From the NCBI GenBank assembly GCA_965112735.1, contig OZ218951.1, positions 1,488,001-1,552,000 on the forward strand: DNA of 64,000 nt, given 5' to 3'. Both the position numbers and the translations under genes were made by a program. Each line of letters starts with the position of its first letter. The first letter of the stretch is position 1. This stretch comes from Phaeosaccion multiseriatum (Eukaryota; Protista; Ochrophyta, other classes). Positions 1-64,000 of this stretch are shown piece after piece. Below the pieces are notes generated by a model, which was not told the origin of the DNA, made no database searches, and saw nothing but the letters and a program-made list of their open reading frames with translations.

Positions 1-1878
1 CCGTGTGGTGCTTGGAGGAGAGGACAACTGGGGAGGAGGGACGGCAGAGGAGGGACACCGATACAACACGGGCATCTCACAGATGGCGTGGAGCCCGGAT
101 TCCAAGCGTCTTGCCGTGGTCCGAGCCGCCGACGGCTTCCCGCTTGATGTGTATCAAGTCCTCGGGTGCGGAGGAGGAGGAGGAGGAGGAGGAGGAGGAG
201 AAGGAGGAGTGCATCCGGGTGCTCGTCTTACGTCCTTCCGCACCGGTGCTGGTCGGCCTCTGGCCATGTGCTGGGATGAAACGGCACTCGTCACGAGCTC
301 TGCAGGTAAGGAAGTGGGAGAGAGGGAGGGAGGAAGCGCTGGTGTGGTGGAACTACAAACTTACGTTTACGTATGTACGTACGTATGTGTGTGTGGGGGG
401 GGGTGCGTGCTCATCTCATCTGTTCTCTCCCCTTCCCCTCCCTACCTCTCTCCTCCCCCGCCCCCCTCCCCACACAGACGGCGGACTGGTGTTCTGGGTG
501 CGTCAGAGCAAGGACCGCGAGAGCATGGACATGAAGCGAAGCGTCAAGTCCGGCAACAAGTCCGAGGTGTCAGGACAAGCCTGTCAGGACCAGCATCTTT
601 GCATTGCCTCCCTCGGGGACGGGAAGTTCCTCTCCGGCGGCGCCTCGGGTAGTCTGTACATGTGGGGGGGACGTAACTGCCTCGGGGGTGTCGCAGGGGC
701 ACACAAGGGGGCGGTGTTATGTGTCTCTGTCTCTTCTTCGTCTTCTTCCGAGGAGGGAGGGGAGGGGGGAGTTGCCACCGGAGGAGCCGACGGAAAGGTG
801 TGTGAGAGAGTGAGTGAGTGGTTGATTGATTGGCTGATTGATTGATTCAATGAATGAATGCCTGAGTGACAATGAATGAGTGGAAACGATGGCCGTCATC
901 CCTTCCTGAGCAGCTTACGCGCGTAACCGCCAACTGTAACCGTCATCTGTACCTATCAACGGCCCGTGCACCCCCTCACTCAGGTCCGGCTGTGGAGGAT
1001 GCCCGGTCTCACGGAGTCGGCCCTTCTCGACGTGTACGGCACCAGCGCCATCTGCCAGCAGGTGCGTGGGGTGTCAGGACAGGGAGGGTAGCGAGTCAGG
1101 ATAGGGGCGTGAGGAGAGTGAGGACACTATCACCCAACCAACGAATCAAGACATCCACTGCACACCGCATTCCTCTAACACAACCTGCTGACTGACTGAC
1201 TGACTGACTGACTGACTGACTGACTGACTGACTGACTGACTGACTGACTGACTGACTGACTGACTGACTGACTGACTGACTGACTGACTGACTGACTGAC
1301 TGACTGACTGACTGACTGACTGACTGACTGACTGACTGACTGACTGACTGACTGACTGACTGACTGACTGACTGACTGACTGACTGACTGACTGACTGAC
1401 TGACTGACTGACTGACTGACTGACTGACTGACTGACTGACTGACTGACTGACTGACTGACTGACTGACTGACTGACTGACTGACTGACTGACTGACTGAC
1501 TGACTGACTGACTGACTGACTGACTGACTGACTGACTGACTGACTGACTGACTGACTGACTGACTGACTGACTGACTGACTGACTGACTGACTGACTGAC
1601 TGACTGACTGACTGACTGACTGACTGACTGACTGACTGACTGACTGACTGACTGACTGACTGACTGACTGACTGACTGACTGACTGACTGACTGACTGAC
1701 TGACTGACTGACTGACTGACTGACTGACTGACTGACTGACTGACTGACTGACTGACTGACTGACTGACTGACTGACTGACTGACTGACTGACTGACTGAC
1801 TGACTGACTGACTGACTGACTGACTGACTGACTGACTGACTGACTGACTGACTGACTGACTGACTGACTGACTGACTG

Positions 1879-1910
<32 letters not shown>

Positions 1911-3347
1911 ACGGACGGACGGACTGACTGACTGACTGACTGACTGACTGACTGACTGACTGACTGACTGACTGACTGACTGACTGACTGACTGACTGAC
2001 TGACTGACTGACTGACTGACTGACTGACTGACTGACTGACTGACTGACTGACTGACTGACTGACTGACTGACTGACTGACTGACTGACTGACTGACTGAC
2101 TGACTGACTGACTGACTGACTGACTGACTGACTGACTGACTGACTGACTGACTGACTGACTGACTGACTGACTGACTGACTGACTGACTGACTGACTGAC
2201 TGACTGACTGACTGACTGACTGACTGACTGACTGACTGACTGACTGACTGACTGACTGACTGACTGACTGACTGACTGACTGACTGACTGACTGACTGAC
2301 TGACTGACTGACTGACTGACTGACTGACTGACTGACTGACTGACTGACTGACTGACTGACTGACTGACTGACTGACTGACTGACTGACTGACTGACTGAC
2401 TGACTGACTGACTGACTGACTGACTGACTGACTGACTGACTGACTGACTGACTGACTGACTGACTGACTGACTGACTGACTGACTGACTGACTGACTGAC
2501 TGACTGACTGACTGACTGACTGACTGACTGACTGACTGACTGACTGACTGACTGACTGACTGACTGACTGACTGACTGACTGACTGACTGACTGACTGAC
2601 TGACTGACTGACTGACTGACTGACTGACTGACTGACTGACTGACTGACTGACTGACTGACTGACTGACTGACTGACTGACTGACTGACTGACTGACTGAC
2701 TGACTGACTGACTGACTGACTGACTGACTGACTGACTGACTGACTGACTGACTGACTGACTGACTGACTGACTGACTGACTGACTGACTGACTGACTGAC
2801 TGACTGACTGACTGACTGACTGACCGACCGACCGACGCTCTTAATCAAATGAAATGAAACGAAATGAAATCAGGTCATCTCGGTGGATCTCTCCTCCGAC
2901 GGCAAGAAGGCCCTCGTCTGCACAAAGAGTGCGGAAATCTTTGAGCTCTCTACCACCTTCATCCGGGACGAAGACCAGGGGGAGGAGGAGGACGGGGCTC
3001 CCCCCCGGGGCACCCCGGTGGGCCACGACCTCAACGGGGGCGCAGTGGTGTCAGGACACTTTGGAGACGTGCAGGCGCTTGCGGTCAAGCCCGGGGGGGG
3101 CGAGATGGTGTGCGCTACCGCCGCCGGAGACGGCCTCGTCAGGTTCGTTCTTCTGTTGTGTTCGTTCGTGACAGGTGTAGCGTAGTGAAGTTGTGATGTC
3201 AGTCATGTCGGTCAGTTTGTTAATACCTGGTTTCAGTCAGGCTGGCAGTCAGGGAGATAGTGCCTAGTGTCAGGAAGCCAGTGAGTCAGTGAGTCAGTGA
3301 GTCAGTCGGTCAGTAAGTAAGTAAGTAAGTCAGTCAGTCAGTAGGTA

Positions 3348-3378
<31 letters not shown>

Positions 3379-6300
3379 AAGTCACTCTCAGTCAATGAAT
3401 CGAGTCCTCCCCCCTCCCCTGACCCGAACCTTCACCCTAATCCTAACCCTAAGCCCCCCTCCCTCCCTCTCCCCATCCTCAACACAACACCACCACTCCT
3501 CCTCCTCGTCCTCCTCCTCCACCACCACCGCCACCACCACCATCACCACCACCACCACCACCACCACCACCACCACCACCACACCACCACCACAACAACA
3601 ACACCACACCACCACCACAACAACAACACCACACCACCACCACCACAACAACACCACACCACCAGACTGTGGTCCTTGACCCCTCCCCGAAAGTCGCTCT
3701 TTGTACACACACTCGACAACCGCCAGAGCAGCGCTGGGGCTCTTGCATTCTCGCCAGACGGAGCCCTCTTGGTAGTGGGCATCTCCAAGGGACCCAAGGC
3801 CGGATGCATCCTCATCATCGCCGATGGAGGCGTTGGGGCCGTGCTGGGAGAGTTTAGGGTTGTAGGTGAGTGAGTGAGTGAGTGGATGGGTGGATAGGAG
3901 GTGGATGGGGTAGGTGAGTGGGTAGGTAGGTGGGTACGTGGGTGGGTAAGTAGGTGAGCGGGTAGGTGGGTGGGTAGATGGGTGGGTAGGTAGGTGGGTG
4001 GGTAGATGGGTGGGTGGGTAGGTCTGTAGGTAGGTGGGTGGGTAGGTAGGTGGATAGGTAGGTGGGTAGGTGGGTGGGTTAGTGGAGATGAGAGTGGGGT
4101 CGGTGGGTGGGCGTAGTGTCATGCAGTCCCTCTTTTGTCTCTCTTTCTCGCTCCTCTTTCTCTGCTTTGTCGCACTGAAACTGGCACTCAACCTCTACCC
4201 CTCCTCCCTCTTCCCTTCAGACGCCTCCGCCTCTGCTGCCGAGAAGGCCATCTCCCTCCTACGCTTCAACCCCGTTCCTTCTACCGCCGGAGAGGGGAGT
4301 GTGTACGCCTTGCTCGTGGGTACGGCCTCGGGGCTTGTGAAGCTCCTCACCACTCCCCTGACCGCCGAAGGTATGGCGTATGTGGGGTGTCTAGGGTATG
4401 GGATATGGGGTGTGTGAACACTTGTTTGAATTGATTGATTGATTGATTGATTGATTGATATTTGGTTGATTGATTGACTGTCCTGACACCCGCCCTCCGC
4501 TACCCTTTACTGCCATCCCTCACCCATCCACCGACTGCCATCTCCCCGCCCCATCCACTGCCACCCCCCCTCAGAGGCCATGGCTGAAGTCGCCGCCTTG
4601 ATGGTGGCCAACGCCGAGGCCAAAGTTGCCGCCAGAGCGGCGCTGGAGGAGGCAGCAGAGGCGGCGGGGGAGACTGGTGAGTTCGACTCCTCTCTCTCTC
4701 TTTCGCCCGTGCTCTGTCTCTCTCTCTCTTTCCCTCTCTCTGTTTATCTTTCTCTCTCTCCTTCTCTCTCTCGCTCCCTCTCTCTCTCTTTCTCTCTGTC
4801 TGTCTCCCTTTGCCTCTCTCTTTCCCTCTCTCTTTCCCTCTCTCAATCGCGCACACTGTGACACACACTCTCCGTATGCGTATGTGCATGTAACTCCGCC
4901 AACCTCATCCCCCATCCCTCCACAGCACCCCCAGCAGAAGAGGGCAACAGCGCCTCTGACCCCTCCTCCACTGTGCTCACGGGCGGCTGGACAGTCAAGC
5001 ACTCCATGGAGGCAGGAGCCTTGCTCCAGGGCAGAGTCACAGCTGCCGACTACACCTTGGATGGGGCATGGGTCATGCTCAACAGCGACGGAGCGGAAAC
5101 CTCCAATACCAATGGCAGTGAGCCGTCGTGGGGCGGGCCTGAGAAGACGTTCGGTGTGCTCAATGCCGCGACGGGTGCCCCTGCCTCCGCTGACTTGAAG
5201 GAGCTGAGGGGGGAGGATGGGAGGGGCAGGTGAGAGTGAAGATGGGGAGGCATACGGGCGTACGTTAGAAGGACATGAGGGCCTCAGCCACCCTTCCATC
5301 ACTCATTGACTGTTTCAATGCACCTTTCTCACCCTCCCTTTCCCCCCCCCCTCTCCGCTCTTCCTCCCTCCCCTCCCTCCCTCCCTCCCTCCCTCCCTCT
5401 CTCCCTCCCTCTCTCCCTCCCTCTTTTCCTTTCTACCCCCCCACCCCACCTTGGGGCTCACTCCCCCCTCTCTCCCCCAGACCCGAGTGGATCACAACGA
5501 GCTGCGGAATCTCCTATGGCTCCCGGGGGGCGTGGAACGAAGAGGAGGGCGCAAGGAGCAAGCCCACTGCCATCGAGCTCGTCAAGGCCGCTCCCGATGA
5601 TGGAGGGGATGGCAGTCCATTGTTGCTCTCCGCCGACGGACTCGGCCGGGTGAAGCTCACCCCTCACCTCGCATTGGAGCGGCAGCAGCAGGCATCATCC
5701 ACTGCCATCCCCTCCAATCCCCTCTCCAAGGCGTTCTACGCACACGCCGGAGCGGTGACCGGCATGGGACTCGCGCCCCCCGGGGACGAGGCCTCTGCCG
5801 GGGGCGAAAAGGCACTGGTCACAGTTGGCGGAGCAGACCAATGCCTGGTGCAGTGGGGGCTGGAGTTGGACGAGGGGGCAGAGAGCGGGGAAGAACTCTT
5901 TGAAAAGGGGGCAGGAGGGGATGACGCGGACGAAGAGGAGGAGGAGGAGGAGGACGACGACGACGATGAGGGGGGAGGCAAGAAGAAGGAGCCGGCCTTT
6001 GTAGACCCGCACCCGCCCCCTGACGAGGACATGATGTCGGGTTTGGATCTGGCTCTCCCGCCTCGAGTGGAGATGGATCGGGCGGGCGACAAGACCCTGC
6101 TATTCAAGGCGGAGCGAGAGGGAAGGACCAACACGGCCGGGCAGGGCCTGGACTGGCTCGTGACCTCTGCCTCAGGCGCTGCCTCTTCCTCTTCCAACAA
6201 CAGCAGCAACAATGAGGAAGACAACGAGCAACAGCAACGCCAACAGCAGCAGGAGGAAGGAGGAGGAGGAATCACAACTGGCGTGCCGGAGGACGACCTC

Positions 6301-6541
6301 GATTTGGAGTGGATCCACGGTTACAGCGCCCAGTCCACCCGACAGAGCCTCTTCTATAACGCCAAGGGCCAGGTGGTCTATCCGGCGGCGGGCGTAGGGG
6401 TGGTGCTGACGAAGGGTGGTGGAGGAGGAGCTGCGGTGGATCGTCTGGGAAGAGAGGTGCTGCCCACGGTGGACGGACCGCAATTCAACGGGCAGGACTT
6501 TTACATGCAGCACACGCAGGTGATGAGAGGGTGCTCTACCA

Positions 6542-6623
<82 letters not shown>

Positions 6624-7733
6624 TGAGTGTGTGTGTGCGTGTGTGTGTGCGTGTGTGTGTGCGTGTGTGTGCGTGTGTGAGGTGTGTGTGTGTGCGTGTG
6701 TGCGTGTGTGTGGTGTGTTTGTGTACACACGCGCGCGTGTGTGTGGGGGGAGAGAGAATTTGCAGGGGTTTGATTTCTCCGTTCGTTTCCCTTTCCACTC
6801 TTCATTCTAATTTCCCTCACTTCCCCGTGTACCCCTACTTCGTCCCCTCCGTCCCCTCCCCCTTCTCTACCCTCCGCCCTCTCTACCCTCCCCCCTCCCT
6901 CCCCTCCCCCCTCTCTCCCCTTCCTCTCCTATATGCCTCTGAATCCCCTTACCCCCACAGCGCCTCACCAGCGTCGCTCGCCACCCTCACGGCCTCCTCA
7001 TGGCCTCCGGACAAGAGGGAGACGCGCCCATCGTCACCGTGTGGGACTCCGTCACCAGAGAGACAGTCGCCAGCCTGTGTCCCCCCGTCAAGGGCTGTGT
7101 GAGCCAGGTAGCGTTCAGTGCGTGCGGAAAGTTCTTGGCGGTGGCGTGTGAGGACGCCCCTGCCCACTCGGTGTTTGTCTATCGCTGGGAGCAGGGCCTT
7201 ATTAGGTGCGTGTGCGTGTGCGTGTGCGTGTGCGTGTGCGTGTGCGTGTGCGTGTGCGTGTGCGTGTGCGTGTGCGTGTCGGGTCCGTGTGGCACGTCAA
7301 TGAATGACATGATAAGTCACTGGATGGATGACAGAAGCACTTGATAGCACCACGGATATTTCTCTTTCTGTAACTGACACTGAGAGTGATCGTGATTGAG
7401 GGGACCACACCTCCTTACATACTACTTCCTTCATTGCACCAGTGGACGGTACACACACTCCTCATTCATTGACTTCTTGACTCATGGAATCCTTGACTTA
7501 CTGATTTACTGACTTACTCACTTGCTCCCCAAACAGGTGCCGCTCGTCGGAGTCGCAGGGTAAGGTGCTTGCCTTGGCCTTTAGCGAAGACGGGGGGCAG
7601 CTCCTTGCAGCAGGGATCAAGCACTTTAGGGTACGTCGGGTGGGGACGGACGGGGGGAGGGGGAGGGAGGGAAGGAGGGAGAGAGGGAGGGAGGGAGAGA
7701 GGGAGGGGAGTGGAGGGAGGGAGGGAGGGAGAA

Positions 7734-7783
<50 letters not shown>

Positions 7784-10700
7784 AGGGAGGGAAGGAGGGA
7801 GGGAGGGAGAGGCGAGTGGAGGGAAGGCCTACTCACAACTCACAACTCACATCTATCACCGCGCTCATCTCATCCCAACCTCGCCCCTGAATGGATCCCC
7901 AATCACCATATCACCAACACGTACAGGTGTTCACCCTCCGCGGCTCGCACATGACCGGGCTCCGCGGGCTCTTCGGCTCGGGCTCCAAGGTCCAGCCCAT
8001 CCTTTGCGCCGTTGCCGTGGGGGGAGAGAACCCGGCCTTCCTCATGGGTGCCTACGATGGCACTATCCTGAGGGTGGACAAAGGCTCTCGGAAGGTTGCT
8101 GCAGCTACAGAGGCGCACAAGGGGCCTGTGTATGCTCTGTGCACGTACCCGGGAGCGGAGGTGAGGTGGGGTTTATTCATTGGCTTAATAGGAATTTATT
8201 GACTTAATAGGAATCATCTAAGAAACTGAAAGTTAAAGTGTGGGTAGGGGGGTGGAGTTTGTGTGTGACTGTGGGTGACTGTTGTGGGGTGTGGTGGGTT
8301 GCGTGGGACGGTTGCGTGAGTAAGGGGAAAGGGGGGCTGATGGGTGGATGTGTAGAGCTGCGTAGGGTTGGAGGTGTGTGTGTATGTGTGTGTGTGTATG
8401 TGCTTGTGTTTCCAACCCCGTTTTGCGTGTGTACCCAACCCCTCCCCTTCATCCCCACCCCTCCACACACATACACACATACGTAACTATTAGGTTGATT
8501 CCAATAAGTCATTAATATCCCCTCCACCTCACACCCTCTCCCTCCCAGGCCGGCACCACCAACTTCCTCTCCGGCGGCCGAGACGGTCTCATCAAGAAGT
8601 GGGACTCTGAACTCACAGGTCTCGACGAGGAAGGCGAAGAACTAACTCTCCAAGGAAGGGAGGCCTATCTGACCAGCACCGCGGTGAGGGCGTTGTGTGT
8701 CAACACATTTGGCGACGCTCGTAAGGTGGTGGTGGGCACGGCTGCCTCGGAGATCGTGGAGCTTTCCATGCTCGATGGAAGGGATATCAACTCCGGTAAG
8801 GGGAGGGGGGAGGAGGAGAAGGCGGGGGCGGAGGGAGAGGGAGTTGGTGTCTGAGTTTCGGTTTCAATTCATTAGCCATTGGCGTCTCTCCCAAACCCAA
8901 ACCCGAACAACAGAAACTCAGCTTCAAACTCCTCCTCATTCACTACACTTCAAACTCATCCTCAAACACACTAACATTAACATGTCCGTCCTACTCCAAC
9001 TCAAACTGCACCTTCCCTCCCTCCCCCTCGCCCTCCTTGCAGGCATGACCCTGGTGTCAGGACACAGCCGCCGCTCTCTGTGGGGCCTGTCTGTGCACCC
9101 CGCCAAGCCCCTCTACGCTACAGTTGGCGATGATATGGTGCTGAAGGAGTGGAGTATCACCAACAGGCGCCAGGTCCGCCAGCTGCAGCTCGACGATTGG
9201 GGCCGAGTCTGCACCTACAGGTGCGGGTGTATACGCATGTGTTCATATTCATGTGTTGGTTATATGTTCACGCGTTGGCGACGGTCATGGTAGTAAGCGT
9301 TTGTTGTACACGCGTGGAGACTTGGTCCTATTTATAAGATCGACAATGGCGCCTGTTCTCCCTCTCCCTCCCTCCCTGCATTCCACTCACAGACGGCCCC
9401 CTCCCTCTCTCCCTCCCTCCCTCCCTCCCTCCCTCCCTCCCCACCCCTCCATCAGTCCCAACGGCTTGCTCATTGCCGTCGCCCAAGGAGGCCCCCCGCC
9501 CGAAGACCCGGTGTCTCCCCTGGCGCCCCCTGCCCCCCCTGCTGCCGCAACTGGCGACAACTCTGCTCCAGGAGGAGGAGGAGATGAAGAGGGAGACGGA
9601 GAGGCTCAAACCGAGGGTGAGGGCGAAGGAGCACCCACAGATGGAGGCGATGCGGATGCCGGATCACCAACTGCTGACGCTGCTGCTGCCGTTGGTGAGG
9701 CTGGTGAGGCTGATGCTGCTGAAGCAGCGGTGCCCCGGCCCAAGTCGGGATGCATCAAGATCGTCAGCGGGATGGAGGGACAGCTGCGTCTGGTGAATGA
9801 GGTGGCGGATTGCTCATCTGGATGGGTCACAGATGTCAAATTCTCCCCTGACGGTTCCAAGATGGGCTGCACGGCCTCTGATGGGAATGTCTATCTCTAT
9901 GATGTGCATGAGAACTTCACCCTCTTCAAGGTAAGAGATGTGGAGGAGGGAGGAGGGAGGGGAGGGGCGTGCCCACACACACACACACACAGCCAAACAA
10001 TGCCAACCTCAAAACACGCGAACTTAGTAATCAAACCTCACTCAACCCACCCACCCACCCACCCACCCACCCACCCCCCCACCCACTCACCCACCCACTC
10101 ACGCACCCACTCACGCACACACCCACCTACATATCTACCCATCCCCACACCCACCCACTCACGTACCCACTCGCCCACCCACTCACCCACCCACTCACCC
10201 ACCCACTCACCCACCCACCCACCCACTCACTCACTCACCCACCCACCCACCCACCCATCTATCTACCCACCCATCTATCTACCCACCCATCTATCTACCC
10301 ACCCACTCACCTACCCACCCACTCACGTACCCACTCACCCACCCATCTTCCTGCCCATACACTGCCATCCTCAGGTGCTGGACGGTGCACCCCACCCCCT
10401 GCACCGCCTCGACTTCTCGCAGGACGGAGGGTGGATCCGTGCCGTGACGAGCATCGACCCTGGCCACAGCAACGACTCGGAAATCTTAAAGCGGGCTCGG
10501 ACCTCTGCTGGACTCGTCTTCTACAACGTTGACTCCGGCGAGTGCCTCGCAGGAGGGAGCGGCAGTGGAGCGGAGAAGGACTTGGAGCAGACGCTGTGGG
10601 CGACGTGCAGCTGTACTCTCGGCAAGGAGGTGCGGGGGGCGTGGCCGGTGTCTGCGCGAGACCCCATGGACGTTACTGCCATCTGTAGGTCCAAGGATGG

Positions 10701-13032
10701 CACGCTGTTGTTGTCCGGCCACGCTTCTGGCGACGTGCACCTGTCGTCCTCTTCTGCTGCCGCTGGTGGATCACCAAGTGCTACGGCTACGGGAACTGCC
10801 CCCTTCAAGGCCTTTAAGGGGCATGGTGCGGCGGGGGTGAGGGGTGCGGTCTTCACAGCCAGTGACAGTCACGTCATCACAATTGGCGGTCGGGACCGCT
10901 GTGTGTTCCAGTGGGGGAGGAAGGCGGCGGCGACGGCGGCGGCTGGTGAATCACCAACTGCTGTATCACCACCCTCCCCGTCGGCCGAGAGCGGCACGGA
11001 AGACGCCGTGCTGAGAAGAGAGCTCCAGACTACGGGTAAGTCAGTGAGGACAGCGAGGGAGTGGCAGGACAGTGAGGGAGTGTCAGGATAGTGAGTGAGG
11101 GAGTGCAAGGACGGAGGGTGGAGAGAGTGCCAGGACAGTGAGTCAGTGAATGTCAGGACTGTCAGTCAGTGAGTGTCAGGACAGTCAGTCCGTGTCAGGA
11201 CACTGAGTGAATAACAGGGTAGTGAGTGAGAGTTCTACGCTCTCTCCTCCTTGACTCGCCCCTCAACCCACTCCCTCCTCTTCCACGCCCCTCTGTCGAA
11301 TATCAACCAACCAACCAACCAACCAACCAACCAACCAACCAACCAACCAACCAACCAACCAACCAACCAACCAACCAACCGACCACCCACGCACGCAGCC
11401 TCGGCCGTCGCCAGCGCCGACGAGCAGCAGATCACCAACCCCTCTACCGCGCCGGTGTGTGCGGTCGTGAGCGCCACCAGCTCCGACTACCTGCAAGGCT
11501 GCAACCCCTCGGGGGACACCCCCGGGGGGCGCGCTAGCCTCGGTCTGACCCCCGATGGTCGCGTGGTGCTTACGAGAGGAGCGTGTGGGGCCGTGTTCGA
11601 TAAGCTCACCAAGACACAGATTGTGTACAGCGGACACCGGGTGAGTGAGTGGATGGGTGGGTGGGTGGGTGGGTGTGGGTGTGGGTGTGGGTGTGGGTGT
11701 GGATGAGTGAGTACTTGAGTGTGTGTCAGGACATCGAGTGGGTGAGTGAGGTAAGGGCAGTGAGTGAGTGAATGATTGAGTGAGTGAGTGTCAGGACAGT
11801 GAGTGAAGTGAAGTGATAGCAGAGGTGACCGCAACGGGATAGCAAAAGGCGACGGGGAATATCTCGCGTGCCGTTTCCCTTGTTGCATACTTCAATCCAA
11901 GTCGATAGATGCTTTACTCCCCAAGGGAGGTTCAATATCTTTTTGGTGAAGAACCTAAACGTTTATTGTCTCCTCCTCCTCCTCCTCCTCCTCCTCCTCC
12001 TCCTCCTCCTCCTCCTCCTCCTCCTCCTCCTCCTCCCCTCCTCCTCCTCCTCCTCCTCCTCCTCCTCCTCCTCCTCCTCCTCCTCCTCCTCCTCCTCCTC
12101 CTCCTCCTCCTCCTCCTCCTCCTCCTCCTCCTCCTCCTCCTCCTCCTCCTCCTCCTCCTCCTCCTCCTCCTCCTCCTCCTCCTCCTCCTCCTCCTCCTCC
12201 TCCTCCTCCTCCTCCTCCTCCTCCTCCTCCTCCTCCTCCTCCTCCTCCTCCTCCTCCTCCTCCTCCTCCTCCTCCTCCTCCTCCTCCTCCTCCTCCTCCT
12301 CCTCCTCCTCCTCCTCCTCCTCCTCCTCCCCCTCCCCTCCCTCACCCATCCATTGGCACCCCCCAGGGAGTGACAATCATATCCCTGGCCCTCACCCCTG
12401 CCGGAGACATTGCGGCCACGGGTGACGCCTCAGGAGCCATTAAGGTAATCACAAACACAAAGGAACCCACGTCCCCACCCCCTTGGGGCATGGGCCATGT
12501 AGGGTCATACCGGTATAGACAGAGCAAACGCACCCTCTCTCCCCCTACGATCCCAGACACAAAGTAGGCTACTACACCCTCGCTCTACGATATCCACCAG
12601 CCCCCCTCTTCCTACCCTACCTCACCCTCTCCATCCACTGCCATCCCACCCCATCGACCCCCCCCCACCCCCCTTCCCTCCAGTTGTGGTCCACTCGCAC
12701 CGGCGAGGAAGTGCTGAGTCTGCCTCTCAGCCACTCCGGGCCAGTCACACGCCTCAGCTTCAGCGGCGACGGAAAGAAGCTCGCCTCCGTCGGTAAGTGT
12801 GTGTGTGGGTGAGAGTGTGTGTGAGAGTGTGTGTGAGTGAGTGTGTGTATGTATGTGTATGTATGTGTGTGTGCGTGTGCGTGTGCGTGTGCGTGTATGT
12901 GCGTGCCCTCCTCCTCCTCTTCCTCTTCCTCTTCCTCCTCCTCCAGCTCCCACACCACATTCTCAAACCCAGCACACAACAGTATTAACACCTTTCCACA
13001 CACACACACCCACACACACACACACACACACT

Positions 13033-13064
<32 letters not shown>

Positions 13065-14187
13065 AACAGGAGGTGACTCGGACAACACGCTGGTGATCCA
13101 CTCGTCTCCCTCGGGTCGCTGGTCCGACGGCGGGCTCTGCTCCTCTTCCAGCAAGGGCCAGGCCCAAAAGGTGCTGTTTGTGTCGTGGACGGAAGCCATC
13201 AAAGCGGCGCAGCTGAAAGAGCTCACAGATGGGTTTGCGAAGACTGCACTCGCGAAGAAGGCTGCTCGGAAGGCTAGGCGGGCTAGAGAGGCGGCCGGGG
13301 AGGAGCAGGAGGAGGGTGAGGCAGAGAAGGAGAAGGACGAGGACGAGGAGGACGAGGACGAGGATGAGGAGGACGACGACGAGGAGGACGACGAGGAGGA
13401 GGAGGCCGTGGAGAAGAAGAAGAAGCGAGCCGCAGCTGCCGCGAAACGAGCGCTGAAGAAGGCCCAACAGGCCATGGCCGCCCTTCCTTCACACGACCTA
13501 GTCACTGGCGGTGTTGGACATATGACGTTTTGGTCGCTGTCGCCAAACCTCACCTCCGTGCGGGGCGTGTTCAGGGACCAAGACCTGGCCGACAAGGTAC
13601 GAAGAAAGAAGGAACTAATGGATTGAAAGTCGAGAGAGTGATTGGATTTGGCCTGATGATACCCCCCCCCTCCCTCCCTCCCTCCCTCCCTCCCTCCCTC
13701 CCCCCCCCCCGGCCCCGCCCCGTTCCTCTCTCTCTTCCTCTCTCTCTCTCTGTATGTACGTACGTCTGCCTGCCTGTCTCTTCAGGCGGCACTCCTCACC
13801 GCAGCCGTAACCGTCGGATCCAGGACGATCACAGCCACCGCCTCGGGGCACCTTCTCGCTTGGGAGGGGCTCACCTGCGTCGAGTCCATCTCCGCCGACG
13901 TCGCCAACTCCGGTGAAGGAGGGGGGGAGCCTCTGTACGCGCTCGCACCCACGCCCTCGGGAGGGGTCGTGAGTGTGAGTAAGAGCTCTATTCAAGTGTG
14001 GGACTCCAGCCTCCGCCCTCGAGCGACGATGGCAGTGGATGATGGCGGTGATGAGGATGGCAGTGGACGGGTAACGGCGGTGGCGTGCGATGTGTACGAG
14101 TGCCGCTTGGTCCTGGGCTGCGCAAACGGTGCGGTGAAGGAGGCTGTCTTGGACAGTCAGACCACCTTCACTCTGTTGGAGGGATGA
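1..14187 (+). CDS. Echinoderm microtubule-associated protein-like (EML5/EML6-type) multi-WD40 protein, 5'-partial. Introns: 306-477, 798-983, 1062-2873, 3143-3665, 3866-4220, 4371-4574, 4677-4925, 5230-5480, 6520-6960, 7206-7536, 7631-7926, 8161-8548, 8796-9042, 9221-9455, 9931-10374, 11036-11398, 11641-12366, 12445-12683, 12793-13069, 13597-13785
   Basis: GT-AG introns with consistent phases join WD repeats (ATGGADGK|[44 protein letters not shown]). HELP motif [24 protein letters not shown] at about 6286-6357. Stop TGA ends at 14187. Confidence 0.88.
1188..2824 (+). repeat. (CTGA)n / (TGAC)n tetranucleotide array of about 1.6 kb inside EML intron 1062-2873
   Basis: Near-perfect array with one short (GGAC)n interruption at about 1904-1922. 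It produces the spurious SQSV ORF. Confidence 0.98.
6543..6745 (+). repeat. (GT)n microsatellite at the 5' end of EML intron 6520-6960
   Basis: Seen directly. Confidence 0.95.
7206..7278 (+). repeat. (GTGCGT)n array starting exactly at the intron donor
   Basis: AG|GTGCGT GTGCGT..., about 12 units. Confidence 0.95.
11970..12327 (+). repeat. (CCT)n trinucleotide array in the 3' part of EML intron 11641-12366
   Basis: Seen directly; produces poly-S/L/P/E/R artefact ORFs. Confidence 0.97.
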
Positions 14188-15328
14188 TGAGTAGTGTCAT
14201 CGATGACGGCAAAAGGTCAGTGAGAGCACCTTCCTCTTAGGAGGGATGACTCAGAAAACACCTTTCTCTCACTGGCTGAGGGTGGGAGATATATACGGGG
14301 GGTCAGGACAGGGAGAGGAGGGTCATGTGTATGACCGAGTATCTGACGGTTTCACTTGGCTAGAGAGGTGCCGGGTCAAGGCTGCGAGAGCGTCTGGCCC
14401 TGACTCTGCTGGAGAGGTGAGCGAGCGTCTGAAGGAGCGGGAGGGACGGGTGGAATCTGAAAAGGAATTATGTTATGTGTTGTGAGTGTCGTGGTCGTTG
14501 GAGGCTGCAGCGTGTGAAGGGAGAAGGGGAGGGAGAGGGTAGAGGGGGTGGGCTGTGATCCCTGTGAGCTGTGAGGGGCATGCATATGTCAACGAATCTG
14601 GAGCTGAGGACGGTGAGGTCGGGCCCTGTGCTGGGGTTTGGTGTGCTAGTGTCGTATCCATCGCAGTAGAGTGCAGCTGCCTACTCACTGTATTGGTGTA
14701 GAGGGAAGCTGCCTGCTCATCTCGGACTTTTTCAAGAATCTTATGTGAGTGGGTGATGAATGATAGCGTACTTGCTCAACCGTCTTTTGGCGTCTCGCGC
14801 ATACTTAAGAAACGCGAATGGCGTGTACCCATGAGGCCCCTTTGTGCAGAAGCAGGCCCATGCACCCAATCGACCGCACAGCACAACCCCCTAAAGGTGG
14901 CATCCGATGCCCATGATGCGTCTCCTGTGGGTATGTTTCTTCCAACAACACCTCTGCTCCCTCTAGACCCTGTTCCAAGCTCGTTTCCCCGCGGCAATGC
15001 GCTTCTCAACCAGCACCGTCGCAGTTCGGAAGTTTTGCCCCGTGCCCTTGCCCTTGGCCTTCTCTCGACGGCCTGCTGACAACAATCTCAGAGATAGCTC
15101 GCAGAGAAGAGAAGCAGCCCTTCCGTATTCATCGCCCTCCTTCCCGAGGGCTCTCTCGCTCGTAAAGTCGCTTGCCCATCACGGCCTGCCTCTCTAAGAG
15201 CGTGTATCAGGGGTCTGTGAGACCCGCCGGCTCGGAGCCCTGTATTGGTTGTTCCCCCCCCCGGGGGGAACCAATGTTTATAACCATTCTGCACCTCTTC
15301 AAAAGGTATTCGCTCTGCCCCAGGGAGC

Positions 15329-18300
15329 ATGATGATGTGAGTTCTTCCCCAGCAGTAAGCTCACTGAGCTGCCCCTCGGCTCCTGTTTCCTGATTCCTGG
15401 CGTGTGGCTCATCCTCCCCGTTCTGAGCTTGTCGAGTTATCCTCCCCCTTGCCGAAGTGCTTGATTTGTAGAATTAGGAGCCCCGCCCCTCTTCGCTCAC
15501 CGCACACCCCCCTCTCTAATACCTCAACGCTCTCTTTCGCTCTCTTGCTCTCTTGTGCTGTAACTTCTGCCTTGAGTACTCATCCTCCTCGTTCTTGAGC
15601 CATTGCTCCCTTTTACGAAGTGTTTTATTAAGTGCCCTTGCCTTTTGCCTCTCTACCCGCAGCGCCTTCCCCTCTCTGTCGCCTCAAGTCTCTGTTCGCT
15701 ATACTCTGCTCGCTCTTTCGGTTTTATTCCACTGTGTGACTACTGGCTTGAGTGTTGCTCCACTCTTCGTCTTGAGCTATCCGCTCCCTTGTCAAAGCGA
15801 TGAGAGCCCTTTTGCCTCTGCCCTCCTCTCTCTTCCTGCCCCGTGTTACCGTCGCTATGCCTCCACTGTCTGCTTCGCTCGCTCTCTTCTACTATGACGG
15901 ATGTCTTACACCTGCAGGCCATCCGATACGAGTGCGGAGCGGGAAGACCAGCAACGGATAGAGGAGATTATGCTCCAACTGCCCGAGTCCCCATGCCTCG
16001 CGTCCTTCCTTGACACCCACGCAAGCACCATCATGACCCTAATTGGTGTGGACGCCATTCGGGCCCAGGACCCTCTCACGGGCGCCATAATGTTCGAGGC
16101 CGGTGACGAGGAGGCCCGTCTTCATGAACCTGTTCTACTGTGGGAGACTCGCTCCATCGGCCGCTCCTTTGGAGTGCTGCACGGGCCCCTGCGCGCATAT
16201 GCGTGCATATCGAGCGAGAGCATGAACCTGGTGCTGACGAGGCTATCAAGAGCGCACGAGATTCAGAAGCAAGCAGCAGCGTCAGAGGGCGGGGAAGAGA
16301 AACCAAGGTCGGAAAGTTCTTTCTCTGCCTTCCTCGAGCAGGCCAAGAAGGAAGTACGTCCCTGGAGTGCGCGGGACCTTGGACTCATCTCCATCCTTGG
16401 CGATCACATGCTGGCTGCTATGAACACCAGAATGCTGCAGGACGTCAAGCAGGCGTTGGTGGAGAGCAACCTGCAGAGAGACGCCGCGGAGGAGATGAGC
16501 CGAACCGATCACGAGGTACGCAGTGGCTTGAGCAAATAGTGCTGCTTACTGGACCAGCTGTCACCACTACTTGATGTCTTCTGCCCTCCGTACCGTCATT
16601 CGCAATCCTCCCTACTCGTGTCACCCTCCCAATCCTGTCTACTGCCTCCCCCCGGCCACCCCTTTTGCGTCCACCCTCCCTTGTGCCTGGCGTGACAGTT
16701 CTTCGCGCACATGAGTCATGAGCTGAGGACGCCCTTCCACGGTGAGTTCAAAACTTCAGTCGCTAACGTAGTCACTCCCTTCCAGCTCATCACGCCCTGT
16801 CTCACTTTCTTTTTTTACTCAGACTCGATACACCAGCTGACTCGCTGTTCTCACCTCTGTCTGCTTCCTCTCCTCCTTTTTCGTTTCGCCACGAAGGAAT
16901 CATGAGCGCGATTCGAATCGTCCGTGAAGATCCAAGCATGAGCGAAGTAGAGCGGAGCGACTTTCTGGACACGGCCTTGCGCAGCGGGGCCACCATGCTC
17001 CAAACACTCGACAACCTTCTCAACATCGCCAAGCGCAAGAACGAGGTGCAGTGGAGCCTAGACCTATCCGTGTCTTTTGTCTTCCCAACTCGTGGCTGTG
17101 TGTCACTCCCATTTGGCATCCTCTTGACTTACTTCGCCCCTCTTGTTGCTTGTATATTGCCCTACATCATCGAAGCCGCCCGAAGCAAGCAACTTCAGAT
17201 TGGTCGCCATCGTGTCCAGTGTAATGGACGGCATGCGAAACTTTGCCAGCCTCAAGGGTATCACCCTCGAGGTCACGTACGATAGCAGCGCCAACGAAAC
17301 CGTGCGAGGGGACCAGGTCGGGCTCAGGCAAATAGCGTCCAACCTGGCCAACAACGCCGTCAAGTTCACGCCTACTGGCGGCCGGGTGACGGTGACTGCG
17401 GGCCTTTGCGACACGCTGACGGAGGCAATGGAACGGTGGCATTCTGCGGCTCAAAGCTACGCATCCTCCAGGATTCCTGATGCTGCGCCAACCGAGGCAC
17501 CCAGCCCTACGCAGGGCGGCAGCTTGAAGTGGTTGATGCTTACGGTGACCGACACCGGCTGCGGTATCCCCCGTGACCAGCTGGAGCGCGTTCTGGCGCC
17601 GTACGTACAGGTGTCCAGCGGGCCCACCAAAATGTATGAGGGCACTGGGCTGGGTCTGCACATTTGCAGGCTCGCCACACGCGACATGGGAGGCTACTTG
17701 GGAGTGGCATCAGAGGTGGACAAGGGCACCATGTTCTGCTGTATGGTGCCCCTCGAAGTGGTGGCTCCGGAGAGTGTCGATGTGACCGTCGAGTCTCTTC
17801 CTCACACCGCCGAGAAGCCCGACCTGTCCAGAAGCTACCTCATCGTGCTGGTCGATGACAGCAAGACCAATGTCAAGCTCGCCTCCCGTCAGATTGTGCG
17901 CGCTTTGGGCAGCAACACGGAGGTGCTTACGGCGGACAACGGCAAGGCCGGCTTTGAGCTGGTGCAGCGGTTATTCGAGGAGGGGCGCGTCATTCACGGA
18001 ATATTCATGGACTACCACATGCCCGTCATGTCCGGGGCGGACTGCATCGCTGCCATTCGCCGCTTCGAGGCTGAAACTGAAATTGGCGGGCGGCGGGAAA
18101 CCCCCATCGCAGCATTCACCGCAGACGTGACGGAGAAGTCAAAGGACGCGCTTCTTGAATCAGGAGCCACAACCATCATCTCGAAGCCTGTGGGCAAGCA
18201 TGACATCGAGGAGGCATGTTTCGCAATGGTTTCTGCCACAGCGCCCACGGAGCCTGAGGACAAGAAGCTGCCCGCCCCGCCCCGCGATGAGCAACTTCCT

Positions 18301-18591
18301 GCCCCGGCCAGTGGTGAGCAACTTCCTGCCCCGGCCAGTGGTGAGCAACTTCCTGCCCCGTCCAGTGGCGAGTCACTTCCCGTTCCACCCAGTGGTGAGC
18401 CCCTGCCCGCCCCGGCCAGCGAGGAGCCACTCTCCGCATCAGGGAGCACCCCGGCCAGTGGTGAACAACTGCCCGCACCGCCCAGTGCTGAGTCACTGCC
18501 CGGCTTGCCCAGTGGTGAGCCTTCACGACCTCGTACACCCCCACGGCCGCGGCGAAGGCTACGAAGGAGACCGGAATGCATCTGCTCCTGA
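15329..18591 (+). CDS. Hybrid histidine kinase copy 1: PHY-like domain - HisKA - HATPase_c - receiver - Pro-rich repeats - polybasic/CaaX-like end. Exons: probable 15329-15336, then 15918-16515, 16699-16741, 16897-17045, 17176-18591
   Basis: H-box FFAHMSHELRTPFHG, N-box NLANNAVKFT, G1 DTGCGI, G2 GTGLGL, receiver VDDS...FMDYHMP...SKP. N-terminal PRSESSFSAFLE..K.EVRPW resembles the PHY tongue PRxSF. The start micro-exon ATGATGAT|gtgagt is inferred from its conservation with copy 2. Confidence 0.85.
18268..18520 (+). repeat. 27-bp coding tandem repeat (LPAPASGEQ-like, about 9 units) in the kinase C-terminal tail
   Basis: gagcaacttcctgccccggccagtggt repeated, with degenerate copies. Confidence 0.9.
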
Positions 18592-19209
18592 TGAGGGGAT
18601 GCGTGTTTGTGAAGGGCCAACGGAAACCGCTTTGTATCTCAATGTATCTTTGCCATTTGTCCATCCTTGCAAATGGAGGCCTCAGCTTTGACAGAGGCCT
18701 CCGTTCCACCATTCTTTTCAGAGATTTCTTAGCCAGTGGTAGTGGAGCGTGGTAATCTCTGCCCCAGCGGTGTGCCCGGGCCGTCTTGAAGAGCAAGCGA
18801 CGACGACGACGACGACGAGGAGGAGGAGGAGGAGGAGGAGGAGGAGGTGGAGGAGGTGGAGGAGGACGAGGTGGAGGGGAGGGGACGAGGACAGAGAAGC
18901 TCCCCCACTCCTGCTTATGCCGCGCCGATCTGAACAATCAAACAACGGACACGCCTCCTCTTCCAAAGTACGTTGAGAGAGATCGCTGCTTTCATTCAAT
19001 GTTACTAAGGAGGACCCCCTCCTCTCTCGTCCTCATTCCCTTGGTTGCCGGATCCACCCACTCACGCACATGTCCAACATCGCAGTGTTGATGACACTCT
19101 TTCATCAGACGGACCGACGGACCGACGGGCCGATCGGTCGGGGACCGATCGCACTGATATTCTGAGTACTGGCAGCCATTCCTCCCTTCCACCCCCTGTT
19201 TCTGACTTC

Positions 19210-19976
19210 TTACCCGCCCATGGTATCGTTTGTGAAGCGCGGAGTGAGGTTCCGGCTCTTGCGGTGGTGGGAAGAGGCCCCGGGGGGTGTCAGCCCCCCG
19301 CCCCTCGCCCTCGCCCCAACAGGCCCCTTGGGACTCCGAACACCCCCGGGGGCAGGACCGCGAGGCTTGGAAGAGGTCGGCGAGTAGACATGCAGGCTGG
19401 CATCACCTCCACCTCCACCCCCACCTCTCCAAAGCTCCCCCTTCTCCCCCCCCGCAGTGCCAGTGGCGTTGCCACCAGTGTGAGTGCCAGTGCCCCCCCC
19501 CCCTCCCCCCTCAAAGTAGTCTCCGTGAACGAGGTAGGTGGTCGGTTTGGCATGAAGGTCCGCCTCACCCAGAGAGAACTCGGTGAGGAGGTTGAACAGG
19601 GCACTCTCCAGCACCAGCCCCAAAGTGGCCTGACAGCCTGGTGTCAGGACGGCCGCCTCTGTCTGCTCTTGTAACGCCAACTCCTGCATCCTGTGGTCGT
19701 CGAGCTCGTTGTGGTCGTTGCTGGTGTTGTTCATTCCATATGCCTCTGGACTGGTCACGCTGATGGGTGGGGGTACACGTCTTGCCTTGGGACTGCGAGG
19801 GAGCTGTTTGGTGTCCTTGGGTCGCACCCCACCACGCGGGGACACAGATACAGCCGTTGGTGCTACAGCGGCCCCGGAAGTGGCACTAGGTGTAGCAGCA
19901 GCGAGGAGAGCCGCGTCGGAGGAGGGAGCCCTGTGAGCCCCGCCTCCTCCTCCTCCTCCTCCTCCTCCTCCTCCTC

Positions 19977-20010
<34 letters not shown>

Positions 20011-20041
20011 TTGCCGCTTCGCCACAGCAGCTGGCGTATCA

Positions 20042-20079
<38 letters not shown>

Positions 20080-23000
20080 TGCCGCTGCTGCGGCTCGTGC
20101 CTGCGCCTCTCGCTTGTGCTCATAGACATCCAGCCACTTCTCTAGGGCCGCCATGCTCTCGTCTGGGACTTGCATCAGCAGGTCTCTCAGTCGGAGTGTA
20201 TCTTTCTCCTCCTCTGTCACCAAGTCACTAATGGCGTAAAAGACGCCCGCCAGAGGCTCCCGCTCCACCACCTGCGTGCGGTTCCGGGGGCCCATACGCG
20301 CCGAAACCTCCACACCAAGCTCCTGAAACCTCTGCCGCAGACGGAGGCCGGTGATGGACACGTCCTGCCTGCACTCAAATGGCAACAACGACGACGATGA
20401 TGAAGAACCAACGAGTGGTGCTGTTGCTGCTGCTGGTTGGCCTGCTGGTGGTGCGAGGGGCCCGTACTGCAGGGCATCTGTGAGTCGGTCCAGTATAGGC
20501 CGCCGAAGGAGCAACTCTGGATAGAAAGGCACGCGCGGGCCCGTGGATGATCCCGTGGATACTTTATCACCCTGATCCTTACGCTGACCCTGACCCTGAC
20601 CCTGATTCGGCGACGACCCCCCTGGGGAGGGCACAAGGTCCTTCTGCTGCATGGTTTCCCGCACCTCATCCAGCCGCACCACCTCCCCCAGCAGACCGCT
20701 GAGGACGCCTTTCATTAAGTCAGCGAATGTGCCATCCTGCGCCGCTGCAGCAAGCTCTTTGCGTGTGGCTCGGGGGGGGGCGGTGGGGGGGAGGGGGAGC
20801 GTAGCGGGGCCATCTTCCTCTTGACCTTGACCTTGACCCTTTGGCCCGCTCTGCTGCTGCTGTTGCTGTATCACCAGCTGCTTTTGCTGATGGTGGGCGA
20901 GGGCGAGAGCGGCCACGCTGGCGCTGCCGTCTTGCGGGATGAAGCGTCGCTCCTTCGGAATAAGGGAGTGCCGCAGAGAGGAGGAGGAGAAGGAGAAGAA
21001 GGAAGAAGACGAACTAGAAGGCCCAGAAGGACGGACCCAAGAAGAAGAAGGAGGAGGAGGAGACGAAGCACCGGACCACTCTCCCCCACCGCCCAGCGGA
21101 GAAGGCGTAGCAGCAGTAGGAGCCATTGGTGGTACGGCGGCAGCCACAGCACTGCCGGCCTTGTTGCCGCCCGCCCCCTCCTCCTCCTTGCCCTCTTTGC
21201 GAAAGAGTGTTCGAAACGCCTCCTCCGTCACAATCTCCCCGAGGAGATGAAGCTGAAGCAGCGCGCATGGCGGCCCCGTGGGTACACCCATACCGCTCTG
21301 TTCCACCCCCTCAGAGGCGGAGCTGCCTGCCGTGTGCACGCCGCCCCTCTCAGAGATGGCAGTGGATGTTGTGGCCGACACCGCCGAGACTCCTCTGCGC
21401 CCCACCCCCCTCGTTCCTCCTCCTCCTCCTCCTCCTCCTCCTCCTCCTCCTCCTCCTCCTCTGCCTGTTGATACTCTGCCATGACCGTCACAGTTGGCTT
21501 CATCGTCCGTGGGGTTAGCACTCCCTGCGCTTTCCAACATCAGCCGACCCATGCCTGAGCCCCCCCCCGAACCTCCAGTCGACCCCGTCCCTCCTGCTGA
21601 GCCTGGGCCGGAACCTTGACCAGAGCCTGAGCCTATGCAAGAGGTGGGGAATTTGGCCTCTCGACCGAAGGGCAGGCGTGTCTGAAGCATGCACTCTGCC
21701 CTCGATGCGGTGGTCTTGCCCACCACGCTGACGTGTGCGCTATTGTTGGGAACGGACGGGACAAGTAGGAGAGTTTAGTAAGTCATCAAGTCCTTTCCTT
21801 CCAGCTACCGCACAACTCAGGTAGCTCATACAAACACATACACACACGCACACACACACACACGCACACACACACGCACACACACACACACACACAAATA
21901 CACACACACACACACACCTGTTTCCGATGGCGAGCATTGCCGTCTTTTGACTCGCCATCTTGGACTCAATCCTTGACTTGGGTTTCCGCGACTTGACGTT
22001 GCCCTGATCGTTGGGCACCTCCCTCACTAGGCACTTGATAGAGGAGCCTCCATCGTGGAGGAGTATGGGAGTGGAGATGTCGGCGTGCATGGTCAGCCGC
22101 AGCACCTGTGGATGACAATGGGTGGGTGGGTGGGTGGGTGCGTGGGTGGGTGGACAGGTGGGGTGAGTGGGTGGGTGAGTGAGTGGGTCGATGGGCGCGT
22201 GGGTGGGTGGGTAGGTGGGTAGGTGAGTGGGTGGGCGAGTGGGTGGGCGCGTGGGTGAGTGGGTGCGTTGGTGGACGGGTGGGTTGGTAGGTAGGTACGT
22301 GGGTAGGTGACCTGCAGCTCAGCCTACCACCTAAGGGTGATGATCAACACTTCTCCTCACAGACTACCATAGCACCAACACACCCACCAACATCCGAACG
22401 AACACACTATCCGTACCGTGTGGCCTGCCGCCTCCACCCTGCCCTTTGCGGGGGAGATGGTGATAAGTCCCGAGGTAAGGAGCGCGTTGGGGCCGGTGCT
22501 GTCGTGCTGCCAATCGAAGTCCACCGCAGCGTTGGGGATGCTGCGGGCGGGAGGGGAGGGAAGGAAGGAGCGAAGGAGGGAAGGAAAGAAGGAAGGAAGG
22601 AGGGAGGGAGGGAGGGAGGGAGGGAGGGAGGGAGGGAGGGAAGGAGGGAGGGAAGGAGGGAAGGAAGGAAGGAAGGAAGGAAGGAAGGAAGGAAGGAAGG
22701 AAGGAAGGAAGGAAGGAAGGAGGGAAGGAAGGAGGGAGGGAGGGATGGAGGGAGGGTGGTTGAGTTGGTGTTTGTGCCATTCGTGTCATTCAGTCAGTCT
22801 GTAGTATGGGATGAGGATGGCAGTGGATGGCAGTGGATGGGTGGGGCCGGGGTTGTACTTGGTCTAACCTGTTCCTGAGCACAAAAACTCTGTGCTCCTT
22901 GCCCCCCTGGGGCACCCTTCCGAAGTGAATTCTCTCTACGGACAGAGTGGCGGGTTGGCTAGGCACATAGATGACTTGGCGGGGTGGGGGCACAAGACCC

Positions 23001-23256
23001 GTGTGGAGGGGGGGCACGGCCTCGCTGAGGGAGAGAGAGAGGGTGGAGGAGGAGGGGGGGGGGGGGGGGGGGTGGGGTGGCAGTGGATGGTAGTGGATGG
23101 GTGGGACGGTGAGGAAGGAGGAGAGAGAGAGAGAGGATGAGACCTGCACACGAGGCCTTGCAAAGCCCCCGGTGGGTAGAGGGGCAGCACCGCAGCAAAG
23201 GGAAGGGCTTGTAGGCACCGCCCGTCAAGCGATTGGTTGAGTGACAGGCACAACAT

Positions 23257-23288
<32 letters not shown>

Positions 23289-26200
23289 ACACACACTCGC
23301 CGGGCGCGTTAACTCACTCCACTAACCTGTGAGGGTCCGAGCGTCGAGGGTCGTAACCCGTGACCCTGAGGCACACCCACATCTCCTTCTTACCCCATCT
23401 GCTGCCATCCCCTCCTCCTCCTCCTCCTCCTGTGGCCGCTGAATCACCAACGGCTCCAGACAGGGACGAGGATAGGGACATGAAGTGCTCCACTCCTGTC
23501 ATCTCTGGCTCGCCCCCCCCTCCGCCACCAACTCCTGTATCACCATATGCTCCACCCAGTGATGCTGATGTATCACCAAACATTGCCGTCTCACTGAGCG
23601 CTCCGGTTCCTGCTACTGCTGCATCACCAACTGCTGCTGCTCCTCCTCCTCCTCCTGCTGCTGCTGCTGCTGCTTCTTCGTCGGCCCGCCAGTACGTAAT
23701 CTTGAACTTGACCGACAGTTCCTTCGCCTCCAGGGGCATGAACCACCACATCAACGAGTGAGCCTTCCTACTTCCAATCACCCCCTTTCGACTCGACTCG
23801 TCCAACCGCAGCAGCGGCATGGAGGCCTCTGCCGCTCCGTAACCGCACGTTTCATTGAGTTTCTGTAACGGTGAAGTGTCCACCTCGAAGAACACGTCAC
23901 AGCCGCCAACGTTCATCAACTCCGTAATCTGCAGGGGAGCATCTTCCTGTGATGTTCCCAGTGCCACGGGGTGGAGTTGGTACTCCCCTACCACCTCCCC
24001 CTCCTCCCCTCCTCCTTCACCGTCCCCTCCCTCCTCTGGTCCTCCTCCTTCTTCTCCTCCTCCTCCTCCTCCTCCTCCGCTCTGATCACCCTCGGACCGA
24101 GACGACGCAGACGAAGTCAGAGAGCGAGCCAGAGGCGCCAACGTAGGCACTCGAAGCACGGGTTCGCCCCTTGCCAACGTGTGCCCTTGTAGGGTCAGCC
24201 AGAACTGCTTGCCCTGCCCCACCCTCACCAGACAGGAGAGCTCATGTCTGCCTTCGTGCTGAAGGGAGGAGAAGGCGTAGGAGAGGCGAAGGACACAGCT
24301 CTCTCCCGGGTCGAGGTGACCGTGACGGGGGAAAATGTCGAACACTTTGAGTCGGTCGATGACGTCATTTTGACGCAGCTGCGGTAGGGGAGGGGGTGAA
24401 GGGATGCAGGGAGGAAGGGAGGGAGGGGGAGGGAGAGAGGGAGGGAGGGGACGGAGGAAGGGAGGGAGGGACCGGCGGAGGGAGGGACGGAGGGAGGAGG
24501 ATGGAAGGGTATGGGCATGAGTATGGCCTCCATCCTCCTCACCACCATCGCGATCGCCACTCCTCATCCCTACGTAACCCCCCCCGAGTGGCTTGGTGTG
24601 TGCCACGCACGCGCGCAGACAGTCTATAAAAGAAAAGGAAGGAGTACGACTTGTAACATCCCCATCACCGCCTACCTCCTCCGGCGTTGGCTCCCCCTCA
24701 TTGGCCCATGTCTCCATCTCAATGTCCCTCTCGTTGGGCATGTGTAGACTGAAGTCACAAGCCAAGAAGCCGGGGTTGCAGAGCTCCAAGAGTAGCACTT
24801 GCTCAGTGCTGCCCAAGCAGGCCGGCACAAAGGGTATCGCGTACTTGGGCAAGCTGGCGATGTCCGGAGAGGACTCTTGATTGAAGGCCACCTCCCTCTC
24901 CGTGAGGGGCGCTGCCAGCATCTGATTCACCTCCGATAAGTGGAGTGCGTTCCACAAGTGAGGGGAGTCGCAACACAGACCCCCACCCTCCACGCGACAG
25001 TCTCTCACCACCACGCAAGGGAAGGAAGCTCGTCCGCTGACGGCACACTGCAGGGGAAGCACCTCCAATGGCTGCTGTACCACCAACTGCTGCTGCTGCT
25101 GCTGCTGCTGTCCGATCATTCGCTCCTCCTCCGCATCAACAACATCATCATCCTCCTCATCATCCTCGTCGTCCTCCTCTCCCCCCTGCCCATAGACTCC
25201 TCCTCCTCCTCCTCCTCTGCATCTCTTTCTCCGACCATCTCCACCCCTACGGCCGCCGCTTGCACGTCTTGTTGTCAGCATGAGCTCTGCTTCCCTTGCC
25301 TTGTTCCCGACCGCCAGCATCGACGCTTCGGCAGGGGGAAGCAGCACGGGCTTGCCGGAGGCGTCGACGGCACCGACGGCACAGAGGAGGGTCATCTCAT
25401 ATGCGCCGTTGAAGCCGGGCTTGAAGGTCAAGTTGGCCTGGTGGGAAGAACGGAGGAAGGAAGGAAGGAAGGGAGGGAGGGAGGGAGGGAGGGAGGCATG
25501 TGTGTGGGGGGGGTGGGGGAGGGGGAGTGAGTCAAAGCGCGCATCTTCAAGCAACCCATTCCTCCTCCTCCCCTTCGCTCTACTCCCTCCCTCCATCTTC
25601 CTTCCCCATACGCCTCTAATTGACTACCCATCCCCTACCCTCCCCTTTGTGCCTCTTCTCACCTCCGTGCGGCTTTTGGCGGGAAGCACTCCCCTTGGCT
25701 TGTCCACATATAGAGAGTCTACCCCCAGCGAAGTGGCGGCGGCGGGGGGCGTGAGCGGCAGAGGTCGGTGAGCAGGCCCGTCCTGACACTCAGCACCGAC
25801 GCCAAGGGGCAGTGGAGGACCTTCCTTGAGGACATATCTGTGGGGCAGGGGAGGGAGAAGGGGAAGAGCGGTCACTGGTCCGACACTCACTCACTCACTC
25901 ACTCACTCACTCACTCACTCACTCACTCACTGTCCTGACACTCACTCACTGTCCGGACACTCACTACTCACTGTCCGGACACTCACTCACTGTCCCTCAC
26001 TGTTCTGGCACTCCCTTCCTGTCCCGACACTCACTACTCACTGTTCCTGCACTCATTCACTCACTGTCCTGACACTTACTCACTCACTGTCCTGACACTT
26101 ACTCACTCACTGTCCTGACACTCACTCACCTCAGCTCATACGCGAGATCCCCCTCCGAGTTATTCACCATGATCACCCGACTTGACGCACTGGTATTCAC

Positions 26201-29200
26201 AAGTCTCTCTCCGAAAGTCAGCACCGAAGGCTCGAACACCACTGCCCCACTGCTGCTGTGGCCCACCACTGTGAGGTGCAGCACCTGCTCCTGTTGGGCA
26301 TACTGCGCCTCCCCCACTTGGCGACCGTCCTTGAGCCCTGCAGGAGGGGGGCCGGCGATGCTGCGGACAGTCACTTTGATCTGTTTAGGGTTGGGGTCGG
26401 TTGGTTGGGGAGTTTTTTTTGGGGGGGGGGGCGGGAGAAGGAGAGGGGTGGGAAGAGGGGACGGGGGGGGGCGGAGGGTCAGACGTAGACACACACACGC
26501 GCACATATACACACCCTCTCTGACACGTTGGTACTCTCTCCCTCTCCCTCTCCCTCTCCCCCTCCCTCTCCCTCTCCCTCTCCCTCTCCCTCTCCCTCTC
26601 CCTCTCCCTCTCCCTCTCCCTCTCCCTCTCCCTCTCCCTCTCCCTCTCCCTCTCCCTCTCCCTCTCCCTCTCCCTCTCCCTCTCCCTCTCCGTCCCTCCC
26701 CCTCTCCCTCTCCCTCTGTCTCTCTCTATCTCTGCCTCTCTCTCCCTCTCCCTCTCCCTCTCCCTCTCCCTCTCCCTCTCCCTCTCCCTCTCCGTCCCTC
26801 CCCCTCTCCCTCTCCCTCTGTCTCTCTCTATCTCTGCCTCTCTCTCCCTCTCCCTCTCCCTCTCCCTCTCCCTCTCCCTCTCCCTCTCCCTCTCCCTCTC
26901 CCTCCCCCTCTCGCTCCCCCTCTCGCTCTCTCACCCGGAAGCGGTAGGTGGTGGTCTCTCTCGGGGCGAAGGAGAGAGTCATGATCGCACTCTCATTGCC
27001 CAGCAAGGTGCCCGCACAGGGGGATAGGGAGAACACCCCGGACTGCGCCACGGAGGCGGGCAGGGACACCTGTCGGAAGGGATTATCATGTCAGTGAATG
27101 ATGCCAGTGGAGTGTTGTAAGTCAGTGATTTCGTGGGGGTACATGGTCGTAAAGGAACTACAAGGTAGTAGGGAGATTTGGGGGGGGGGGGAAGGCAGTG
27201 GTACCACACACACACATACACACACACACACACACACACAGACACACACAGACACGCACCTTGTACACAAGAGGCACGCGCGAGTCGTTGCGGAGCGTCA
27301 CCTCGCGGCTGCTGGACACGCCCACACACGTCGGCTTCAGGAACAGCTGCTGTTGCTCCTGTACCACCAACTGCTGCTGCTGCTGCTGCTCGAAAGCGCT
27401 TGTGCCTGCTCCTGCTCGTGCCACTGCTGTATCACCAACGGCTGTGGCTGGGGCTGGGGCTGTGGCGTCACAGATGGAGCCCAAGACGAGCTTCGGTCGG
27501 CATCCGAGGCCCATTAAGACGACTTCGAGGGTGGTGTGGTCGTTGTTGTTGAGCGTGCATTGGAGGCGGTGTTGATAAGCACGTGCGTCTTGGGGGAGGA
27601 AGCGGAGCGCCAGGAGCTGGAAATCACCTGTGGGGGTACATGTGGAGTACGGGATGGAAGGGGGGAGGGTCGTGGGTGTGTGGGTGTGTGGGTGTAAGGG
27701 TGTGTGGGTGTGTGGGTGTGTGTGTGGGGGTGGGTGTGGGTGTGTGGGTGTGTGGGTGTGTGGGTGTGTGGGTGTGTGGGTGCGTGGGTGTGTGGGTGTG
27801 GGTGGGGGTGGGTGGGACGGAGAGGAGGGGGGGGAAGAGGGGAGGGAGGGATGGAGGGTTAAAGACAGAGGGATGAACTGGCTTTTCGATGTCATATGTG
27901 TGGTGTGAGGTGTGAAGGACCAGGTGGCAGGTCTGAAGGGCCAGGTGGCAGGTATCAGATCTGAAGTGGCAGGAATCAGGTATCAGGTGTCAGCCTCAGA
28001 TGTAAGGTATCAGGTATCAGGTGTGAGGTATCAGGTATCAGGTGTGAGGTATCAGGTGTCAGGTGTCAGGTGTCAGGTATCAGGTGTGAGGTGTGAGGTA
28101 TCAGGTATTACGTGTGAGGTATCAGGTATCAGGTGTCAGGTATCAGGTGTGAGGTGTGAGGTGTGAGGTGTGAGGTTTCAGGTGTGAGGTGTGAGGTGTG
28201 AGGTGTCAGGAGTGTCAGGTGTGAGGTGTGAGGTATCAGGTATCAGATGTCAGGTGTGAGGTGTCAGGTATCAGATGTCAGGTGTGAGGTATCAGGTGTC
28301 AGGTGTCAGGTGTGAGGTATCAGGTATCAGGTATCAGGTGTGAGGTGTGAGGTGTCAGGTATCAGGTGTTAGGTGTGAGGTGTGAGGTGTCAGGTATCAG
28401 GTGTCAGGTGTCAGCTGTGAGGTGTCAGGTGTCAGGTGTTATAACTCGATGTATTGCTCACCTGCAGGGATGAGGCCAATGTTTGGCTTGATTTGGAACA
28501 CTCCGGAGGGGTCGGCCTCGAAGCGGAAAAAGGCCGGGATGTTGCCGGAGTTGTTCAGCCGGATGGTCTGAGGATGGCAGTCAATGGGAAGGGGTTGAAG
28601 TGTGAGCGTCATCAGTTTGTCAATTTTCTGCAGTGTGGGTGTCAGTTTGTCAGTCCGTCCAGTCAGTCGGTCGGAGTGTCAATGTGGGCTGGTATCGGTG
28701 TGTTTAACGTACCTGATACACCACATCTCCCACGTGGGCAGGAGGAAAGGTGAGTCTCCCCTTGTGCTGGCCCGACGAAGTGCTGAGGCTGCAGCGGGCG
28801 AGGAATTGGCCCGCTCCGAAGCTGTGGCCTGTCACTTTGAGCACAGAACACCAGGGGGGGGTCAGGCTCGTGTCCTGAGGGGGGGGGGGGAGGGGGAGAG
28901 GGGGAGAGGGGGGGAGGGGGGGAGGGGGGGAGGGGGGGAGGGGAAGGGGTGGTAGCGTTAGGGGAAGCAAAGACAGGCAGATGGTAGCAGATGGTAACAG
29001 ATGGCAGGAGGTGGAGGGGGCACGCTGTGATGTGCGAACGCGCCGCTGGACGATAGGATGAGAGGAGAGGAGGGATGAAATGACGTGAAGGTTACGCATG
29101 ATGGTACACTACGTAATGTTACGTACCGTGGTGAGTCGGAAGGATCTCTGATTCTTGAAGAAGACGAAGGCCTCGAGCTCCTGCAGGAAGTACGCATTCT

Positions 29201-32200
29201 CCCGCTGGGGGGCGAAGGTCACCTGTTGGGCAGTTTCAGTGTCAGTTTCACTTGCCGTCAATTATTTTTGACTCTTAATCACCAACTCATCACTAACTTT
29301 TGGCAATGAATGGTTGTGAATCAATGTCAATCAATCAAGCAGCTCTCACCTCAAACTCGGCCCTCCCCCCGTGGGGCGCAATGTCCACCGTCTTTGGCGA
29401 GATGGTGAAGTCGAGGCCTCGAAGGCGACTCGTACCACCACCAGCAATGGCGGTGGAGGTAGTGGCGGGGTCGCTGAAGCTGCTCCCTTGGGCCTGCCAG
29501 ATGACCTGGACCTTGGCGGTGGTGTTATTGGTGAGGGAGAAGGTGCGCGTGCTGCCGCCCCTCCCCGAGGAGGAGGCGGAGGAGGGGGTGGAGGGGGTGT
29601 AACCAAAGTCCATCACACTGTTTGGGGGGATGGCAGTGGATGGGAAGAGGGGGGGGGATGGCAGTGGATGGGTGGTTGGGGGTAGAGTTTAGCACAGAGG
29701 CATCCCCCCCATCTTTCCTTCACTCATTCACTCGCTCACTCACTCACCCACTCACCCACTCACCCACTCACTCAATCACTTACTCCTCACCCCTCACCCC
29801 TCTCCCTCTCACCTGTCGCTGGCTACCACCTCCAAATCGTCATCTGTGGGTTGGATGAAGAACTCGCGTGCCACCGCTGCCTGATTCCGAGTGGTGTCTC
29901 CCGAGCGTGTCAAGGGCCTTGCAATGTCTTTGGGCTGCTGGCGGAGGGGTTGGGTCCCCATGGCACCCACTCGAGCGAACAGATTGGGCTCACTCGAGGA
30001 CGTTTGAAGTGTTCCAAGCTCATCCGGAGACACCCTGTTGTGTGTGTGTGTGTGTGTGTTATATGTGTACGTGTACGTGTGTGTGTAGAGAGGGTGACAG
30101 AGACTAAGCCTCATTTGCAAACTTACCTCCTCCCTCTCCTACTCCTTCCCCCCCCCGTCATCCTCCTTCTTCCTTCCTTCCTTCCTTCCTTCCTCCCTCC
30201 CTCCCTCCCTCCCTCCCTCCCTCCCTCCCTCCCTCCCTCCCTCCCTCCCTCCCTCCCTCCCTCCCTCCCTCCCTCCCTCCCTCCCTCCCTCCCTCCCTCC
30301 CTCCCTCCCTCCCTCCCTCCCTCCCTCCCTCCCTCCCTCCCTCCCTCCCTCCCTCCCCCTACCTGCCGAGCCCGATGGCCTGTCTGTTGCGAAACGCCTG
30401 GACATGCGCATGCCTCAGCGGCGCCGGCCTCTGCTCCTTCACGTCCCCATGCGCAGGGGTGAACCCCGTGCCCAACAGATCCAACAACAATGGCAGTTGG
30501 TGCTCCACGTGCACAAACACGCGTCGGTAGTAATTGCATGGCTCACCGGGGCGGAACTCGAGTGTGATTTGAGCCTCTCCGGGGTGGCCGGTGCCTGGGG
30601 AGGGAGGGAGGGAGGGAGGGAGGGAGGGAGGGAGGGAGGGAGGGAGGGAGGGAGGGAGGGAGGGAGGGAGGGAGGGAGGGAGGGAGGGAGGGAGGGAGGG
30701 AGGGAGGGAGGGAGGGAGGGAGGGAGGGAGGGAGAAAGAGAGGGAGGGAGGGATGGAGGGAGTGAGGGACGGGGGTCGGGGGCACGAGAGGCAAGACTAT
30801 GCTGTCGCAACTCTATCAATAGTAACACCGACAGCCACACCAACCGCAACACCAACAGCCCCAAGAGGAACAAAAGAAACAACGACAGCTCATCCATACG
30901 CACCCACAACCACCCACAGCCACCCACGTACCCACCCACCCACCAACCCACCCATCCACCCACCCATCCACCCACCCATCGACCCACCCATCCCCCAATC
31001 CACCTACCCACACCCATTGACATACTACTCACCTGCCGAGGCGATGATGCCCCGTGTGTGACTGAAGGCGAAGACGCTGTCTCCCTTCTCCACCTCCACG
31101 CAGTAAGCAGCGGGCATGTGTGCCTCGTTACGCAGATACACTACTCTCGTGGCCACCCCTCCCGACGAGCCTTTGTGGGCGCACTCCACGTCGCGGAAGT
31201 TCACGCTGTCGGGGATGCCCATGCCTGGGGGGTTGGGTTGAGTTGGGTTGGGTTGGGTTGGGTTGGGTTGGGTTGGGTTGGGTTGGGTTGAGTTGGGTTG
31301 GGTTGGGTTGGGTTGGGTTGGGTTGGGTTGGGTTGGGTTGGGTTGGGTTGGGTTGGGTTGGGTTGGGTTGGGTTGGGTTGGGTTGGGTTGGGTTGGGTTG
31401 GGTTGGGTTGGGTTGGGTTGGGTTGGGTTGGGTTGGGTTGGGTTGGGTTGGGTTGGGTTGGGTTGGGTTGGGTTGGGTTGGGTTGGGTTGGGTTGGGTTG
31501 GGTTGGGTTGGGTTGGGTTGGGTTGGGTTGGGTTGGGTTGGGTTGGGTTGGGTTGGGTTGGGTTGGGTTGGGTTGGGTTGGGTTGGGTTGGGTTGGGTTG
31601 GGTTGGGTTGGGTTGGGTTGGGTTGGGTTGGGTTGGGTTGGGTTGGGTTGGGTTGGGTTGGGTTGGGTTGGGTTGGGTTGGGTTGGGTTGGGTTGGGTTG
31701 GGTTGGGTTGGGTTGGGTTGGGTTGGGTTGGGTCGGGTTGGGTTGGGTTGGGTTGGGTTGGGTTATGGTGGGTTGTGTTTCATGGGGTTAGGGAGGGGGG
31801 TGGAGGCAAGGAAGAGAGGGGAGGGGAGAGGAGAAGGGTGGAGGAAGGTTTGGGTCAAGGAGGAGGAGGGGGAAGTTGCATGTCATCCACTGCCACCTGT
31901 GCCTTGTTTGCCTTTTGTGCTCCTCACCTTGGGCGAAGGGGTCTTCCTTCTTCTCCAAGTACACATGAGGGCCGACGGCTCTGCCGCTCAGAGTCACCAC
32001 GATGCGATTGCCTATTGGGGGGAGGGAGGGAGGGAGGGAGGGGGGGAGGGAGGGGGGGGGGAAGGAAGGCGGGCGGAGTTAGCAACAGTCAATCGCTCTG
32101 CCCTCCACGACTTTCCTCACAGCCGTACACGCAAGAACACACAACAACCGAAACCCGCCGTCAATTCTCGTCCCTCCGAAGCCCCCTGGGCCACTCACTC

Positions 32201-32678
32201 ACTCACCGCCAACTGTGACAATTTCGTAGTGCTCACTGCTGAAGGTGCCCGCCGCCAAGGGACGAAAGGTCACCTTGATCTCTCTCTCGTCCTCGGGTCC
32301 CACTACCCCTTGGGCGGGGGACACGTCAAAGACGGGGTCGCAGTCTTGCTCGAGGCGGTGAGTGGAGAAGGAGGCAGGCACCACCGAGAGGTTGCGGAGG
32401 ACGAAGGTCTGTAGGCAGGCGGGGGGGATGGGGGGTAGGGGCGGGAGTGGTGTTGGGTACTGTGTTGCAGGTGTTCAGGTAAAGGTAAGTTCACGCAAGA
32501 GCAAAGAGGGATGAAAGGTGGAAAGCGAAGGAAAGCAAAGCAAAACCAAGGCAAAGCAAAGCAAAGCAAAGCAAGAGGAAAGGAGAGGAGGGGACAGCAC
32601 ACGCCCTCTCTCATTCCCACTCCCATGCACACACACGCACACACACACACACACACACACGCACACACACACACACAC

Positions 32679-32759
<81 letters not shown>

Positions 32760-33585
32760 CACACACACCAAACCTCAACCTCACCTTGACGATATTCTCC
32801 TGCAGGGGGCAGTCGACCAATACCCTCCCAAAGTCAATCCTCTCTACACTTGCGGTGATGTGACAGTACTTGCCAATGGCACTCAGGCTCATCTCTAGCA
32901 TCGGCTTGGGCTTGATTGCATTCACGCCGTCGCCAACGGTGAGTATGGCCTGACTCACGTACACGGAGGCATCTGTAGGCCTCAGGGTGCAAGATATGGC
33001 AACGGACGAGCGGACGGGCACCTCGCCGGCCATGGGGCTCAGAGCAAACGGTCGGGCCACTTCCCACCTAAGAGGGGAGGGAAGTGGAGTTGACATGGAA
33101 ACGAAAGGGAAAAGGGAGGGAAGTGACCTTCTCAATATCGAACACCACAAAATACACTTCTCTGCCTACTCCGATCGAAAAGCACGGTAAGAGGCAAAAG
33201 CAATCTCTACCCGTACCTAAAGGGGGCAGGCACCTGCCCGATGTTCTTGATGTGAAACACTCTCTCCGACGTATCGGAGGCCGGACAGAAACCGAGGTCC
33301 ACTCCGGAGGGGATGGAGCACTGCAGGGTGGACAGGAGCGCTTTGACGGGCACATGAAAGCCGCCTGAGGGAGGGAGGGAGGGAGGGAGGGAGGGAGGGA
33401 GGGAGGGAGCACACCACACACGACATGACACACGACATGACACACGGGTTTGGGGTGGTGCAGTATGGGTCCCGAGTATGACAGCGAGTCAGAGCAGGGT
33501 TCAGAAAGGGGAGGAGAAGCAAGGACAGGGGCGGCAGTGGGGCATTTCATCCCCACGACCACCACGACCATCGTCATCATCATCA

Positions 33586-33649
<64 letters not shown>

Positions 33650-34290
33650 CCCTCTCATCATCATCATCTTCTTCATCATCATTATCATTTTCACTCACAC
33701 ACAACACCACCACTCCTCTCCAAGAGCGCAAACAACATTTCCTCAGAGCTTGCTTTGGGGCTTGGGGCTTGGGGGCCCGGCCCGGAATGGCAAAGCGGCA
33801 GACTTGCAAACTTACCACTGTTGGGCCCGTCCTGCATCTTAAAGTAGATGGTGTCGTTGTACACATTGTCCTTCACGGGGCGAAACACAACTTCCACCTC
33901 GCGCATGGTGCCCGGGGGCAATGTAAAGACCTCAGGATAGGCCAGGTTGAAGTATCGCGTCTTGGGGATGCGGTACTTAAGCTTACGGAGCTGCGCAGAC
34001 ACGTTCTTGACGATTAGCTTCTGTGTGTACTCGCCCCCCGCGACCCACTCCCCTCCCTTGAAGAGAATGCCGTCGCCATAGGGACCCACGCAGTCCACGC
34101 CGAAGATCCTGTTGCGGTCCTCCCTGCTGAGTATCACTCCACCGTCGCCAGTTCGGCTGTACGAGAAGTCTCCCCCTTCTGTTCCTCCTCCTCCTCCTCC
34201 TGCTCTTCCTCCTCCTCTTTCTCCTTCCCCTCCCCGCCCCCCTCCGTCTTCTTGTCTAGGCATGGTGCGCTCTGGATCTGTAGACGACAT
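19210..34290 (-). CDS. CFAP65: Cilia- and flagella-associated protein 65 (CCDC108 family, ASH/Ig-like repeats). 21 introns: 33815-33365, 33216-33068, 32784-32409, 32206-32012, 31927-31225, 31032-30595, 30362-30035, 29812-29618, 29349-29224, 29126-28875, 28692-28568, 28461-27628, 27259-27070, 26934-26381, 26129-25838, 25662-25438, 24675-24379, 23326-23025, 22868-22541, 22416-22106, 21917-21728
   Basis: N-terminal [24 protein letters not shown]...[15 protein letters not shown] and internal [13 protein letters not shown] / [10 protein letters not shown] segments resemble CFAP65. All exon joins are in frame with GT-AG. Confidence 0.85.
26535..26905 (-). repeat. (GAGAGG)n hexamer array in the 5' part of CFAP65 intron 26934-26381
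   Basis: (CTCTCC)n on the + strand. Confidence 0.93.
27905..28439 (-). repeat. Variable heptamer minisatellite (ACCTGAC/ACCTCAC/ACCTGAT on the sense strand) in CFAP65 intron 28461-27628
   Basis: + strand reads caggtat/caggtgt/gaggtgt units. Confidence 0.92.
31230..31764 (-). repeat. (CCCAA)n pentamer array abutting the acceptor of CFAP65 intron 31927-31225 [(TTGGG)n on +]
   Basis: About 105 near-perfect units. Confidence 0.97.
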
Positions 34291-34617
34291 GGCTCCGTCG
34301 TAGAGAGCACGCTGTCACACTTCTCAGGTGCGGTCCTCTGGCAGCTCAGTGTCGCATTTGGACTGTCGTTTCAGGCTGAACAGCGTAGCTGTTGCTCTCT
34401 TTCACGCCTTCCCCTCCTCACTGGTGCCTCCTCTCCCTCTCTTGTGTCAGCCGCCACCCTCCCTGCACAGGCCGAGCAGCAGAGCAATTAGAGAGAACGG
34501 AGGGAAACCAAATGTAACGGTGAGTGGTGAAGTATCCCCAATCCTATGGGCCACGATCCTGCTGAACAGTCTGCAAAATTGATACGTGTTGTATTCGAGA
34601 ATCGAAGGGACGCAACC
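34291..34617. promoter_or_regulatory. Putative bidirectional promoter between CFAP65 and LOG
   Basis: Divergent ATGs with 327 bp between them; no specific motif identified. Confidence 0.5.
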
Positions 34618-37600
34618 ATGGCGGAGAAGAAGAAGTACACGCCCACTACAAAGGCCTATCGTAACGACGAGTTCCTGGCCAGCGACGACGCTCGCCTCAT
34701 CCGCATCATCTGCGAATATGAGGTAGGTTGCGCCAATATCAGATCTCGAGCATGAAAGTAAACTGCTTTCTTTCTTTCAAGGCCAGCTCGAACCAAGAAG
34801 ACGGAGGAGGCTGTGTAACTGGGAGGAGGGAGCGGGAATGGGAATGCTTGTGCTTTACTCGTACAGGGGCGTAGACACAACCCCCCTGCGGAAGAATAAA
34901 TCTGTCTGACTTACCGATGTGATCAAAGGAGGAAGAGGGGTGCATGCTGTGAGAAACCCTTCGCATACCGCGGATTTCCCTCCTTCCTCTACGTGCCAAT
35001 GCACTGCAAAGACCCATCCCACTCGACGACCCTATTGTCCAGCGCCTTTCTGTTCTTCCTTCATCCTCTCCTTCTTTCTTCCCGTTTCACTGTCTCGTGT
35101 CATATTGCTTCACAGGAGACCCAACGCCGCCTCCGCCACAACGACATTCGGGCCACCATCCTTGTGTTTGGGAGCGCGCGGGCCAAGAATCAAGCCCAGT
35201 GGGACCAGGTGCGCGGCTGTACATTCTTTTCGTCGTCCAAATGAAGGGAAAGAGGGCCATTCTCACCCGCGCTTCCCTTTTGCCTCTCTCTGCATAAGCC
35301 TCTCTAACACACACTCAATCGCCCCATCCCCGGCCCATTGGCCGATTTCCTCTTGTCCTCCTCGTCCTGCTGCTGCTGCCCGCCACCCCTTCTCTCCTCT
35401 CCTCTCCCCCCGTCCTTGCAATACACTACAAAGGCGATGGAAGAGGCCAAGGCCCAAATGGCAGAGGCGGAGGGGGAGGGGCAGGACAGCGAAGCCTACA
35501 AGAAGGCCAAGCGGAATCTCACTAGGGTGGAGAAAACGGCGTGGATGGGAGAGATGCACGACAAGGTGAGCATACCATTCCTATCTCTCTGTCTTTCTCT
35601 CTCTTCTCTCTCAATCTGAACCTCCCTCCCCTCTCCTTTCTCTCTCTCTACCCCTCATGTCTCCTCCCACCACCCAACCCCTTGCCGTATCCTCTCTCCA
35701 TCCCCCTCCATCCCCCCCCCCCCCCACACGCAACACCCAAACAACACCCCAACAACAGATCGGCGAGCTGTCCCGGCTTCTGACGGAATGGGCCGTGAGC
35801 CCCGAGTGCACCATTGGCGGAGACCACACCATCTCCGGCGTCACCCGTTACCACAGCGCAAACCTCAGCAAGTTCCAGAGCATCAAGGTTTGTTAAAAGT
35901 TGCCGTTGCAGTCTGTTTTGAATACCATACTAGTACATGATTCAAGAGATAGATTACTCTAGGTTATGTACATGCATTTCCTTTTGGTGCCATCTTTATT
36001 ATCCAGGTTTTGCAACCGCAAAGTAACTGCTTCGATAACCCCACCCCACCCCCCCTCTCCGTTCTCCATCCGTCGTGATCTCATGTCATATGTCATATCA
36101 ATCTTCCTGACCCAAAAGGTATCCAAGAACCAATCCATGACGGCGCTGGACCAGCTGGGGAACAACGCGGAGGTACCGATAAAGCGATCAAGTAGCAGCA
36201 GCAGCTCTGAGGAGGAGGTGGAGGTGCAGCAGGGCATTTACATTTGCACGGGGGGAGGGCCTGGCTTCATGGAGGCCGCCAACAGGGTAGGAAGGAGAGA
36301 GAGAGAGGGAGGATGAAAGAGAAAGGGGGAGGGTGAGAGAGAAGGGAGGTAGGAGCGCGGCTGAGAAAGGGGGGGGGGGGGTGGGAGAAGAGAGAGGAGA
36401 GGAGGGGCCCACCACATCCCATCTCCTCCAATCTATCTGTGGCACTTTCACGTCTTTCGCCTCACTTACAAACGCATCGTTGTTCCCTCTCCCTGCCTCC
36501 CTATCCCACCCCTCTCTCCTCCTCCCACCCCTCTCTCCTCCTCCTTCCCCTCCCTCCCTCCCCCACCCCTCCTCCTCCTCCTCCTCCTCCTCCCCCTCAC
36601 TCAGGGCGCGGACAAGGTGGCTGGGGCGAAGAACATCGGCATGGGCATATCTTTGCCCTTCGAGGACGGCCTCAACGAGCATGTAACCAACAGTCTAGCC
36701 TTCTCCTTCCATTACTTCTTCACCAGGAAGGTGCGTGGGTGCGTGGAGCAGGCCTTCCTTCCTGCGTGTATGCCTGTCTGCCGTGCCCATATGCCGGCCC
36801 ATGCGATTGCCGGCCTGCCTCTCTGCCCATTCGCTGGCTGCCTGCCTGCCTGACATCTCTCTCCCTCCCCTCCCTCCCTCCCTCCCCCCCTCCCCCGCCC
36901 TGCCAGTTCTGGATGGTGTACCACTGCCAGGCGCTCATCGTGGCCCCCGGCGGGTTCGGTACTTTGGACGAGCTCTTTGAGGTGCTGACCCTCAAGCAAA
37001 CGGGGAAGGTGCGTGCCTTAACGTGTGTGTCGATGATGGTACCCATCTTCCTCGATCGAGTGGGTGGGGCCTCACTTGCTTCCCACCTACCTACCCACCT
37101 ACCTACCTACCTACCCACCTACCTACCCACCTACCTACCTACCCACCTACCTACCTACCCACCTACCTACCTACCCACCTACCTACCCACCTACCTGCCT
37201 ACCCACCCACCTACCTACCCACCTACCTACCTACCCACCTACCTACCCACCTACCTACCCACCTACCTACCCACCTACCTACCTACCCACCTACCTACCT
37301 ACCCACCTACCTACCTACCCACCTACCTGCCCACCTACCTACCCACCCACCTACCTACCCACCTACCTACCTACCCACCTACCCACCTACCTACCCACCT
37401 ACCTACCCACCTACCTGCCCACCTACCTACCCACCTACCTACCCACCTACCTACCTACCCATCCATTTTCCGACCCCTCGCCACCCCCCCTCCTGCACCT
37501 CACCCTCTCCCCGCTCCTGCTGCTGCATCTGCTGCCATCGGGCTGCCTGCTACCCCATGTACAGATCCAAAAGGACCTTCCGGTTGTGCTCTTCGGCAAG

Positions 37601-37987
37601 GCCTATTGGGATCAGATCTTGAACTGGCAGGTGAGTTCAAGTGAGCCCAAATGGGCCTCTCATTATATGCCACCCCCAAACACCCCTACATGGGGTCCCC
37701 AACAAGCCTCGCATCCTTCTTCCTCTCCCCACTTGCCTTGCTTGCCTTTCCCGTTGCGCGTGCTCCTTACTCTACCCGTTTTTCTGCTTTGCTTGTGTGT
37801 GTCTCTCTCTCCCCATCCACTGCCATCCTTCCCCCCGTCCCCCGTCCAGGCGATGGTTGACTTCGGCACGGTGGCCCAAGAAGACGTAGATGCCCTCTTC
37901 ACCACAGACTCGGCCGAGGATGCCGCTGAATACCTCAAGCAGCAGCTCAGCAACAACAATGACCACGCCAACCAGAAGGACACATAG
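34618..37987 (+). CDS. LOG: LOG-family (lysine decarboxylase-like / nucleotide phosphoribohydrolase) protein. Exons: 34618-34722, 35116-35208, 35434-35565, 35759-35887, 36119-36286, 36605-36730, 36907-37008, 37565-37630, 37850-37987
   Basis: Motifs [61 protein letters not shown]. Confidence 0.92.
37082..37460 (+). repeat. (CCTA/CCCA)n tetranucleotide array in LOG intron 37009-37564
   Basis: Seen directly. Confidence 0.95.
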
Positions 37988-38021
37988 CCGGGGGGACAGG
38001 GATGGGGCTGTGCGTGCGTGC

Positions 38022-38070
<49 letters not shown>

Positions 38071-39338
38071 CGTGGCATAGAGAGGAGGTGGAGCAATCGC
38101 TTTCTTGTCTTGTCTCGAGAGCCCAGCATCGGTCAGGCCGCTGGGCAGGCTCTAAACCTTTTACTCTTCGGTAGCTCTGCTCTGGGCGATGGAACTCCGA
38201 ATGAATGGCAAGGTTCTGGGGCTGCAAGTGGGATTCAGCAGTGTCAGGGCACCACCACCACCACCACCACCACCACCACCACCACCACCACCACTACCAC
38301 CACCACCACCACTACCACCACCACCACCACCACCACTACCACCACCACCACCACCACCACCACCACCACCACCACTACCACCACCACCACAACCACCACC
38401 ACCAGCACCACCAGCAGCAGCTTGTGATGGAGGAGCAGCAGCAGAACAGAGGCAGCGGAGGCTTACCTCGTCTGTTTGGGACATGTTGAGCCATAGCCAG
38501 CCGACCATCCCGCTTGGACGAGGACCACGAGGACCACGCCAACACCACAAGAAGCCCCCAGCCCAGAGCACCAACCCTTCCACTCATCTCTCCAAGGCCC
38601 GCTAGGTGTGGGTGGGCGTGCAATGTGCTCCACCAAGTGTTCGACAAGGGGGCCTTGCGTCCTTCCTAACCTTCGAAGTACACTTCGCTGGAGCGGCTAA
38701 CGGGTGGGTGGGTGTGCGGGCGGGCGGGTGGGTGGGGTGACAAAGGGTAGGGGAGAGGACGAGGACGAGACTTACTGCTTGGCAATTGATGGGGGCCAGC
38801 GGAAGGAACGGAGAGACACAAGACTCGATGCCAAGAGTCAGTCGCATGAATGACGTCAGTCCCCCCGGGGAAGCAAGAGGAAGAGGTTGGCCCTGCATTG
38901 AGCGATGCGGCTGTTGCGTGCATGTATGTATATATGGGCTTTGGGTTGGAAAGGGGGGTTGGAGTGGTGGGGAGGCCCAACGGCCCCACAACAGAGAGCT
39001 CTTGCCGCCTTTCGTTTATAAATATGAAAAGCCCATTTATATTTCGTTTATAGTATGAAAAGCCCATTATATATTACTACAGCATGACACGTCATCACAT
39101 CACAGGACAAATCGTGCACTGCCGCCGCTGCTGCTGCTGCTTCTGCTTTTACCCAAGGGTACCGTAAAGTAGACATGTTTACTTGAAGTGCCCTTGTTTT
39201 ACTTCCGCAGTTGTTGCTGTTACTTGAAGTGCCCTTGTTTTACTTCCGCAGTTGTTGCTGTCGCCCTCCACGCCTCCTTAGTTTCGTCCTTGCGAGTCGT
39301 CAAGCCAAGCCGATTTCCGAGTCGCCGCACTCAAGGAC

Positions 39339-40752
39339 TTAGAAAAGACCGAAGGGGTCGCTCTGTGGCTGCTGCTGCTGAGGAGGAGGGGGAGGAGGAT
39401 GTTGCGGCTCTTGGGGTTGTGACCCAAGCACACCCACACCACCACCACCACCACCCAGCCCCATGCCGCCCATTCCCACCCCCAAAGCGGCCACTGGAGC
39501 GCTTCCCGACGTAGCGAAAGGGTCGGATTGCTGCTGCTGCTGCTGCTGCTGTACCACCAACGGCTGCTGTTGCTGCTGCTGATGGACTGGGCCACCCCCG
39601 CCGTAGCCCTGCGCACTCATCCCCCCCGTCCCCAAGGGTCCCATTCCCGTCCCCATCCCACCCACACCCGGACTCAGCGGTTGCAAAGGCATCGATGGCA
39701 TCGGTGTCGATCCATAGCCGGAGGGGGGGATGGCAGCAGATGTAGATGCACCCACCCCACCCCCCCCCTGGGGCCCCATATCCAACAGCCCCGACCCGCC
39801 CGCGTCCCCGCCAAAGGGATTATCGGACGGCGCTGTCTCCGCAGGCATCTGCTGCTGTGCCACCTTCTGCGGTTGAGGCGCCGTGTAAAAGGGAGAAGGC
39901 GTCGTGTCGAAAGGCGACGGCACCCCCCCCCCTCCCCCTCCCCCTCCCCCTAACCCACTCGCGATGCTGTCCATGCCCAGGCCCATCGCCCCCAGTTGCC
40001 CCCCCAACCCTCCCACCCCGGAAACCATCACATCTTCACCTCCCCCAAGCAGGTCTCCTCCTCCTCCTCCTCCTCCTCCTCCTCCTCCTCCTCCTCCTCC
40101 TCCTCCTCCCCCTCCATAGCCCCCCGTCCCTCTGTAGAGAGCAGAGGTGGACGGGGTATCACCAGGAGGCGGGCCGAGCAAGCCTCCTCCTCCTCCTGCT
40201 GCTCCTCCTCCTCCGCGACCCTTGGTCATCGATGGGGTGTCGCCCGGAGGGGGGGCCAGAAAGCCTCCGTCCCCTCCCCCCCCTCTGCTACTTCCGCCCT
40301 TTCTTCGCCTGCCTGCCGTCTTGCTGCCCCCAATGTTGATTTTAATCTTCTGCCCCTCCTTCAGGGTTAGATCCCTCTTGGGACCCTCGTCTTCCACTCG
40401 GCTGCTGCTGCTGCCGCCGCCTCCTCCGTCGTCATCACCGCTGTCCGCACCCGTGCCCTGCCCCCTCTTCTTGAGCCTCTCTTCCCTCTCCTTCTCCTTG
40501 TTGAACTCCTGTTGGTTTGGCATGCAATGATTACATAATGTGATGTAAATAAATGAAAGTGCAAACATGTCCATTACATAAGTGTGTGGTGACATCGAAG
40601 TTCATCATCGCAGTTGTGGATGACAAGCAAGCCGGCGGGGAATGGTACGAGAATCGCAGCAATATGCTGGAGGACGGAGGAGGTGAGAATGCGTGCGAGC
40701 GTGCATGAGTGTGGTGGGTGCCTCTCTGGTACATACGCGTGCATGTGTGTGT

Positions 40753-40799
<47 letters not shown>

Positions 40800-42336
40800 G
40801 ACCCCACCCACCTGCAGCGCGACGTTAAAGTCGAATGCGTGATTACGATCGTTGAAGGCAAGCCCTATGAAGGCATGATTCCCCTGCGGGTTACGAATCT
40901 TGAGAACGAAGTAACGAGTGCTGTCGCTGCACCTCTCCACCGAGCCTTCTTCTACAAGACATACCGCAAACACCTTGGGGCGGCGGCCGGGTGGGAGTGA
41001 CGGCACGGAAACACACAAGGGTCAGAGGATGATGGGTGGGTCACAAGGAACACACGAATGGCATACACAGGGGGAGGAGCAAGAGCAAGAGAGCAACATG
41101 AAGGGGGGGGGGAGAGAAAAGATGAGGGCAGTAAAGAAGGGAAAGGGTGGAGGAGGGACGCGGGGGCAGGGCGGCGTGAGGAAGTGACATATAGACTGGG
41201 CAAGGGAAGGAGTGAGTGAGTGAATTTGGGAGCACACAAAAGAGGATGGAAGGTTTGGGCCGTTTCCTCTTGCCCCGCCCCCCCCCCTCCCCCCATCTCC
41301 CTCTCTCCGCACGCACACGCACACGCAAACGCAAACGCAAATGCACACGCCCTCATACGCGCATGCAACGCACGTACACACGCACTCACCGCTCCATTGT
41401 CCTTGTTGCGCAGCATAATGGCGCACTCCATCCCCCTCTGCACAACCTTGAGGCACCCCGTCCAAGCAGGCTCAGTGCCCATGTCAGCGGCTCTGTAAGG
41501 AGGGAAGGGGCGAGAGTGATGCAAGCACACCAACACGACGGAACACGACACAGACACATGACGACGAGAACAGGGAGAGCGTGAGTAATCGGCTTGAGAT
41601 TCAGCAGAGGGAACGGGTGATATTGGGTGGAGGGGATTGTGGCTGTTGGGGGGGGGGGGCTTTTTCTTCATCCTACAAAGGCACTGGAACAAGAAGCTCC
41701 TGTCTTTCGGCAAGAAGGGGGAGAAACGTGTGCTGGTGGTGGTGCTGCTCCTCTTGCTGCTCGTGGTGGTGTGGGGCTCGCCCCCATTGCAAAATGCAGC
41801 GAGACGCAGCAGAGAAGAAATGAGTGTACGGTGCTTTGCTTTGGACAGAGATACTTGAAAGAGCGACAATAGCAGGACGAGAGATGTAGATGCAACATGA
41901 GTAGCAAGCAGCATGCAGCAAGCCGCAATCTCCCCTTCTCTTACTTGTATCCATCTGCACTCGTTCTTGGTGGCAGCCTGAAGGCGAAGCAGTCGGGTAT
42001 CTGTGTCAGGGTGTGCTCTACCACATCATCATCTTCTCATATCAAAGCGGTCGCATCCAGCGTTCCAGCGAAGGATCAGCGGGTGGCACAGGGGGGTGCA
42101 AACGGGGGGCGAGGAGGGAGAGGGAAGAGGGGGGAGAACAATAAGAGAGAGAGGGGGGAAATGGGCAGAGACGAATGAATGAATACAGCGAAGCACCAGA
42201 AATGGGGCACAGCATGACAAGGAGCAGTCTGTGCGCGCGCATCCTGCTTTCGTGCGGTCATTTTCCTCATTTTTCTGAAGGGTGCTTCTTCCTTCCCAAA
42301 CAAGTCTTCCTCCTTCCGCCCTCTCTCACCTGCCAT
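39339..42336 (-). CDS. NECAP: Adaptin ear-binding coat-associated protein (NECAP, PHear domain). Exons: 42336-42330, about 42032-41945, 41492-41390, 40973-40812, 40508-39339
   Basis: RLPPRTSADGYKAAD...VERCSDSTRYFVLKI...FIGLAFNDRNHAFDFNVALQ and DLTLKEGQKIKINI. Tail carries NPF/DPF motifs. Confidence 0.9.
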
Positions 42337-42745
42337 CTCTGACTGCTGTCGGCGGCGCAATGCCGTCTAGCTCGAGACAAGGAGCAGCACAGAGGCAGCA
42401 CAGAGAGTTGCCCTCTCTCCTTTTCTTGACCGGCCCCTCCCGGAACCTCGGCGTGATCGCGGTTGAGGGTCCCTTTGGTGCCATCTACGTCGTGCTCGAA
42501 TTTTGAATTTTAGCTTCCCCCCCCCCGACCCTTTTTAGCTCACCGCCCGGCGCGGGATACAAAGACGGTCATCGAGAGTGCCTCGCCTCGACACCCCCTC
42601 GGCTCCATTTGCTGCCTTCCCGAAACTGATACTGTCCACCCTCCTCTCCTCCACCCCTTCCTCCACGCCGTCTAGCTACTGACTGCTTGCCTTCCTTCAC
42701 GTCCGCCTCTGGGGCGCCAGCCACTGCCCTCCTCGTCGTGGGTGC

Positions 42746-43237
42746 CTACGACACTTTGTCTGGGCAGTACCACTCCCCGCCAGGGACCTTGAAGAGAGGC
42801 GCATCAAAGCAGTACGTATGCGGAGAGGAAAGGTTTCCGTGGTCGATGTCCTCTCCGCATATCTGACAAGTGGTTACCTCGTGAAAAGCCTGAAAGTCTT
42901 TGGACCTCTTGACGCGGCGCCCACGCGTAGACACGGCCTCCACCGTCCGCCCCCTCTTCCTCTTGTCCGGTAACGTCACGTCCACTGACACGTCCTCTTG
43001 CCCCACATGGTCGCAGCCAGTCGTCATCACTGCCCAACAGATCGTTTGGGTCAGGGGGTGCCACCGCAGCGCCCTCTGCGTTGTCCTTGACAATCTCCCG
43101 GCAGTTCTGGTACGGTTGCTCCGTGATGGCAAGCGCCCGTGACCTTTTCTGGACGAATTCGATCCCTCTCGAAGTTCTCTCACCTCCTTGTATATAAAGT
43201 ACCTTGCTCCAGCCATGATAGCTGGGCAAGACCCCAT
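42746..43237 (-). pseudogene. ORF ending in a degenerate PHD finger (probable relic)
   Basis: CQICG...HTYCFDAPLFKVPGGEWYCPD lacks the central CxxC and the final Cys of the C4HC3 motif. Confidence 0.5.
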
Positions 43238-43396
43238 GAAAGTATAGTGCGGGTCGTCAACCCGCCCGATATTTACCAGCTATGACCAGCGCCAGCCGAC
43301 ACGCTATCAGCCACTAGTGACTAGTGAAACGCTATCTCTGGCAAGCCCGCCCCGGTGGCAGCCCACGGCTGGTGCAACATGACCCGTGTTCGGTAC

Positions 43397-46300
43397 TCAA
43401 AAGCACGCGCAAAATGGCCTCCGTCGCGGCCGTGGGGGTGAACGAGGGCTCGACGGCTCATCAGTGGCCGGGGCGGGCATGGGCTCACCAGTGGCTGGCA
43501 GGGGCTCAAGAGTGGCCCGGGCTGCTGGAAGTGGCTCATCGCTGGGCTGGGCGCCCCCTGGGGCGGGCATGGGCTCATCAGTGGCTGGCAGGGGCTCAAG
43601 AGTGGCCCGTGGCTCATCGCTGGGCTGGGCGCCCCCTGGGGCGGGCAGGGGCTCACCACTGGGCGGCGCGGGCAGCTTCCTCTCCTCAGGCAACGTGGAT
43701 GCTGCTGCCGGGGCGGCTCCCACATCTCCGCTGGCAGAGACCATTGCGAAACAAGCCTCTTCAATAGCCTTCTTGCCCACAGGCTTCGAGATGATGGTTG
43801 TGGCTCCTGCCGCTAGTAGGGCGTTCTTTGACTTCTCCGTCACGTCTGCGGTGAATGCTGCGATGGGGGTCGCCTGCAGCACGCCAGTTTCAGTTTCAGC
43901 CTCGAAGCGGCGAATGGCAGCGATGCAGTCCGCCCCGGACATGACGGGCATGTGGTAGTCCATAAATATCCCATGAATGACGCGCCCCTCCTCGAATAAC
44001 CGCTGCACCAGCTCAAAGCCGGCCTTGCCGTTGTCCGCCGTAAGCACCTCCGTGTTGCTGCCCAAAGCGCGCACGATCTGACGGGAGGCGAGCTTGACAT
44101 TGGTCTTGCTGTCATCGACCAGCACGATGAGGTAGCTTCTGGACAGGTCGGGCTTCTCTGCTGTGCGAGGAAGAGACTCGACGGTCACATCGACACTCTC
44201 CGGAACCACCACTTCGAGGGGCACCATACAGCAGAACATGGTGCCCTTGTCCACCTCTGATGCCACTCCCAAGTAGCCTCCCATCTCGCGTGTGTTGACC
44301 CTGCAAATGTGCAGACCCAGCCCAGTGCCCTCGTACATCTTGGTGGACCCAATGGATACGTACGGCGACAGAACGCTCTCCAGCTTATCGGCGGGGATAC
44401 CGCAGCCGGTGTCGGTCACCGTAAGCATCAACCATCCAAAGCGGCGACCCTGCGTAGAGCTGGGTGTCTCGGCTGGCGCAGCATCGGGAATGCTGGAGAA
44501 TGCGTAGCTTTGAGCCGCGGAATGCCACCGTTCCATTGCCTCCGTCAGCGTGTCGCAAAGGCCCACCGTCGCAGTCACCCGGCCGCCAGTGGGCGTGAAC
44601 TTGATGGCGTTGTTGACCAGGTTGGCCGCGATTTGCCTGAGCCCGACCTGGTCCCCTCGCACGGTTTCGTCGGCGCTGCTATCGTACGTGACCCCGAGGG
44701 TGATACCCTTGAGGCTGGCATAGTCGCGCATGTCATCCATTACGCTGGAAACAACAGCGGCAAAACTGAAGTTGCTTACTTCGGGCGCCTTCGATGATGC
44801 AGCAATGAAGCGACAAGAGGGGCGCGCGTCAAGGGAGGTGAAGCAAGTCAGGAGGAAAGAGGGACGCACCTCGTTCTTGCGCTTGGCGATGTTGAGAGGG
44901 TTGTCGAGTGTTTGGAGCATGGTGATGCCGCTGTGCAAGGCCGTGTCCAGAATGTCGTTCCGCTCTACTTCGCTCATGCTTGGGTCTTCACGGACGATTC
45001 GAATCGCGCTCATGACTCCTTCGTAGCGAAACGAAAAAGGAGGAGAGGAAGCAGACAGAGGTGAGAACAGCGAGTCAGCTGGTGTATCGAGTCTGAGTAA
45101 AAAAAGAAAGTGAGACAGGGCGTGATGAGCTGGAAGGGAGTGTCTACGTTAGCGACTGAAGTCTGGCTCGTGGGCACGGCAATGGGACTCGTTTTGAACT
45201 CACCGTGGAAGGGCGTCCTCAACTCGTGTGACATGTGCGCGAAGAACTGTCACACCAGGCACACGGGAGGGTGGACGCAAAAGGGGTGGCCGGGGGGAGG
45301 CAGTAGGCAGGATTGGGAGGGTGACACGAGTAGGGAGGATTGCGAATGACGGTACGGAGGGCAGAAGACAGCAAGTAGTGGTGACAGCTGGTCCAGTAAG
45401 CAGCACTATTTGCTCAAGCCACTGCGTACCTCGTGATCGGTTCGGCTCTTCTCCAGTGCGGCGTCTCTTTGCAGATTGCTCTCCACCAGCGCATCTTGCA
45501 CGGCTTCAAGCATCTTGGTGTTTGTAGCGGCAAGCACGTGGTCCCCCAGGGTGGAGATGAGGCTCACATCACGCTCACTCCAGGGGCGAACCTCCTTCTT
45601 CATCTCCTCGAGGAAGGCAGCGAAAGAATTTCCCGACATTGGTCCTTCTTCTCTGGTCTCGGACGCTGCTGCTTGCCTTTGAAACTCGTGTGCCCTTGAT
45701 AGCCTCGTCAGTACGAGGTTCAGGCTGTTGCTCGATATACACGCATAGGCGCGTAAGGGCCCATGTATCACCCCAAAGGAGCGGCCCACAACTCCCAGCA
45801 TGATGGGTTCATGATGTCGGGCCTGCTCGTCGCCCACCTCGAACAGGATGGCGCCCGTGAGGGGGTCCTGGGCCCGAATGGCGTCCACACCAATTAAGGT
45901 CATGATGGTGTTCGCGTGGGTCTGAAGGAAAGCCACGACGCCCCGCGACTCAGGCAGAGCCTGCAGAATCTCCTCCATGCGTAGCTTGGCTTCCCGCGTC
46001 GCACTCTCCTCGGATGACCTGCCCGTGTAAGGTGTCACAGTAGCAGGCGAGCGAAGCATGTGGAAGGAGAGGCGGAGAGCAAGGGCTCCAACACATTAGG
46101 AAGGGTGCTCCACCTCGTGCAGTTCGAGGTACTGGACAGATGCATCACGGATAACTCGAGACGGGGAAGACAAGTCCACACAAGCCAGCCCTCACAGTGC
46201 CAGAGAGCCAGCGAAGCAGAGACATGAGGCAATATAGACAGAAAGGCGATGCGGCAGAGGCAAAAGGGCTCTAGCTAACGACTTCGGCGAGGGGGCGGAT

Positions 46301-46404
46301 AACTCAAGACCGGGATGATGAGCCCCCCACGCGAGCCAGCAGCACGAGCCGAGAGTAGGGTGAATAACGTTTTGCTGCTACAGGGGTGGGGAGTCTCACA
46401 TCAT
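43397..46404 (-). CDS. Hybrid histidine kinase copy 2 (inverted paralogue of copy 1). Exons: probable 46404-46400, then 46018-45430, 45246-45204, 45018-44870, 44788-43397
   Basis: Same intron positions as copy 1; H-box HELRTPFHG, NLVNNAIKFT, DTGCGI, GTGLGL, receiver FMDYHMP; ends RPRRRPFCACF*. Confidence 0.83.
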
Positions 46405-47139
46405 CGCACAGCAGCTGGCAGGCAAAGTATACACTAAAGTGGGGAAGAGAGAGAAAAAAAGTAGGGCTCCGAGACGGGGTGGTCGGAACCCTTCCCTCCC
46501 CTACAGGCCTCCTCCAATTGGAGCCTCGGCGTCTGCGATGTTGGAGGAGCGGGGCATCAGCAGTTCGTAGCGCGCTATCTCCGATGGGGAGGCAGGGATT
46601 TTGGTCCATAGCGTAGGTCAGGGGAATGGTTTATACTCTAATTCGAGCGGGAGGCACCACAAGGAGGTGAACATGACTCAGTCAAACCTTTGACACATGT
46701 CTCTCCTCCCTCCCTGCCTCCAGCGTGCTCTACGGTACGAGAGGTGATGACTTTATCGGACCCTCGAGAGAGGGGAAGCTTCTGACCTGTGAAGGCGCTG
46801 GCTGAGAAGCGCACTGCAAGCTCTCAAGTGCCGAACACGGCAAAGGGAGCTTGGAACAGGCTATTATGGGGCAAGGCGATGTGATGAAGAATACTACAGT
46901 ACATCTTTTCATTGAGAGATGCTTGAAGTGAACAGTGGGATGCTTGCCCTGGCTCACACGCCAACAGATGTGAAGTACACCGTTCCGAAAGACGTCGCAC
47001 ACCAGGCATCGGAGTGGCACCCGTCATCAGGGCCAACGCCAGCAGAGGAGCTACTTAGTCGAGGTGTAGGTCGCGCAGCTACGCCGCAGCGAGTATCGAT
47101 GACTACCCTCGCCCTACGTAGTTCCGTAATATTCACACT

Positions 47140-47180
<41 letters not shown>

Positions 47181-47469
47181 GTCCAGGAAAAGGTTCGACA
47201 CATATATCAATACACAGCACCCGTTGTCAGATGCTCGGGCAGGCATCTCGGTTTTCGCTATCCGTTCTTCTGCTCCTTAGGCGAAGGTGCTCTTCTCTTC
47301 TCTTCTCTTCTCCTCTCTAGCCGAATACACTCGTCTCCTCTCTACCCCCCCCCCCCCCTTCTACTGTCCTCTCTAGCTAGGGGCGAAGAATACTGTTCTG
47401 CCTCCTTCCTAAGCGGCGAAGTGTAGGCTCTTTTCTGAGCTCCTCTCCCTCTCCATCTCCATCTCCTCT

Positions 47470-48970
47470 CTAGGCGAAGATGCTCGTCTTGCCGTCGAGA
47501 ACGTCTTCGTCGACCTTTTTGGGTACGAGGTCCCCGAGGATGGAGTTTCCGTTCTTCCCCGTGATGAAGCGCCGGCCCTTTGCCGCCAGCAGCTTCAGGA
47601 CCTGTGGAGAGAGGGGAGGAGGGGGGGGGTGAGGCGCATGCAGAGGAAAGAAGCAGTGCGGTACGTTCAGCCCTTCCAGGCAGACGCAGACAGACGCAGA
47701 CAGACGAGAAGGTAGGCACGCGACACTCACGCACGCACTCACGTCAAGGCGCTTCCACTCCAATTCGAACTTGCGCTTCTCCGCGAGGTTCTTAATGGCC
47801 GCCAACTCGGCCTAAACGGATGGTGATACATATGGGCATAGGGGTAGGCACAAGAGAGGCAGAGGAGAAGCAAGACGTTAGGCACAGGAGAGAGGAGAGA
47901 GGTGGAGGCGATAGCGCAGGCAAGGCAAAGGGAAGCGGTGCAGTGCACAGCGGAGCAAAGCGAAGAGGAGCGGAGAAAAAAGGGGCAAGGCAAAGGGAAG
48001 CGGTGCAGTGCACAGCGGAGCAAAGCGAAGAGGAGCGGAGAAAAAAGGGGCAAGGAGAAGGGAAGGGGAAGTAACAAGAAGACCTCTTCATGCACGAGAG
48101 AAATTGAGTCGATCAGGAAGAAAAGCACATGACATTCATGCACGCACGCGCACACGCATGCACACACACACATACGCGCAGGGACGCACGCACGCATCAC
48201 GAGTTCCCCAACAGCACTTCTTCCTCTCAAGCCGACAAACCCTTGCCTCCCCTCCCATTCCCTTCCACCCATTCACCCTCTCATCCAACACCCACCCTAC
48301 CCACCCACCCACCCACCCACCACCCACCCACCAACCCAGCCACCCACACACCCGCTCACCCACCCACCCGACCACTGACTTGCGACTCACCTCGGCCGTG
48401 GCGATGTTAGCCTTCGCGGCTGCCTCTGCCGAGGCCTTTTTGGCTTCGCTGGCGAGGATGGCAACCTCTGCCTTTCGATCTGCGTCGGCACGCACCATGT
48501 CGCACTCGATCTCGGCCTGCAGTGGAGGGGAGGAGAGGGAAGGGGAGAAAAGGGGGGGGGGGGGAGGAGACGGGAGGAGAGAGGAGGAGAGAGGAGGAGA
48601 GCGGACGGGAGGGGAGGGGAGGGGGAGTGCAAGTGTGGGCGCAGTGTCAGTGTAGCTGAAGGTAGCGTGGTGAAGGGGACGATGGGATAGAGTGGTACAG
48701 TGTGCTCGTCGTGCATATCGAGTAGTGTTGTGCCGTTTCAGTAGGGCACTCGCGCCCTCCCTCCCTCCCTCCCCTCCCTCCCTCTCCTCCCCTCTCCTCC
48801 CCAACTCACCCTGCGGACTCTGGCCTCCGCCTCTCGTTGTGCGTTGATCTTGGAGGCTTCCTCGTCTCCCTCGGCCCTGCGGAGCTTTACTTCACAGCGC
48901 GCACGTGCCTCCGTCTCCTTCACTCGGGCCTGACCCTTTTCTCCCTGCGCTCGAGGTGTATGTGTGTGTG

Positions 48971-49039
<69 letters not shown>

Positions 49040-52000
49040 TTGCGTGTGTGTGTGTGTGCGTGTGCGTGTGTGTGCATGTGTGTGTGCGTGTGTGTGCATG
49101 TGTGTGTGTAGGGCGTACATAATAGTAGGTCAGTCAGTACAGATCAAGCAGCAGGCCAAAGACCAAGACCAATAGGAAAAAAGAAGAACACTAAGGGAAG
49201 ACGCAACGCATACGCAGCCCACTTGCCTGCTTGCATGCGTACCCTTCCCACACACCCGCCTACAGCCCTCTCTCTCTACCCCCCATTTAGAGCCCGTCAA
49301 CATCCCATCTAGACCCGCTCTGCATCCCATCTAGAGCTGAGCCCACCAAGTGCCATCGTCCGAGTCATCTCCTCCCCTCTTCTCTTCGCCTCCTCCATCT
49401 CGAGCTTCTCCATCTTGAAGCACGTGATGGCCGCCTCGATCTCCCATCTATAGCCCCTCTACAACCATTTAGAGACCCTCTATATCCCATCTAGAGCCCC
49501 TGTACATCTCATCTAGAGCTCCTCCTCACTCCTCACCTCCTCCATCTCGTGCTTCTCAATCTCGAATCGCATGATAGCGGCTTCAAGTTCCTGAATGCGT
49601 CTTGCGTTGGCCTTGCGCAGCGTGGTGATGTCCTGCTCAGCCACGTCATTCAGCACTCGAATCCTGGATGGCAATGGATGGGTCGGGATGGCAATGGATG
49701 AGTGAGGATAGCAATGGATGGATTGGGATGGTGGGGCACAGCACATGCCAAGTATTTGACTTCACGGGGAGCGACGGCCCATCCCGCTCACCCCCCCCTC
49801 CCCTCGCCTCCCTCCCTCCCTCCCTTCCCCCCGCCCCTGCCCCTTCCCCACTCACTTGTTCTCGTGTGCCTTTTCCTGCTCCTCAATCTTGGTCTTGTAC
49901 CCAGTGGTCCTCTCCAGGCGGTGCTGCAGAAGGTAGGGCAGCTGCACATCCGTGATTTTGACGTACTGGATCTGTACGCCGAACTCGCTAAGTACGCTGT
50001 TCAAGGCCTGGAGCATGTCTCCCGCAAACTCCTCCCGGAGGTCGTTGACGCGGTCGTGTGTCACTGTGTGGGGGGTAGGTAGGTAGATAGGTAGATAGAT
50101 AGGTAGGTCGGTAGGTCGGTAGGTAGGTAGGTAGGTAGGTAGGTAGGTAGGTAGGTAGGTAGGTGGGTAGGTGGGTAGGTAGGTAGGTAGGTAGGTGGGT
50201 AGGTAGGTAGGAAGGAAGGAAGGAAGGAAGGAAGGAAGAAGGAAGAACGAAGGGAAGTAGGGAGGGAAAAAAAGAAGGAATGAATCATAGGCCCATTCCA
50301 ACGCAAGACGTACACACCCAAAGGGAGGGGAGGGATGTTCAGCAATCAGACCAGCACGTGGGCAGGGCGTGGCTCACAAATGGCGGCTCACGTACCGGTG
50401 TACACGAGGCCTCTGATGCTCTCGTCCACCTTGGCGGAGAGGAGCTCATCGAGGCGCTGGGCTCCGAGTCGGTACACAAAGTCCCTTGCACCTGCCCAGT
50501 AGGGGTTGGATAGAGGCATATAGAGAAGGGGAAGAGGAACACAAGCACGATGGAGGGATTAGGACAGATGCTTACGCGGAGGAAGAGGGGAGGACACATG
50601 AGAAGCAAAGGGGACAAAGGGGCATGAGGGTGGGTGGGAAGATAGGGGAGGGGAGGACCGCCATGGGCTATGCCCTACGCCACGTACCCTCAAAGTCCGG
50701 CCCAATTCGAAACGTCAACATCAAGTTGATGTTCACCTGGCGTATGGGGAAGGAGGGAGAGAGGTACGGAGGAAGGAAGGAAGGAAGGAAGGAAGGGAGG
50801 GAGGGAGGGAGGGAGGGAGGGAGGGAGGGAGGGAGGGAGGGAGGGAGGGAGGGAGGGAGGGAGGGAGGGAGGGAGGGAGGGAGGGAGGGAGGGAGGGAGG
50901 GAGAAGGAAGGAAGCGGTGGTCAGAAAGGACCCATAGTGTGTGTTGTATAGGGCCTCTACTGCTTCGGGCCTGCTTCCCCCCACCAAGTAGAATGGGGAA
51001 TCCTGCTCTGCCCCTGTACCTCTACCCTGCCCATACACCTCCACCTCTACCCTGCCCATATACCTCTTCCCTGCCCATACACCTCTACCCTCCCCTACCC
51101 TACCTTGTCCACACACCTCCGCCCTGTTCTGCCATACCCTGCCCTCTCCCCTTCCCCTCCCCTCCCTCTCCCCTTCCTGTCCCCCCCCATGGCTCTGGCT
51201 CACCATGATGTTGTCGGCCGTGGGGATGGAGTACGTGGGGGCGCAGTAGGTGATGGCCTGGCGCGTGATGACGTGGCTGATGCGGTTGTACGCCGGCCAG
51301 AACCACTTTACTCCGGCTTGGAGCTGAGAGCCAACCATTCCATCGCATCGCATTGCATTGCAATATCATCATCAATCGCATTGCATTATCATCATCAATC
51401 GCATTGGAGGAAGTATTCACACGGACAGGAAAGGAAGCCAAAGGTCAGAAAGATGAGGGAAGGAGATGCGAGAGTTTTGTGTGAACAAAGAAGAGCGGCT
51501 TGACTTCCAGCTTTTCCATCCCTCTGCTCTTTCCTCTCGGAGGAGATGGACAAAGGGGAAAAGCGAAGCGCCCTTCCCACATGTGGCTCCACTTGCCCCC
51601 GTTCCCTCGAACTCCGGGCACAGAAATGGACCCCCTCCCTGCCTTCCTTGCCTCCGTCCTCCTCTTCCCCACCGTTTCTCCCTGCCTCCCTGCCTTCTTC
51701 CCCTCCTCCCCCCTCTATCCCTTCCGTATGTGCAGTGGGTGGTAGATTTTACCTGTCCCTGGTCCTTCATCCACCTCTGGTGAAGCACGTACACTCCAGA
51801 AGGGCTGTTGCCAGTTGTTGTTGTTTTGGTAGAGAGGGCGGGAAGACGTCAAGTGCGTTGTGAGAGTTAGGCCCCAAGTGAACGATACATCTTTCAATTG
51901 CGGGGGGGGGGGGGGGGGGGGTCGAAAAGAGGGTAGATGATTGGGGGGGAAAGGGGAACTTGCAGTATAGACTTACACGTTGAGGGCGAAGTGGAAAAGC

Positions 52001-52436
52001 AAAGGCCATCTAGGGACCAGGACGATGGGAATCTCCGCTCCTGTTGAACCAAGTATGGGAGCGGTCGCGCGTGGGAATTGGTTAGTTGTTGGAATGAAGG
52101 GCAAACGTGTAGAGGGCAAATGTCAAAACACCCAGAAAAGGCGCGTGAATGGGGAGAGGGTAGGGGGCCCTGAGGGAAGCATCGCCATCGAAGGCTGGAA
52201 GTCCCACGACAAGAATCACCACCCTCCAGTCTTTCCCGTGGCTCACCTCCAGTCTGGAAAGCACTGCCAGCTTCAACAGGTTTCTTAATTCGTCGCTGCA
52301 CCAACTTGCTGTGCTCCACTCCATCGAAGCGCATGTCGTTAACGCCTCCACCTCCACCATAGGGCTGCTGCTGCTGTTGCTGCTCCATTCCCTGCATCAT
52401 CATCTGCTGCTGGTATATGTCCATGTTCTCTCTCAT
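47470..52436 (-). CDS. SPFH/Band-7 (stomatin/prohibitin-like) domain protein with a C-terminal coiled coil; about 11 introns
   Basis: Spliced VPSGVYVLHQRW...AGVKWFWPAYNRISHVITRQ...PTADNIMVNINLMLTFRI...FGVQIQYVKITDVQLP, followed by AE-rich helices; stop at 47470-47472. Confidence 0.82.
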
Positions 52437-52559
52437 CAATTTTTTTGTGAAACTACGAAACTACTGTGGCAGCCGTGTTGGTGCTCCAACCAACCCCGGA
52501 TATTCTCTTGGGGGAGCGCAATTCCTTTCTTCCTCCTTGCTTCGATACTTCTTCCCACC
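52437..52559. promoter_or_regulatory. Very short (about 123 bp) divergent intergenic region between the SPFH and ECI genes
   Basis: ATGs at 52436(-) and 52560(+). Confidence 0.5.
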
Positions 52560-53517
52560 ATGGCGGCCTGCCTTGAATACAGTGTAGACGCCTCTACGGG
52601 CATCGCCACGATGGAGATGAACAGGCCCAAGGTGCGGAACGCCTTTGACGACGGCTTGTTCAATGCCATCACAGATGGGCTGAGGAAGGCAGAGCACGAC
52701 AGTAGTGTGGCGGTGGTGGTGCTCACAGGACGGGGCTCATACTTCTCCTCCGGGGCAGATCTGAAAGTACTCGCCACACAGCACGAGGTGCGGATTTTTC
52801 AACCCACATCTGAATGGGGAGGGGGGGGGGTTGGCCACACAACCAACCTTCATTTCACCAGATTGTTTTTCTAAACGCCCTACCTTCCTCCTCTCTCGTT
52901 CATGTATCATTAACCCACCCGCCCCCACTCTCTCTACTCTCTCACCCCCTCACACTACACTACACGCAATGCAACGCAACGCAACGCAACGCAATGCAAC
53001 GCAACGCCACGCAATGCAATGCAGCTCAAGAACACGTCTATCGCCGACAGACCTGCCGGACGCTTCATGCAGGCCATGCTCCGCTTCCCAAAGGTGCTCG
53101 TGGGTGCAGTCAACGGGCCCGCGGTGGGTATCGCCGTCACGCTGCTGCCCCTGTGCGACTTGGTGTTTTGCACGGCCTCGGCCACCTTCTGGGCGCCGTT
53201 CTACCGCCTCTCCATCGTACCAGAGGTGGGTAGTATTGGAGGGACTCTGGCAAGGTTCTCACGTAGTAGGGAGGAGAGATAGGTCATGTGGGATAGGTAC
53301 CCCCCCCACCACGACCCTTTCAGTCGGGCCCCTAGGGAATGCCCCATCCACTCCCCCTCCACTGACGTCCCCTCCTCGATGGCCTCACCTCACAGTCCTT
53401 CCCCCAACCAAAGCCATACCGTCCTGACTAAACAACCCTCTTCTACATGCACATCCACTGTACAATGTGCCGCCTTGCCTTGATTGGTTGGGCCTCGTCC
53501 TCCTCGTCCTCCTCCTC

Positions 53518-53585
<68 letters not shown>

Positions 53586-53589
53586 GCTG

Positions 53590-53639
<50 letters not shown>

Positions 53640-54143
53640 GCTACTACCACTACTACTACTACTACTACTACTCTACTCCTCCTCCTCCTCCTCCTCCTCC
53701 TCCCCGTCCTCATCCTCGTCCTTGCCCTCGTCCTCCTCCTCCCGACCCGCCCAAAGATGTGCAGCAGCGTGACCTTTGCGGACGCCATGGGCCTCGCCAA
53801 AGCCAACGACATGCTCTTGTTAAATAAGAAGCTCTCCGCTCAGGGAGCGGTTGACGCAAACCTCGTCTCGGAGATCCTGCCCTCCTCCCCCGGGGTGGTG
53901 GGTTCGTCTTCGGAGTCCAATGTGGTGTTTCTGGAAGCGGTCAAGCGCAAACTCATGGACGGTATGCTGAGCCTACCCCATGCCTTTGAGTCCGCCCTCA
54001 TCTTCAAGGAAGCCGTGCAGTGCCATCGAAGAGGCAGGCTCAGGGTCGCGCTCCAGGCCGAGTTTGAGGTGATGGATCGGAGATTCAGAGAGGGCAGACC
54101 GCAAGCGGCCTTGAAGGCTCTCATGAAAGGAGGCAAGCTGTAG
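52560..54143 (+). CDS. Enoyl-CoA delta isomerase (ECI2/ECI1-like crotonase fold), possibly peroxisomal. Exons: 52560-52787, 53025-53225, 53757-54143
   Basis: NRPKVRNAF, LTGRGSYFSSGADL, AVNGPAVGIAVTLLPLCD, PFYRLSIVPE; C-terminal GKL* resembles PTS1. Confidence 0.88.
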
Positions 54144-55909
54144 ATTGATAGGGTACATGAGGGTGGATACGATAGAAAGTGTACATAGAGCGACCGAGGA
54201 AGCCTCCGAGGGAGTTGTCTCCGAGGGTCCATCCTGGTCCCTTTAGTGTGTGCTGGTGGGTCTGGTGGGTCGTTACGCTGCATGCCAGTCGCTCGGTTGG
54301 TCGGTCGGTCGGTCGGTCGGTCCGTCGGTCTATTCTTCTTCCGCGAAGGGAAGAAGAAGACGGCTTGTGGTGAAAGAAAGGGGAGCACGCGACAAAGGCG
54401 CGACAATACTTCTCGTACCTGCCACCTCCCCTGCTGTCGCGGATGAAGTCAAGAAAGCTTGGATGGGCAACTCTTGGGATCGAGGAGGAGGAGCCAGCTC
54501 CCAGGGACGGGAAGGAAAGGGAAAGGACGGAAACGTGAAGGTGGCGATCGGGCAGGGTCAGGGCTTCGCCCTCTGATTGAAGAAGTCCTCGGCCCTGCCC
54601 TCTCCTCTCTGTCCGTCTGTCTTTTTGTGTCTCTGTCTCTCTCTCTCCCCCTCAATCTTCTCCCTCTCTCTCTCCCCTATCTGGATGGAGGAAAGAAAGT
54701 TGGAAAGGGAAAGGAAGGAAGTGGCAAGTGTCAAGTGCCCGCAGAGGGAGAGATACAGAGTGAGTGGGCCCTTCCCTGGAAGACTCCATTTCCTGTACGG
54801 GGTGGACAGGAGGGCTGTACGATACAAGAGTGACTGACAGCCGACCACCACCAGCCCAGCGTTGCCGTCCCAACCTCCTCTCCTTCATCAAAGGCCTGTT
54901 CCGACTTCGTTGAGTGGGGAAAGAGCAGCCGGGGTGGGGTGGGTGGGGTGGGGTGGGCAGCATCCCGCAGCTCCACGGCTCCGTGAGGATAGAGAGGCAA
55001 GATTGTGCGTGCGTGCGTGCATGCCTGCGTGCGTGCGTGGGAAGCAGGGGCTGTGGGTAGAGATTAGAGCTGTAAATACACCCCCCCCAGTGGCCTCTTC
55101 GGCTCTTCCATTGACTTGACTTTTTTCTCTGGGGATGGAGGCCTGACCTTCGCCGTCGGCGGTCTTTTGTGTCTGACGACCATTGCAACGTATGGATGAG
55201 AGTATGGAGCATGAGAAGACGTGTCATTGCCATATCCAGAGCTCCGCAGCAGACCCATGCCAGGGCTGGGGGATTCCCGAAGGGATGAGGGGGTCAATGG
55301 TGGCTTCCAATACACAAGACGATGAATCTTGTCGAATTCATTGGCGCCTCCCAAAGAGGGTTGTAGAAAAAGTACAGGAGTGTTCTCATCATCGTCTCAT
55401 TCTTTTTTTTTTTATGCACACGCCCGCTTAGCCAAGCCGTGACTGTCCGAGTCAGTGCTGTCACCTCCCTGCTGGCTTTGCTGACCTTTCCCATGACTAT
55501 CAACATGACTGTCAGTGTTGTCAGTATCCTGATACACCCCCTCCCCCCCCTTCCTCTTTCGCCTCGCCCCGATCTCGGTCCTTCAGCGTACGACCCCCCT
55601 TCCCCGCCCCAACACCAGTGGCATAGAGTAGGGGCTATCGCGTCCCGTGAAAGCCAACGGCACCCGCTTACTGCATGGCACAGCAGGACAGCTTAGCTTA
55701 CGCACTCCAAAAGTGTGTCCTGTTGGCAAAGAGAGGCAACTATTACAGCTGCCGTTCCGACTCCAAAGGGTCCAAAATGACGCTTATCCCGCTTTGTGGA
55801 GAGATAAAACGAACGGACCTTCCACTCCCACCCCCTCTCTTCCACGCGCTCTCTCTCTCTCTTTTTCTCTCTCTCCATCTCGATTCCCTTTTCGTCCTTC
55901 CTGCTTGCC

Positions 55910-56496
55910 TCATGCCCCCACAGTGCCCACGCCTTCGAAAGCGGAGCCAGCGTCCATTCCGGTGTCTCCTCCGGCACTGTCGTCGATGATCTTGCCCTTT
56001 CCAGATGTTGACTTTTTCTTCTTGGGGGGCTTGACTGGAGAGGAGGAGGTGCCGGGCGTGATGCCCTTCCGCTTGCAGTACTTCTTGTACGCTGTGGTGG
56101 CTTCTGCTAATGGCAATACGCCGTTCTCGATACACCACTGCTGCGCCATCTCACTGGGGCGAGGAGCAGCCAGCAGCCAAGACAAGGGACGGGAGAGACA
56201 GGGACTTAGTTGTGTTTGCTTTGAATCTTTGCGTGCAACGACAGCGTACCTAGAAGGTTTTTGCCTGTACAGAGTTTCATAAAACACTCGATCCGCCGCG
56301 CCTGAGGTAGGAATGGGGAACGAGAAGAAGGAAAAGGCGTGTTGGCGGGTGGGGGATGGGGGGGGGGCGTTCGTGTGAGTCCGAAACGTGGCACCAGCAG
56401 GCACTAGCAGCCCCGCGGCCCTTCTAGTCCTCGCGTCTTACCTGGTGTAGGTGTCGGGTTCTTCTGACCCGGCTTCATGGGAGGAGGAGACGACAT
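55910..56496 (-). CDS. Small conserved uncharacterised eukaryotic protein (PGQK...RVFYETLY.Q.P.SEMA..W..E.G.L). Exons: 56496-56442, 56301-56250, 56153-55910
   Basis: In-frame GT-AG joins. The motif resembles a family of uncharacterised proteins also found in plants (from recall, not a search). Has a basic KKKK patch. Confidence 0.7.
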
Positions 56497-56992
56497 ATCC
56501 AAAAAAAAAAAAAAAGGGGGTGGGGGGAATGTTGTATATTACACCCTTAAGTGGGGGGAATCGCAGCTTGCCAGGTGGTTCTCTGGCAAGAGACTCACAG
56601 ATATGGTGGCGTTTCGCAATTTGATCATGATTTGATTCTGAGCTTTCTTTCTCGCCCTCTCCTCTCTCTCTACCTCTATTCCTCTCTCTACCTCTCCACG
56701 AGACAACCTTCACGGCAACAGAAGCAGTTGTGAGCCCCAGAAACACCCGCGTCCGAGCGCCGCGGAGAAATCTTGGAAGAGAGGGGACAAGGTCGAAGGA
56801 AGGGCAATCTGGCCCTGTCTCCCCCTCCTCTCTGATAAGGCTTGAACTAGGAAAAGATGGAGCCTTATTATCGTTAACCTGAGGGGATAGTTTGCGAAGC
56901 GGCCAAACAGGGCCACTAGATGAGGTAGGAAGGCGTTCTAGAGGCGATTGTTTAAGCGACCGAGAGCCCCGGCGTTAAAACAACACCCCGCG

Positions 56993-59900
56993 ATGTCAGC
57001 GGCTTCTACTGGCGGTACCCAGTCTGCAGGCTCGTCTTCGACTCCATGGAGTAGGTCCTTGTCTGTTAGTCCGGCCGAAGTGGTCGACTACAGTGAGCTA
57101 CTGGTGAGGGAGTACCTGAAGAGCAGGGGGCAGTCGTTCGAAGGGGCTTTACAGGCCTTCGACGCGTGCTGCACATCTGCCTACGAGGACAACAAGGCTC
57201 GACAACAGCACACCCGAAACAACAGACACAAAGCTCGTGGTATTGGGGAAACGAAGGATGCAGAGGGCGAGGAGGGGGGCAAAGAAGAAACGGGCTTCCC
57301 ACTTTTGTCCAAGGGAGGGGCCGGCGGTCCTTCGGTGCAGGCTTCCACGGGCACTCGCACAGCTGATGGTGATATAGTAGCAGCATCGGGGCAGGGGTCC
57401 CCTCCTACGGCGGAGGTTTGGTATGCGTGCTGTCAGAAGATTGGGCTGCCGTCCCTTCTGGCCGCCAACCGGGATACGGTGGGAAGCGGGGAGGGCTTCG
57501 CGTCTGTGCTAGAGATTCTCATCGCGGAGGTAAGGAGGGGAGGGGGCAGAGAAAGGAGAATAGCGACGCAAGTTTCTTCTGGCCGACGTTGGTCGTCGAA
57601 CGCTTCCTCTGACTCTGTCGGTTCGGGCGTACGTATATATGTAGTTAGCAACGATGGACTACTCACTTCCTTCACTTACCTGCACCCATTTGCACACACG
57701 AAAATATTGCCTTGCTCTGGGTCTTGCTCTGGTTCTTTGTACATGCTCGTACTTGGCACCAATTCACCCTCTTCTTTCTCCATCATTACACTCCTCAGCT
57801 CATGCGGGAGAGCATCTACAAGGCGCGTTCGGGACGGGCCCTCACTGACATACTCATCAGCCTCCCCGGGGGGGCCCGAGTGAGGAGCAAGAGCACAGTC
57901 TCAAAGGCCGATGCCCTCGCTGTGGCCGCTGTGCAGGACCAGCAGCAGCGTGTGGCTAAGCAGATGGAGAGGGAACCACCATCCCGGAGGGAGGGGGGGG
58001 GGTGCGTTCGCCGCCCATGGAACGTGTGGATACCAATGATGATAAGGGGGGAGGGGCAGGTGGAGGAGGAGGAGGAGGAGGAGGAGGAGGAGGAGGAGGA
58101 GGAGGAGGAGGAGGAGGAGGAGGAGGAGGAGGAGGAGGAGGAGGAGGAGGAGGAGGAGGAGGAGGAGGAGGAGGAGGAGGAGGAGGAGGAGGAGGAGGAG
58201 GAGGAGGAGGAGGAGGAGGAGGAGGAGGAGGAGGAGGAGGAGGAGGAGGAGGAGGAGGAGGAGGAGGAGGAGGAGGAGGAGGAGGAGGAGGAGGAGGAGG
58301 AGGAGGAGGAGGAGGGACAGGGACAGCGGCAGGAGGAGGAGGCGAAGAGGGAGGGAAGGGAGGAGAGAAGGCGGGTGGGGCAGGGGGCAGAGCTCGAAGA
58401 AAGGAAGGAGATGGGAGAGGAGACGGAGAAGGCTCAGGGGAGCAAAAAGAAAGGCGGGGAGGAGCGCGACGGCGTAGATCAGCTGGAAGAGACGGGGGCA
58501 AGGGGGGTACCGTACAATGGCGAGATGGTGCGAGCGTGGGGGATGAAGAGGGAGGGGGGGGGGGGGGAGGAGATGGAGGGGCTCAGGGGCGAGGAGGGGG
58601 GGGAGGAAGAGGGCAAGGAGGGGGGGGGGAAGGGGGAGATGGAGGAGGGGCAGCAGTAGGAGGAGGAGCAGGAGGAGGAGAAGCAGGAGGAGAAGCAGGA
58701 GGAGGAGAAGCAGGTGGACGAGGAGGAGGAGGAGGAGGAGGAGGAGGGGAAGGAGGAGGAGGGGGGGGGGCTAGCAAAAGACGGAGTGTTTTTGGCGATT
58801 CGGGAAAGGATGGCACAGACGATGATCTATTCGCAGGCATTCGAGGAGAGGCTGACGGAACGAATGTGCCAGGGGGTACCAGTCCTGGGGATCGGAGAAG
58901 GAGCAAGGTCACGGGCAACAACAACAGCTCGGACAGAGAAAAGGAGCCAGGAGCGACAGGCGGAGGAGGAGGTGGGGGGGCAGGTGGTGGTACGGGTATG
59001 CGGCCCAAGTTTCAATACCAAAAGGATGCGACTCATTGGAGCAAGCAACAGGGGCCACAGTACAGCACTGAGAGCTGGATACCCATGGATGTGCGACTGA
59101 GGGTGAGTCAGTGAGTGAGTGAGTGAGTGAGTGAGTGAGTGAGTGGGTGAGTGGGTGAGTGAGTGAGTGAGTGAGTGAGTGAGTGAGTGAGTGAGTGAGT
59201 GAGTGAGTGAGTGAGTGAGTGAGTGAGTGAGTGAGTGAGTGAGTGAGTGAGTGAGTGAGTGAGTGAGTGAGTGAGTGAGTGAGTGAGTGAGTGAGTGAGT
59301 GAGGACGTGAGTGAGTGAGTGAGTGAGTGAGTGAGTGAGTGAGTGAGTGAGTGAGTGAGTGAGTGAGTGAGTGAGTGAGTGGGTGAGTGAGTGAGTGAGG
59401 ACGTGAGTGAGTGAGTGAGTGAGGACGTGAGTGAGTGAGTGAATGAGTGAGTGAGTGAGTGTGAGTGAGTGAGTGAGTGAGTGAGTGAGTGAGTGAGTGA
59501 GTGAGTGAGTGAGTGAGTGAGTGAGTGAGTGAGTGAGTGAATGAGTGAGTGAGTGAGTGAATGAGTGAGTGAGTGAGTGAGTGAGTGAGTGAGTGAGTGA
59601 GTGAGTGAGTGAGTGAGTGAGTGAGTGAGTGAGTGAGTGAGTGAGTGAGTGAGTGAGTGAGTGAGTGAGTGAGTGAGTGAGTGAGTGAGTGAGTGAGTGA
59701 GTGAGTGAGTGAGTCAAGGGAGAGACGGGGGGGTGGGGTGGGAGAAGGTAGGTTGGGGTGGGGTGGGTTGTGCGAGCGGTCGGGGTCGACTGAATCTCAG
59801 ACACAAGCTGCGACACACTCACTCACGTTGCCCCTCTCTTTCTTGCTCACTCTTCGCCTCTCTCCCTGTGCTCTCCTCTCCTCCTCCTCCTCCTCCTCCT

Positions 59901-60244
59901 CCTCCTCCTCCCTGTCAGATGCTAAGGCGCAACATGAAGGCACTAAGCGTGAGCCTCACAGAGGCAGAGAGCAAGGATAAGATTGTGGCCAAACAGGTGA
60001 GGAGAGAGGGACGGAGGGAAGGAGGCATGGAGCAACTCATCTCTCTATCTGTCATGTCTCTCTCACATGCACTCTATCTGCCTCCCTCTCTCTCTCTCTC
60101 TCTGTCCCTCCCCCCCCCCCTCATCTTCAGACGATTCGCGAGTCCCGTTCGGAGCTGGAGATTGTCAAGACGAAGGAGAGGTTCGGCCTCACGCACAGGA
60201 GATCGTGCGCTCTGTGCGAACAGGTCAGGCAGCCAGTACCTGCT

Positions 60245-60278
<34 letters not shown>

Positions 60279-62074
60279 GCCTGGTGTCAAGTTGTCTTTC
60301 ATTCAGCTCCAGCCAAGGAAGTGTGCAGCTCTACACTTGCGCCATACCATTGGCGTGACTCTCAAGCGCCTCTCCCCTCTCCCTCTCATCTCTGCCCCCT
60401 CTCTCCCCTCTCCCTCTCCACTCTCTCCTTCCTCTATTCTCTCTCCCCCTTCCCTTCCCTCTGCTTGCCCCTGCTGTATCACCACATCCACCCAATCTGT
60501 ATCCCCTCCACCTTCCTCCGTCGTGGGTCGTTGCTAAGCAGAGATTCTCGGATTACAATTTGGTGCTCTCCGTCCCCTACAAGGCTATTGCCGACCTTCG
60601 ACAGCACTGGCACGAAACGTTCAAGCATAACAAAACCAGCGAGAAACCGCCGGTAAGAAAGTGCCTCCGCCTTCTCCTCGAGGGGCTCGGGGCTGACTGA
60701 CTGGTGGGCTGGTGGCTGCCTTGCTGCCTGACTGCCTGACTGACTAACTGAGCTTTCTCCTCCCCCTCTCCCCTCCCTGATTTCCTCCCTCCCTCCCTCC
60801 CTCCCTCCCTCCCTCTCTCCTCACCCTACCCCTCCCTTCCCCCCCTCCCCTCTCCTCCCGTCCCCTCCCTCCCTTGTCTCCCCTGTAGGTGAACGCTAAG
60901 CTCTGCCGTCCCCCCCAGTGCTACAACCTTCAACCTGTGTGCGCCTTCTGTGCTCAGCTCTTCCAAGACCCGCTCAAGTACCGCCCTACCTACCTCATGC
61001 AGGTTCGTCACTTCCTTCGACTTCGACGGTTGCGCTCGTTTCGCTCCTTCCTTCCTTTCCGTTTTGAGTGCTTGCGTTTGTGTTTGTTGGCTTACGAGCG
61101 TGCATTTGCGCTGGGGCTCGTTCGCGAGCCTCATGCACTTGGTTCGCTTTTGAGGGCCTTTGCCAAAAGTAATTTGAAGGAGGTCCTTGCTTCCTTTCTT
61201 GCTCCGTTGCTTCCTTCCTTGCTCCCTTGCTTCCTTCCTTCCTTCCTTTCTTCCTTCCTTCATTCTTTCCTTTCCTTCCTTTCCTCCTTCCGTCCCTCCT
61301 TCCTTCCTTCCTTCATTCCTTCCAGACTAAGCCGCACCCCTCTTCTCTCTCACCCCTCTTTCTCTCTTTTCTCTCCCTCACTCTTTCTCATCTCCCTCCC
61401 TCGCTCCCTCTCTCTCTCTCTCTCTCCATGTGGTCCATCGCTCTCTGTCTCAGCTAAAGGAGAAGCAGCACGCACTCCAGGCGAAGGAGGCCGCAAAGGC
61501 ACAGGCCTACTGGGACCCCCTGGAGATGGTGAGGAAGGACAAAGACAGAGAGATGGCCGAGTGGGTGAGGAGGATCAAACAGGCGGCGGAGGAGAAGGCG
61601 GGTGGACCGGTGGGAGGAGGAGCCGGGGGAGGAGGAGGAGGAGGAGGAGGAGGAGGAGGAGGAGGAGGAGGAGGAGGAGGAGGAGGAGGAGGAGGAGGAG
61701 GAGGAGGAGGAGGAGGAGGAGGAGGAGGAGGAGGAGGAGGAGGAGGAGGAGGAGGAGGAGGAGGAGGAGGAGGAGGAGGAGGAGGAGGAGGAGGAGGAGG
61801 AGGAGGAGGAGGAGGAGGAGGAGGAGGAGGAGGAGGAGGAGGAGGAGGAGGAGGAGGAGGAGGAGGAGGAGGAGGAGGAGGAGGAGGAGGAGGAGGAGGA
61901 GCGATGGCGGCTGCAAGGGGGGGGGGGGGAGGAGAGGATGGAGGAGGAGAAGGAAGCGGCAAAGTGGCCCAGGGGGGCTCTCCGGGCACGGCGGCAGAAG
62001 GGGTCAGAACTGCCAAGGGGGAGGGGGGAGGGGGAGGGGGGAGCACAGCCACGCAAGTCGCGGCCGGGGCTTGA
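56993..62074 (+). CDS. Uncharacterised protein with an N-terminal LisH-like motif, two poly-Gly tracts and a CxxC...CxxC putative zinc site. Introns: 57530-57798, 59103-59918, 59997-60130, 60224-60541, 60653-60888, 61003-61453. Apparent 1-nt frameshift in the G-run at about 57993-58002
   Basis: ELLVREYLKSRG..EGALQAF; CALCEQRFSDYNLVLSVPYKAIADLRQHW ... VCAFCAQLF; splice phases consistent. Confidence 0.68.
58062..58314 (+). repeat. (GGA)n exonic expansion, about 84 codons
   Basis: Seen directly. Confidence 0.95.
59103..59714 (+). repeat. (GTGA)n array of about 600 bp beginning at the intron donor
   Basis: GG|GTGAGTCA then GTGA repeated. Confidence 0.97.
61628..61900 (+). repeat. (GGA)n exonic expansion, about 90 codons
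   Basis: Seen directly. Confidence 0.95.
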
Positions 62075-63389
62075 CTCCTGCACTGAGCGATCGATCGATG
62101 TAGGCGGGCCACTGCCTATTGATTAAGCTCTAATATACAGAAACTATAGCTCTAATATACAGAAACTACAGTTGGCACTGACGATCCAGTCATCCCAGCG
62201 CCATGATGAAGGGCTTGAGAGGAGAGCAGCGGCTGCAAGACCTTGAGGGCCTCGGGGGGTGGAGATCATTTATTGACTTAGTGGGGAACATGTAGTAGGG
62301 CAGGATCACACTTGTCGAGGCAGCTGCCACCGCCGGCTCTGCAACATTCTCGACACAAGATCACTAGCAAATGAACATTCCTGATCCAAGAGCACATTCG
62401 CTTGCTGTCAGCCGTGTGTGCCGCTTGCTACTGGCCTTGCACTTAGCCGGACTCGCTGGGTTATGCCACCCGTCGCTCCGCTGACCCCTCCCCCACTCGC
62501 TACGCCGCCCACCTCGCTCCTCGAGACTCCTCCCGCGAGTTTGAGTTTGACTGCATCTCCCCCGCCCCTCCCGCACGCTCACAGTGCCAGCACCTTGCTG
62601 CTCTGCGGTTGCTTTTGCCGCTGCTAACCCCGCTCTGCCCCGAGGGGGGCCGGGTAAAGAGCAAAAGCGTCGGAGGGCAAAACTGGAACACTGACACACA
62701 ACACTCACAGACCAGGATACTCCCAGAGCTGCTCGTAAAAAATCGATATCGATATCGATATCGATATCCATCCTCCCCGTCAAGCCCCTCCTGCCCTCTG
62801 CCCTCGGCCCACCGTCCATCCTTCTCTATACATCCACCCACCCTCCTCTGTGACGGTGGTGTAAGCTCGGACCCTCCACCTCCCTCTCGGGGAGCGCTTA
62901 CGTAATGTTAGGTAAGGTGAGTGCAGAGGGGTCAGTTGAGGCGGCTCCATCCAGTGTGTGGCGCTACGTGTAGTCCACCAGGCGCTGAGCGGTGAGAACA
63001 AAAAAATGTCGAGGTGTTCGAGGTGAGAAGTCGAGTGCGTCGATTGAGGAACCGTTGGGGTCGGTCCAGGGGACAGAGGAGAGGGGCACAAGAGAGGGGA
63101 GGTGGCGGGGCGGGTGGTCATCTAAGAGAGTAAGAGGGGAACGAGGGGCACGTTACTTCAGGGCAAGCGCAAACTCAAACGAAAGTGGGTGCCCAAAGTA
63201 CCCCAAAGGACCAGCGGCATACATGCGTGCGTAGGTGGGTGTGCGTGCGTGAGTGTTCGTTTTTGTGCGTGTGCGTGTGTGCACGTGTGTATGTGTGTTT
63301 GTTTGTTTGTGTGCGTGTGCGCGCATGTGTGTGCATGTGTGTGTGTGCGTGTGTGTGTGCATGTGCGTGTGTGTATGTGTGTGTGTTAC

Positions 63390-63796
63390 CTCCGCAGCCT
63401 TCTCCGCCTCATCTGCTAAGCGTTCTTGTGGCACGAGTTGGTGCATCTCTGAAGTCTCTTCGAAGTAGCTCTGCGCACAGGGGGGGGGGGGCGAGGGAGG
63501 GAGAGGGAGGGGGAAGGAGAGGGACAGAGAGGATGAGGCAGAGGCATGTGGGAGAGGGAGGGAGAGGGAGGGGGGATGGACGTTGGGGGAGCAACCCTTA
63601 TACCCTGTACTACCAACCCCTGTACAATGCTTACCTGCACGATGCTGCTGATGACGGTTCTGTTGGAGATGGCCCCTTGCTCCTCTGCCAAGGCGTCGAG
63701 TTTGTCCGCCGCCTCCGCAAGCGCCGTCGGATCGTCCACGTCCCTCCCCGTCATGCCCATGAGTTGCTGCACGTTGATGTCACGCCGCTTGTACAC
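63390..63796 (-). CDS. Internal/3' exons (63796-63635, 63470-63390) of an unidentified gene that extends beyond the window
   Basis: In-frame join VYKRRDINVQQLMG...SSIVQ|SYFEETSEMHQLVPQERLADEAEKAAE with GT-AG boundaries; last exon unresolved. Confidence 0.55.
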
Positions 63797-64000
63797 CTGG
63801 TGAAGAGGGAGTGGGGAGGAAGGGAGGGAGGATGGCAGTGGATGGCGAGCAGTTGGAGGTGGTAGTGGATGAGTTGGGATGGCAGAGGAGGGCAAAGGTT
63901 CGACCCTTGTCTCCTCCCCTCCCCTGTTCTCCCGCCCCCCCCCCCTTTCCCTTCCCTTCCCTTCCCCTCCCCTCCCCTCCCCTCCCCTCCCCTCCCCTCC

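Follow-up and report, generated by a model that had tools for sequence, protein, structure and literature searches.

Two convergent PHY-histidine kinase-receiver genes of Phaeosaccion multiseriatum, predicted to be chromophore-less phytochrome derivatives

Results

Organization of the two gene copies

The window, that is the whole 64-kb stretch of DNA analysed, contains two convergent copies of a predicted multi-exon nuclear gene, copy 1 on the forward strand and its inverted paralogue, copy 2, on the reverse strand (Table 1). The spliced models give proteins of 736 aa (copy 1) and 725 aa (copy 2), with frames intact under the predicted splicing and four predicted GT-AG introns per copy at the same positions in both, and in each model the PHY exon (exon A) is joined to an intact HisKA-HATPase_c-REC module. 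The copy 1 peptides quoted in a preliminary description of this DNA were found where it had placed them, within the ORF 15901-16539 (+), whose paralogous ORF lies at 45406-46059 (-); the limits it gave for exon A of copy 1 were likewise borne out by an AG acceptor at 15918 and a GT donor at 16515. Besides the PHY domain, this exon encodes the terminal part of the GAF-PHY spine helix and the helix that connects PHY to the kinase, and its amino acid identity with exon A of copy 2 is 72%.

The same description had each copy start with a conserved ATGAT micro-exon followed by gtgag. The motif itself is present in both copies, GATGATGTGAG (motif plus donor) being identical at 11/11 positions and collinear by local blastn within upstream DNA that is otherwise ~55% identical, although a global MAFFT alignment of both upstream regions left the two motifs unpaired; its use as an exon remains putative. 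Four public runs, the only ones found to contain this DNA, consist of DNA contigs and show no splice joints. For both copies, we infer this 5' end, the splice pattern, expression and function from sequence.

Table 1. Positions in the window of the parts of both gene copies and of their outermost shared upstream homology
Feature	Copy	Position	Strand	Basis or content
Putative first coding micro-exon, ATGAT, then donor GTGAGT	1	15332..15336	+	Start codon + 2 nt, phase fits exon A; spliced model open frame
Exon A, complete PHY-domain homologue	1	15918..16515	+	PHY HMM, hhalign, tblastn, AF2/Foldseek
Degenerate tongue, R108...F135	1	16240..16323	+	Alignments
Exon B (43 nt)	1	16699..16741	+	H-box FFAHMSHELRTPFH with phospho-accepting His
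Exon C	1	16897..17045	+	Second half of HisKA/DHp domain
Exon D	1	17176..18591	+	HATPase_c, receiver, Pro-rich repeat tail, polybasic run, C-terminal CICS
Putative first coding micro-exon, ATGAT, then GTGAG	2	46400..46404	-	
Exon A, PHY-domain homologue	2	45430..46018	-	PHY HMM; paralogue alignment; tblastn
Degenerate tongue	2	45622..45705	-	Alignments
Exon B	2	45204..45246	-	H-box
Exon C	2	44870..45018	-	DHp second helix
Exon D	2	43397..44788	-	HATPase_c, REC, Pro-rich tail, polybasic run, C-terminal CACF
Most distal collinear homology blocks	1 and 2	14969..15032 vs 46860-46779	+ (copy 1)	blastn word 7: 14/14 and 32/39 matches

The output module carries what defines a hybrid histidine kinase in both copies: the H-box His, the N, G1 and G2 boxes and the D-D-D-T-K residues of the receiver are all conserved, and the residue most common in the family stands at 14/14 checked catalytic positions. 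For copy 1, the Pfam matches were HATPase_c at 5e-22 and Response_reg at 5.5e-13, and 15/16 residues of the H-box are identical to those of phytochrome H-boxes. The Pro-rich, polybasic, CaaX-like tail that follows is, by comparison with 18 inspected homologues that lack it, a lineage-specific addition.

PHY homology of the N-terminal domain

Against exon A of copy 1, the Pfam PHY profile gave a weak match (E 0.0016, 18.3 bits), below its gathering score and restricted to the C-terminal third. Therefore, family-specific profiles were built. An HMM made from 59 stramenopile/cyanobacterial phytochrome PHY domains matched exon A of copy 1 at E 1.4e-22 and of copy 2 at E 1.1e-20, in both cases spanning positions 6-203 of the ~205-position HMM, and hhalign aligned exon A to the phytochrome PHY profile over 192 columns with a probability of 99.3% and E 1.4e-19. 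In tblastn, phytochromes of Ectocarpus, Tribonema and Sphacelaria matched exon A of copy 1, and Ectocarpus P0306 that of copy 2 at E 3e-11. The AF2 model of exon A reached a pLDDT of 88.6 with phytochrome photosensory modules as the top Foldseek matches, an agreement with the PHY fold that is partly built in, the model having used an alignment of PHY domains; AlphaFold run from the two paralogues only gave a poor model (pLDDT 46.6), and a PDB sequence search returned only insignificant matches.

It is extremely improbable that the domain is a generic small-molecule-binding GAF whose likeness to phytochromes is superficial. Such a reading could draw on the sub-threshold Pfam score and on a profile search of the whole protein library, in which multi-GAF kinases of cyanobacteria predominated; their matches were confined to query positions ~142-196, a terminal-helix motif common to GAF-fold domains. 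Over its full length, on the other hand, the domain is assigned by hhalign to the PHY profile and given a probability of 0.1% against the phytochrome GAF profile; it lines up collinearly with phytochromes across their PHY-H-box junction, its closest ESM Atlas feature cluster is PHY (175/256 features in common), and a tongue-length insert with the conserved P...SF..F.E....W is still there. Judged by these profiles and alignments, the domain of exon A is a PHY homologue and not a generic GAF. The structural reading of the preliminary description, a PHY domain fused to HK-REC without PAS-GAF, came through the profile and fold comparisons it had proposed, a PHY match having been found.

Tongue motifs are lost while the PHY core is retained

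In phytochromes, the tongue motifs W(G/A)G and PRxSF read, and dock on, the bilin pocket of the GAF domain. In a 61-row alignment that includes the two copies of the window, each motif is conserved to 90% or more, and neither copy has kept them, as had been noticed beforehand. W(G/A)G is replaced by K-Q-A in copy 1 and R-Q-A in copy 2, and PRxSF by PRSESSF and PMSGNSF respectively, with no Arg at the canonical spacing in either copy; the copy 1 tongue is also 4-6 residues shorter. At the near-invariant PHY positions, 5/7 residues are kept (G62, R108, P129, F135, W149) and two are lost (W117 to K, G119 to A). The likeness to the plant-type PRSSFKAFLE that had been pointed out is there as a resemblance, but the true kin of the domain are phaeovirus-type brown-algal phytochromes.

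No PAS or GAF coding sequence is found in the window

As in canonical phytochromes, PHY stands directly upstream of the output module in both copies. The other canonical parts, a bilin-binding GAF domain with its lyase Cys and DIP motif and an N-terminal PAS (knot) domain, are absent. Among 1,524 six-frame pieces of the 64 kb, a GAF HMM built from 54 family members gave a best E of 6.9 and a PAS HMM a best E of 4.6, neither being a match, and in tblastn with 16 phytochromes the whole 64 kb gave no match to phytochrome residues 1-300, in line with the preliminary description, which had seen no DIP/GAF or PAS coding sequence upstream of either copy. No PAS or GAF exon was found in the 15.9 kb upstream of copy 1 or the 17.6 kb upstream of copy 2. 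Unrelated genes on the same strand end ~1 kb upstream of each copy, a WD40-like gene at about 14185 for copy 1 and a Band_7 gene at about 47470 for copy 2. Furthermore, homology between the upstream regions of the copies extends no further than about 14969 / 46860, and therefore the duplicated unit contained no PAS-GAF exons.

These results bear on whether the genes are ordinary full-length phytochromes whose PAS-GAF exons were missed, lying far upstream beyond the window, lost to an assembly error or added by trans-splicing. Such a mistake is easily made, as P0283 illustrates: this database protein with PHY-HK-REC only proved to be an artefact of gene calling, with a GAF ORF immediately before it. 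Here, however, this explanation is very unlikely, as the GAF and PAS searches were blank in the same 64 kb in which the more divergent PHY was matched at E 1e-20 or better, the unrelated genes that end upstream differ between the copies, their shared upstream homology ends at the limits given above, and in the tongues of both the motifs dependent on a GAF partner are degraded. Transcripts with upstream PAS-GAF exons, named beforehand as the finding that would overturn the reading, are thus counted against by the genomic evidence (intervening unrelated genes and no match). P0283 itself, the one such protein inspected, was rejected as a precedent for a PHY-HK-REC-only protein, being a split gene call.

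The tongue also weighs on a split phytochrome, in which the PHY-HK-REC protein would pair in trans with a separate PAS-GAF bilin protein and still be light-regulated. The spine-helix remnant and the conserved PHY core would suit such pairing, but both copies are without the residues that dock the tongue (in W(G/A)G the W and the G, in PRxSF the canonically spaced Arg), which makes it highly improbable.

Relationship with phaeovirus-associated phytochromes

The phylogeny against brown algal, phaeovirus and diatom kinases that the preliminary description had suggested was carried out on PHY-HK-REC. A quick tree of 68 rows placed both copies with the sequences from Feldmannia virus, Ectocarpus and Sphacelaria (SH-aLRT 98); in a careful tree of 36 rows, the same clade was recovered at UFBoot/SH-aLRT 95/92 with the virus as sister at 94/92. 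Uniting both copies with the cellular brown-algal clade was rejected by the AU test (p 2.8e-6). By their place in these trees, both copies belong to the phaeovirus-associated brown-algal phytochrome clade, whose 'phaeovirus-type' label depends on a single, long-branched viral sequence.

The set of phaeovirus-associated phytochromes compared includes the Feldmannia species virus hybrid sensor kinase P0314, Ectocarpus sp. P0306/P0315 and Sphacelaria rigidula P0294/P0296. These share with the genes of the window a collinear PHY-HisKA-HATPase_c-REC order, 31-36% identity across kinase and receiver, and the H-box FFAHMSHELRTPFHG. Unlike the window genes, these phytochromes have a PAS-type N-terminus wherever the N-terminus is complete, a precomputed Pfam GAF match in 7/8 cases (none for P0315, an N-terminal partial), W(G/A)G in 8/8 and a canonically spaced PRxSF in 7/8 (P0306 has an insertion), and the Pro-rich/CaaX tail of both window genes in 0/8. 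The window genes, for their part, are without PAS-GAF, have four predicted introns and lie among cellular genes: the neighbours of both copies are multi-exon cellular genes (WD40-like, Band_7, LOG-like). The intronless structure and viral gene block of a recent endogenous phaeovirus insertion were not found, and the large ORFs showed no viral hallmark. Cellular stramenopile phytochromes (Ectocarpus siliculosus P0302, Ishige okamurae P0279, Tribonema minus P0276, diatom P0289/P0300) belong to the same superfamily, with a homologous PHY domain and an output module in common; they fall in a clade of their own (the AU test above) and carry the full PAS-GAF-PHY module where the window genes have PHY only.

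Selection on the two copies

Between the copies, the PHY exon gave a dN/dS of 0.32 (95% CI 0.21-0.49) at a dS of 0.54 (Fisher p 2.8e-8), rate estimates that are complicated by gene conversion between the copies. On this evidence, the PHY exon has been under purifying selection since an old duplication, which agrees with the earlier remark that it was kept in two copies, and the kinase half shows later gene conversion between the copies. The truncation would predate the duplication. The case for conservation rests on one paralogue pair because no orthologue of the exon was found in the searched databases: a profile search of 1.84 billion representative proteins gave no exon A orthologue and no phytochromes among the best 150, and exon profile scans of viral and metagenome contigs did not find relatives.

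Decaying, non-functional relics, as truncated duplicates of a phytochrome or an inserted viral gene, could likewise have lost their sensor half, let the tongue motifs drift and be without orthologues in those searches. It is nevertheless quite unlikely that the genes are of this kind, given complete frames over four predicted introns with GT-AG sites conserved in both copies, the retention of every catalytic residue and of 5/7 near-invariant PHY core positions, and a PHY exon dN/dS of 0.32 at the dS given above.

Discussion

Taken together, both genes probably descend from a phaeovirus-type brown-algal phytochrome that was truncated at its N-terminus; they are predicted to encode hybrid histidine kinases of ~730 aa, and the chromophore-less phytochrome derivative they represent is real and probably functional. 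Since PAS and the bilin-binding GAF are absent, the predicted protein would be unable to hold a bilin and light-blind by itself. It would retain ~20 residues from the end of the GAF-PHY spine helix, a complete PHY domain of GAF fold, the PHY-to-DHp helix and a catalytically intact HisKA-HATPase_c-REC. The PHY remnant would no longer read a chromophore pocket, leaving the residues that contact the GAF pocket free to drift, and is probably a structural and regulatory cap that sets the DHp coiled-coil register, or else a protein-interaction surface. The kinase would most likely autophosphorylate His208 and relay to Asp544 and from there to an HPt/RR pathway, as a light-independent input that is possibly membrane-tethered via its tail and that may compete or pair with a full-length phytochrome.

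A more specific role, rather unlikely on present evidence, would be that of a dedicated light-blind partner, which forms heterodimers with a full-length phytochrome through the spine helix, PHY core and DHp, or sequesters an HPt or response regulator at the membrane through its prenylatable tail, and so sets the gain or the dark baseline of phytochrome signalling; it would possibly be a domesticated giant-virus gene. If true, this would amount to a 'decoy subunit' of natural origin for a photoreceptor kinase.

With generic hybrid histidine kinases from eukaryotic algae, the window genes share an HisKA-HATPase_c-REC module with intact catalytic residues, but the sensors of those kinases are PAS, CHASE, MASE1 or transmembrane (Kabbara et al. 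2018, PMC6324907), whereas the N-terminal sensor of the window genes is a PHY remnant. Natural derivatives that shed parts of PAS-GAF-PHY include the knotless (Cph2-type, GAF-PHY) phytochromes and the cyanobacteriochromes (GAF only) (PMC8508867, PMC11264168). In these, the bilin-binding GAF is retained and PAS, PHY or both are lost, whereas the window genes keep PHY without GAF, and therefore no chromophore site is left. A literature search for PHY-only kinases found none, and the truncated PHY-HK-REC layout is not described in the papers searched. To our knowledge, phytochromes have shed PAS (knotless) or PAS and PHY (cyanobacteriochromes) and have always retained the bilin-binding GAF.

A selected and duplicated derivative that keeps only PHY and the kinase would thus be the reverse of the known reductions. 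The effect of the PHY domain and helical link on the kinase is usually addressed only through engineered truncations, and the two genes would offer a natural experiment in which both act on a histidine kinase without a chromophore signal. They would also be a further case of histidine kinases of the brown-algal lineage having been recruited from phaeoviruses and then remodelled, here with introns gained, a domain lost and a tail added.

Identification of exon A as a PHY domain

All the peptides listed in the preliminary description are present in an ORF at 15901-16539 (+), and a paralogous ORF lies at 45406-46059 (-). Pfam PHY matched exon A below threshold and in its last third only (E 0.0016, 18.3 bits versus a gathering score of 27), and profile searching across 1.84 billion representative proteins turned up no exon A orthologue, no hit falling below 1e-30. 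This search retrieved mainly multi-GAF cyanobacterial kinases, which if taken alone would leave open that exon A is a plain GAF instead of a PHY domain; these proteins matched positions ~142-196 alone, a motif general to GAF-fold domains. For the 482-aa ORF of the last exon, the top database match was P0151, an algal-type phytochrome fragment, ahead by ~11 orders of magnitude, and exon A was collinear in BLASTP with its PHY domain as far as an identical H-box. Separate PAS, GAF and PHY profiles were cut from ~65 stramenopile, phaeoviral and cyanobacterial phytochromes gathered with P0151 as query, the window sequences being left out. In hhalign, both copies matched the PHY profile with a probability of 99.3% (E 1.4e-19, 192 columns) and the GAF and PAS profiles with 0.1%, which speaks against a plain GAF. 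The PHY HMM matched two of the 1,524 six-frame window pieces, namely the two exon A copies (E 1.4e-22 and 1.1e-20), bearing out together with hhalign the PHY identity first proposed. Ectocarpus, Tribonema and Sphacelaria phytochromes used as tblastn queries agreed with this assignment, and the closest ESM Atlas feature cluster was a PHY cluster. AlphaFold modelling with a 61-sequence PHY alignment including both copies gave an alpha/beta core of GAF type and a long exit helix (pLDDT 88.6); for this model the best Foldseek matches were nearly all phytochrome photosensory modules; since the alignment is made of PHY domains, this evidence is weaker than the profile results.

Locus and gene structure

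The window is eukaryotic, intron-bearing and GC-rich (~58-60%). As read from the DNA, exon order is identical in both copies, predicted introns are GT-AG throughout and the predicted spliced frames are open over 736 and 725 aa. Self-blastn delimits an inverted duplication of 15871-18238 versus 46058-43732, the copies being convergent and separated by ~25 kb that hold multi-exon cellular genes. None of the sequencing runs matching the locus is from RNA; the four found are unspliced DNA contigs from one sample.

Features of the two copies and their upstream neighbours
Feature	Copy 1	Copy 2
Upstream WD40-like long multi-exon gene	~2868 to ~14185 (+)	
Upstream Band_7/SPFH gene		~51350 to 47470 (-)
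Candidate coding micro-exon, ATGAT before GTGAG, 5 nt	15332-15336 (+)	46404-46400 (-)
~50-60-nt unit sites	15406-15458, 15578-15630, 15769-15822	46324-46253
Exon A (PHY)	15918-16515 (+)	46018-45430 (-)
H-box exon, 43 nt	16699-16741 (+)	45246-45204 (-)
DHp exon, 149 nt	16897-17045 (+)	45018-44870 (-)
Last exon	17176-18591 (+)	44788-43397 (-)
Pro-rich/polybasic/CaaX-like tail	18268-18591 (+), end CICS	43397-43700 (-), end CACF
High-identity tracts	16470-17040, 17240-18140 (+)	45475-44875, 44720-43830 (-)

The ATGAT/gtgag motif of the preliminary description is conserved in both copies, its use as an exon being a candidate assignment. The 11-mer GATGATGTGAG is shared at 11/11 positions and collinear within upstream DNA of ~55% identity, a sharing that is not significant alone (E 0.96). 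Alternative in-frame ATGs in the extended ORFs (15901, 46059) differ in position between copies, which mildly favours the micro-exon start. In both start models, the protein begins within ~15 residues of one point, where the GAF-PHY spine helix ends. The putative first intron of both paralogues contains a dispersed unit of ~50-60 nt (CTCATCCTCC.CGTTCTTGAG…CCGAAGT), a candidate regulatory repeat or decayed minisatellite.

At the other end, both gene models carry a tail of ~110 aa with a Pro-rich repeat and a polybasic run, closing in a CaaX-like sequence; such a tail is absent from all 18 phytochrome-family homologues inspected.

Contig depth over 15955-18700 is 1.6-4x that of the single-copy flank in the read-depth table, and loose ends at 17525 and 17563 lead into unrelated sequence, suggesting more paralogues or HATPase_c-region fragments elsewhere in the genome. 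A LOG-like ORF (36439-37644) lies between the copies, as does a long, perfect 15-nt tandem array (31120-32000 (+); (GLGWV)n in one frame), and the window holds numerous other low-complexity arrays (poly-S, poly-P, PTYL and CA repeats).

Absence of the PAS-GAF half and decay of the tongue

GAF and PAS profiles had no match in the whole 64 kb (best E 4.6-6.9), and tblastn of 16 full-length phytochromes against it left their first ~300 residues without a match, in line with the upstream absence noted before. A missed GAF is unlikely, because among these phytochromes GAF usually shows the higher conservation of the two domains, GAF and PHY. Between the upstream same-strand gene and each micro-exon ~1 kb remains, and collinear homology remnants between copies extend upstream no further than ~14969 and 46860, from which we infer that the duplicated unit never held PAS-GAF exons and that truncation came before duplication. 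To control for the opposite error, the database protein P0283 (601 aa, PHY-HisKA-HATPase_c-REC) was inspected: it resembles a PHY-HK-REC-only kinase but is preceded by a 412-aa GAF ORF 90 nt upstream (L002 4673-7806). At least this entry in metagenome protein sets represents an intron-bearing algal phytochrome whose gene call was split; apparent PHY-only kinases in databases can thus be gene-calling artefacts. No comparable GAF ORF is present at the window copies.

Seven PHY positions are near-invariant (conservation of 90% or more) across the 61 aligned sequences, and of these both copies retain G62, R108, P129, F135 and W149. The two lost, W117 and G119, begin and end the tongue motif W(G/A)G, now K-Q-A or R-Q-A. 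The tongue is 4-6 residues shorter and its PRxSF motif has become PRSESSF in copy 1 and PMSGNSF in copy 2, with Arg missing at the canonical spacing and with the Ser-Phe and subsequent F..E....W retained in both. Both motif changes had been described previously and hold in this alignment. In phytochromes, these tongue residues dock onto the GAF bilin pocket, and the tongue changes its fold as Pr and Pfr interconvert. Selective tongue decay is therefore expected once the GAF partner is gone, and it also argues against trans complementation by a separate PAS-GAF protein. Degenerate or deleted tongues, lacking WGG, PRxSF or both, also occur in a few otherwise full-length family members (P0269, P0280, P0266), so the truncated genes are not alone in having lost the tongue.

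Selection, gene conversion and ancestry

At each of the 14 catalytic positions checked (H-box His, N, G1, G2 and receiver D-D-D-T-K), both copies agree with the family. Between the PHY exons, dS is 0.54, dN 0.17 and omega 0.32 (bootstrap 95% CI 0.21-0.49; Fisher p 2.8e-8), implying purifying selection on the PHY domain through a long divergence and supporting the earlier statement that it is kept in two copies. Identity along the copies is a mosaic, with 72-82% in PHY exon DNA and 93-99% in introns 1 and 2 and most kinase-receiver exons. The low dS of the kinase half (0.13-0.17) and the near-identical introns 1 and 2 (97-98%) indicate later gene-conversion tracts, from ~16470 onward, between inverted paralogues 25 kb apart.

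On PHY-HK-REC trees the window copies are sisters and group with sequences from Ectocarpus sp. (P0306, P0315) and Sphacelaria (P0294, P0296) and with metagenomic relatives, the sister being the Feldmannia species virus kinase P0314 (SH-aLRT 98 in a 68-row quick tree; in a 36-row careful tree, 95/92 for the clade and 94/92 for the virus as sister). Constraining the copies to join the cellular brown-algal clade (Ishige, Ectocarpus siliculosus) lowers the log-likelihood by 61 units, giving a tree that the AU test rejects (p 2.8e-6). According to published work, several Ectocarpus histidine kinases, one phytochrome among them, sit inside inserted phaeovirus DNA or descend from it (PMC6324907; bioRxiv 10.1101/2024.02.19.579948). 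The window genes contain introns and are flanked by cellular genes. If a viral origin is true, they would have been domesticated long ago.

Proposed function

Analysis of the DNA establishes the domain architecture, that the chromophore module and tongue contacts are lost and the phosphorelay residues intact, and also the selection and ancestry described above. As a proposed mechanism, the hybrid kinase would work independently of light, its PHY remnant either capping the DHp coiled coil in a structural or regulatory role or offering a surface for interactions, and the tail may tether it to the membrane. The truncated kinase could also pair or compete with an intact phytochrome, as in the modulator role initially suggested. 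Knotless phytochromes and cyanobacteriochromes differ in being reductions that retain a bilin-binding GAF, and no PHY-only kinase was described in the literature searched. By descent the window genes belong to the phytochrome lineage, and they are not phytochromes by definition because they lack the defining GAF/bilin features. Such a clean natural truncation, backed by selection, would inform the mechanics of photoreceptor kinases.
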